From positions 65,534,001-65,598,000 of the forward strand of contig OZ296650.1 in the NCBI GenBank assembly GCA_965655095.1: a stretch of 64,000 nucleotides of DNA, written 5' to 3'. This document shows positions 1 through 64,000 of the stretch, piece by piece. The DNA is from Haplodiscus bocki (lineage: Eukaryota). The notes under the pieces are model-generated. The model saw nothing but the letters and a program-made list of their open reading frames with translations, did not search any database and was not told where the DNA came from. Made by a program: the position numbers and the translations under genes. How positions within the stretch are numbered: the stretch's first letter is position 1; each line of letters begins with the position of its first letter.

Positions 1-3000
1 CAACCGTTTATTTGCAAAAAATTTGACGCAGAGAAAAATCGGCCCAATTTTCAAAAAATCGAGAACAACCTGACCCTCGATTTTGCGGCCATGTGCAAAA
101 TTCAAATTTGAGACACGTCCATCACCTTGGATGATATAGAACACGCTTCGCAAACGATTTCGAATGAGTGTAATCAAAAAGTCTGAAAAGGGTTCGGAGT
201 GAAGGAGAGGGCAAATATCCAAAATGAGATATAGGGAGTTGAGACCGTCACCAGAGAAACAGGCTCAATGGGTAGGTTAGAAACGTTATCTAAAATGGTG
301 GCCCCAAATTCAGGCATCTTCGTGAATTTTGAAAAACAAATGTTTTGACCAATTCAGGTACTTTCGTTCTAACTTTTATCAATAGAGTCATACATTTTGT
401 GTCAGACAGACAGACACAGTTCTACTTTTGTGGCTGCAGAGACCCACGAATTATACTTTGCTCATCACCCAACCGTTTCTTTGCAAAAAACATTGACGCA
501 GAGAAAAATTGGACCAAACTTCAAAAACATCGAGAACAACCTGACCCTCGATTTTGCGGCTATGTGCAAAATTCAAATTTGAGACAGGTCTATCACCCCA
601 GATGATAAAGAACACACTTAGGAAACGATTTTGAAGGAGTGTAGTCAAAAAGTTTGAAAAGGGTTCGGGGTGAAGGGGAGGGCAAAAATCCAAAGTGAGA
701 GATAGGGAGTTGAGACCGTCACCGAAGAATCAGGCTCAATGAGTAGGTTAGAAACGTTATCTAACATGGTGGCCCCAAATTCAGGCATCTTCGTGAATTT
801 TGAAAAACAAATGTTTTGACCGATTCAAGTACTTTCGTTCTAACTTTTTTCAATAGAGTCATACATTTTGTGTAAGACAGACAGACACAGTTCTAGTTTT
901 GTGGCTGCAGAGACCCACGAATTGTACTTTGCCCTTCACCCAACCGTTTCTTTGCAAAAAACATTGACGCAGAGAAAAATCGGACCAAACTTCAAAAACA
1001 TCGAGAACAACCTGACCCTCGATTTTGCGGCTATGTGCAAAATTCAAATTTGAGACACGTCCATCACCTTGGATGATATAGAACACGCTTCGGAAACGAT
1101 TTCGAATGAGTGTAATCAAAAAGTCTGAAAGGGGTTCGGGATGAAGGGGAGGGCAAAAATCCAAAGTGAGAGATAGGGAGTTGAGACCGTCACCGAAGAA
1201 TCAGGCTCAATGAGTAGGTCCGTAACGTTATCTAACAAGGTGACCCGAAATGCGGGGACCATGGTGAATTTTGACAACCAGATAAATTGCCCGATTCAGG
1301 TAATTTAGTTCTAACTTTATTCAACCGAGTCATACTTTTTGTGTAAGACAGACACAGTTCTAGTTTTGTGCCTGCAGAGATCCACCACTTGTACTTTGCT
1401 CAACAGATAACTGTTTCTTTGCAAGACATGTTGACGCAGAGATAAATCGGCCCAAACTTCAAACAAATCGAGAATAACCGGACCCTCGAATTTGCAGCTA
1501 TGTGCAAAATTCAAATTTGAGACACGTCCATCACCTCGGATGATAAAGAACACACTTGGGAAACAATTTTGAACGAGTGTAGTCAAAAAGTTTGAAAAGG
1601 GTTCGGGGTGAAGGAGAGGGCAAATATCCAAAATGAGATATAGGGAGTTGATACCGTCATCAAAAAAAACAGGCTCAATGGGTAGGTTAGAAACGTTATT
1701 TAACTTGGTGGCCCCAAATTCAGGCATCTTGGTGAAGTTTGTAAAACAAATGTCCTGCACGATTCCAGTACTTTCGTTCTATATTTTTTCAACCGAGTCA
1801 TACTTTTTGTGTAAGACAGACACAGTTCTAGTTTTGTGCCTGCAGAGACCCACCAGTTGTACTTTGCTCAGCACCCAAGCGTTTCTTTGCATGCATTTTT
1901 GACGCAGGGAAAAATCGGCCCAAACTTCAAACAAATCGAGAATAACCGGACCTTCGAAATTGCGGCTATGTGCAAAATTCAAATTTGAGACACGTCCATC
2001 ACCTCAGATGATAAAGAACACACTTGGGAAACGATTTTGAACGAGTGTAGTCAAAAAGTTTGAAAAGGGTTCGGGGTGAAGGGGAGGGCAAATATCCAAA
2101 GTGAGAGATACGGAGTAGAGACCGTCACCAAAGAAACAGGCTCAATGAGTAGGTCCGAAACGTTATCTAACATGGTGACCCAAAATGAGGGGATCATGGT
2201 GAATTTTGAAAATCAGATAAATTGCCCGATTCAGGTACTTTTGTTCTAACTTTCTTCAAAAGAGTCATACTTTTCGTGTAAAACAGACGCAATTCTATTT
2301 TTGTGGCTCCAGAGATCCACCACTTGTACTTTGCTCAACAGATAACTGTTTCTTTGCAAGACATGTTGACGCAGAGATAAATCGGCCCAAACTTCTAGCA
2401 AATCGAGAATAACCGGACCCTCGAATTTGCAGCTATGTGCAAAATTCAAATTTGAGACACGTCCATCACCTCGGATGATAAAGAACACACTTGGGAAACA
2501 ATTTTGAACGAGTGTAGTCAAAAAGTTTGAAAAGGGTTCGGTTTGAAGGAGAAGGCAAATATCCAAAGTGAGGGATACAGAGTTGAGACCGTCACCAAAG
2601 AAACAGGCTCAAGGAGTAGGTCCGAAACGTTATCTAACCTGGTGGCCCCAAATGCAGGCATCATGGTGATTTTTGAAAAGCAAATATCTTGCCCGATTCA
2701 GGTACTTTTGTTCCAACTTTCTTCAAAAGAGTCATACTTTTCGTGTAAGACAGACGCAATTCTCTTTTTGTGGCTGCAGAGGCCCACCAGTTGTAGTTTG
2801 CTCAGCACCCAACCGTTTCTCTGCAAAAAATCTTGACGCAGAGAAAAATTGGCCGAAACTTCAAACAAATCGAGAACAACCGGACCCTCGAATTTGCGGC
2901 TATGTGCAAATTTCAAATTTGAGACACGGTTATCACCTTGGGTGATATAGAACACACTGGGGAAACGTTTTTGAACGAGTTTAGTCAAAAAGTCTGAAAA

Positions 3001-6000
3001 GGGTTCGATTTGAAGGAGAGGGCAAAAATCCAAATTGAGAGATACAGAGTTGAGACCGTCACCAAAGAAACAGGCTCAAGGAGTAGGTCCGAAACGTTAT
3101 CTAACATGGTGGCCCCAAATGCAGGCATCATGGTGATTTTTGAAAAGCAAATATCTTGCCCGATTCAGCTACTTTTGTTCGAACTTTCTTCAAAAGAGTG
3201 ATACTTTTCGTGTAAGACAGACGTAATTCTATTTTTGTGGCTGCAGAGACCCACCACTTGTACTTTGCTCAACAGATAACTGTTTCTTTGCAGGACATGT
3301 TGACGCAGAGATAAATCAGCCCAAACTTCAAACAAATCGAGAATAACCGGACCCTCGAATTTGCGGCTATGTGCAAAATTCAAATTTGAGACACGGCCAT
3401 CACCTTGGATGATATAGAAGACACTTGGGAAACGATTTTGAACGAGTGTAGTCACAAAGTTTGAAAAGGGTTCGGGGTGAAGGGGAGGGCAAATATCCAA
3501 AGTGAGAGATAAGGAGTTGAGACCGTCACCAAAGAAACAGGCTAAAGGAGTAGGTCCGAAACGTTATCTAACATGGTGGCCCCAAATGCAGGCATCATGG
3601 TGATTTTTGAAAAGCAAATATCTTGCCCGATTCAGGTACTTTTGTTCGAACTTTCTTCAAAAGAGTCATACTTTTCGTGTAAGACAGACGCAATTCTCTT
3701 TTTGTGGCTGCAGAGGCCCACCAGTTGTAGTTTGCTCAGCACCCAACCGTTTCTCTGCAAAAAATCTTGACGCAGAGAAAAATCGGGCCAAACTTCAAAC
3801 AAATCGAGAATAACCGGACACTCGAAATTGCGGCTATGTGCAAAATTCAAATTTGAGACACGTCCTTCACCTCGGATGATAAAGAAAACACTTGGGAAAC
3901 GATTTTGAACGAGTGTAGTCAAAAAGTTTGAAAAGGGTTCGGGGTGAAGGGGAGGGCAAGTATCCAAAGTGAGAGATAAGGAGTTGAGACCGTCACCAAA
4001 GAAACAGGCTCAATGAGTAGGTCCGAAACGTTATCTAATATGGTGACCCGAAATGCAGGGATCTTGGTGAATTTTGAAAATCAGATAAATTGCCCGATTT
4101 AGGTACTTTCGTTCTAACTTTCTTCAAATGAGTCATACTTTTCGTGTAAGACAGACGCAATACTCTTTTTGTGGGTGCAGAGGCCCACCAGTTGTACTTT
4201 GCTCAGCACCCAACCGTTTGTCTGCAAAAAATTTTGACGCAGAGAAAAATCGGGCCAAACTTCAAACAAATCGAGAATAACCGTACCTTCGAATTTGCGG
4301 CTATGTGCAAAATTCAAATTTGAGACACGTCCATCACCTCAGATGATAAAGAACACACTTGGGAAACGATTTTGAACGAGTGTAGTCAAAAAGTTTGAAA
4401 AGGGTTCGGGGTGAAGGGGAGGGCAAATATCCAAAGTGAGAGATAAGGAGTTGAGACCGTCACCAAAGAAACAGGCTCAAGGAGTAGGTCCGAAACGTTA
4501 TCTAACATGGTGGCCCCAAATGCAGGCATCATGGTGATTTTTGAAAAGCAAATATCTTGCCCGATTCAGGTACTTTTGTTTGAACTTTCTTCAAAAGAGT
4601 CCTACTTTTCGTGTAAGACAGACGCAATTCTCTTTTTGTGGCTGCAGAGGCCCACCAGTTGTACTTTGCTCAGCACCCAAACGTTTCTGTGCAAAAAATT
4701 TTGACGCAGAGAAAAATCGGGCCAAACTTCAAACAAATCGAGAATAACCGGACCCTCGAATTTGCGGCTATGTGCAAACTTCAAATTTGAGACACGTCCA
4801 TCACCTCAGATGATAAAGAACACATTTGGGAAACGATTTTGAACGAGTGTAGTCAAAAAGTTTGAAAAGGGTTCGGTTTGAAGGAGAGGGCAAATATCCA
4901 AAGTGAGAGATACAGTGTTGAGACCGTCACCAAAGAAACAGGCTCAAGGAGTAGGTCCGAAACGTTATCTAACATGGTGGCCCCAAAATGCAGGCATCAT
5001 GGTGATTTTTGAAAAGCAAATATCTTGCCCGATTCAGCTACTTTTGTTCGAACTTTCTTCAAAAGAGTGATACTTTTCGTGTAAGACAGACGTAATTCTA
5101 TTTTTGTGGCTGCAGAGACCCACCACTTGTACTTTGCTCAAGGGATAACTGTTTCTTTGCAGGACATGTTGACGCAGAGATCAATCGCCCACACTTCAAA
5201 CAAATCGAAAACAACCGGACCCTCGACTTTGCGGCTATGTTCAAAATTCAAATTTGAGACACGTCCTTCACCTCGGATGATAAAGAACACACTTGGGAAA
5301 CGATTTTGAACGAGTGTAGTCAAAAAGTTTGAAAAGGGTTCAGTTTGAAGGAGAGGGCAAAGATCCAAAGTGAGAGATACAGAGTTGAGACCGTCACCAA
5401 AGAAACAGGCTCAAGGAGTAGGTCCGAAACGTTATCTAACCTGGTGGCCCCAAATGCAGGCATCATGGTGATTTTTGAAAAGCTCATATCTTGCCCGATT
5501 CAGGTACTTTTGTTCAAACTTTCTTCAAAAGAGTCATACTTTTCGTGTAAGACAGACGCAATTCTATTTTTGTGGCTCCAGAGACCCACAACTTGTACTT
5601 TGCTCAACAGATAACTGTTTCTTTGCAGGACATGTTGACGCAGAGATAAATCGGCCCAAACTTCATACAAATCGAGAATAACCGGACCCTCGAATTTGCG
5701 GCTATGTGCAAAAATCAAATTTGAGACACGGCCATCACCTTGGATGATATAGAACACACTTGGGAAACGATTTTGAACGAGTGCAGTCAAAAAGTCTGAA
5801 AAGGGTTCGGGTTGGAGGGGAGGGCAAATATCCAAAGTGAGAGATAAGGAGTTGAGACCGTCACCAAAGAAACAGGCTCAATGAGTAGGTCCGAAACGTT
5901 ATCTAACATGGTGACCCGAAATGCAGGGATCATGATGAATTTTGAAAATCAGATAAATTGCCCGATTTAGGTACTTTCGTTCTAACTTTCTTCAAAAGAG

Positions 6001-8470
6001 TCCTACTTTTCGTGTAAGACAGACGCAATTCTCTTTTTGTGGCTGCAGAGGCCCACCAGTTGTACTTTGCTCAGCACCCAACCGTTTCTCTGCAAAAAAT
6101 TTTGACGCAGAGAAAAATCGGGCCAAACTTCAAACAAATCGAGAATAACCGGACACTCGAATTTGCGGCTATGTGCAAAATTCAAATTTGAGACACGTCC
6201 TTCACCTCGGATGATAAAGAACACACTTGGGAAACGATTTTGAACGAGTGTAGTCAAAAAGTTTGAAAAGGGTTCGGTTTGAAGGAGCGGGCAAATATCC
6301 AAAGTGAGAGATACAGAGTTGAGACCGTCACCAAAGAAACAGGCTCAAGGAGTAGGTCCGAAACGTTATCTAACATGGTTGCCCCAAATGCAGGCATCAT
6401 GGTGATTTTTGAAAAGCAAATATCTTGCCCGATTCAGGTACTTTTGTTCGAACTTTCTTCAAAAGAGTCATACTTTTTGTGTAAGACAGACGCAATTCTA
6501 TTTTTGTGGCTGCAGAGACTCACCACTTGTACTTTGCTCAACGGATAACTGTTTCTTTGCAGGACATGTTGACGCAGAGATCAATCGGCCCACACTTCAA
6601 ACAAATCGAAAACAACCGGACCCTCGACTTTGCGGCTATGTTCAAAATTCAAATTTGAGACACGTCCTTCACCTCGGATGATAAAGAACACACTTGGGAA
6701 ACGAGTTTGAACGAGTGTAGTCAAAAAGTTTGAAAAGGGTTCAGTTTGAAGGAGAGGGCAAATATCCAAAGTGAGAGATACAGAGTTGAGACCGTCACCA
6801 AAGAAACAGGCTCAAGGAGTAGGTCCGAAACGTTATCTAACATGGTGGCCCCAAATGCAGGCATCATGGTGATTTTTGAAAAGCAAATATCTTGCCCGAT
6901 TCAGGTACTTTTGTTCGAACTTTCTTCAAAAGAGTCATACTTTCGTGTAAGACAGACGCAATTCTCTTTTTGTGGCTTCACAGACCCACCAGTTGTACTT
7001 TGCTCAAAACCTAACTGTTTCTTTGCAGGATATGTTGACGCAGAGAAAAATCGGCCCAAACTTCAAACAAATCGAGATCAACCGGACCCTCGACTTTGCG
7101 GCTATGTGCAAAATTCAAATTTGACACACGGCCATCACCTTGGATGATATAGAAGACACTTGGGAAACGATTTTGAACGAGTGTAGTCAAAAAGTCTGAA
7201 AAGGGTTCGGGGTGAAGGGGAGGGCAAATATCCAAAGTGAGAGATAAGGAGTTGAGACCGTCACCAAAGAAACAGGCTCAATGAGTAGGTCCGAAACGTT
7301 ATCTAACATGGTGACCCGAAATGCAGGGATCATGGTGAATTTTGAAAATCAGATAAATTGCCCGATTTAGGTACTTTCGTTCTAACTTTCTTCAAAAGAG
7401 TCCTACTTTTTGTGTAAGACAGACGCAATTCTATTTTTGTGGCTGCAGAGACCCACCAGTTGTACTTTGCTCAGCACCCAACCGTTTCTTTGCAAAAAAT
7501 TTTGACGCAGAGAAAAAATGGCCAAAACTTCAAACAAATCGAGAACACCCGGACCCTCGACTTTGCGGCTATGTTCAAAATTCAAATCTGAGACACGTCC
7601 TTCACCTCGGATGATAAAGAACACACTTGGGAAACGATTTTGAACGAGTGTAGTCAAAAAGTTTGAAAAGTGTTCAGTTTGAAGGAGAGGGCAAATATCC
7701 AAAGTGAGAGTTACAGAGTTGAGACCGTCACCAAAGAAACAGGCTGAAGGAGTAGGTTAGAAACGTTGTCTAACACGGTGGCCCCAAATGCAGGCATCAT
7801 GGTGAATTTTGAAAAACAAATATCGTGCCCGATTCAAGTACTTTCGTTCTAACTTTCTTCAATAGATTCACACTTTTTATGTAAGAAAGACACAGTTCTA
7901 GTTTTGTGGCTGCAGAGACCCACCAGTTGTACTTTGCTCAGCACCCAAGCGTTTCTTTGCATGAGTTTTTGACGCAGAGAAAAATCGGCTCAAACCTCAA
8001 ACAAATCGAAAAAACCCGGACCTTCGACTTTGCGGCTATGTGCAAAAGTCAAATTTGAGACACGTCCAACACCTTGGATGATATAGAACACACGTGGGAA
8101 ACAGTTTTGAACGAGTGTAGTCAAAAAGTTTGAAAAGGGTTCGGGGTGAAGGAGAGGGCAAATATCCAAAGTGAGAGATACAGAGTTGAGACCGTCACCA
8201 AAGAAACAGGCTAAAGGAGTAGGTCCGAAACGTTATCTAACATGGTGGCCCCAAATGCAGGCATCATGGTGATTTTTGAAAAGCAAATATCTTGCCCGAT
8301 TCAGGTACTTTTGTTCGAACTTTCTTCAAAAGAGTCATACTTCCCGTGTAAGAGAGACACATTTCTATTTTTGTGGCTGCAGAGACCCACCAGTTGTTCT
8401 TTGCTCAACACGTAACTGTTCCTTTGCAGGACATGTTGACGCAGAGAAGAATCGGCCCAAACTTCAAACA
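1..8470. repeat. Satellite layer A: homogeneous 467-bp monomers (~18 copies)
   Basis: Diagnostic tail GAAAAGGGTTCGGGGTGAAGGGGAGGGCAAATATCCAAAGTGAGAG in every unit; spacing 466-469 bp. Confidence 0.93.
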
Positions 8471-11400
8471 AGTCGAGAACACGCGAACCTTTGACTCTGC
8501 GGCAAGCTGCAAAAACGAACTTTGAGATATGGCCACCACTTTGGGTGACATAGGACACATTTGGGAAACGATTTTGAACGTGTCTGTTGAAAATTTCTGA
8601 AATTGGGCTCCAGGGGGCTAAAAAACGAAAATGAGACACAAGGAGCTGAAACTATGACCATTGACTTGGGTCCGATGAGTGGGTTCGAATTGTTATCTAA
8701 CGTGAGGTCCAAAATGTACGGATGATGAAGGCTTTCGGAAAACAGAAGTATAGCCCGACTCAGGTAAGTTTGCTATAACTTTCTGCAATGGAGTCATACT
8801 TTTTGTGTGAGACAGACACAGTTCTAGTTTTTTGGCTGCAGACACCCACCAAATGTATTTTGCTCAGCACCAAATTTTTTTTGCTACACATTTTGACGCA
8901 GAGAAAAATTGACACAGACCTCAAACAAATCCAGAACACCCGGAACCTCAACTTTGCGCCCATGTGCAAAATAGAATTCTGAGATACGGCCATCATTTTG
9001 GGTGATATAGGAATCGCTAGGGGAGCGATTTTGGACGTGAATGGTCAAAAATATTAAAATGAGGCTCCAGGGCGCACAAAAAACAAATATGATATATAGA
9101 GAGCTGAAACCAATACCAACGATTCAAGTTTGATAAGTAGGTTCGAAATTTTACCTACTATAGGTGTCTAAAGGTACGGATGATGGTGAAGTTCGGAAAA
9201 CAAAAAAAAATCCGATTGAGGTTGTTTCGTTCTAACTTATTTCAATATCAATAGATTTTTACTTTTTATAAAAGACAGACACAATCCTAGTTTTGTTGCC
9301 TCAGAAAGTCCACCAGTTTTATATTGCTCAACACCTAAGCGCTTTTTGCAAGATATTTTGACGCAAAAAAGAATCAGTCCAAACCTCAAACAAGTCGAGG
9401 CCACCCGGACCCTCGATTTTGCAGCTCTCTGCAAAATTGAATTTTGAGATAGGGTCATCTGTTTTGAGGATACAGAACACATTTGGAAACGGTTTTGAAC
9501 GTGTCCACTCAGAAATTCTGAAATGCGGCTCAAGGGAGCAACGAAACAAAAATGGCAGAGAGAGATCTGAAACAGTTACCAATGAGTCGGTTTCCATCAG
9601 TAGCTTCGAAATGTTATCTAACAAGGCGGTTCAAAATGTACGAATTATGATGAATTTTGTAGAAAACCTATAGCCCGGTTCTGGTGCTTTCGTTCCATTT
9701 ACTTTGACTAGAGTTGTGCTTTTTGTGCAAGACAGACACAGTCCTTGCTTTGAGGCTGCAGAGAGTCCACCGGTTTCACTTTGGTCAGCAACAAAGCATT
9801 TTTTGCAAGGTATTCTGACGCAAAGAAAAATCAGGCCAAACCTCAAACAAATCGAGACAACCCGGACACTCGACATTGCGGCTTTGTACAAAATTCAATT
9901 GTGAGACACGGTCATCACTTTGTAAAATACAGAACACACTTGGGAAACGGTTTTGAACGAGTGTAGTCAAAAAGTCTGAAAAGGGTTCGGGGTGAAGGTG
10001 AGGGCAAATACGCAAAGTGAGATATAGGGAGTTTGAGAATACATTTGGGAAACAATTTTGAATGTGTTCAGTCAACAAACTAAATTGGAGCTCCAGGGCG
10101 CAAAAAAACGAGAAACAGAGAGATGGAACCGTTATCAATGAATTGCGTTCGACGAGTAGGTTCGAAACCTTATCTAACATGGGGGTCCAAAATGTACGGA
10201 TATTGATGAACTTTGAAAGCAAAAATAAAGCCCGATTCGGCTAATTTCGTTCTGGCTTTTTTCAAAGAAATCACACTTTTTTGTGCAAGAGAGACACATT
10301 CCTAGTTTTGAAGCTGCAGAGAGTACACCAGTTTTACTTTGGTCAGCAACAAAGCAATTTTTGCAAGATATTCTGACCCAAAGAAAAATCAGGCCAAACC
10401 TCAAACAAATCGAGGCCACCTGGACCCTCAATTTTTCAGCTATCTGTAAAACTGAATTTTGAGATACGGTTATCAGTTATGGGGATACAGATTACGTTTG
10501 GAAACAATTTTGAACGTGTCCACTCGAAAAGTCCGAAATGGGGCTCCACGGGGCAAAAAAACAAAAACGAGAGAGAGAGAGAGAGAGAGAGAGCTGAAAC
10601 AGTTAACAACGAGTCGGGTTCCATCAGTAGCTTCGAAACGTTATCTAACAAGGGGGTTTCAAAATGTACGGATCATGGTGATTTTTGGAAAAAACTTATA
10701 GCCCGGTTCTGGTAATTTCGTTCTTTTAACTTTCACTGGAGTCATACTTTTTGTGTCACACAGACACAGTCCTTGCTTTGAGGCTGAAGAGGGTCCACTG
10801 GTTTCACTTTGGTTGACACCTAAACGTTTTTTTGCAAGAAATTTTGAGGCAGAGAAAATTCAGCCCAAACCTCAAACAAGTCGATGTCACCCGGACACTC
10901 GATTTTGTCGCTATCTGCAAAATTGAAGTTCGAGTTAAGGCCATGACTTTGGGTAACGCGGAACACGTCTGGGAAGCAATTCTGAACGTGTCCAGTCAAA
11001 AAAACTGAAAAAGGGCTCCAGGGACGAAAAATAGAACTGTGGGACTGAGAAATGACACCGTCCTCAATGAGTCGGGTTCAATGAGTAGCTTCTAAATGTT
11101 ATCTGTCATGGTGGTCCAAATTGTACGGTTAATGGTGAATTTTCAAAAACAAATTTTCATCCAGATTCAGGTTTTTTCGTTCCAACTTTTATCAATAGAG
11201 TCTCACTTTTTGTGCAAGACACACAGTCCTAGTTTTGAGGCTGCAGAGAGTCCACCAGTTTTACTTTGGTCAGCACCTAAGCATTTTTTTGCGAAACAAT
11301 TTGGCGCGAAGAAAAACCGGCCGAAACCTCAAACAAATCGAGACTACCCGGACCCTCGACATTGCGGCTTTGTGCAAAATTCAATTTTGAGACACGGTCA

Positions 11401-12521
11401 TCACTTTGGAAGATACAGAACACACTTGGGAAACGGTTTTGAACGAGTGTAGTCAAAAAGTTTGAAAAGGGTTCGGGGTGGAGGTGAGGGCAAACATCCA
11501 AAGTGAGATATACGGAGTATGAGAATACATTTGGGAAACAATTTTGAATGTGTTCAGTCAACAAACTAAATTGGAGCTCCAGGGCGCAAAAGAAAACGAG
11601 AAACAGTGAGCTGGAACCGTTACCAATGAATCGCGTTCGATGAGTAGGTTCGAAACCTTATCTAACATGGGGGTCCAAAATGTACGGATATTGATGAACT
11701 TTGAAAGCAAAAATAAAGCCCGATTCGGCTAATTTCGTTCTGGCTTTTTTCAAAGGAGTCACATTTTTTGTGCAAGAGAGACACTTTCCTAGATTTGAAG
11801 TTGCAGAGAGTGCACCAGTTTTACTTTGGTCAGCAACAAAGCATTTTTTGCAAGATATTTTGACGCAAAAAGGAGTCAGTCCAAGCCTCAAACAAGTCGA
11901 GGCCACCCGGACCCTCGATTTTGCAGCTCTCTGCAAAATTGAAATTTGAGATAGGGTCATCTGTTTTGGGGATACAGAACACGTTTGGAAACGGTTTTGA
12001 ACGTGTCCACACAGAAATTCTGAAATGCGGCTCCAGGGGGCAACGAAACAAAAATGGCAGAGAGATATCTGAAACAGTTACCAATGAGTCGGTTTCCATC
12101 AGTAGCTTCGAAATGTTATCTAACAAGGGGGTTCAAAATGTACGAATTATGATGAATTTTGTAGAAAACTTATAGCCCGGTTCTGGTGTTTTCGTTCCAT
12201 TTACTTTGACTAGAGTTGTACTTTTTGTGCAAGACAGACACAGTCCTTGCTTTGAGGCTGCAGAGAGTCCACCGGTTTCACTTTGGTCAGCAACAAAGCA
12301 TTTTTTTCAAGATATTCTGACGCAAAGGAAAATCAGGCCAAACCTCAAACAAATCGAGACCACCTGGACCCTCAAATTTTCAGCTATCTGTAAAACTGAA
12401 TTTTGAGATACGGTTATCAGTTATGGGGATACAGATTACGTTTGGAAACGATTTTGAACGTGTCCACTCAAAAAGTCTGAAATGGGGCTCCAGGGGGCAA
12501 AAAAACAAAAACGAGAGAGAG

Positions 12522-12557
<36 letters not shown>

Positions 12558-14010
12558 GAAGCAGTTAGCAATGAGTCGAGTTCCTTCAGTAGCTTCGAAA
12601 CGTTATGTAACAAGGGGTTCGAAATGTAGGAGTCATGGTGAATTTTGGAAAAAACTTATAGCCCGGTTCTGGTAATTTCGTTCTTTTAACTTTCACTGGA
12701 GTCATACTTTTTGTGTCACACAGACACAGTCCTTGCTTTGAGGCTGAAGAGGGTCCACTGGTTTCACTTTGGTCGACACCTAAACGTTTTTTTGCAAGAA
12801 ATTTTGAGGCAGAGAAAATTCAGCCCAAACCTCAAACAAGTCGATGTCACCCGGACACTCGATTTTGTCGCTATCTGCAAAATTGAAGTTCGAGTTAAGG
12901 CCATGACTTTGGGTAACGCGGAACACGTCTGGGAAGCAATTCTGGACGTGTCCAGTCAAAAAAACTGAAAAAGGGCTCCAGGGACGAAAAATAGAACTGT
13001 GGGACTGAGAAATGACACCGTCCTCAATGAGTCGGGTTCAATGAGTAGCTTCTAAATGTTATCTGTCATGGTGGTCCAAATTGTACGGTTAATGGTGAAT
13101 TTTCAAAAACAAATTTTCATCCAGATTCAGGTTTTTTCGTTCCAACTTTTATCAATAGAGTCTCACTTTTTGTGCAAGACACACAGTCTTAGTTTTGAGG
13201 CTGCAGAGAGTCCACCAGTTTTTCTGGTCAGCACCTAAGCGTTTTTTTGCAATACACTTTGACGCAAAGAAAAATCGGACCAAACCTCACAAATCGAGAC
13301 CACCCGGACTCTCGACATTGCGGCTTTGTACAAAATTCAATTTTGAGACACGGTCATCACTTTGGAAAATACAGAACACACTTGGGAAACGGTTTTGAAC
13401 GAGTGTAGTCAAAAAGTCTGAAAATGGTTCGGGCTGAAGGTGAGGGCAAATATCCCAAGTGAGATATAGGGAGTTTGAGAATACATTTGGGGAACAATTT
13501 TGAATGTGTTCAGTCAACAAACTAAATTGGAGCTCCAGGGCGCAAAAAAAAAACGAGAAACAGTGAGCTCGAACCGTTACCAATGAATCGGGTTCGATGA
13601 GTAGGTTCGAAACCTTATCTAACATGGGGGTCCAAAATGTACGGATATTGATGAACTTTGAAAGCAAAAATAAAGCCCGATTCGGCTAATTTCGTTCTGC
13701 CTTTTTTCAAAGAAATCACACTTTTTTGTGCAAGAGAGACACATTCCTAGTTTTGAAGCTGCAGAGAGTACACCAGTTTTACTTTGGTCAGCAACAAAGC
13801 AATTTTTGCAAGATATTCTGACCCAAAGAAAAATCAGGCCAAACCTCAAACAAATCGAGACCACCTGGACCCTCAATTTTTCAGCTATCTGTAAAACTGA
13901 ATTTTGAGATACGGTTATCAGTTATGGGGATACAGATTACGTTTGGAAACGATTTTGAACGTGTCCACTCGAAAAGTCCGAAATGGGGCTCCAGGGGGCA
14001 AAAAAACAAA

Positions 14011-14048
<38 letters not shown>

Positions 14049-15991
14049 GAAACAGTTAACAACGAGTCGGGTTCCATCAGTAGCTTCGAAACATTATCTA
14101 ACAAGGGGGTTTCAAAATGTACGGATCATGGTGACTTTTGGAAAAAAACTTATAGCCCGGTTCTGGTAATTTCGTTCTTTGTACTTCCACTAGAGACATA
14201 ATTTTTGTGTGAGACAAACACAGTCCTGTTTTTGTGGCTGCAGAGATCCACCCGTTGTTCTTTGCTCAGCATCTAACTGTTTCTTTGAAAGACATTTTGA
14301 CAAAGAAAAAAGTCGGCCGAAATCTCAAACAAATCGAGAACACCCGGACCCTCGACTTTGAGACTTTGTGAAAAATCAAATTTTGAGATACGGCCATCAC
14401 TTTGGATGATATAAAACGCGTTTGGGAAACGATTCTGAACGTGCCTAGTCAAAATATCTGAAATGGGGCTCCAGGGGCAAAAAAACAAAAACGAGAGAGA
14501 GAGAGAGAGAGAGAGAGAGCTGAAGCAGTTAGCAATGAGTCGAGTTCCTTCAGTAGCTTCGAAACGTTATGTAACAAGGGGTTCGAAATGTAGGAGTCAT
14601 GGTGAGTTTTGGAAAAAACTTATAGCCCGGTTCTGGTAATTTCGTTCTTTTAACTTTCACTGGAGTCATACTTTTTGTGTGACACAGACACAGTCCTTGC
14701 TTTGAGGCTGAAGAGGGTCCACTGGTTTCACTTTGGTCGACACCTAAACGTTTTTTTTGCAAGAAATTTTGAGGCAAAGAAAATTCAGCCCAAACCTCAA
14801 ACAAGTCGATGTCACCCGGACACTCGATTTTGTCGCTATCTGCAAAATTGAAGTTCGAGTTAAGGCCATGACTTTGGGTAACGCGGAACACGTCTGGGAA
14901 GCAATTCTGAACGTGTCCAGTCAAAAAAACTGAAAAAGGGCTCCAGGGACGAAAAATAGAACTGTGGGACTGAGAAATGACACCGTCCTCAATGAGTCGG
15001 GTTCAATGAGTAGCTTCTAAATGTTATCTGTCATGGTGGTCCAAATTGTACGGTTAATGGTGAATTTTCAAAAACAAATTTTCATCCAGATTCAGGTTTT
15101 TTCGTTCCAACTTTTATCAATAGAGTCTCACTTTTTGTGCAAGACACACAGTCTTAGTTTTGACGCTGCAGAGAGTCCACCAGTTTTACTTTGGTCAGCA
15201 CCTAAGCATTTTTTTGCGAAACAATTTGGCGCGAAGAAAAACCGGCCGAAACCTCAAACAAATTGAGACTACCCGGACCCTAGACATTGCGGCTTTGTGC
15301 AAAATTCAATTTTGAGACACGGTCATCACTTTGGAAGATACAGAACACACTTGGGAAACGGTTTTGAACGAGTGTAGTCAAAAAGTTTGAAAAGGGTTCG
15401 GGGTGGAGGTGAGGGCAAATATCCAAAGTGAGATATAGGGAGTTTGAGAATACATTTGGGAAACAATTTTGAATGTGTTCAGTCAACAAACTAAATTGGA
15501 GCTCCAGGGCGCAAAAAAAAACGAGAAACAGTGAGCTCGAACCGTTACCAATGAATCGGGTTCGATGAGTAGGTTCGAAACCTTATCTAACATGGGGGTC
15601 CAAAATGTACGGATATTGATGAACTTTGAAAGCAAAAATAAAGCCCGATTCGGCTAATTTCGTTCTGGCTTTTTTCAAAGAAATCACACTTTTTTGTGCA
15701 AGAGAGACACATTCCTAGTTTTGAAGCTGCAGAGAGTACACCAGTTTTACTTTGGTCAGCAACAAAGCATTTTTTTCAAGATATTCTGACGCAAAGGAAA
15801 ATCAGGCCAAACCTCAAACAAATCGAGACCACCTGACCCTCAAATTTTCAGCTATCTGTAAAACTGAATTTTGAGATACGGTTATCAGTTATGGGGATAC
15901 AGATTACGTTTGGAAACGATTTTGAACGTGTCCACTCAAAAAGTCTGAAATGGGGCTCCAGGGGGCAAAAAAACAAAAACGAGAGAGAGAG

Positions 15992-16025
<34 letters not shown>

Positions 16026-16914
16026 GAAGCAGTTAGCAATGAGTCGAGTTCCTTCAGTAGCTTCGAAACGTTACGTAACAAGGGGTTCGAAATGTAGGAG
16101 TCATGGTGAATTTTGGAAAAAACTTATGGCCCGGTTCTGGTAATTTCGTTCTTTTAACTTTCACTAGAGTCATACTTTTTGTGTAACACAGACACAGGCC
16201 TTGTTTTGTGGCTGCAGATATCCACCCGTTGTTCTTTGCTCAGCATCTAACTGTTTCTTTGAAAGACACTTTGACGAACAAAAAGTCGGCCCAAACCTTA
16301 AACAAGTTGAGGCCACCCGGACCCTCAATTTTTCAGCTACCTGCAAATTTGAAATTTGATATACGGCTATCATTTTTGGGGATACAGATTACGTTTGGAG
16401 ACGATTTTGAACGTGTCTACTCAAAGTTTCTGAAATGGGGCTCCAGGGGGCAAAAAAAATGAGAGACAGAGAGCTGAAACAGTTAACAACGAGTCGGGTT
16501 CCATCAGTAGCTTCGAAACATTATCTAACAAGGGGGTTTCAAAATGTACGGATCATGGTGACTTTTGGAAAAAAACTTATAGCCCGGTTCTGGTAATTTC
16601 GTTCTTTGTACTTCCACTAGAGACATACTTTTTGTGTGAGACAAACACAGTCCTGTTTTTGTGGCTGCAGAGATCCACCCGTTGTTCTTTGCTCAGCATC
16701 TAACTGTTTCTTTGAAAGACATTTTGACAAAGAAAAAAGTCGGCCGAAATCTCAAACAAATCGAGAACACCCGGACCCTCGACTTTGAGACTGTGAAAAA
16801 TCAAATTTTGAGATACGGCCATCACTTTGGATGATATAAAACGCGTTTGGGAAACGATTCTGAACGTGCCTAGTCAAAACATCTGAAATGGGGCTCCAGG
16901 GGCAAAAAAACAAA

Positions 16915-16952
<38 letters not shown>

Positions 16953-18900
16953 GAAACAGTTAACAACGAGTCGGGTTCCATCAGTAGCTTCGAAACATTA
17001 TCTAACAAGGGGGTTTCAAAATGTACGGATCATGGTGATTTTTGGAAAAAACTTATAGCCCGGTTCTGGTAATTTCGTTCTTTTAACTTTCACTGGAGTC
17101 ATACTTTTTGTGTGACACAGACACAGTCCTTGCTTTGAGGTTGAAGAGGGTCCACTGGTTTTACTTTGGTCGACACCTAAACGTTTTTTTGCAAGAAATT
17201 TTGAGGCAGAGAAAGTTCAGCCCAAATCTCAAAGAAGTCGATGTCACCCGGACACTCGATTTTGCCGCTATCTGGAAAATTGAAGTTTGAGTTAAGGCCA
17301 TGACTTTGAGTAATGCGGAACACGTCTGGGAAGCAATTATGAACGTGTCCAGTCAAAAAAAATGAATTGGGGCTCCAGGGGCGAAAAATAGAACTGTGGG
17401 ACTGAGAAATGACACCGTTCTCAATGAGTCGGGTTCAATGAGTAGCTTCTAAATGTTATCTGTCATGGTGGTCCAAATTGTACGGTCAATGGTAAATTTT
17501 CAAAAATAATTTTTCATCCAGATTCAGGTTTTTTCGTTCCAACTTTTATCAATAGAGTCTCACTTTTTGTGCAAGACACACAGTCGTAGTTTTGAGGCTG
17601 CAGAGAGTCCACCAGTTTTTCTGGTCAGCACCTAAGCGTTTTTTTGCAATACACTTTGACGCAAAGAAAAATCGGACCAAACCTCACAAATCGAGACCAC
17701 CCGGACTCTCGACATTGCGGCTTTGTACAAAATTCAATTTTGAGACACGGTCATCACTTTGGAAAATACAGAACACACTTGGGAAACGGTTTTGAACGAG
17801 TGTAGTCAAAAAGTCTGAAAATGGTTCGGGCTGAAGGTGAGGGCAAATATCCCAAGTGAGATATAGGGAGTTTGAGAATACATTTGGGGAACAATTTTGA
17901 ATGTGTTCAGTCAACAAACTAAATTGGAGCTCCAGGGCGCAAAAAAAAACGAGAAACAGTGAGCTCGAACCGTTACCAATGAATCGGGTTCGATGAGTAG
18001 GTTCGAAACCTTATCTAGCATGGGGGTCCAAAATGTACGGAAAATGATGAACTTTGAAAGCAAAAATAAAGCCCGATTCGGCTAATTTCGTTCTGGCTTT
18101 TTTTCAAAGGAATCACACTTTTTGTGCAAGAGAGACAAATTCCTAGTTTTGAAGCTGCAGAGAAATCACGAGTTTTACTTTGGTCAGCAACAAAACATTT
18201 TTTGCAAGATATTTTGACGCAAAGAAAAATCAGGCCAAACCTCGAACAAATCGAGTCCACCTGGACCCTCAATTTTTCAGCTATCTGCAAAATTGAATTT
18301 TGAGATACGGTTATCAGTTATGGGGATACAGATTACGTTTGGAGACGATTTTGAACGTGTCCACTCAAAAAGTCTGAAATGGGGCTCCAGGGGGCAAAAA
18401 AACAAAAACGAGAGAGAGAGAGAGAGAGAGCTGAAGCAGTTAGCAATGAGTCGAGTTCCTTCAGTAGCTTCGAAACGTTATGTAACAAGGGGTTCGAAAT
18501 GTAGGAGTCATGGTGAGTTTTGGAAAAAACTTATAGCCCGGTTCTGGTAATTTCGTTCTTTTAACTTTCACTAGAGTCAAACTTTTTGTGTAACACAGAC
18601 ACAGGCCTGGTTTTGTGGCTGCAGATATCCACCCATTGTTCTTTGCTCAGCATCTAACTGTTTCTTTGAAAGACATTTTGACAAAGAAAAAAGTCGGCCG
18701 AAATCTCAACCAAATCGAGAACACCCGGACCCTCGACTTTGAGACTTTGTGAAAAATCAAAATATGAGATACGGCCATCACTTTGGATGATATAAAACGC
18801 GTTTGGGAAACGATTCTGAACGTGCCTAGTCAAAATATCTTAAATGGGGCTCGAGGAAGCAAAAACCTAAAATGAGAGATAGAGAGATGAGTCCGTACTC
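8471..18900. repeat. Satellite layer B: divergent monomers forming 4-mer/5-mer HORs, with a ~560-bp chimeric monomer and (GA)n tracts
   Basis: Tail changes to GAAATGGGGCTCCAGGGGGCAAAAAAAC. The unit with GAGGCTGAAGAGGGTCC recurs at ~10781, 12741, 14706, 17138 (spacings ~1960, 1965, 2432). Boundaries approximate. Confidence 0.85.
12513..12554. repeat. (GA)n microsatellite inside a satellite monomer, (GA)5GC(GA)15
   Basis: Read directly. Homologous tracts at 10569-10592, 14014-14045, 14493-14518, 15981-16022, 16918-16949, 18410-18429. Confidence 0.95.
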
Positions 18901-21900
18901 AATGAGTCGGGTTCGATGAGAATGTTGGAAATGTTATCTAATATGGGGGTCCAAAAGGTACGGATCACGGTGAATTTCGAAAAACAAAAATTTAGCCCGA
19001 TTCATGTAATTTCGGTCTAAATTTTTTCAATGTCAATAGAGTCTTTCTTTTTGTTTAAGACCGACACTGTCCTTGGTTTGAGGCTGCAGAGAGTCCACCG
19101 GTTTTACTTTGGTGAGCACCTAAACGTTTTTTTGCTAGACATTTTCACGCAGAGAATCTTCTGCCCAATTCTCAATTAAGTGGAAGTCACCCGGACTCTC
19201 GATTTTGCAGCTATCTGCAAAATTGAAAATTTGGATACCACCATCACTTTGGTTGATACAGAAGACGTTTGGGAAACAATTTTGAAAGTGTTTAGTCAAA
19301 AATTCGGAAATGGAGCTCGCAGGGGCAAAAACCAAAAATGAGATATAGAGAGCTGAAACCGTTCCCAATGAGTCGGGTTCGTTCAGTTGGTTCGAAATGT
19401 CTATTAAAATGGGAGACTAAAAGGTACGGATCATGGTGAATTTTGAAGAAAAATTTATAGCCCGATTCAGGTACTTCCCTTCTGATTTTCTTCAAAAGAT
19501 ACGTACTTTTTGTGCAAGACAGACACAGTCTTAGCTTTGTGGCTGCCGAGCGTGCATCAGTTGTACTTTGATCAGCACCTAACCGCTTCTGTGCAAGACA
19601 TTTTGACGCATAAAAAAATCGGGCCAAACCTCAAACAAGTCAAAAGCACCTGGAGCCTTGACTCTGCGGCAATCTGCAAAATAGGAATTTGAGGTATGGC
19701 CATCACTTTGGGTGATAAAGAACACGTTTGGGAAACGATTTTGAACGTGTCTGGTCAAAAATTCTGAAATGGGGCCCATGGGGCAAAAAACAAAAATGAG
19801 AGACAGAGAGCTGAAACCCCTACCAATGATTCATGTTCGATCAATAGCTTCGAAGTGTTATCTAAAAAGGGGAATGAAAATGTAATTATCATGGTGAATT
19901 TTGAAAAAAAACCTTTATCCCGGTTCTGGTAATCTCGTTCCTTGTACTTTCACTAGAGTTATACTTTCTGTGTGAGACAGACGCAGTCGTAGTTTGAAGC
20001 TGCAGAGACTCCACCAGTTTTACTTTGGTCAGCAACTAAGCGTTTTTTGCAAGATTTTTTGACGCGATAAAAATCAGGCCAAACCTCAAACAAGTCAATT
20101 CCACCTGGACCATCAATTTTGCAGCTCTCTGCAAAATTGAATTTTGGGATACGGTCATCTGTTTTGGGGATAAAGAACAAGTTCGGAGACGGTTTTGAAC
20201 GAGTCCACTCAAAAATTCTGAAATGGGGCTCCAGGGGGCGAAAAAACACAAAAACGAGAGAGCTGAAACAGTTACCAATGAGTCGGGTTTTATCAGTAGC
20301 TTCGAATTGTCATCTAACAAGGGGGTTCAAAATGTACGAATCATGGTGAATTTCGAAGAAAACTTATAGCCCGGTTCTGGTAATTTCGTTTTTTTTTTAC
20401 TTTCACTAGAGTCATAGTTTTTGTGCGAGACAGACACAGTCCTGGTTTTGTGGTTGAAGAGATCCAACTGTTGTACTTTGCTCAGCATCTAACTGTTTCT
20501 TTGAAAGACACCTTGACGAAGAATAAAGTCGGCCCAAACCTCAAACAAAACGAGAACACCCGGACCCTTGACTTTGAGACTTTGTGCAAAATCAAACTTT
20601 GAGATACTGCCATCACTTTGGATGATATAGAACGCGTTTGGGAAACGATTCTGAACGTGCCTAGTCAAAAATTGTGAAAGACGGCTCGAGGTGGCAAACC
20701 CCAAAACAAGAGTTAGAGAGATGAGACCGTACTCAATGAGTCGGATTCGATGAAAATGTTGGAAATGTTATCTAATATGGGGCTCTAAAAAGTACGGATC
20801 ATGGTGATTTTCGAAAAACAAAAAAAAGCCCTATTCAGGTAATTTCGTTCCAACTTTTCTCAATGTCAATAGAGTCTTACTTTTTGTGCAAGACAGACAC
20901 AGTCCTTGGCTTGAGGCTGCAGAAAGTCCACCGGTTTTACTTTGGTCAGCACCTAAATGTTTTTTTTGCAAGACATTTTGACGCAGAGAAATTTCAGCCC
21001 AAACCTCAAACAAATGGAGGTCACCCGGACTCTCGATTTTGCAGCTATCTGCAAATACGAATTTTGAGGTAGAGCCATCACTTTGGGTGATACAGAATAC
21101 GTTTCCGAAACGATTTTGAAAGTGCTTTGTCAAAAATTCTAAAATGGTGCTCCAGAGGCAAAAAACAAAAATGAGAGAGGGAGAGCTGAAACGCTAACCG
21201 ATGAACCGATGAGTCGGGCTCGATCAGTAGCTTCGAAGTGTTTTCTAACAAGGGGGTTCAAAATATAGGGATCATGGTGAATTTTGAAGAAAACTTATAG
21301 CCCCGTTCTGGTGTTTTCGTTCCTTTTACATTCACTAGAGTTGTAATTTTTGTGCAAGACAGACACAGTCCTTGCTCTGAGGCTGCAGAGTGTCCACGAG
21401 TTTTACTTTGGTCAGCACCTAAATTTTTTTGCAAGACATTTTCACGCAGAGAATCTTCTGCCCAATTCTCAATTAAGTGGAAGTCACCCGGACTCTCGAT
21501 TTTGCAGCTATCTGCAAAATTGAAAATTTGGATACCACCATCACTTTGGTTGATACAGAAGACGTTTGGGAAACATTTTTGAATGTGTTCAGGGAAAAAC
21601 CCTGAAATGGGGCTCCAGTGCGCAAAAACCAAAAATTAGAGATGAAGAGCTGAGTCCGTCACCAATGAGTCGGGTTTGACAAGTACGTTCGAAATGTTAC
21701 CTAATATGGGGGTCTAAAGGTACGGATGATGGTGAATTTCAAAAAACAGAAAGATAGTCCAATTGAGGTTTTTTCGTTCTAACTTTTTTCAATATCAATA
21801 GAGTCTTACTTTTTGTACAAGACAGACCCAATCCTAGTTTTGTTGCCTCAGAGAGTCCACTAGTTTTACATTGCTCAGCACCTAAGCGTTTTTTTGCAAG

Positions 21901-24900
21901 CTATTTCGACGCAGAGAAGAATCAGGCCAAACTTCAAACAAGTCGAGGCCACCCGCACCCTCGACTTTGCAGCTCTCTGCAAAATTGAAATTTGAGATAC
22001 GGTTATCAGTTTTGGGGATACAGATTACGTCTGGAGACGAGTTTGAACGTGTCCACTCAAAAATTTTGAAACGGGGCTCCAGGGGGCCAAAAAAACAAAA
22101 ATGAGAGGGAGAGCTGAAACAGTTAGCAATGAGTCGGGTTCCATCAGTGGCTTCGAAACGTTATGTAACAAGGGGTTCGAAACGTAGGAATCATGGTGAA
22201 TTTTGGAGGAAACTTATGGCCCGGTTCTGGTAATTTCGTTTTTTTTACTTTCACTAGAGTCATACTTTTTGTGCGAGACAGACACAGTCCTGGTTTTGTG
22301 GCTGCAGAGATCCAACTGTTGTACTTTGCTCAGCATCTAACTGTTTCTTTGAAAGACACCTTGACGAAGAATAAAGTCGGCCCAAACCTCAAACAAAACG
22401 AGAACACCCGGACCCTTGACTTTGAGACTTTGTGCAAAATCAAACTTTGAGATACTGCCATCACTTTGGATGATATAGAACGCGTTTGGGAAACGATTCT
22501 GAACGTGCCTAGTCAAAAATTGTGAAAGACGGCTCGAGGTGGCAAACCCCAAAACAAGAGTTAGAGAGATGAGTCCGTACTCAATGAGTCGGATTCGATG
22601 AAAATGTTGGAAATGTTATCTAATATGGGGCTCTAAAAAGTACGGATCATGGTGATTTTCGAAAAACAAAAAAAAGCCCTATTCAGGTAATTTCGTTCCA
22701 ACTTTTCTCAATGTCAATAGAGTCTTACTTTTTGTGCAAGACAGACACAATCCTTGGCTTGAGGCTGCAGAAAGTCCACCGGTTTTACTTTGGTCAGCAC
22801 CTAAATGTTTTTTTTGCAAGACATTTTGACGCAGAGAAATTTCAGCCCAAACCTCAAACAAATGGAGGTCACCCGGACTCTCGATTTTGCAGCTATCTGC
22901 AAATTCGAATTTTGAGGTAAAGCCATCACTTTGGGTGATACAGAATACGTTTCCTAAACGATTTTGAAAGTGCTTTGTCAAAAATTCTAAAATGGTGCTC
23001 CAGAGGCAAAAAACAAAAATGAGAGAGGGAGAGCTGAAACGCTAACCGATGAACCGATGAGTCGGGCTCGATCAGTAGCTTCGAAGTGTTTTCTAACAAG
23101 GGGGTTCAAAATATAGGGATCATGGTGAATTTTGAAAAAAACCTTTATCCCGGTTCTGGTAATCTCGTTCCTTGTACTTTCACTAGAGTTATACTTTCTG
23201 TGTGAGACAGACGCAGTCGTAGTTTGAAGCTGCAGAGACTCCACCAGTTTTACTTTGGTCAGCAACTAAGCGTTTTTTGCAAGATTTTTTGACGCGATAA
23301 AAATCAGGCCAAACCTCAAACAAGTCAATTCCACCTGGACCATCAATTTTGCAGCTCTCTGCAAAATTGAATTTTGGGATACGGTCATCTGTTTTGGGGA
23401 TAAAGAACAAGTTCGGAGACGGTTTTGAACGAGTCCACTCAGAAATTCTGAAATGGGGCTCCAGGGGGCGAAAAAACACAAAAACGAGAGAGCTGAAACA
23501 GTTACCAATGAGTCGGGTTTTATCAGTAGCTTCGAATTGTCATCTAACAAGGGGGTTCAAAATGTACGAATCATGGTGAATTTCGAAGAAAACTTATAGC
23601 CCGGTTCTGGTAATTTCGTTTTTTTTTTACTTTCACTAGAGTCATAGTTTTTGTGCGAGACAGACACAGTCCTGGTTTTGTGGTTGAAGAGATCCAACTG
23701 TTGTACTTTGCTCAGCATCTAACTGTTTCTTTGAAAGACACCTTGACGAAGAATAAAGTCGGCCCAAACCTCAAACAAAACGAGAACACCCGGACCCTTG
23801 ACTTTGAGACTTTGTGCAAAATCAAACTTTGAGATACTGCCATCACTTTGCATGATATAGAACGCGTTTGGGAAACGATTCTGAACGTGCCTAGTCAAAA
23901 ATTGTGAAAGACGGCTCGAGGTGGCAAACCCCAAAACAAGAGTTAGAGAGATGAGTCCGTACTCAATGAGTCGGATTCGATGAAAATGTTGGAAATGTTA
24001 TCTAATATGGGGCTCTAAAAAGTACGGATCATGGTGATTTTCGAAAAACAAAAAATAGCCCTATTCAGGTAATTTCGTTCCAACTTTTCTCAATGTCAAT
24101 AGAGTCTTACTTTTTGTGCAAGACAGACACAGTCCTTGGCTTGAGGCTGCAGAAAGTCCACCGGTTTTACTTTGGTCAGCACCTAAATGTTTTTTTTGGA
24201 AGACATTTTGACGCAGAGAAATTTCAGCCCAAACCTCAAACAAATGGAGGTCACCCGGACTCTCGATTTTGCAGCTATCTGCAAATACGAATTTTGAGGT
24301 AAAGCCATCACTTTGGGTGATACAGAATACGTTTCCGAAACGATTTTGAAAGTGCTTTGTCAAAAATTCTAAAATGGTGCTCCAGAGGCAAAAAACAAAA
24401 ATGAGAGAGGGAGAGCTGAAACGCTAACCGATGAACCGATGAGTCGGGCTCGATCAGTAGCTTCGAAGTGTTTCTAACAAGGGGGTTCAAAATATAGGGA
24501 TCATGTTGAATTTTGAAAAAAACTTTTATCCCGGTTCTGGTAATCTCGTTCCTTGTACTTTCACTAGAGTTATACTTTCTGTGTGAGACAGACGCAGTCG
24601 TAGTTTGAAGCTGCAGAGACTCCACCAGTTTTACTTTGGTCAGCAACTAAGCGTTTTTTGCAAGATTTTTTGACGCGATAAAAATCAGGCCAAACCTCAA
24701 ACAAGTCAATTCCACCTGGACCATCAATTTTGCAGCTCTCTGCAAAATTGAATTTTGGGATACGGTCATCTGTTTTGGGGATAAAGAACAAGTTCGGAGA
24801 CGGTTTTGAACGAGTCCACTCAGAAATTCTGAAATGGGGCTCCAGGGGGCGAAAAAACACAAAAACGAGAGAGCTGAAACAGTTACCAATGAGTCGGGTT

Positions 24901-27900
24901 TTATCAGTAGCTTCGAATTGTCATCTAACAAGGGGGTTCAAAATGTACGAATCATGGTGAATTTCGAAGAAAACTTATAGCCCGGTTCTGGTAATTTCGT
25001 TTTTTTTTACTTTCACTAGAGTCATAGTTTTTGTGCGAGACAGACACAGTCCTGGTTTTGTGGTTGAAGAGATCCAACTGTTGTAATTTGCTCAGCATCT
25101 AACTGTTTCTTTGAAAGACACCTTGACGAAGAATAAAGTCGGCCCAAACCTCAAACAAAACGAGAACACCCGGACCCTTGACTTTGAGACTTTGTGCAAA
25201 ATCAAACTTTGAGATACTGCCATCACTTTGGATGATATAGAACGCGTTTGGGAAACGATTCTGAACGTGCCTAGTCAAAAATTGTGAAAGACGGCTCGAG
25301 GTGGCAAACCCCAAAACAAGAGTTAGAGAGATGAGTCCGTACTCAATGAGTCGGATTCGATGAAAATGTTGGAAATGTTATCTAATATGGGGCTCTAAAA
25401 AGTACGGATCATGGTGATTTTCGAAAAACAAAAAAAAGCCCTATTCAGGTAATTTCGTTCCAACTTTTCTCAATGTCAATAGAGTCTTACTTTTTGTGCA
25501 AGACAGACACAATCCTTGGCTTGAGGCTGCAGAAAGTCCACCGGTTTTACTTTGGTCAGCACCTAAATGTTTTTTTTTGCAAGACATTTTGACGCAGAGA
25601 AATTTCAGCCCAAACCTCAAACAAATGGAGGTCACCCGGACTCTCGATTTTGCAGCTATCTGCAAATTCGAATTTTGACGTAAAGCCATCACTTTGGGTG
25701 ATACAGAATACGTTTCCGAAACGATTTTGAAAGTGCTTTGTCAAAAATTCTAAAATGGTGCTCCAGAGGCAAAAAACAAAAATGAGAGAGGGAGAGCTGA
25801 AACGCTAACCGATGAACCGATGAGTCGGGCTCGATCAGTAGCTTCGAAGTGTTATCTAACAAGGGGGTTCAAAAAATACGGATCGTGGTGAATTTTGAAG
25901 AAAACGTTTAGCCCCGTTCTGGTGTTTTCGTTCCTTTTACGTTCACTAGAGTTGTAATTTTTGTGCAAGACAGACACAGTCCTTGCTCTGAGGCTGCAGA
26001 GAGTCCACGAGTTTTACTTTGGTCAGCACCTAAGCGTTTTTTGCAAGATATTTTGACACAGAGAAGAATCAGGCCAAACCTCAAACAAATCGAGGCCACC
26101 TGGACCTTTGATTTTGCAGCTCTCTGCAAAATTGAAATTTGAGATACGGTTATCAGTTTTGGGGATACAGATTACGTCTGGAGACGAGTTTGAACGTGTC
26201 CACTCAAAAATTTTGAAACGGGGCTCCAGGGGGCAAAAAAAAACAAAAATGAGAGAGAGAGAGAGCTGAAACAGTTAGCAATGAGTCGGGTTCCATCAGT
26301 GGCCTCGAAACGTTATGTAACAAGGGGTTCGAAACGTAGGAGTCATGGTGATTTTTGGAGGAAACTTATGGCCCGGTTGTGGTAATTTCGTTTTTTTTTA
26401 CTTTCACTAGAGTCATACTTTTTGTGCGAGACAGACACAGTCCTGGTTTTGTGGCTGCAGAGATCCAACTGTTGTACTTTGCTCAGCATCTAACTGTTTC
26501 TTTGAAAGACACCTTGACGAAGAATAAAGTCGGCCCAAACCTCAAACAAAACGAGAACACCCGGACCGTTGACTTTGAGACTTTGTGCAAAATCAAACTT
26601 TGAGATACTGCCATCACTTTGGATGATTTAGAACGCGTTTGGGAAACGATTCTGAACGTGCCTAGTCAGAAATTGTGAAAGACGGCTCGAGGGGGCAAAC
26701 CCCAAAACAAGTGTTAGAGAGATGAGTCCGTACTCAATGAGTCGGGTTCGATGAAAATGTTGGAAATGTTATCTAATATGGGGCTCTAAAAAGTACAGAT
26801 CATGGTGAGTTTCGAAAAACAAAAAATAGCCCTATTCAAGTGAATTCGTTCCAACTTTTCTCAATGTCAATAGAGTCTTACTTTTTGTGCAAGACAGACA
26901 CAGTCCTTGGCTTGAGGCTGCAGAAAGTCCACCGGTTTTACTTTGGTCAGCACCTAAATGTTTTTTTTGCAAGACATTTTGACGCAGAGAAATTTCAGCC
27001 CAAACCTCAAACAAATGGAGGTCACCCGGACTCTCGATTTTGCAGGTATCTGCAAATTCGAATTTTGAGGTACAGCCATCACTTTGAGTGATACAGAATA
27101 GGTTTCCGAAACGAGTTTGAAAGTGCTTTGTGCAAAATTCTGAAATGGTGCTCCAGAGGCAAAAAACAAAAATGAGAGAGGGAGAGCTGAAACCCTAACC
27201 GATGAACCGATGAGTCGGGCTCGATCAGTAGCTTCGAAGTGTTATCTAACAAGGGGGTTCAAAAAATACGGATCGTGGTGAATTTTGAAGAAAACGTTTA
27301 GCCCCGTTTTGGTGTTTTCGTTCCTTTTACGTTCACTAGAGTTGTAATTTTTGTGCAAGACAGACACAGTCCTTGCTCTGAGGCTGCAGAGAGTCCACGA
27401 GTTTTACTTTGGTCAGCACCTAAATGTTTTTTGCAAGACATTTTGACGCAGAGTATCTTCTGCCCAAGTCTCAATTAGGTGGAAGTCACCCGGACTCTCG
27501 ATTTTGCAGCTATCTGCAAAATTGAAAATTTGGATACCACCATCGCTTTGGTTGATACAGAAGACGTTTGGGAAACAATTTTGAATGTGTTCAGGGAAAA
27601 ACCCTGAAATGGGGCTCCAGTGCGCAAAAACCAAAATTTAGAGATGAAGAGCTGAGTCCGTCACCAATGAGTCGGGTTTGACAAGTACGTTCGAAATGTT
27701 ACCTAATATGGGGGTCTAAAGGTACGGATGATGGTGAATTTCAAAAAACAGAAAGATAGTCCAATTGAAGTTTTTTCGTTCTAACTTTTTTCAATATCAA
27801 TAGAGTCTTGCTTTTTGTACAAGACAGACACAATCCTAGTTTTGTTGCCTCAGAGAGTCCACTAGTTTTACATTGCTCAGCACCTAAGCGTTTTTTTGCA

Positions 27901-30900
27901 AGCTATTTCGACGCAGAGAAGAATCAGGCCAAACTTCAAACAAGTCGAGGCCACCCGCACCCTCGAATTTGCAGCTCTCTGCAAAATTGAAATTTGAGAA
28001 ACGGTTAACAATTTTGGGGATACAGATTACCTTTGGAGACGAGCTTGAACGTGTCCACTCAAAAATTCTGAAATGGGGTTCCAGGGGACAAAAAAACAAA
28101 AATGGGAGAGAGAGAGAGCTGGAACAGTTTGCAATGAGTCGGGTTCTATCAGTAACTTCGAAATGTTGTCTAACAAAGAGGTTCAAAATGTACGAACCAT
28201 GGTGAATTTTGGAGAAAACTTATAGCCCGGTTCTGGTAATTTCGTTCTTTTTACATTCAGTAGAGTCATACTTTTTGTGCGAGACAGACACAGTCCTGGT
28301 TTTGTTGCTGCAGAGATCCAACTGTTGTACTTTGCTCAGCATCTAACTGTTTCTTTGAAAGACACCTTGACGAAGAATAAAGTCGGCCCAAACCTCAAAC
28401 AAAACGAGAACACCCGGACCGTTGACTTTGAGACTTTGTGCAAAATCAAACTTTGAGATACTGCCATCACTTTGGATGATTTAGAACGAGTTTGGGAAAC
28501 GATTCTGAACGTGCCTAGTCAGAAATTGTGAAAGACGGCTCGCGGGGGAAACCCCAAAATAAGCGTTAGAGAGATGAGTCCGTACTCAATGAGTCGGGTT
28601 CGATGAAAATGTTGGAAATGTTATCTAATATGGGGCTCTCAAAAGTACGGATCATGGTGAATTTCGAAAAACAAAAAATAGCCCTATTCAGGTAAATTCG
28701 TTCCAACTTTTCTCAATGTCAATAGAGTCTTACTTTTTGTGCAAGACAGACACAGTCCTTGGTTTGAGGCTGCAGAAAGTCCACCGGTATACTTTGGTCA
28801 GCACCTAAACGTTTTTTTGCAAGACATTTTGACGCAGAGAAATTTCAGCCCAAACCTCAAACAAATGGAGGTCACCCGGACTCTCGATTTTGCAGGTATC
28901 TGCAAATTCGAATTGTGAGGTACAGTCATCACTTTGAGTGATACAGAATACGTTTCCGAAACGAGTTTGAGAGTGCTTTGTGCAAAATTCTGAAATGGTG
29001 CTCCAGAGGCAAAAAACAAAAATGAGAGAGGGAGAGCTGAAACCCTAACCGATGAACCGATGAGTCGGGCTCGATCAGTAGCTTCGAAGTGTTATCTAAC
29101 AAGGGGTTCAAAATATAAGGATCGTGGTGAATTTTGAAGAAAACGTATAGCCCCGTTCTGGTGTTTTTGTTCCTTTTACGTTCACTAGAGTTGTAATTTT
29201 GGTGCAAGACAGACACAGTCCTTGCTCTGAGGCTGCAGAGAGTCCACAAGTTTTACTTTGGTCAGCACCTAAATGTTTTTTGCAAGACATTTTGACGCAG
29301 AGTATCTGCTGCCCAAGTCTCAATTAGGTGGAAGTCACCCGGACTCTCGATTTTGCAGCTATCTGCAAAATTGAAAATTTGGATACCACCATCACTTTGG
29401 TTGATACAGAAGACGTTTGGGAAACATTTTTGAATGTGTTCAGGGAAAAACCCTGAAATGGGGCTCCAGTGCGCAAAAACCAAAAATTAGAGATGAAGAG
29501 CTGAGTCCGTCACCAATGAGTCGGGTTTGACAAGTACGTTCGAAATGTTACCTAATATGGGGGTCTAAAGGTACGGATGATGGTGAATTTCAAAAAACAG
29601 AAAGATAGTCCAATTGAGGTTTTTTCGTTCTAACTTTTTTCAATATCAATAGAGTCTTACTTTTTGTACAAGACAGACCCAATCCTAGTTTTGTTGCCTC
29701 AGAGAGTCCACTAGTTTTACATTGCTCAGCACCTAAGCGTTTTTTTGCAAGCTATTTCGACGCAGAGAAGAATCAGGCCAAACTTCAAACAAGTCGAGGC
29801 CACCCGCACCCTCGACTTTGCAGCTCTCTGCAAAATTGAAATTTGAGAAACGGTTATCAATTTTGGGGATACAGATTACCTTTGGAGACGAGCTTGAACG
29901 TGTCCACTCAAAAATTCTGAAATGGGGTTCCAGGGGGCAAAAAAACAAAAATAGGAGAGAGAGAGAGCTGGAACAGTTTGCAATGAGTCGGGTTCCATCA
30001 GTAACTTCGAAATGTTGTCTAAGAAAGAGGTTCAAAATGTACGAACCATGGTGAATTTTGGAGAAAACTTATAGCCCGGTTCTGGTAATTTCGTTCTTTT
30101 TTACTTTCAGTAGAGTCATACTTTTTGTGCGAGACAGACACAGTCCTGGTTTTGTTGCTGCAGAGATCCAACTGTTGTACTTTGCTCAGCATCTAACTGT
30201 TTCTTTGAAAGACACCTTGACGAAGAATAAAGTCGGCACAAACCTCAAACAAAACGAGAACACCCGGACCCTTGACTTTGAGACTTTGTGCAAAATCAAA
30301 TTTTGAGATACTGCCATCACTTTGGATGATATAGAACGCGTTTGGGAAACGATTCTGAACGTGCTTAGTCAAAAATTGTGAAAGACGGCTCGAGTGGGCA
30401 AACCCCAAAATAAGGGTTTGAGAGATGAGTCCGTACTCAATGAGTCGGGTTCGATGAAAATGTTGGAAATGTAATCTAATATGGGGCTCTAAAAAGTACG
30501 GATCATGGTGAATTTCGAAAAACAAAAAATAGCCCTATTCAGGTAATTTCGTTCCAACTTTTCTCAATGTCAATAGAGTCTTACTTTTTGTGCAAGACAG
30601 ACACAGTCCTTGGTTTGAGGCTGCAGAAAGTCCACCGGTATACTTTGGTCGGCACCTAAACGTTTTTTTGCAAGACATTTTGATGCAGAGAAATTTCAGC
30701 CCAAACCTCAGACAAATGGAGGTCACCCGGACTCTCGATTTTGCAGGTATCTGCAAATTCGAATTTTGAGGTACAGCCATCACTTTGAGTGATACAGAAT
30801 AGGTTTCCGAAACGAGTTTGAAAGTGCTTTGTGCAAAATTCTGAAATGGTGCTCCAGAGGCAAAAAACAAAAATGAGAGAGGGAGAGCTGAAACCCTAAC

Positions 30901-33900
30901 CGATGAACCGATGAGTCGGGCTCGATCAGTAGCTTCGAAGTGTTATCTAACAAGGGGGTTCAAAAAATACGGATCGTGGTGAATTTTGAAGAAAACGTTT
31001 AGCCCCGTTCTGGTGTTTTCGTTCCTTTTACGTTCACTAGAGTTGTAATTTTTGTGCAAGACAGACACAGTCCTTGCTCTGAGGCTGCAGAGAGTCCACG
31101 AGTTTTACTTTGGTCAGCACCTAAGCGTTTTTTGCAAGATATTTTGACACAGAGAAGAATCAGGCCAAACCTCAAACAAATCGAGGCCACCTGGACCTTT
31201 GATTTTGCAGCTCTCTGCAAAATTGAAATTTGAGATACGGTTATCAGTTTTGGGGATACAGATTACGTCTGGAGACGAGTTTGAACGTGTCCACTCAAAA
31301 ATTTTGAAACGGGGCTCCAGGGGGCAAAAAAAACAAAAATGAGAGAGAGAGAGCTGAAACAGTTAGCAATGAGTCGGGTTCCATCAGTGGCTTCGAAACG
31401 TTATGTAACAAGGGGTTCGAAACGTAGGAGTCATGGTGAAATTTGGAGGAAACTTATGGCCCGGTTCTGGTAATTTCGTTTTTTTTTACTTTCACTGGAG
31501 TCATACTTTTTGTGCGAGACAGACACAGTCCTGGTTTTGTTGCTGCAGAGATCCAACTGTTGTACTTTGCTCAGCATCTAACTGTTTCTTTGAAAGACAC
31601 CTTGACGAAGAATAAAGTCGGCCCAAACCTCAAACAAATCGAGAACACCCGGACCATCGACTTTGAGACTTTGTGAAAAATCAAATTGTGAGATACGGCC
31701 ATCACTTTGGATGATAGAAAACGCGTTTGGGAAACGATTCTGAACGTGCCTAATCAAAATATCTGAAATGGGATTCGGGGAAGCAAAACCATAAAATGAG
31801 AGATAGAGAGATGAGTCCGTACTCAATGAGTCGGGTTCGATTAACATGTTGCAAATGTTATCTAACATGGTGTCCAAAAGGTACGGATCACGGTGAATTT
31901 CGAAAAACAAAAAATTCAGCCCGATTCATGTAATTTCGTTCTAACTTTTTTCATTGTCAATAGAGTTTTTCTTTTTGTGCAAGACAGACACAGTCCTTGT
32001 TTCGAGGCTGCAGAGAGTCCACCAGTTTTACTTTGCTCAGCACCTAAGCGTTTTTTTTGCCAGAAATTTTGACGCAGATAATCATTTGGCCAAACCTCAC
32101 GCAAGTCGAGGCCACCCGGACCCTCGAGTTTGCAACTATCTGCAAATTCGAATTTTGAGGTCCAGCCGTCACTTTGGGTGATACAGAATACGTTTCCGAA
32201 ACGATTTTGAAAGTGCCTAGTTAAAACTTCTGCAATGGGGATCGAGGGGGCAGAAATCAAAATTGAGATATAGAGAGCTGAAACCGTTCCCAATGAGTCG
32301 GGATCGTTGAGTAGGTTCGAAATGTCTTTTAAAATGGAAGTCTAAAATGTAACTATCATGGTGAATTTTGAAAAAAAACCTATAGCCCGGTTCTGGTGAT
32401 TTCGTTCCTTGTACTTTCACTAGAGTTATACTTTTGTGTGAGATAGACACAGTCCTAGTGTGAGGCTGCAGAGACTCCACCAATTTTGCTTTGGTTAGCC
32501 ACTAAGTATTTTTTGCAAGATATTTTGACGCAAAGAAAAATCAGGCCCAACCTCAAACAAATCGCATCCACCTGGACCCTCAATTTTTCAGCCATCAACA
32601 AAATTGAATTTAGAGATACGGTTATCAGTTTTGGGGATACAGGTTACGTTTGGAGACCATTTTGAACGTGTCCACTCAAAAAATCTGAAATGGGGCTCCA
32701 GGGGGCAAAAAAAACAAAAATGAGAGAAAAAGAGCTGAAACAGTTAGCAATGAGTCGAGTTCCATCAGTAGCTTCGAAATGTTATCTAACAAGCGGGTTC
32801 AAATTGTAGGAATCATGGTGATTTTAGGAGAAATTTTATAGACCGGTTCTGGTAATTTCGTTTTTTTTTTTACTTTCACCAGAGTCAAACTTTTTGTGCG
32901 AGACAGACACAGTCCTGGTTTTGTGGTTGAAGAGATCCAACTGTTGTACTTTGCTCAGCATCTAACTGTTTCTTTGAAAGACACCTTGACGAAGAAAAAA
33001 GTTGGCCCAAACCTCAAACAAAACGAGAACACCCGGACCCTTGACTTTGAGACTTTGTGCAAAATCAAATTTTGAGATACTGCCATCACTTTGGATGATA
33101 TAGAACGCGTTTGGGAAACGATTCTGAACGTGCTTAGTCAAAAATTGTGAAAGACGGCTCGAGTGGGCAAACCCCAAAATAAGGGTTTGAGAGATGAGTT
33201 CGTACTCAGTGAGTCGGGTTCGATGAAAATGTTGGAAATGTTATCTAATATGGGGCTCTAAAAAGTACGGATCATGGTGAATTTCGAAAAACAAAAAATA
33301 GCCCTATTCAGGTAATTTCGTTCCAACTTTTCTCAATGTCAATAGAGTCTTACTTTTTGTGCAAGACAGACACAGTGCTTGGTTTGAGGCTGCAGAAAGT
33401 CCACCGGTATACTTTGGTCAGCACCTAAACGTTTTTTTGCAAGACATTTTGACGCAGAGAATTTTCAGCCCAATTCTCAAACAAATGGAGGTCACCCGGA
33501 TTCTCGATTTTGCAACTATCTGCAAATTCGAATTTTGAAGTACAGCCATAACTTTGGGTGATACAGAATACGTTTCCGAAACGATTTTGAAAGTGCTTTG
33601 TGCAAAATTCTGAAATGGTGCTCCAGAGGCAAAAAACAAAAATGAGAGAGGGAGAGCTGAAACCCTAACCGATGAACCCATGAGTCGGGCTCGATCAGTA
33701 GCATCGAAGTGTTATCTAACAAAGGGGTTCAAAATATACGGATCGTGGTGAATTTTGAAGAAAACGTATAGCCCCGTTCTGGTGTTTTCGTTCCTTTTAC
33801 ATTCACTAGAGTTGTAATTTTTGTGCAAAACAGACACGGTCCTTGCTCTGAGGCTGCAGAGAGTCCACGAGTTTTACTTTGGTCAGCACCTAAATTTTTT

Positions 33901-35570
33901 TTGCAAGACATTTTCACGCAGAGAATCTTCTGCCCAATTCTCAATTAAGTGGAAGTCACCCGGACTCTCGATTTTGCAGCTATCTGCAAAATTGAAAATT
34001 TAGATACCACCATCACTTTGGTTGATACAGAAGACGTTTGGGAAACAATTTTGAATATGTTCAGTGAAAGGCTCTGAAATGGGGCTCCAGTGCGCAAAAA
34101 CCAAAAATTAGAGATGAAGAGCTGAGTCCGTCATCAATGAGTCGGTTTCCACAAGTACGTTCGAAATGTTACCTAATATGGGGGTCTAAAGGTACGGATG
34201 ATGGTGAATTTCAAAAAACAGAAGGATAATCTAATTGAGGTTTTTTCGTTCGAACTTTTTTCAATATCAATAGAGTCTTACTTTTTGTACAAGACAGACA
34301 TAATCCTAGTTTTGTTGCCTCAGAGAGTCCACTAGTTTTACATTGCTCAGCACCTAAGCGTTTTTTTGCAAGATATTTCGACGCAAAGAAAAATCAGGCC
34401 CAACCTCAAACAAATCGCATCCACCTGGACCCTCAATTTTTCAGCTCTCTACAAAATCGAATTTAGAGATACGGTTATCAATTTTGGGGATACAGGTTAC
34501 GTTTGGAGACCATTTTGAACGTGTCTACTCAAAAAAATCTGAAATGGGGCTCCAGGGGGCAAAAAAAAACCAAAAATGAGAGAGAAAGAGCTGAAACGGT
34601 AAGCAATGAGTCGAGTTGCGTCAGCAGATTCGAAATGTTATCTAACAAGGGGGTTCAAATTGTACGTATCATGGTGATTTTTGATAAAAACCTACAGCCC
34701 GGTTCTGGTAATTTCGTTCCGTTTACTTTCACTAGAGTTATACTTTTTGTGCGAGACAGACACAGTCCTGGTTTTGTGGCTGCAGAGAGTCCATCAGTTT
34801 TACTTTGGTCAGCATCTAATGTTTTCTTGCAAAAAAAATTGGCGCAGACAATTATTGCCCAAACTTCAAACAAATCGAGAACACCCGGACCCTCGACTTT
34901 TCGGCTATGTGCAAAATCCAAAAATGACACACGGTTATCACTTTGGGTGATATAGAACACACTTGGGAAATGATTTGGAACGATTGTAGTCAAAAAGTCT
35001 GAAAAGGGTTTCGGGGTGAAGAGGAGGGCAAATATCCAAAGTGAGAGATTGGGAGTTGAAAGCGTCACCAAAGAAACAGGCTCAATGAGTAGGTTCGCAA
35101 CGTTTTCTTACACGAGGGACCAAAATGTACGGATCATGGTGATTTTTGGAAAACAAAAGTATAGCCCGTTTCAGGTACTTTCGTTCTAAATTTTTTGAAT
35201 AGAGTCATACATTTTGTGTAAGACTTACACATTCTTGGTTTTATGGCTGCAGGGATCCAACTGTTGTACTTTGCTCAGCATCTAACTGTTTCTTTGAAAG
35301 ACATTTTGACGGAGAAAAAAGTCGGCCCAAACCTCAAAGAAATGGAGAACACCTGGACCCTCGACTTTCTGGAAAATCAACTTTTGAGATACGGCCGTCA
35401 CTTTGGATGATATAAAACGCGTTTGGGAAACGATTCTGAACGTGCCTGGTCAAAATATCTGAAATGGGGCTCGAGGGGGCAGAAATTAGACTTGAGATAT
35501 AGAGAGCTGACACCGTTACCAATGAGTCGGGTTCTTTGAGTAGGTTCGAAATGCCTTTTGAAACGAGAGT
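18901..35570. repeat. Satellite layer C: interleaved 3-mer (~1381 bp) and 4-mer (~1848 bp) HORs
   Basis: Near-identical spurious ORFs at 20704/22552/23934/25314 (spacings 1848, 1382, 1380), 23479/24860 (1381) and 27634/29483 (1849). Confidence 0.88.
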
Positions 35571-35770
35571 NNNNNNNNNNNNNNNNNNNNNNNNNNNNNN
35601 NNNNNNNNNNNNNNNNNNNNNNNNNNNNNNNNNNNNNNNNNNNNNNNNNNNNNNNNNNNNNNNNNNNNNNNNNNNNNNNNNNNNNNNNNNNNNNNNNNNN
35701 NNNNNNNNNNNNNNNNNNNNNNNNNNNNNNNNNNNNNNNNNNNNNNNNNNNNNNNNNNNNNNNNNNNNNN
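35571..35770. other. Assembly gap (200 N)
   Basis: Exactly 200 N; a round number typical of an arbitrary-size scaffolding join. Confidence 0.99.
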
Positions 35771-36229
35771 CTTCTAGGTTTTAATCGAGAAATTTCTACA
35801 TAAAGAAAATCATTCGAAATATAATTGCTTGGTTTTGATTGTTCCATTGTAATCTTGATAAACTGCGTAAGGCAAGAGTTGCCATCAAAAATGGCGTCTC
35901 CTGACATTCCTGCTTAACTTTCTCGAAACTATCTGCTTCATTTCTAAACTTAAGTCACAATCGATATTATTCAGATTGTAAAAGAGCATTGTGTAGTAAA
36001 TTTGGAATTGTGTACATTAGATCGGCACTGTCAGGGACCGAAAATGGCGGAAAAATCCAATCGTTGGAACTTTTCTTCATCTTCGAACTCGGTTTCCTAT
36101 TCCAAAACAACTGGCTATTTTTTGCTTCAAGGCCTTAACAGAAAATTATTCTTATGTACATGGATTTTCATCAAGTAGGTGTCAGGTTTTCATCATGTTA
36201 TTGAATCTTGATAGCACCAGTTAGTCAAA

Positions 36230-37560
36230 ATTGGCCAACAAAATTGTTTTTTTTTTGATGATCAAACTCAAGTTTTTTCAAAACTACCGACTTGTGTTCT
36301 CGAAATATTGTCCAAATCAAAATTCTCCAGCTTTCGAAATGCAATTGGACACTGGCCTTTGGGATTTCCTTCATTGGAAAGAACTTTCGGAGATTCACAA
36401 CGTAAATAAATTCCATAAGCAATTTGTTTTATCGACTGGCAAACTGTCTTTTGTCCATAACTACCGGCTAGATTTCTCGTATAAGGTCCCAATAGGCTGT
36501 GTTTTCTTTGAAGGAAATGTTCAACACCCAATATTTGAAATTTTTCTCCTTGCATATGAATTTTTTGAGTCCGAAAAGCTAAATAATTCTGTTAGTAATT
36601 ATTCTAATCTTCAAACTCAATTTCGTCCATAAATACTGACTGAATCTCTACCGTCAATATTCCAATCGCAAGTTTTTACCTATAGAAGGATGCTATACAC
36701 AAAATTTTTGGAATTTCTTCATTGCAGCATGTTTCTCGAACAAAGCCAAAGAAGGCCATTAGTATTGACTTTTTTATAAACAATGTTTTCCCTCCGATCT
36801 CTGCAACTCGCTATCTGCAATCAAATGCTCAATCGACTTCCTTGGAAGTGCAAAGTAACTTTTTGAAGTTTTGCCGTTTTATTCAATGATTCTGACTTCT
36901 GATGAGACAAACTATCGGAAGATCTCATTTTTTTAGCGTTTTCAAGCTGTTTGAACTCAATAATTGCAAATACTTGTAGCTGGTCTTCCTCAATCAAAAT
37001 CTAAATGAACAGCTCATAGTTTGCAAAAAAGTATTTTAATAAACACGCTGTTTTGGTCGTGCTGGAACCCTAATAGGCCTTAAACGCAGTGATAGTTGTG
37101 GATATTTAAAATAAGTTACAGCAAAATAACCGGCTTGATTTTGTACAAGGCTTCGATTGAGTTTTACTTCTGGAAACGTTCTGCGCGGTAGAATGTTTTT
37201 TTTAGCGTGCATTGAAATCGTGATAAGGCGAAGAGCCAAAAGTACCTTTTTCTCTCAATTCCATTTGATGCGAATTTAATTTCTGGATTTCTTCATCAGA
37301 GCTTTGTACTTGTAGATTGTTATTGGTTACTGAAGCTTCGTTTTTTGTTTTGGAACTCATTAATTTTTTTTCCAAAGCACTTACAGCTCCAGAACTGTCC
37401 GCGGAATCCTTCCTATCAAATTGTCTTTCGACTTTTCACCGTAGCAAGTTTTTGGCAAACTTCGCGGTTCCGCTTCTTGCCTCAGAATACTGATAGCTCG
37501 AAAAATCTGCTCCGGAAAATTGCATTCAGAAAGTGCAGGAATCTTGTTACAGGTTTTTTC
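36230..37560 (-). pseudogene. Probable decayed leucine-rich-repeat (LRR) coding sequence
   Basis: Minus-strand fragments in shifting frames: NFPEQIF/ELS (~37520-37490), DNLIGRIPRTVLEL* (37425-37381), RTFPEVKLN (~37185), PMKEIPK (~36375), FRKLENFDLDN (~36340). These resemble the LxxLxLxxN / xIPxxIxxL consensus; many stops and frameshifts. Confidence 0.42.
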
Positions 37561-37689
37561 CTCAAATCATTCCTTAGACATTGGTGGAAAATATAACAGC
37601 TCTTCGGCGCCTCTTGTGACTGTTTCTGTGGAGCTCAAGCTGTTCAGGTGATAATTTTCAAATTAGGCATTCAGTTTTCGCATTCGTTC

Positions 37690-37935
37690 CTCACATGTGA
37701 CTATCAAAGTATCGTCTGCATATTTAGCGTTACGCATATTGTGAAGAGTGAAGTAAAGCTTCTGATTAGTTGGATAGCCTCATCGGCAAAATTATAGCCG
37801 CAAGTTGATAGATAAAATTTCAATGAGATTTCAAGTCGAATGCTTGATTTAGGTCTAGTAAAGCAGCAGTTATAATTGTCTGCATCAATCTGATCTCATG
37901 CATTCTATTGAATACAGCAGGGCATCTGTGATGAG
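37690..37935 (-). mobile_element. Non-LTR retrotransposon (CR1/L2-like) reverse transcriptase fragment, internally deleted
   Basis: Minus-strand motifs in the right order: TDALLYS, AALLDLNQAFD (cf. LDLSKAFD), YNFADEAIQLIRSF, KYADDTLIV (~37726-37700). The GVPQGS block that normally lies between them is missing. Confidence 0.7.
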
Positions 37936-38755
37936 ACTTTGTGCGCATTGTGCTTGACGAAGCAGTTTTTTTAGTTTTAGTTACGCATCAATTTGACTTG
38001 CGAAGGCGAAAACTTGCCTCGAACGATTTTCGGTGTCAAATAAAATTTTGCAGCACACTTCAATGTTATTCTATGTAATATTTTCAAATAAAGATATCGC
38101 AGCAGTTTTCGATTCATATATTTGGATTCCAAACGACAACTCTCTGAGTTACATTTGAGTATTTCATTGAAATTTTTTTTCACTATAAGCAAACTTCGGA
38201 AAACGGGGTTCTAAAAAGTGCGTTCTAATCCAACGTCTGGCCAGTATCAAGTCAAAAAGGTCATTCCTGAGAGAAAAAAAACAACAGCGATATTTGAATT
38301 ACGTTCTCATAAAAGTTTTGAGCGATTTCCATAACCCTCTTAGCACAAGAACATGTGATCAGTAGTAAGTATACTACTGCATAACAACAAATGCATATTT
38401 ATAATGTTAAATGAATACAATGAATATTTTCAAAGAAAATTCAGTCAATTTCACCGTTGTCAAATCAGACGTACGGAGACGGGAACAACACAGATATTTT
38501 AGGAAAAGACATTAGTTAATTATAATAATTAACATCAGATCACTCCTTTATACAAGAAAATTTACAAAGCAACAACCCAAGAACTAATTATAATCCATCA
38601 TTTTCCCACTTGATTTTCGACGATCCATAATCTTTACTTGAATTGCATGGTTGGATAAAGGCTTTGGGCACAACGGTTAGAAAGATCAATTCGACGAGTT
38701 CAATTACTTGTGGTGGCATCTTTAGTAACTTGAAACTCGATCTACTAAAATGGTG

Positions 38756-38761
38756 TTTATT
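38756..38761 (-). promoter_or_regulatory. Candidate polyadenylation signal (AATAAA) of KDELR
   Basis: First canonical AATAAA I found on the minus strand after the KDELR stop (~505 nt downstream); positional inference only. Confidence 0.3.
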
Positions 38762-39266
38762 ATAACTTGTGAGGCAATGACATTTGTATCTCTTTGTATG
38801 GGACTGTTTTATATGCTACACCATTTGATGAAGCATTGAATTACTTGAAGCCATTTCTTTTGTATAAAGAAGCATGTAAATACAATTTGCAATTTTTGTC
38901 GTCGTGTACATTTTAAATGCTTTTAGTAAACATTTCACGTTCCACGTCGGCGGTATCAGCGGCAAAGGATATATATCTTATCTTTGTGTTCAATTCAAAA
39001 AACGATTTTAGTTCAGTGACTTGACATACGTACAGTACAATGAATTATGTGCACATATGTTCCAGTAGATGAAGAATTTTGCGAATAATGGTTCAATAAA
39101 AAGCTTGAAAATAAAGTGCTCAAAAATTGCATACTTTGCCGTTGTTTGGAAAAGAAAACACATTTTCCAAGTTTTGATAGCTGATTCAAGAAAGTTTGTC
39201 AGATATTGTCAATCAAGCCATTCCAACTTGCTCTTGACCAGCTTCCGACTCAAGGGATGATATTGT

Positions 39267-39301
39267 TTAGGCTGGAAGAGTGAGCGATTTTCCTTTCAAC
39301 A
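39267..39301 (-). CDS. KDELR: KDELR coding exon 4 ([11 protein letters not shown])
   Basis: TTTCAG acceptor, phase 1, TAA at 39269-39267; absent from the ORF track. Confidence 0.93.
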
Positions 39302-42300
39302 CTGAAACGAAGTTCATTGAAAATAAAGAAAGGGACAACGTACCAAGTGCCACTTAGATGATAAAAGAACAAATCTTAAATTGATTAATTATGTATATAT
39401 CAAATGCTATTTGCTGGGTTTTGAAATTACGACAATGGTAGGTCTCTTTACTATACTAAATTATTATCTAGAAATCTTTGCACATAGAAATTAAATAATA
39501 ACGGAACTGAATGGAAGCTCAAGTTGATGTATATTCTTTTTTCTGGAGACAAAACAGCTTTTGTTCAAAACATCGAGGCTTGAACGTATCTTGCGATGAG
39601 AATATTAGAGAGAATATTTCGCAAATCACAATATCATAGCGTTGTAACTTTAACCACCAAAATTTTTCACAGAAGCATAGAAAAGTTGAAAATGTTAACA
39701 AAGTTAGCATTTTGTAAACCAGGAAAGAATTTAACAAACCTTTGGTGATGTAGAGGTAAAAGAAGTCACAATATAGAACAGTTTGTACACAGCCAGCCAC
39801 GATGGCGATTAAGTCAAAAAATCCTTCAGTATAGTATCTGTAGACCCAGTTCAGAATGTAGAGACCTCGGTACAATCCCAAAGCGAACAGATAATGCGAC
39901 GTAATCGACTCAGCCTCCCCAGTTTTGCTAATCATGAACAGCTGAGGCAGAATGGCGACAGACTCCAGATAGATCGAGAAAGTCCACAAAATCTAAATTA
40001 GTAAAAGTCAGACATCTTCTTAAAGTTTTCATTTTGCTCAACATTGAGATTCCTGAAACGCCTTCAAGTAAAAGCACAGCAACGATTTTTCATTTCATGA
40101 CTATGGAAATTGATTGTAATTTTTGTTCAACGCCTTAGTACCAAATTTGACGTCTTTGGTACTCGTGTTGACCACACCTTTAGAACGTACCAAGAACCAG
40201 CATATATTGTAAATGAGAAACATACACCAAAAAAACTTGCGAAGGCAAAAACCAGCATTTCTTGAAGGAGTCGACCACCACAACTAAGAATTTTTTCCTG
40301 TTGCCCTTAACATGAAACAATTTTCGGGAAAAGAGTACAACAAAATTTTTTGAAGATTCTCACTCAATGCATTGGCACCAAAAGTATAATCGTAAAAATT
40401 ATTAAAGATTCGGCAATGTGAGACGTAAATTTTTAGGAGTAAACCCGCGATTATACTTAATTTTTTCTCTACAAGTGGTCCCCGTGCATATGTTGAGCGA
40501 TACGCTCGGCGCCGACTTGGGTCGTTCCCCGGTTGTTTAAAGATGGTGCAAGGGCATTGCAATCCGAAATCAAACAGCGCAATGCGATTTCATGCACGAG
40601 CCGAGATACAATGAACTAGGTTTCTAGCGATGAGAAAACGAGGAATTCTAGAAAAGCAAAGGTAATGCAAATTGTAATTTGACTTTGTTTGAACACAGCA
40701 TAGGTGAACTATGAATAATGCTTGAAACTTAACAGATGCTTTCAAAGAATGTACCGACCTCAAGAAGAGAGAAGTCGTGATTGACGAGGACAGCGAGTCC
40801 TGCGACGGGTACAACGAGGAACTCAGGTCGGAAGGTGTCGTGATTACCGTCATATGTTGCTTTGAACTTGAAGTAAATTAGATAGACAGTGGCCGCACTG
40901 GCAAAGATGTAGAAGATCTTCATCGATGTATTGTAGACTGATATGAACGTCGTGAACAAATCCAAATACCTAGTCAGAAACACCATTAGGAACAGCAATT
41001 GACTCTTTCCCGATAAACCTGAAACATTTCAGCTCCATAGTCCACAAATGCTACACTTTTCATTCAAGGTCACAGAAACACAATTCATCTCGATTGCACG
41101 TTCTCAGTCAGAAGTTTGATAACCTTTTGAGTTATTTTCATACTTTGCTTGTCGATTTATACACCAACAAGCATGACAAAATATAAACATAAATGAGGTA
41201 AAACGTTTGAGGACTCTTTGTACTTCGAAATACTTCAAGTAAACGTTTAACAAAATAAGATTGGAGCCACTAAATTGTCATCTTTAATTTTAAGGTACGA
41301 AAACTTTGAAATCACATGCGTATTGTAAGTTAAAAGACACAGCAAAATTGATTTTCTTGTCATCATTTGACTCCTACGTTTTATTTCACAGGAAGAAGGT
41401 ACGTGTGATACATATGCCCTCCTAAGCAGAAATTTAAGAGCATTAATAAACTCCAACCACTAATACCGAAAAACAAGATATTCTTTAATACACGCAATTA
41501 CGAAAAGTTCCAATGCATTTCAAATTATATCATTCAAACTTGTTTTCAACCGATGGTAGCTCTCATTGAAAGTTAAGTACCAAACATAATTTACAAATGG
41601 TTCACGATACCTCTTAAGTGAATAAATTATTTGAGCTCGTCGAAAACACATTTGGAGCATAAAACTTCTAAGGGGAATGTCAAGGACATTTCAAATGAAA
41701 ATGTAACTGCAACTAGATGTCATCATTTCATTTGAAATTTTCAGGATAGAAACACAATAATACAATTAGAAAATACTTTAAATTTAGATGGAAGTTTCCT
41801 TTTTTGAAAGGTGTTTGATAATTGAATTTGTGATGAGTATTTATTCTTCACAGATGACGAAAAAAAAGAATGCATTTCCGCATGGTATGCACAAGTTTTC
41901 TGTTTATAAATGCCTCGAACTCGTTAAACGTTTTTGAAGACGCCAGGTTACCACCGAGGTATTTTCGGCCGCCCAGTTTTGTTGGAAATGCGTTTTAGAA
42001 AACTTCTTGACTGAAGGAAAAGTTACTTTCTTATATTCATTCTACAGCAAATTTGCCAACTTCTGCCAATTTGAAAACCTTTTTTGTTCAACACAAACCC
42101 TAAAATTCGGCGAAAAGGCATTTCCAGAAATATTATCATAATATTATTATTTTCAGCCCATTTTTAGATTTATAATATGGAAAATCATCCACTCAACAAG
42201 GTTCGTTTTTACGCTTACTTGCAACTTGTCCGGGTAGAATGACTGGCGGACGATTCTGAATTTGAATTTTTTAATCACCAAATTATAGCAAATTTGCCGC

Positions 42301-45300
42301 AGAATGGGATGGAATAGTAAGATTTCCTAAAAACATACGAAGTTGGTTTTTCTTTGAAAAAAAAAACAGATTTTTTTTCAAAATCGGTAAAGGTGGCAAA
42401 TATGCTGTAGAATGGTAGAATGAGCACAAAACGACATTATTTCTTGAAAATGTCTTTTCCACCTTGACTGGGACGTTTTTTTTGCAAAAAATCCAAAAAA
42501 CTTTCTAAGGTTGAGAAAATTACAAAGTTTGATGAAATTGTTTCGAGAAACAAAACGCTTCAATCCTTTTAAAAGGCATCTTCAAGAAAATTGGTGGGCG
42601 AAAAACATGCCGGTGGTAACCGTCCATCTTGCTAGCCTCTTAGAATTTTTGCAACCATAGCCGCCACTTTTCAACAGGAAATTTGCTACTCCCAATTAAA
42701 ACTTCATATTTTCAAACATGGGCATTAAGCGCTAAGAATATAGAATAATAAAAATGGAATGGAGCGAATTTAGCTAAAATCGGCAAATTAATATGAAAAA
42801 GCGGAAAATAGGATGCAAACTAAATGGACAAATTGGAAAACAACGATTTGATGAATTACCTGCATATACTGGAAATCAAAGAATATATAGTGCCGTTCAC
42901 TCCACCTGGAGGAAGCGAAGAAAATAAAAAACTTAAAGACGGAGCTTCGCAACACTTGCATCAACAGAAAACTAGAGTACATTAAACATAATACACAAAC
43001 CGAGCGAGTATAACTAATTTTTGAGGGGCCACGCTAGTCCGAGTACCATTTATTGAACAAGTGAACAGAAACTAAAATAAATAAATCAGTAAATTCTTAT
43101 TATTTGAATACACATGGAACAAGTACGAAAAGCTATGGCAGTTATTTTGTTTCATAATTAAAGTAAAATTGCCAAATCTTGAGCGAACACAGCTCAGTTG
43201 GAAGAGCATGGAATTGCAGCGCAAAAGGTCGTACGTTTCAGTATGGGACATACCACTTTTTGTCAAAATACCGGGACTTTTAAGAGTAATCGGATCGAAA
43301 AAAGTGGCAGAAGCCTGTAATATAAAATTTGCTTGTGCAAGTTTAACACGAGTATTAGTGACACGAAGAACGTCTTTTCTAAAGCACCGACCGCGAAACA
43401 TTGACTTTTGTTTACGAAACCCTCAGATAGTTGCAGCGCTTGTTGGAGCCAATTCGGCAAGAAGTTTTCAGGAAAAACACTTCTGGCAAAAGAAGCAATG
43501 AAAAAAATGAAATTGTTCAACTATATGTTCTCCGAAAAGAAACGAAACATTGGCCATCTATAAAACATTGCAAAGCAATTGGGCAGCCTTTATTTGAACT
43601 GTGTTGAAAATAGCATTTGGTGTACAGAATCCGATGAAAACGCGGTTGACGAGAGACTTAGTAGTTGACGAGACGCTTTGGAATTTTACATACTAAACTA
43701 ACACAAACAATTGCGAAACTAACTACATCTGCTATTCCACACATTTTCTAGCCTATTAGAAATCGAATTGGCCAAGGATGGACGCAAACGAACCACAGGT
43801 CGTTGAAATGAACCCGACAAAAAACAGCTTTGACTTTTCAATTGATTTTCCGTAAATGAAGTACAAAATAGGCAATTTCTGGTACCTAACAAAACAATAA
43901 GTTGATTGCACTCAACGTGAATGCAGCATATCTAGTCTGGGAAACAAAATTAGTTTTGTGGATTAACGCTAAATTGGTATTTTCCCGTAAAAAATTCACC
44001 ATTGAAGGGATAATTAAAACAGATCCTCCCGTACTGATTTTCAAAGCATTAGTAGCTGAGAAGCAGAAATAGATGGAAAACAAGCGAAAGTTTCGCAAAA
44101 AATCGAAAAAAAGCTAATTCTTGTTTACTTCCAACGACTGAAAAACCTCAATATTTACCAATTTTGAAACTTTCAACAATATATAACTACACTCAAGCTT
44201 CTGTATCATATTAGCTTGATCTAGTTGCTACAAAGTTGATATGCAGAGGAAAAAGAACAAAACTCCTAAAGAGATGGCGCGCAATATTAGATATTTTTGG
44301 CCAACTTTATAGCATTAGAAACGCCATTTCGGTCACTCAAAAACCTTTAGAAAATAATTTTCCAGAAACCCTCTGTGTTTGTTAATATTTATTCCTCTGT
44401 GGTATTTTTTTAATAAAGAAGCCATAAAGTTGACAGAGGAAGCAAAATTGAAAAATATGGGAAATTAGCTACTTCGGCCAAATTTGATACACAGAAAACA
44501 CCATTTATAACAAAAATTCAGAAACTTTGGAAAAATTGCCAACACTCAATGTTCCGTATCAATTTATTCCAGCAAAGTGGATCAAAAGCTAATCGCAAGT
44601 CGAAGTTGAGAAAAATACAGCAAAATTAAGTTCGCTTTCCACACTAAAATAGCAACGATTTTCGAAAACTTCACGTTGTTAATACTGTCTTAATTTCGGC
44701 CCTACAATGAGCAATAGGTAAAAATTAGGGCGAAAATAATATATCTTTCATTTGTAATTAAGGGCTGGAATTCTAGCTCTATTTCCAAAAACCAAAGAAC
44801 GCAATTTTCGGCACGAAAAAAGTCATTTCATTTCGGATAAACGTTCCAAAAATTTTCGAAAGCAGAAAATATATCTCTCCCAATTGAGACTGGCATTTTT
44901 TTTTCTCAAAACAAAAGATGCTAAAATTGAGAAAAAGGAACTATCGAACGCAAAAAAATGAACAAGATTGGATGCAAACTCGGATGGTCACAGTAACCGA
45001 GCGCACATGACCGTTGTCAATGACCACAAAGCTAAAAGGTACCTGCTGTTCCAGTTAGAAGCGTTCTTCCTATTGCTCATCTTGTGCGAGTTGTGAACGA
45101 TAGAACAAGAAAAAAATTGAAATTAAATAAGAAGAAATTTTTGCAGTTTTATGGCTCAGCCGGCAAGTTAAAAAAACATTTGCGAACTGCGAAAAACAAG
45201 ATAATCTATAGGCCTCAAGATTATCAGCTTAATAACTGAAAAACCATAAATTTGTGTCGAAAAGTTGTTTTAAAGAAATGGCATCATTTTCTACGTACAC

Positions 45301-46141
45301 TAGAGCAAATTTCCAATAATTCGGAGATAAAAATGTCAAACACAAAATCGTGCAACTAAAAAATTTATGTTGAAAAAAAAACACGCAACGAGAAGATGAC
45401 TTTTCTTATATGTTGAAAGATGGGCGGAAAACTTTAGGGAATCAAAGATGGTTATTTGATTTGTGAGGTTTTTTTTCCACACAACAGCCAACACTTATTT
45501 TTGCTTTATTGTCTTTCTTGATGTCTGCGCTTTATAACTCATTCTCAAAACTAGCCATTCTCACTGAGAACATGAATCAAATGAAAAGAATCACAGGAAT
45601 AAAGATACACGTCGAGGACACTAAGGCTACGAAATAAGGAAAGTGAAAGAGAAAGCAAGCCATTTCTTTGTAACTTTACTGAGAAATTTTGCTTGGAAAA
45701 AGCAAAAGTATCAAGCGAATAAAAATGATACACACTCACAAACTTTGCATGGATTAGCAAAGACCTGAATGGTGAACTGAATAAATTTGCAGCCAATTAT
45801 GATCTACTCAAAATTGAACGAAAGCTAATGGAGGCGTTCTCTAGCTACGCAGATTAGTAGAAATGAACAATAATCACACCCACGAGGTTCCAAAAAATAA
45901 GCAGACAGTCTATTCTACTCTCGGAATTTCATTCTTCTCTACTCCCGTTATTTTTCATTTACTACTGGTATCAAGCTTTTGGGATGCAGCGCAGAAAAGT
46001 AAAAGCAGGCTATTGCTGAATGCCAAATAATGCTTTGAAAAGTTACGAACCAGCGCATGATCTGCTTTTCCATATTTTCCATAACAGCAGACAAATGGCC
46101 AACAAATGAGATAAATCACCAGTGAGTCTGAACACGTTCAT
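39267..46141 (-). CDS. KDELR: ER lumen protein-retaining (KDEL) receptor, 212 aa; join(46141-46051, 41018-40759, 39992-39740, 39301-39267)
   Basis: Exons of 91+260+253+35 = 639 nt, all GT-AG with compatible phases. Protein [37 protein letters not shown]...RYLDLF...DTFRPEFL...[10 protein letters not shown]...[22 protein letters not shown] is a typical ERD2/KDELR. Confidence 0.97.
39740..39992 (-). CDS. KDELR: KDELR coding exon 3 ([18 protein letters not shown]...YLYITK)
   Basis: TTTAG acceptor, G|GTTTGT donor, 253 nt; overlaps ORF 39519..39989. Confidence 0.96.
40759..41018 (-). CDS. KDELR: KDELR coding exon 2 (GLSGKSQ...NHDFSLLE)
   Basis: TTTCAG acceptor, GAG|GTCGGT donor, 260 nt; overlaps ORF 40729..40998. 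Confidence 0.96.
41937..42630. mobile_element. Degenerate non-autonomous foldback/MITE-like element in KDELR intron 1
   Basis: GGTTACCACCG (41946-41956) is inverted at 42611-42621. The next 44 nt inward match 30/44 in inverted orientation, with further patchy inverted similarity ~180 nt in (GAAAAGGCATTTCCAGAAATA vs GAAAAGACATTTTCAAGAAATA). No clear TSD and no coding capacity. Confidence 0.6.
46051..46141 (-). CDS. KDELR: KDELR coding exon 1 ([31 protein letters not shown])
   Basis: ATG at 46141-46139, 91 nt, G|GTTCGT donor; absent from the ORF track. Intron 1 is 5032 nt. Confidence 0.96.
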
Positions 46142-46150
46142 GTCTGAGAT

Positions 46151-46162
46151 CTGAAAGAACTA
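46151..46162 (-). promoter_or_regulatory. 3' splice acceptor-like site (GTTCTTTCAG) 9 nt upstream of the KDELR ATG
   Basis: Minus strand reads GTTAGTTCTTTCAG|ATCTCAGAC ATG; same TTTCAG as the exon 2 and exon 4 acceptors. Confidence 0.55.
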
Positions 46163-46444
46163 ACGATTTTGTAACAACCTTTGTCATGTACTGAATAAGG
46201 TTTTATAACTACCATCCATATCACTTTATCATGGTAGATTAGCTCAAAGAAGAGTACAAACGAAAACAATTTTCAAAGCGGTGCAAAAATAAATTTTTCC
46301 AAAAATAATTACCAATTTATATTTGTGAACGGTACAACACCTTGCGAATACAACTCAGTCAGATATTCAAATCAATCAAATACACTTCAGATAAAAACAA
46401 TTCTGGATAAACAAAATACGAATTTAATTAAAATTAAATCACGT

Positions 46445-48373
46445 TCAGGTCCAAACGTCTTCTTTAATTTGTTTTGGATCTTGTCGCATCTTTATAACAA
46501 TGCTTCGAGCTTCAGCGTTTGAAACAGACATGAAATTCTGCACGATATCAATCAGCGCTTCGTTGATATCTTTTGCCATGTTCAGCGCGTCACCGCAAAT
46601 GTACACTTGTGCTTTCTTGTTCATTATGAGATCACCAAATTTCTCATAATCTCTTCGTAGAATGTCTTGCACATACTTTTCAGAAGACTCGGCGTCTCGT
46701 GAAAAACAGACAAGCAACTCAGTCAAAATTCCCGTCTCAACAAATGCGTTCAGCTCCTCTTCAAATAGGAAATCATTCAGTTTGGTACGGCAACCAAAAA
46801 GCAAATACACCGGTCCCAGTTTCTCACTTCCTTCATGACCGAATTCATGTTTCAACTTGCGATGTCTGAGGAAACCCATGAAAGGAGCAACTCCGGTGCC
46901 TGGTCCAATGAGGACCAGTGGTACTGACGGATCTTCAGGCATTCTGAAACTCTTATTACTTCTGAGGAAAAGAGGTATTCTTATAGGCATTAGCTGATCA
47001 TGAAGTTTCCCCAAGTAGTGTTCCATCCATCCAGAAGCCAAACCTTTCCTGTCCCTTCGAGTTTCAGTCCTTCCAATTTCAACAACATTGAAAACGAAGC
47101 TGAAGCAGTTATTGTTCTCTAATGGTGAAGAAGCGAAGGAGTATGGCCTTGGAAGTAAAACAGGAAGGTGCTCGATGATGCGCTCGACAGGTGGATGGCA
47201 ATTTTTGAACATGTTCAGAATATCCAAAAGCGTCAACATTTCTTCGCGTAGTTTATTGTACTTTTCTGTCCCTTGGCGGGAGCTCAAAAGCAATAAGTCA
47301 TTGAATTCAGTTTCATCGTGAGTGTACTGTGACAGAAGTAAGAAGAAAGCTTTTTTGAAAGGAGTCGATGCAAAATCGACACAATAGAGAAAGATATATC
47401 TTAGAGTAGTGATTTCAGGAATGTGATTGAACGAGCTACTTGACTTTGAACTGTTCACCATACACGTTCTTTGCATCGGAATATCCGCAATTTGACTTAC
47501 ATGCAGTCTTTCCATCAACTCACTTACAATTTCGCTATCATTCGGTAAAACTACTGAGAAAGAATCTCCTGGTTGATAGTCAATTTCGCCTTGAATTTGG
47601 ACCAGTAAAGTTTGTTTTTTGGATTCCATGCCAGATATTCTTTTGATGTCTTTCAATGTGTAGAAATACAACGGAGACGCCATTCCAAAATAAGCGTTTT
47701 CGCCTTGAGGCTGACTCGGTAAGCTGAAAAATTTGAAGAGCATTGAAGGTTTGGGCATAATAGGTAACTTGAGAGTACTGGTGTTCTTAAAGTCGCACTT
47801 TTCTGAAGGTCTTAACTCATTACAGCTATATAAGAAGGGACGATCTAACATATAAAACTGTTCTTGTTGTTTTTCTACCACGCCATTGACAGAAGACTCT
47901 TCTGGTTCACTATCAAGAGGAGCAGCTTTCAGAATATTCAAAACCTTGTTTGTGAATTCTTCCACTTGATCTTCAAAACCAACCGCATCGTCTCCACAGA
48001 TAGTTTTGAACAAGTGCTTTGCTCCTTTAGATAGCAGTAGGGATTCAACTGTTTTACCACCTCCACAAAATATACTGTAGTTAGTATCCCCGAGCGCCAG
48101 TAGCCCAAAAGACATTGACGATAAATGATTACTTGACCAATCTGTTTTCCTGAAATCTCGGAAGAACTTTAAACAAGAATCCGGCATATCTCCATCACCA
48201 GTCGTCGCAACGATCAGAAAAGCGTTTTTAACTGTTTCTAAATCATTGACCTGCATCCGGTCAAACGATGTCAATGAGCACTTCAAATTCGATTCTCTAA
48301 CAAGACCATCAATGCCTTCAGCGATTGACTTTGATTGCCCCGTTTGGGATCCATAGATCAACAAGTTACTCAT
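46445..48373 (-). CDS. MTRR: Methionine synthase reductase (diflavin FMN/FAD/NADPH oxidoreductase), 642 aa, single coding exon
   Basis: Flavodoxin motifs YGSQTGQSKSIAE, ATTGDGDMP, LALGDTNY..FCGGGK; FAD-domain YQPGDSF, EHLPVLLPRPYSFASS, RKGLASGW; NADPH-domain GPGTGVAPF, FGCR, FSRD, KYVQD, YICGDALNMAKD, terminal EDVWT. No N-terminal membrane anchor (argues against POR). DDAVG, KKAF, SRQG..Y and FVFNVVE match MTRR better than NDOR1. Confidence 0.93.
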   Translation of the reverse strand: MSNLLIYGSQTGQSKSIAEGIDGLVRESNLKCSLTSFDRMQVNDLETVKNAFLIVATTGDGDMPDSCLKFFRDFRKTDWSSNHLSSMSFGLLALGDTNYSIFCGGGKTVESLLLSKGAKHLFKTICGDDAVGFEDQVEEFTNKVLNILKAAPLDSEPEESSVNGVVEKQQEQFYMLDRPFLYSCNELRPSEKCDFKNTSTLKLPIMPKPSMLFKFFSLPSQPQGENAYFGMASPLYFYTLKDIKRISGMESKKQTLLVQIQGEIDYQPGDSFSVVLPNDSEIVSELMERLHVSQIADIPMQRTCMVNSSKSSSSFNHIPEITTLRYIFLYCVDFASTPFKKAFFLLLSQYTHDETEFNDLLLLSSRQGTEKYNKLREEMLTLLDILNMFKNCHPPVERIIEHLPVLLPRPYSFASSPLENNNCFSFVFNVVEIGRTETRRDRKGLASGWMEHYLGKLHDQLMPIRIPLFLRSNKSFRMPEDPSVPLVLIGPGTGVAPFMGFLRHRKLKHEFGHEGSEKLGPVYLLFGCRTKLNDFLFEEELNAFVETGILTELLVCFSRDAESSEKYVQDILRRDYEKFGDLIMNKKAQVYICGDALNMAKDINEALIDIVQNFMSVSNAEARSIVIKMRQDPKQIKEDVWT

Positions 48374-50359
48374 ACGCCTTAAATAAGTAATGTGACGTAG
48401 CCTTGTGCTACGAGACCCAATTTATACATTTAACCAACGCCAATTAAAAAATAAGCCGGAACGGCCAAGTAGGCGTTACACATAAAGTAGTAAATATCAA
48501 CGGTCCTTTTTTTGAAATTATGACTTTTCAGACAAAAATATGGTTTCATCGCAATTTTTTCTGAAAATTTGGTTTCACGGCGGCGGAAATTAGTAAAAGG
48601 ATTCTTTGTTACAATATTTACAGGCAGAGGAAATCAATATTTCAGAAATCATTGGTATTTTCCTTTGCATAAAAGGTTTGCCATATGCTCGGAGGGTGTG
48701 ACGAAAAAATTTGGGACCGAAGGTCCGAAATTTAGTCATACAAAAGAACGCTATGTTCACGTTTTCTGTACTGTTTGTAATTGTTAGTAGTATACAGCCG
48801 TTCTCGAAAAATACTATTCTTTTTGGAAGTGCGCGAAATCGACTCTTCATTTTCATCAAATACACGGTGGAAAAGAACTAGTCACTGCAATAGATGGGAA
48901 CTCTTCCCATTTTGTAAAGAGCCGACTAACAAGCGGAGAACAGGCCAAAAACGACGTCTCCCGAAAAGTACAAAATATCAATGGGAACTCCTTTATGAAA
49001 CACGTTTCAGAAATTGGACCTCTTCTAAGGGTCTTCAAACTTTTGTGTTTGTATTAACCCAGAAACTAAGGAAGAAAGAAAGACTTTATTTTCCACATAC
49101 GCATCTTAAATGACATATACACTTGAAAGGAGAAATATCCTGCATATGCATATGTAGAGGACCCTCTATAAGGTCTTAACCTTTTCGAGAGAGGACCCGA
49201 AAGCTCCAAAGCTATGTCGAAGCATTTGTTAGTTTAGTTTCTCAGACTTCGAAATATGAGTTCGGCTAGTGTCTCAGGGCAGCTGCTGTTTTTTGCTCCT
49301 CTTACCTTATGCATTAGTTGGTTTTCTGACCATTGAAGTATGTTATCGTTAGATTAATAATTTGCGATGAAGTAATTTAATACTTTTGAACCGCGGTTTT
49401 TTATAGACTGATCTTCTCGCAAGTTCGAAGTACGAAGATGGTAAAAGGCACCGCTACTTACACTCCTCGTTTCATGAACATTAAAGCGTGTCTTATAGAA
49501 GCTGTTAAGAAAACAGGAGCAGTTTTCTCCGCGCACTGATTTAAGACAGAGTTTAAGGAGCTCCATAGCGTACAAGCGTTCGTTCAAGAGAAAGAACCCC
49601 CACTCGAAATTGTCTATAACTGTTTAACTCGTCTATCACCTGAAGAAAATGAACATGTTATTCACAGCATATGGTCATTTCGCAGGTTAGATTGAGATCG
49701 TAAATTTTCAAAATTCAGCAACTAACTAACTTTTCATCCCCAGTCCGTATTAAATCGAACATTCACCAGACATTTTTCCCCCAACTGTGATTTCATTGAA
49801 TCAAATAGTTGACTCTGTGTGTCTTGTGATCGTTGATTTTCAGAAATTTCAGTTCTTCCTACATGCTTGAGGATAAACATCGTCACTTTGAAAAAAATCA
49901 GAGTATTCATGGTACAAGGCCTACTACGAGCGGACCACATGGCGCCATACCTCGGGGACGTCAATGGAACAGTCTGTTTCGAAACCAAGTGAAAATGTTT
50001 ATCTCCGTCAGCCAACTGATAGTGATTTGTATACCGGCCGTGTCGCAAGTCTGACAAGAAGGTATTGTTCTGACGCCCACAAATAAACTGCTACAGTTAT
50101 AACATAATGATAAATACTGCTTCAGATGGATCCTCCTATAGGCAGAAGCCTTTTTATGGAGTACCTAGTTTAACAAGTTTCAAAAAAATCAGATCTGTTA
50201 ACCCTTCAATTCAAACAACAAACTTCGGTTTCTTAAGAGGTTTTGTGAAGCAATTCTACAAGGCTGTGGGACCTTTGAAAGGATCAAATACCAATTTCAT
50301 TGAGATTTTCTTTAGTTTAGTAAATCCTAGCATAAGAGACGTCTTCTGGTATAAGACAT

Positions 50360-53300
50360 TTTAATGTAGCTAGAAGGCCATTTTGTGGGTTGCTATGTTT
50401 AAAAACGTGCTTTCGTCGTACGATACAAGTTGTTTAAGTAGGAAGTGGGAGTTTCCTGCCTCAATTCTTTCAAACTATTTTAGATCAGTTCGAAAATAGA
50501 GATCAGGAACTGACAGTACTTTACTTTCCTCAAGGAGTTCATGTGAAGGATAGTCATGCTTTTCACCGAAAAAATTTCATAGTTTTCTTTTACATTGTTA
50601 AAACAGGTTCAAGCTTTCCTTAAAAAACGTACACCTATAAATTAAAAGCCCGTATAAATGAGATGTAATAACATAAGTATTATATTGTCTAAGAACGTTT
50701 TTTGGAACAATTGGTTTTAGCCTGTTGAAACATTAAAATCTTTGAACCGTTTTTGAAAATTTACATGTTCTTGAGAATTGAGCCGCTTGTCAACAGTGGT
50801 TCCTGTACATTTGACATCAGGTTAATTTTTTTGGTTGCCTTTTGGAAAGTTTCCAGCAGTGCACTAAAAACATGCTGCCTTTGTGTATTGTATCCATGGT
50901 AAGTTTGTCTTGATACATCCACTCAAACAGTTGAAAAAGTAGTGGGTCAAAATTGCTTCTATTTTGCGTTTTTGGTTGCTTATATAAGCCATTGGTACTA
51001 TCTGCGAACAGACGAGGTTTAGTATCTGTACAAGAAGGTGATGTATCGTTAAGTATATAATAAAGAGAAGCGGCCCAATTACAGAACCTTAGGGAACGCC
51101 GAAAAATTGTTAACAAATAACTTCCAGCACCTTGTATTCCACCGAACTGTTTCCTGTTATTTGATTAGAAGATGGGCCAGTCCGAACAAACTCCCCGCAC
51201 GACTAACGTTTCTATCTTGTAACATAAACTTGATGGACCAATTGTATCGAATGCTTTTCTAAGATCAGGCATAACAGCCGTAAACAATGAATTATTATTG
51301 GAACGAAGTTCGTGTAACCAGTCAGCGAGTGTATAAAGAGTGCTGTTTCCTGATCTTAAACCAAATTGTATAAGAATTTTTAATTTTTCCTTTTTGAAAA
51401 TCCATACAGTTATTCATGAAAATTTCGTTCAAAGATTTTACTTATTACGGAAAGGGGAGACAGTGATCAAGAAGATGAATATTTTCTTGTGTCTGCCTGT
51501 CTACTTTTTTGGTAGAACGGTGAAAAATTTGCGAGTTTTGCGGTTCCGGAAAAATTCTTTCCTCTTCAGATTTATTTATAAGTGGAACAAGAAAAAGTAC
51601 AATATCATCGTAACATGGGCGTAAAATATCCGCGAAAATTCCATCATACCTTACTGACTTTCTCAACTCAAGATTGAACAAAGCATTAAAAGCCTCCGTA
51701 TAATTGGTTCGTAAAAGAAACATACTGTGATCAATACATCCAATTTTTTTTGAAGATAAGAAACATCGTTAGAGGAAGATTGGTTTAATTTCGCAATGTT
51801 TGCACCTATCGGTACGAAAACGTTGTTGAATAAAATTGCAGCATCTGTGGGTTGTGCTCCAATTTCAAAAAGATTTGTTTAACTTTCGCCACTCCCGTGG
51901 TTTTAACCAGATTTTCATGAAATGTACGCGGAATGTTCACAACCTTTTGCATTTTTCATTGTCAGGCCGTTTTTTACTGCTCCAAACAAGCTTTTTAAGT
52001 TTCGTTCTTGATTTTTGAAACGTTTTTCAATTTTTGAGTGTTGAAACTTTTTGATACGCCTTGTATTCTATGAGTTCTTTTCCAACAACACTTCTGATGC
52101 TTTTGTTTATCCAAGGATTTGCTCCAGTAACTCTTTCAATTTCTTTATTTGAAGAGAACTGGACTCTTTTAGTCAAAGTGTCCATGAAGTGGCAAAAAAT
52201 ATATAGTCTTCGAAACCTGCGGGAAATCAAGGTCTTTCCAGCTAGTTGAAAGATTTTCCCAAAAATGTTTGTTAACCATTTGGTCTCTCAGATTTGTATG
52301 TTTTTCTGCATTCAACCTTGAACATTCGGTGTGGAATGTTCAACATGGTAAAATAATTTTAGTTGCAAAAGTGTCAGTGGAATCGATTTCCGTCATCTTA
52401 GATTGCAGGTTAGTATAGAACTTGTTTTGAAGTTCATGGTCCAGGAGGGGTTCACTGTCCTTGGTTACTTCAGTCACTTCGGTAAAATAATGTCTAACAC
52501 CGTGTACACGGTTGGCAATATATTTAAGTTTAAATAAAGCGTTTTTAGGCAGGTAAAAAAATAAATATGTCTTAAGATAAAAACAAGCCATTTTCGTTTC
52601 AAGGCTGGGCAGTAAAACACTCTTTAGGTTTCTAGAAGAAATTGTTTAAATGTCTGAATGAGCATTGTAAAAACAAAATATTTGAAATGTCTCCTGATTT
52701 TGCGTGACACAATTGGCAAGAACAAATTTTAGTGTGAAGTTGATTTTTTCTTGAACAATGCTGATGGTCTTGTGCAAAAACTTAGCTCCGCCGTCATTAG
52801 GACATTTTCTTTTGTCAAATATCAGCGGAGAGTAATCAAGAAGCTTGTAATACTCCTTGTTAAAATCTTCATATATCCACAACTCGGACAGGCAAATTAC
52901 TAAAGGTTTGTTTCGCAATGAATCAAGGTAAACCACGCAGTGATCAAACCTGTAACTTATAGATCATACAAAAACATGCATAATCCTGTCGTTCAACATT
53001 GATTTTTTTTGCACTCCGGGTTCTAGTTTTAAGAAAATCCCGTAATAAAAAGTTAGCATTGATTTGTGAAAAGAGAAGACTTCACAAGCAGCTGCTTCAA
53101 ATAGTTCCAAGCGATTGTTTTACGTCAAATTATCATTGTTTTCATTTCAAGTTGCCTTTTTCTCATTCAAAAAGTATACATACTTGACGTCTTGACTGTC
53201 CTGAAGCAATTTGGATAATTTGGAGCGCAACGGAGTAGTATCATCAATTATGAAACTCATACATTTTTCTCCTTCAGGACCTTTGTACCTTGTATGACTG

Positions 53301-53800
53301 CACTTTTAGCTTCTCTCCTGACGAATTTTGCAATGATAGGTTGGGTACTACTTCTGGTTGGCAGAGGTTGACAGACAATAATGTCGTCTAAGCTGATAGC
53401 AGCGCCTGCGTCGCTGGCAGATTGGATAATAATATTATAAGGGTTCTCACCTGTTTCCTCATCTGCCCCAAACATCCTGACATTGTCGCGTCGTCCATAT
53501 TGCTCAATCGCATTTGCATTGACCAAGCTGCCTAGTCCATGCTTCTCTTGAGCTGATTGGTCTGTGTTGCGTACTTTCTCCATCTGCCATTTTAGTTCCT
53601 CTATATCCTGGGCTGCATGTTATCCACTTAGATAACGCCTCTCAATGAACCCTTCTGGAAGCTTCTTGGGCAGTCAGACCGATACCCAAGCTACACAGCC
53701 ATCATAACTGACCCCTTGACATTGCAGTCGAGCGCATGCATCGCGATCTCATCATCACTTGTGGAGCAATGATACTTCGGCAATATCAAATCCAATCTGA
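50360..53800 (-). mobile_element. Decayed near-full-length CR1/L2-type LINE (ORF1 plus APE endonuclease-RT ORF2)
   Basis: ORF1 relic IEQYGRRDNVRMFG...PIIAKFVRR (53257-53583) with a PHD-like DGCVAWV upstream; endonuclease relic VICLSELW...GG...CFYN (52646-52936); RT motifs VISKIFER (~51430), DLRKAFDT (~51255), GVP*GSVIGPLL (~51085), LFADST (~51003). Many stops and frameshifts; ends approximate. Confidence 0.88.
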
Positions 53801-56438
53801 AACAATTTCATAGGTTTATCACAACAACTAGGCTACGGAGAAAAAGCCGAGAACATCTAACAAGGGCGATTTGAGCATAATTCACAATGACAGCAAATTC
53901 AGGAACAAACTTCCTGAAACAGAAAAAGAAAGTGACTATAGTCGAATATTCTTCTTCGAGGTCTTGATTGTTTTGTATTTTGAATGCTAAAAAAATGTTT
54001 TGGCTGAGAAAACAAGACCTTCAGTCTCTTGGGTCACAATGTTTTTGGTTAGTTAAATAAACTTTTCAATTATTGAACTATTATTCTTCTGAGAACGTTA
54101 GTTTATGCTCAATATTGTTTTCCTTTAAACAATCAGGAAGAATATTTTACTTGAATTGTTTACATTTCATTGTTAAAAACTTTAATTGTCAAAGAATTTT
54201 CATTTCTAGTTTTAGGTTCAACTGTACTCAACTAAAGCCTTTTGTTCCACTACATGACACTTCCTCCCTTCAATCGCTTCCAGGTTGTTGACAAAGACCC
54301 TAATATGGTAGAAAAATTCCATTGCAGGTGTTGAATTGAAATCACTGGAACGCCCAAATTAATTTGATTGAAACAGACAGCTTGAACCCGAAGAATTCCC
54401 AAAATAGTAGAGAGAATCCCAAAACAAATATAGGTTGAAAGAAAAAGAGATAGCCAGCACAAGTATCCTATTGCCCCACATCTATCACGTGATCGTCTTG
54501 TGACGTCATCTTTGAGCCAGTTCCAATATGTTGCTTTCGTATTGTATTGTAATTTAGACCAAAATTTAATACATTTATAAAAAGCATTTATTGTAGAAAA
54601 AAACTGCAATCAGTTTCAGTAATGTATGGTTGAACCAGGGGGGGCTTGAAGGCAATCAGGTGCTTATGAATGGATATTCATTTCAAGAGGGACTTGAATT
54701 TAACTGACGAATTGATTATCGAAAAACTGACGTTCGACCATTTGGACAGCTTTAGCCTCGGCTCGAATAAGTCGAAGAGGACAGTATGCTATGAGTGCTG
54801 GACACATAGATGCGGCAATTTTCATTGAAACATGAGAAGGAATAGGTTGAGGAAAGAGAAAGTGGTGTCCCAGTTTTTTGGCCGGAGCTGTTAAGGCCAC
54901 GAGATGGTCTTCGAAAACACGAACAGTTACTGTAACAACTGTTTTTCGCTTATCAACTCTGACTACTTTTGGAAATCGTAGTCCTGCAAATTGGTTTTTA
55001 TGATAAAGAAGCATGAAAAACAGATGTAATACTGCCGAAACCGCAAAAACAATAACATTCGGAATGCAAAAAATTTTGAAATGGACATTTTGGTGAAATA
55101 CGCGAGTGAGCAAAATTATCAAAAAATTCATATCACACGCATAAGGACGTGCTATTTCTACAAGTTGGGTAACTTCACTGATTTGATCTAACAGTTCTTT
55201 CCGGACTTCTTTCAAATACTTCACTCCTGTTTCTGCTTTCGAGTAGTAAAGAGGTAATTCTTTTAAAAGGTGGACCAGCATAGAACTTGATGCCAGCAGA
55301 TGAGGCAACGAATGGTCCGATTTGATTGAAAGAAAATGAGAATACTGTGATAGATTAGATTTTTTCTGATATTCTTTGTATTGATCTGCACTCCACATTC
55401 ATGTCTGATGATACGAATGCGACAATTGGCAAAAGCTTTCGTTTTGCGCGATGAGAATTTTCACGGAAAATTATGTCTTCAGAGGTTGATGTTGGGCGAA
55501 ATTACAGAACCTAAAAATGTGGCTTCTTCTGCAAGTGGTAGGGAAACGAGAAACGTATCACAAACTGAAAGATCGTTAACAGGAGAACCACAAAACACGA
55601 TAGTAATGCATGAAGTGTTTCTTAATTTGTCAGAAAAATTTTGGAACGATCTCTGTACTTGAACGATCGGAGACTGGGTTCAAACTGCTCAAAAGAAAAG
55701 ACAAAGGAATCCTTTTTGTCTTCAGGGGTAGCTGGATATGGAGTTTCAATCATCCAATCAAGAGCCAACTCAGAACCCTCTGGAGAAGACATAGGTATCA
55801 ATTTAGCCTCAAAAACTGTAAAAACTATTTGTTAAGCAACCAACGGTATGCTAAAAGGGTCTTTCTTGCACCGTGATAGCATCATTGAGCAAAGGTGAAT
55901 CGTAACACGATAAAAGATTAGTTAACGGAATAGCAAAAAGACGATTATCATCAGCCCTACTCTATTCTATTGCTACACTTTCCAAGGTTACTGAGAAAGA
56001 GTTCATAGGAGTTAGCGACATAAGTAATTGACCTCACAAAAGAATATGAGTGGAAGTGAGAACTTTCACGCGAAAGGTAAACGAGATGAACAATAGCTCC
56101 ATATACCAGCATGAATCATAGCGAGGAGAGAGAACAAAGTTGAGTTGTTGATTCGGAAATAACATTCGATTACAATCACGAAGAAAATTAAGATTATGCT
56201 CAAACTATATAAAGTTGTATTGGAAAATTGCCCAACCTCGTTTTTGAGTCGATACCGTCTCGGCCTGATTTGCATTCCTTGCGACCATTTCCTTCTTAGC
56301 CAGACGGACTTTCTCATCCATATTATTGAAAAGTTCTGTTTTAAAGTGCCCTAGGACGTCTTGGCAGTTTAAAAGACGTCAGATGCTCGCTTCGTTCCCT
56401 TGTGGTTCTTCGAGAAAACCTCCAAGACATTCACGGCC

Positions 56439-56474
56439 ACAAGAGGACCACAAGAGGACCTACAGAGGCCACAG
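56439..56474. repeat. Short degenerate tandem repeat (ACAAGAGGACC)x~3
   Basis: acaagaggacc acaagaggacc tacagaggcc acag read directly. Confidence 0.6.
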
Positions 56475-57697
56475 CTCCTCTGCATAGACCTATAGCAGCA
56501 AGAGCAGCAAGGAGAACACAAACACCGTGCTGAGGTCGTGTCAGTTATGATTCGGAAGGAGGGCGCAGAAATATTATTAATTCATCGCGGAGAGTGTTAG
56601 GAGCGTTACGTGACTCGCAAGTTCCATTGTCGATTGGAAAAACCATCCAAAGAACACTGAAGCCAGTAGAAAAGTTTAACGGACAATTGAGAGAAGGCAA
56701 CTCCCACATCGTTGAATATCGTGCTCGATATTTGGTTGCATTGTATTTTTTGACGTAGAGAAAGTTGCCAAAAGGTCAACGCGAATAAAATCCTCCCCAA
56801 ACAAGAAGTTTCTCAGCTCTTTGATTAATATCTCTTTTTCGAGTAGATTTTTAAGGTAGTTTGACGGCTGAATGTTTGATGCCCATTAACCTTAAATGGA
56901 AGCTGTACTGAAAACTGAAGCAAAAGAAGAAACATTTTTTAAGTTTAAAGAATTATCTCATCTCATCGAGTACTTTAAATGTTGATGAAACGAAAAGAAT
57001 TATGAAAATGTCCGCGAGAACATTTGCGAACTGACAATGTCTTCAGCAGTTTTTTGTTCAGCGCTGGCTTCAAAGCTCGAGGATGTAAATGATTGAACAG
57101 CTAAACCACGACATTCAACATCCAGCATATCATTTTTCAAGAAAGTCATTTTTGTTGAGAAAAATCCAGTGTAGACGTTGGAATTCAAAATGTAAAAAGG
57201 AGGTCCAGTGAACTTGGCCTCGGATACTATATGAAAAAAAGCACAAAAATTTTCACGTTTTTGAGGAATTTAGTTTTAGCGATCCACGGCGCGTATTTTT
57301 GGGCAGTTGTTTTTTCCTTTTTGTAAAAGTTTCAAAAACTTCGAGTATTTCAGCCTCAAAAATGAAATTCACGCTCTGCGCCATACTACTCATGACATAC
57401 GTCATCTGGATGCTCATTTCCTGAGATTTGCAAAACACAACGTGGGTGGACCATATTGTGCTGCAAAATTAGTTCGGCCGCGTTCAGTAGTAAAAAAATT
57501 GTGGATCCGGGTAGTTTAAACGCCCTTGGCTTGTGGGACATCTGAAATTACATTCCCTCAAAAGCAGTTGTCCATCGGATGCATTTGGGCCATTTGTGTA
57601 GGAACTGTGGCATGTATCATGTGCATTGTAATTTATCCTATTGCCAACTTTTTGTATCGTCTCATTAGCTACCTGTGGTAATCGAAGAATCAAAAGG

Positions 57698-59577
57698 TGT
57701 CAGAGGAAAACCAGCCACAAACAGTATAGGATGTGAACTGAAGAGTTTGTTGTTTAAGTTGTGGTGCGCTGAGATGTTACTTTAAATGGATGGATTCGGC
57801 GCTAGCGGAAAGTGGTAGAAAAGTGCTAGTGGTTTCATATTTTTATTGTGAGTCCAAAAATGCACCAAAACATACTTTTGACATTAGTACGGTTATTGTG
57901 TGGAAGGTTATTAAACACAAGTGTAATCTTCGAACAGCCATTTTTTCCAAAAACGACTAAGCAAATACGAGCAAGGAATTGTTTTAATAGTATTGCGGCA
58001 TTCATGCCACAAACTAGAATTGTAAAAGTCATGGGTTACCGGAGAAGCGTGGATGTTGCGTAGCCGGAAAAACATAACGGCCTCAGAGGAAAATCATAAT
58101 GGTAGTGCAAGCAAAATATTGGTTGTAGTGATATGCAAGGGGAAGCGCTCGAAGTGTAACAAGGGCTCAAAGACTGGCGCAATTCTCTTGGATAGTAAGA
58201 TAGAGCATAATTTGCATCTGGCAAGTTCAAAGTTGCTGGAAACCGGTTGCCTGGATACAGAATTAATTAAGGCCAAACCAGACACTAAATTGTGGAAAAG
58301 ACGTTCAATTTATTTTAAGTTAGGAGAAGACGGGCTTTTGATGGAGAGCATTTTCAAAGTGCTTACAATGCAACACTTAGAGAAAGCCCTCCAAGCCAGC
58401 CATTTTTTGAAGAATGGCAAACTGTGTCAAGAAGTTGCAGTTCTTCGAGAAGCCCTGAACGGCGACTAGTTCGTGTTGCCCTCATTTGCCGAAGGATCTG
58501 AAAAAAAAACGCAAATGTGTACAACCGAAGTTGAAAATATAAAAAAATTAGATCAAAACTCTCAATGCACGTATCTCCAAAATTGTCCACAAAGTTTTTG
58601 GGCCTTACACCACGGATATAAATGGGAAAGAGCTGTTTGTTTGAGAAAAGAAACAAGCATGGAAGTGTGCAGCCAAATACGTTTATTTTTTCACAAGGTA
58701 CCAGACGGAAGCCAGCGTACCGGGCTTGTGGGATCGGGAGAACCTCAAGAAAGAGAGGGAGGTGGAGAATCTTGGTTTTTTAGAGTCTTTTATCTCTTAA
58801 CTGGGATAAAAAAAATTACGTAGCGAATCAGCTCTTTTACCAGGGGTTGGAAAAAGCTGTACAAGCCAAAGAAAAAATTCAGTTGCAAAAAGGGCACCAC
58901 CGCTCTGATAAAATGAAAGAAGCAGTTGACAAGGTGATGAATCTTACGGAGTTTGAGCGGCACTGTGTGAAGACATCAGATTATTCAGCAAATGCCTTGG
59001 AAATCAGGGAGACAAAAACAGGACAAATGTCAGTAAGGGAACCTTGGGGAAGCGATCAAGAATGCTGGTGAAGGAAGTGAGTTTGTAAGTAATTTTTGTT
59101 TAGAAAAAAGGAATTTGATACAGATGCTGGGAACATTACAAATGTTGCACTGGGACGTACTTGGGAGAACGCAGGTGGGAGAGTTTAGGTCAAATGCCCC
59201 TCGAATGAAGCACGTCTGTCTTTTATAGGGGTAGTTTTGTTCTATGTTGCACATTCGGTAGGTCGAGGGATTTTCATTGTGAGCCGATTGCTGATTGGCG
59301 TAAAAAAGTACGTAAAGATAACTGTTCTTTTGTTGAAAATTTAAAAAAGAGAATGCTGGATTTTTTAAATCAGGATAGGAACTTCGAAGGCCCCTAAGAA
59401 AAGGGCGAGTTTTTATCACAAAAAGGCGAGAACCTCATGGCAATAGTAACTGTTCGTACAATTTTACTCAAACCTTTTCATACAAGTGAACTCAGAGAGC
59501 TCATAAAATAGTCTATTTTTGATTGCCGCAGTTTGAAAGAAAGATGAGGAAGAAGGCAAACAACTCGCACTCTGACA
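57698..59577 (+). mobile_element. Possible decayed transposon relic with TGTCAGAG...CTCTGACA ends
   Basis: 8-bp inverted termini (57698-57705, 59570-59577) enclose broken plus-strand ORFs, one loosely like an integrase zinc-binding region (YFKLGEDGLL...KVL...ALQASH...GK). No TSD. Confidence 0.25.
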
Positions 59578-60679
59578 ATGATTGGTGAAATTTTATTTAA
59601 TTTACACTATTACTCCAACTGCTGGGAAAAATTGTACCTTGTTGAAAGGGTTACTTGGGACAATATTTTGGAATTCTTTTCCATTAGAGGGGAACCATCG
59701 CTAGAAACAGTTCAAATGAGGCAGAAAAAGTGAGCTCACGGAAAAGCTGGGGTGGGAAATTCTCTGTGATTTTGAGTAAAAACATTTGACGGTCAAACTG
59801 GAAAAATGTGAAAATTTGGACGTGTTTATCGGAGTTAATGTCCTGAAAAAACCTCATAGTAAATTCAAATTGCTATTGACTGCTATAGTTGAATGCTGCA
59901 TTACGGAACAGTCTGAATTGTTGTTAAAGTATGGGCGGAACTCGAATAAACTGTGAATAAAAGTGAAGAAAACTGTTGGCCAGTGTAGTTGATAATTGCC
60001 AAAAACAAGTTAAGGATTTGCAACTTCATGAATATTATGTCGCTTCAAATCTTGTCTTAACGCTTTCAGGATCAATTCGAGTCTTTTGTAGGTTGATTTT
60101 TCAAAAAAGCGACGTTTCGTTACTAAACTATAAAGAAATCAGTTGCTGTGTTGATTAAAATAGATTACCAAAGAGCCAGGTGGGAAATTATCAAAAATTA
60201 AATTTCGCAATTTTTGGAGCCCGGGAGAAGAACAAGCTATTGTAGAAGTTAAATGCTTTGCCATGGCAAAATCTCAAGAAACACAATGTGCAATGCATGT
60301 AGCAGCTGTTAAAGTATTTGACCGAGAGAAGCAAAAATTGGGATGATTACTTGATGCAATGACTGCATTTACATCATTCGAGGACAATAAACGTTTGTTT
60401 AAATTCTTCAAGCTATCGCAACACTTGATACATTGTTTGCGTCTCTGAATATTTCGAAGGCGTCTGCTGCTGTAATCTGTGGCCAGAAGTTTTTGGACTT
60501 AAAGCAGGAGTAGTAAGACATGGGTCTCCCGAAGGAGCTTGTCCTCGTTGTGCACGACATTGTACTTGCGACTCAAAAACCTCTCGGTGTTTGCCGGCCT
60601 GATGTCTAGTTAAACACCTATTGGTACGCAGAGCTTTTTGAAAACATGAAGTATGTAGGAGAATTCCTTCTGGTTTAAA

Positions 60680-63600
60680 ACGTTTTTCACAGTAAGTACT
60701 TGGATGTAGGTTTGTTCGCAAAAAGTAGCGTGGATTTTGCCGGTCAGTAGTTATTGCCTAGGTTGGTTGTTTTGCTCCGCTTGACAGATTCTACAAGGCG
60801 TTTTTATTAGCGTGAAGGTATCTTGTGAGGTGTCCCTTGGCAAGAAATCATCCGAAAAGTAAAAAAAAACGAACATATGTATGGGAGTAAGAGATCCACA
60901 TCGTGTTCGACTGGTTGACGCAATACCACAGGAACTGGAACTGCTGCCACAGCAACTAGAGGTACAAGAGCCGGGCCAGTCGCAAGTCCAACTGGTATGG
61001 GCGCCGGAGCGACTGGAAATAGAAAACTAGCAGTTACAGGTGGCTGATTTGGTGGGAGGTTCCAGTAGAGACAAAATACTTTCATCACAGAGTGTTGGAT
61101 CACTGCGAAAGAGGCACAACGAAGGACCATGCTGAAAATTTTCAAGGATAATTACAGTGAGGTCTCCATATCGGCTTTGCCGAGATACAGGTCACCATTT
61201 GACTCAATGAACACATTTTGTGTGAATAGTTCCCGCTTTTCGGAAAAAGTAGATAAAGTTTGTCAACGTTTTCTCCACGCTGTACAGTTGTAGATTGGCA
61301 GCCAAACAGGTAACGCTTTGTTTGCAAAATCAGATTGATTCATCAATTTACTTTAAATAAAAAGACAGTATGAAAAGAGGGCCCCGGGTTTGCCTTCAAG
61401 TTTGCAATAATAATAAACGCGGTACTTGTTGTACTTTTCACTCAATTTAGGCTGCGTTTCGGGAAACATTTTGTTCATTTCATCTTGTATTGCGAAGACA
61501 TCTTCACTATTTGGGAAAGATCGTTGAATCAAATTGTTTCTAATTGGTAAGTCTTCTCGTTTGAGTGGTTCACGTCCACGAAAAATAACCATAGGCCTAC
61601 AGTCAATCGCCGAATGATAGGACGTAGTGTGAAAAAAAGTCGCTAATTATATGTATTCAAACCCTTCATTCCATTGTTCATTGGTTTTTTCATCTTGAGA
61701 ATGAGTTTGAGTGCGCTTTGAAAGCGTTCGACGATTTCCAGCATTCGTTGGTGTTTTAAACTTGAATGTTCAGGTTGAATTTTGAGGAGCTTCGTTAATT
61801 TATGCATCAATTCATGAACAAAGGAAGTACCTTTATCAGAAAGAATGGTTTTAGACAAGAAACTATGTGGAAGAAAATTGGGAGTGATTTTACTTGTAAT
61901 AGTGTCTGCACTGACATTCGTCAAAGGGACAGCAAACTGGTGGCTTTAATGGTCTAGCCAAGTCAATCTAAAATGCTTCACAAGGATTAAAACCTAAAAT
62001 TGAAACTCAGTGTTAAAACTTTTTGAGGTTTTTTAACGCAGTGTGCTTGAGTTGTCAGCATGCTAGGCAGTTTTTATTCATAAAAGTTAAGAAATCCGTA
62101 AAATTTGGAAAAAAAACGTTTTAGAATATCGTCAACCGTTTTAGCAACGCGAAAAAGTCCGGCGGTTTTCGAATTATGCAAACGGCAAACTACTTCTGGC
62201 CATAAATTTGATGCTACACAAAACTGTTTGTACTTCACTTTGCCACAATTGTCGTAAGAAAGAAGATAGAGAAGATCATATTCTACTACTAGGCGATTAA
62301 ACTGCTTCCGATACTTTTGCAGAACAAGAGGTATTTCTGCGGATTGATCAGGAGATTCACGGAAGATCGTCACGATGACCTCACGAAAAAATTCATTATT
62401 TTGTTGTTCTCGCTTTAAGTTAAAAGGTTGTGATCTTTTAAGTGAATCACTAAGGACATCCCTAAGATCAATGGTGCCTATTGAGTAGAATTGCAAAACT
62501 TGTGTCAAAAAAGACGTAATAGGAAGATCCCATCCATCAATACGTGTTTTTGTTAAGAAATTATCTTAATTTTTTTTATTCGGGTAATGAATTGTTTGCC
62601 AACCATATTTGGTGTGTCATCGGAGAAGCAAGTTAAGTCAGCAATATTTGATAAAGATATTATATCTAGCGCTTCTGCTTCTGTTTAATTTTCAATTTCT
62701 CGTGTAGGCACATGATTCGAGTCAATAACCCAAATATTCAAACTAAGATTCGTTTGCGTTTGCGATAGAAAATCTGTAGCAGAGTTTGTTTTGCCAGGAA
62801 TATGAGAATAAGAGCTAGCAAAATATTAAAAAACAAAACTCAACCTAGGCTGTTTCATAGAGAGGTATGAATACTTTTAGACTGAAAAAAAATAGAATTA
62901 GGCTCCGAATATCCGTTGAAACTAGTACCAATTGCGTTGCAACCCAGAAGAATTGGGAAGCATGGTTTAAAGGAAAATACAACGCTAAAATTTCTTTTAC
63001 AAACAAAGAAAACTTCAATTGCGTAGCAATGAAAAGTTTGGAACCAAAAAATTGGACCCTTAGATTTGTTTTCGTTGCCCTTTTGACCAGTTAGATAATC
63101 TTCAATCATTAACACAAATTCATTGCCTTGGAAACTGGCATAACTGAGGAAAAGTTACTGAATGCCTGGTTCCGCTATACGTAGCGTTAAATTTGCAGCA
63201 CTTGTCAGATTGCCTTTTAAGTTATTCAAGGAGTCATCATTAGTATAAGTCATAGTAAATCAGTTTTCATTTCGTAACATTTGGTAAAATGGTAGTACTT
63301 TTTGTCCGGGCTCACGGTTGAAATGTCAAAAAAATTGTAAGAATCCAATCAGGCGTAAAATTGTTTTACCGTGTTGGGCATTGGGCTTTGTTCGAGCACT
63401 TTCTCAAGTTGTGTATTTTTGGCCCAAGTTCTTTCAAATGTTTTTGTGCTACTTAAATGGTTGATTTCTGTTGTTTCGAACGCGCATTAACGTGCGGAAA
63501 ACTTCAGCCCAATTATCTCAAACAATCGAAATTTTTCGAAACACAGGTATAATTCTATCAAAATTATTAACTCCGACGGCAAAATAATCCAACAAATTGC

Positions 63601-64000
63601 GTAAAAACCTTCGCTGCAAGGCAGGGGTCAAAATAGTGCCTGACAAATGAACTAATTTTGGTTAGGGATTCGTCTAAACCTTGAGCTAGGCCTTCTACAG
63701 CAAATGTTCTCGAGGCAAAGTTCAATGCCGAAAGCTGAACAAAGAGGTCATATGCCTTTTGAACACATCGGTATGCTTGTGAGCAATCTAGTTTACGGAA
63801 CAAACATTCATCGGTGAAATGCCTTGGGGCATCCGTTGTATTTGAAACTGAAAAATTGCTCCTCAAATAAGCATGGCATGGAAGATGGTTCACGCGGTGT
63901 ATGTGAACAGGAATTTTTGGCGCACCAGATGATTCGCGTTGACAAATATCGGACTACTCATTTTGGAATGTGACAATACTGTTATAATTTTAGAGTGTTT
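60680..64000 (-). mobile_element. Decayed Ty3/Gypsy LTR retrotransposon pol (RT, RNase H, integrase); continues beyond the window
   Basis: RT relic LFRKLDCSQAY...NFASRTFA...LAQGL (63567-63893); HIPGKTNSATDFL at the RNase H end (~62790); integrase N-term RLHNSKTAG (62074-62508); core ILSDKGTSF...VER (61643-61924); C-terminal YSVEKTLTN..RKAGT..KCVH (~61240). Domain order RT-RH-IN indicates Gypsy. Confidence 0.9.

What the first reader, a model, noticed from the sequence alone, without database searches (positions are those of the whole stretch)
46051..48430. MTRR-KDELR: candidate eukaryotic operon or co-transcribed gene pair
Seen: the MTRR stop (46445) is only 303 nt upstream of the KDELR ATG (46141) on the same strand, although KDELR introns reach 5 kb and the flanks are gene-empty. 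The spacer is U-rich on the sense strand, has only variant poly(A) signals (ATTAAA 46428-46423; AATATAAA 46323-46316) and ends in TTCTTTCAG 9 nt before the ATG. Established: short spacer + upstream poly(A) site + unpaired acceptor is the architecture of SL trans-spliced operons in nematodes, tunicates and flatworms. Inference: KDELR is a downstream cistron. Alternatives: a 162-nt cis intron from G|GTAATT (46312), which would place KDELR's first exon over the MTRR 3' UTR, or a compact own promoter (TATAAAA at 46207-46201). I know of no described MTRR-KDELR linkage.
Basis: partly seen in the sequence, partly recalled or inferred. Interest (0 to 1): 0.7.

Follow-up and report, generated by a model that had tools for sequence, protein, structure and literature searches.

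The report
Conserved MTRR-KDELR candidate operon, acoel worm
In an acoel worm genome, two unrelated housekeeping genes (MTRR and the KDEL receptor) lie 303 bases apart on the same strand, and this pairing is kept in at least four acoel species, which fits a two-gene operon resolved by spliced-leader trans-splicing, although no RNA was available to show that both genes are copied into one transcript.

Summary
An intronless 642-aa MTRR gene (48373-46445, minus strand) ends 303 nt before the ATG (46141) of a four-exon KDEL receptor gene. A TTCTTTCAG acceptor lies 9 nt before that ATG.

The window comes from an acoel, a group with published spliced-leader (SL) trans-splicing but no published operons.

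New evidence:
- **Conserved pairing.** The pairing, with spacers of 198-303 nt, is kept in a sister species, in Symsagittifera roscoffensis and in Convolutriloba macropyga. MTRR identity falls to 55% across these species. Flanks and introns are not conserved.
- **Acceptors.** Every species has a strong acceptor 2-9 nt before the KDELR ATG. Every species also has one shortly before the MTRR ATG.
- **RNA from a relative.** An RNA contig from a fifth acoel joins the last 10 nt of the published SL to the KDELR start codon.
- **Spacer motif.** All four spacers carry a conserved tandem TATTTTTG element.

Co-transcription could not be tested. The only sequencing runs that hold this DNA are genomic. 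An operon is the best reading (about 0.55). An own KDELR promoter inside the spacer remains a serious rival.

The scan has already noted similar unproven operon candidates elsewhere in this genome. Verdict: new member of a known kind, moderate interest.

The parts
46445..48373 (-). MTRR (methionine synthase reductase) coding sequence, a single exon of 642 aa including the stop
   Evidence: ORF. Pfam finds Flavodoxin_1, FAD_binding_1 and NAD_binding_1. Best PDB match is human MTRR at 1e-83. Orthologues of 642 aa occur in S. roscoffensis and C. macropyga.
48378..48390 (-). Acceptor-like TTACTTATTTAAG, 4 nt before the MTRR ATG; candidate SL addition site for MTRR
   Evidence: Sequence. A stronger TTTCAG acceptor lies 4 nt before the ATG in the sister species and in S. 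roscoffensis, and 12 nt before it in C. macropyga. No RNA test was possible.
48421..48426 (-). TATAAA about 45 nt upstream of the MTRR acceptor; possible core promoter element of the unit
   Evidence: Sequence only. Not conserved in relatives. Unique sequence ends about 48745, where contig depth rises and contigs break.
46142..46444 (-). 303-nt spacer between the MTRR stop and the KDELR ATG, 42% T on the sense strand
   Evidence: Orthologous spacers are 267, 198 and 273 nt. It aligns with the sister species far better than shuffled sequence does (z 9.5 global, 14.8 local), although synonymous sites are saturated.
46322..46336 (-). Conserved block TGTACCGTTCACAAA in the presumed MTRR 3' UTR
Evidence: 14 of 15 bases identical in the sister species.
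46281..46308 (-). Tandem U-rich element (TATTTTTG twice, at 46307-46300 and 46291-46284)
   Evidence: TATTTTTG is invariant in all four spacers. It occurs twice in three of them; the fourth has it once plus ACTTTTTG. The 10-mer TATTTTTGYA occurs once in the whole 64-kb window, and that occurrence is here. No significant RNA structure.
46201..46207 (-).
   Evidence: Present. Only loosely matched by A/T-rich strings at similar distances in the relatives. Function untested.
46151..46159 (-). TTCTTTCAG acceptor; predicted SL trans-splice site between 46151 and 46150
   Evidence: An acceptor is conserved 9, 2 and 2 nt before the ATG in the three other species. The SL 3' end is joined 1-2 nt before the ATG of the KDELR mRNA of another acoel. 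Four upstream ATGs lie 37-82 nt before the acceptor and would be removed by splicing.
46051..46150 (-). KDELR exon 1 (9-nt 5' UTR plus codons 1-31); donor GT at 46050-46049
   Evidence: 100% and 97% identical at the protein level in the relatives.
40759..41018 (-). KDELR exon 2
   Evidence: PF00810.
39740..39992 (-). KDELR exon 3
   Evidence: PF00810.
38270..39301 (-). KDELR exon 4: the last 11 codons, stop at 39269-39267, and a ~1-kb 3' UTR with conserved blocks
   Evidence: Block-wise conservation with the sister species extends to about 38270.

Best explanation
MTRR and KDELR form a two-gene, spliced-leader-resolved operon that is conserved among acoels.

Proposed mechanism:
1. Transcription starts upstream of MTRR. 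The promoter is not located; it is somewhere above the acceptor at 48378.
2. Transcription runs through the intronless MTRR and the 303-nt spacer into KDELR.
3. The MTRR mRNA is released by 3' end cleavage about 130-160 nt past its stop, near the conserved tandem UAUUUUUG element (46308-46281).
4. The KDELR mRNA gets its capped 5' end from the acoel spliced leader, joined at 46151|46150, 9 nt before the ATG.

Shown here:
- the anatomy of the locus;
- conservation of the pair, the acceptors and the U-rich element in four species;
- SL addition at the homologous site of the KDELR mRNA in a related acoel.

Inferred, not shown:
- a single primary transcript;
- the position of the MTRR poly(A) site;
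- any role of the U-rich element;
- SL addition in this species itself.
For: 1. **Geometry.** Same strand, 303 nt from stop to ATG. The acoel genomes are sparse: about 34,500 genes in 1.1 Gb (PMC9911081). In S. roscoffensis no other annotated gene lies within 7.8 kb upstream or 8.6 kb downstream of the pair.
2. **Conserved linkage.** The pair is conserved in a sister species (MTRR 80% identical, spacer 267), in S. roscoffensis (56%, 198) and in C. macropyga (55%, 273). Over the same divergence KDELR intron 1 ranges from about 0.5 to 5 kb, and nothing outside the two genes is conserved. Insertions are therefore tolerated around the spacer but not inside it.
3. **Acceptors.** A pyrimidine-rich CAG acceptor lies 2-9 nt before the KDELR ATG in all four species.
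4. **RNA from a relative.** Logan RNA contig L007 (a spliced KDELR cDNA of a fifth acoel) reads adapter, then ATTAAATAGA, then C, then ATG. ATTAAATAGA is exactly the last 10 nt of the published SL.
5. **Upstream ATGs.** Upstream ATGs crowd the last 16-90 nt before the acceptor in every species, so the mature 5' end is most likely made by splicing.
6. **Constraint on the spacer.** The spacer is constrained even though synonymous sites are saturated. It carries an invariant tandem TATTTTTG motif about 80-130 nt upstream of the acceptor.
7. **Conservation pattern.** Between the window and its sister species, the alignment starts exactly at the MTRR ATG and ends at the KDELR exon 1 donor. This is the pattern of a transcribed block.
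Against: - There is no RNA evidence for a transcript spanning the spacer in any species. The only runs holding this DNA are genomic.
- No canonical AATAAA lies in the spacer, and the variant hexamers are not conserved, so the MTRR 3' end is not located.
- A TATA-like string lies 50-60 nt upstream of the acceptor in each species. This would also fit a compact own promoter with a short outron.
- RefSeq annotates two separate genes in S. roscoffensis and C. macropyga.
- MTRR has its own acceptor before its ATG. Trans-splicing here is therefore not specific to downstream cistrons.
- Only one SL is known in acoels, so there is no SL2-type marker.
- Operons have not been published for acoels.
Confidence: 0.55

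Rival explanations
1. The two genes are separate transcription units. KDELR has its own compact promoter inside the spacer (for example around TATAAAA at 46207-46201) or within the MTRR 3' region. It makes a short outron that is removed by SL trans-splicing at 46151|46150. Under this reading the tight linkage is kept because the KDELR promoter overlaps the end of MTRR.
For: TATA-like strings lie about 50-60 nt upstream of the acceptor in all four species. SL trans-splicing in acoels affects 30% of genes and is not tied to operons. MTRR itself has an acceptor before its ATG. RefSeq models the genes separately, and the C. macropyga KDELR model extends colinearly at least 21 nt upstream of the acceptor.
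Against: The stretch between the U-rich element and the acceptor is the least conserved part of the spacer (40-47% identity with the sister species), so no promoter block stands out. TATA-like strings are common in sequence that is 70% A+T. If the MTRR poly(A) site and a KDELR promoter were independent, insertions between them should be tolerated. Yet the spacer stayed at 198-303 nt in four lineages while neighbouring introns changed tenfold.
Confidence: 0.28
2. KDELR has a non-coding first exon that overlaps the MTRR 3' UTR. It is cis-spliced from the donor G|GTAATT (GT at 46312-46311) to the acceptor at 46151, removing a 162-nt intron. The transcript would start within or upstream of the MTRR 3' UTR.
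For: A usable donor lies at 46312 in the window. A better one (AAG|GTAAAT) lies at the equivalent place in S. roscoffensis, in both cases directly before the first TTATTTTTG.
Against: The sister species has no GT there, and C. macropyga has only a weak GTATTT. The KDELR cDNA of another acoel carries the SL, not a genomic leader exon, directly before the ATG.
Confidence: 0.07
3. This is an origin hypothesis and is compatible with either transcription model. MTRR is an old retrogene that landed in the 5' region of KDELR in an acoel ancestor. The adjacency would then be a frozen accident rather than a selected operon.
For: MTRR is intronless in three of four acoels, whereas the scallop orthologue has 12 introns. 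The single C. macropyga intron lies at a position not shared with the scallop gene, so it may be a later gain.
Against: No SL remnant lies before the MTRR ATG: 218 of 1000 shuffles score as well. No poly(A) tract or target-site duplication is visible. Nematostella MTRR is also intronless, so loss of introns in this gene is not special to this locus. A frozen accident does not explain why the spacer stayed short.
Confidence: 0.15

Closest known systems
Spliced-leader-resolved operons of nematodes (C. elegans SL2 type)
   Same: Unrelated housekeeping genes lie head to tail, and the spacer is of the order of 100-300 nt. A U-rich element sits between the upstream 3' end and the downstream trans-splice acceptor. 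The downstream mRNA is capped by a spliced leader close to its ATG. The comparison with the nematode Ur element rests on my own knowledge (Lasda, Allen and Blumenthal 2010) and was not tested here.
   Different: Only one SL is known in acoels, with no SL2-type leader specific to downstream genes. The stop-to-ATG distance of 198-303 nt includes the whole upstream 3' UTR. Co-transcription and the function of the U-rich element are not shown.
Operons of chaetognaths, tunicates, flatworms and rotifers, as defined operationally from genome and RNA-seq data
   Same: The chaetognath study calls an operon any run of same-strand genes less than 250 bp apart in which at least one gene is SL trans-spliced, and it found no operon-specific leader (PMC12460157). 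The S. roscoffensis pair (198 nt, CDS to CDS) would probably pass that test. Its spacing passes, but SL addition has not been shown for either gene in S. roscoffensis itself.
   Different: The window's own pair is 303 nt CDS to CDS and passes only if the MTRR 3' UTR is counted as gene. No SL-read evidence exists for this species. No operon has been reported for Acoela or Xenacoelomorpha in the searched literature.
SL trans-splicing of monocistronic genes in the acoel Symsagittifera roscoffensis
   Same: Same phylum and same leader. The 3' end of the published 32-nt SL is found joined to an acoel KDELR mRNA. An acceptor lies just before the ATG of both genes.
   Different: That paper reports 30.2% of genes as trans-spliced. 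It uses trans-splice and poly(A) peaks to 'separate trans-spliced genes', but does not describe operons or this gene pair.

Membership tests
Metazoan SL trans-spliced operon | Two or more genes on the same strand separated by a very short spacer (about 100-500 nt; less than 250 bp in the operational definition of PMC12460157) | tested here: met
   303 nt stop to ATG in the window; 267, 198 and 273 nt in three other acoels. Only the S. roscoffensis pair is under 250 nt measured CDS to CDS.
Metazoan SL trans-spliced operon | The organism performs SL trans-splicing | tested here: met
   The window's proteins are closest to S. roscoffensis and C. macropyga. An SL is published for S. roscoffensis. 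Its 3' end is seen on an acoel KDELR cDNA. No SL copy lies in the window itself.
Metazoan SL trans-spliced operon | The downstream gene's mRNA carries the SL at an acceptor in the spacer | tested here: inconclusive
   Met for the orthologue in another acoel (L007), and the acceptor is conserved in four species. No RNA of the window's species was available.
Metazoan SL trans-spliced operon | One promoter and one polycistronic primary transcript spanning the spacer | not testable with these tools
   The four runs holding the stretch are DNA contigs. No RNA contig encoding an acoel MTRR is on record. The metagenome scan found no acoel MTRR.
Metazoan SL trans-spliced operon | The upstream gene's 3' end is formed inside the spacer, upstream of the trans-splice site | tested here: inconclusive
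   Only variant hexamers are present, and they are not conserved. A conserved UGUA-containing block and a tandem U-rich element at 46336-46281 suit a 3' processing region, but no poly(A) site was mapped.
Methionine synthase reductase (MTRR) | Diflavin reductase architecture (flavodoxin, FAD-binding and NADPH-binding domains), closer to MTRR than to cytochrome P450 reductase | tested here: met
   Pfam finds three domains in order. PDB: human MTRR 1e-83 against CPR 2e-63. The named database hits are MTRR of molluscs, cnidarians, echinoderms and vertebrates.
KDEL (ER lumen protein-retaining) receptor | PF00810 domain over a ~212-aa seven-helix protein with the conserved N-terminus | tested here: met
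   PF00810 on exons 2 and 3. The spliced protein is 212 aa and 94% identical to S. roscoffensis KDELR2-like.

The most novel reading that the evidence does not exclude
MTRR-KDELR is a true operon that predates the split of the Symsagittifera/Convolutriloba clade from the window's clade. The invariant tandem UAUUUUUG element in its spacer would be the acoel counterpart of the nematode Ur element: an intercistronic signal that couples cleavage of the upstream mRNA to SL addition on the downstream one, in a phylum with a single SL and no described operons. The operon may have arisen when an intronless MTRR retrocopy inserted between the KDELR promoter and its first exon and was tolerated because SL trans-splicing rescued KDELR.
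Probability: 0.2. Interest if true: 0.7.

Novelty: new member of a known kind. Interest (0 to 1): 0.45.

Why it matters
SL-resolved operons are known from a patchy set of animal phyla and are thought to have arisen several times. Acoels sit at a debated, possibly early-branching position among bilaterians. They have SL trans-splicing, but no operon has been described for them.

A gene pair whose tight linkage, acceptors and a spacer motif are conserved across four acoel genomes is a concrete and cheap test case. One RT-PCR, or a look at existing S. roscoffensis RNA-seq and 3'-end data, would settle whether acoels have operons. If they do, the conserved U-rich motif is a candidate intercistronic signal that can be compared with the nematode Ur element.

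There is also a practical consequence. Gene models in acoel genomes that ignore the SL site are wrong at the 5' end. One example is the 7-residue N-terminal extension in the C. macropyga KDELR RefSeq protein.

Tried and rejected
- **Read laying.** The four runs that hold the stretch come from one study and are colinear genomic contigs. They cover the introns and the upstream flank at flat depth, so they say nothing about RNA.
- **Exact look-up of the window's MTRR protein.** Not on record.
- **Look-up of the S. roscoffensis MTRR.** Only genome contigs, no RNA contig.
- **Metagenome/metatranscriptome scan with an acoel MTRR alignment.** The best hit is 35% identical, so nothing acoel was found.
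- **SL copy in the window.** None. A retro-copied SL before MTRR is rejected, because 218 of 1000 shuffles score as well. An SL-like string over the TATAAAA region before KDELR (18 of 22 matches) is not significant (70 of 1000 shuffles) and is not conserved in the sister species.
- **Rfam on 35600-64000.** No family found.
- **Folding of the conserved spacer element in four species.** z-scores are -0.1 to -1.0, so there is no structure.
- **Bacterial-type promoter/terminator scan.** At the shuffle expectation, and irrelevant for a eukaryote.
- **Pfam on ten flanking ORFs.** No match, so no further cistron was found upstream.
- **Test for an ancestral intron in MTRR.** The one C. macropyga intron is not at a scallop intron position, and Nematostella MTRR turned out to be intronless, so the test does not decide the retrogene question.
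- **dN/dS.** Synonymous sites are saturated, so only dN could be computed (0.13 to the sister species, 0.40 to S. roscoffensis).
- **Horizontal transfer or contamination.** Rejected, because the nearest non-acoel relatives are animal MTRRs.
Full report
**1. What is in the sequence**

All features lie on the minus strand.
- A single ORF of 642 codons runs from the ATG at 48373 to the TGA at 46447-46445.
- It has the three domains of a diflavin reductase in order: Flavodoxin_1, FAD_binding_1 and NAD_binding_1.
- It matches human methionine synthase reductase better than any cytochrome P450 reductase among solved structures (1e-83 against 2e-63).
- The named database relatives are animal MTRRs.

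The KDEL receptor gene begins 303 nt downstream, with its ATG at 46141.
- I traced four coding exons: 46141-46051, 41018-40759, 39992-39740 and 39301-39267.
- They have GT..AG introns of 5032, 766 and 438 nt.
- They splice into a 212-aa protein with the canonical N- and C-termini.
- That protein is 94% identical to the protein NCBI names ER lumen protein-retaining receptor 2-like of Symsagittifera roscoffensis.

- ATTAAA at 46428-46423;
- AATATAAA at 46323-46316;
- GT of G|GTAATT at 46312-46311;
- TATAAAA at 46207-46201;
- TTCTTTCAG at 46159-46151, 9 nt before the ATG.

On one side of the pair lies a 35-kb array of a ~465-bp satellite. On the other side lie 15 kb without any ORF that hits Pfam.

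**2. What organism, and what is known about it**

Earlier notes of this scan say the genome is an acoel worm. My protein hits agree.
- The closest MTRRs and KDELRs are those of S. roscoffensis and Convolutriloba macropyga, plus unnamed ENA assemblies.
- The window's species is neither of the two named ones. Its MTRR is 55-56% identical to both.
- For S. roscoffensis a 32-nt spliced leader is published, and 30.2% of its genes are reported as SL trans-spliced. That paper does not mention operons (PMC9911081).
- Two full-text searches found no paper describing operons in acoels or Xenacoelomorpha.
- The scan itself has flagged several other operon candidates in this genome, none with proven co-transcription.

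**3. The pairing is conserved**

I fetched the genomic loci that encode the closest MTRRs.

| Locus | Species | MTRR identity to window | Spacer, stop to ATG |
|---|---|---|---|
| L004 | same species, other assembly | 99.95% identical DNA over 10.5 kb | 303 nt |
| L001 | unnamed sister species | 80% | 267 nt |
| L002, L005, L010 | S. roscoffensis, chromosome OY783235.1 | 56% | 198 nt |
| L003 | C. macropyga (100% identical to XP_075250140.1) | 55% | 273 nt |

- In every locus MTRR is followed on the same strand by KDELR exon 1.
- S. roscoffensis and C. macropyga MTRRs are 65% identical to each other and 55-58% identical to the window's clade. The linkage therefore predates the split of two acoel lineages.
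- In the NCBI annotation of S. roscoffensis the pair is isolated. No other gene lies within 7.8 kb upstream or 8.6 kb downstream.
- Nothing else is conserved around the pair.
- KDELR intron 1 varies from about 0.5 kb to 5 kb.
- Between the window and its sister species, nucleotide similarity starts exactly at the MTRR ATG. It runs as one alignment (73%) through the spacer to the exon 1 donor and stops there. It reappears only in the KDELR exons and the ~1-kb 3' UTR.
- Synonymous sites in MTRR are saturated between these two species. Even so, the spacer aligns far better than shuffled sequence (z 9.5 global, 14.8 local).

The spacer is therefore under constraint and has resisted the insertions that reshaped its surroundings.

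**4. Splice acceptors and the spliced leader**

Acceptors before the KDELR ATG:
- window: TTCTTTCAG, 9 nt before;
- sister species: TTGTTTTCAG, 9 nt before;
- S. roscoffensis: GTTTTCCAG, 2 nt before;
- C. macropyga: TTATTTTCAG, 2 nt before.

Each spacer holds one or more upstream ATGs in the last 16-90 nt before that acceptor. A colinear leader would therefore translate poorly.

Direct RNA evidence comes from a relative.
- Logan contig L007 (run SRR12873392) is a spliced KDELR cDNA. Its exon junctions coincide with the genomic ones.
- It comes from a fifth acoel, 90-92% identical at the protein level.
- It begins with an Illumina adapter remnant, then ATTAAATAGA, then C, then the ATG.
- Those ten bases are exactly the 3' end of the published SL.
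- The KDELR mRNA is therefore SL trans-spliced at the homologous site in at least one acoel.

A second spliced cDNA (JGI contig L006, a sixth species) starts with CCCTTATTTAG, 9 nt before its ATG. This could be a divergent leader or an unspliced acceptor. I could not test which.

MTRR also has an acceptor before its ATG in all four species. It lies 4 nt before the ATG in three species and 12 nt before it in C. macropyga. It is weakest in the window, where it reads TATTTAAG. MTRR is therefore probably trans-spliced too, and its transcription start lies further upstream.

**5. A conserved spacer element**

- The four-way alignment has one invariant block, TATTTTTG followed by C/T and A.
- The motif occurs twice, 7-25 nt apart, in the window (46307-46300 and 46291-46284), the sister species and C. 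macropyga. In S. roscoffensis it occurs once, followed by ACTTTTTG.
- The 10-mer TATTTTTGYA occurs only once in the 64-kb window on either strand, and that occurrence is here.
- The element lies 80-155 nt after the MTRR stop and 80-130 nt before the acceptor.
- It shows no significant secondary structure.
- In the window and its sister species it is preceded by a conserved TGTACCGTYCACAAA block.

My reading is inference, not a shown result. This region is the 3' processing zone of MTRR: a UGUA-type upstream element, a degenerate signal and a U-rich downstream element. The U-rich pair may double as an intercistronic signal, like the nematode Ur element. That comparison rests on my own knowledge.

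**6. What could not be done**

Co-transcription is the defining feature of an operon, and I could not test it.
- The only four runs that hold this DNA are genomic.
- No RNA contig encoding an acoel MTRR is on record.
- A scan of JGI contigs found no acoel MTRR.

**7. Weighing the explanations**

**Operon (0.55).** It explains the short, insertion-resistant spacer in a genome where genes are tens of kb apart. It also explains the conserved unpaired acceptor with demonstrated SL use, the upstream ATGs, and conservation that covers exactly the block from the MTRR ATG to KDELR exon 1.

**Own promoter in the spacer with a short outron (0.28).** It explains the acceptor and the SL equally well. It is helped by TATA-like strings 50-60 nt upstream of the acceptor in each species. 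It is also helped by the C. macropyga RefSeq model, which reads colinearly through the acceptor and adds MLILFSE to the protein. It explains the conserved shortness of the spacer less well. The candidate promoter stretch is also the least conserved part of the spacer.

**Cis-intron reading (0.07).** It has a donor in only two of four species, and the SL-bearing cDNA contradicts it.

**Retrogene origin of MTRR (0.15).** This is compatible with either transcription model and remains possible.
- MTRR is intronless in three acoels, while the scallop gene has 12 introns.
- The lone C. macropyga intron is not at a scallop position.
- Against it: there is no SL or poly(A) remnant, and Nematostella MTRR is intronless as well.

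**8. Verdict**

SL trans-splicing of KDELR at the predicted site is well supported by comparison. Operon status is likely but unproven.
- The mechanism is of a known kind: metazoan SL-resolved operons.
- What would be new is its occurrence in acoels, the specific conserved pair, and the conserved U-rich spacer element.
- Interest is moderate, because the scan has several similar unproven candidates in this genome and the phenomenon is expected in an SL-using phylum.

Noticed in passing
window 1-35553: More than half of the window is a tandem satellite with a ~465-bp unit. There are several sub-arrays at 71-86% match, with embedded (GA)n runs. It ends at an N-run (assembly gap) near 35560-35780, which I left untouched.
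   Followed up: no
L004:11330-11350 (equivalent to window ~47043): A second assembly of the same species is 99.95% identical over 10.5 kb but lacks one base inside MTRR, which splits the gene call into 460 + 188 aa. The four DNA runs laid on the window show no indel there, so this is probably an assembly error or a rare allele.
   Followed up: partly
L003:9801-10114: Convolutriloba macropyga MTRR has one 314-nt phase-1 intron after residue 110. The window's species, its sister species and S. roscoffensis lack it. It is not at an intron position of the scallop orthologue, so it is a candidate recent intron gain.
   Followed up: partly
L003:11960-11989 and protein P0241: The RefSeq KDELR protein of C. 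macropyga (219 aa) starts with MLILFSE. This is translated from the polypyrimidine tract and acceptor upstream of the true ATG. It is probably an annotation artefact of ignoring SL trans-splicing.
   Followed up: partly
L011:501-2675: The Nematostella vectensis MTRR gene (724 aa) is also a single exon, whereas the scallop Pecten maximus gene has 13 exons. Intron loss or retrocopying of MTRR has happened more than once in animals.
   Followed up: no
window 38270-39266: The KDELR 3' UTR is about 1 kb long. It contains blocks that are up to about 90-95% identical between the window and its sister species, more conserved than the MTRR coding sequence. This suggests dense post-transcriptional regulatory elements.
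   Followed up: partly
window 48745-48950: Contig depth rises three- to six-fold and the contigs of all four DNA runs break here. A dispersed repeat therefore begins about 370 nt upstream of the MTRR ATG and bounds the unique upstream region.
   Followed up: no
L006:1-20: A spliced KDELR cDNA from JGI sample 3300035569 (a sixth acoel-like species) begins with CCCTTATTTAG, 9 nt before the ATG. This is possibly the 3' end of a divergent spliced leader.
   Followed up: no
window 46190-46217: The stretch around the TATAAAA resembles the middle of the published SL (18 of 22 matches with one gap). The match is not significant (70 of 1000 shuffles) and is not conserved in the sister species.
   Followed up: yes
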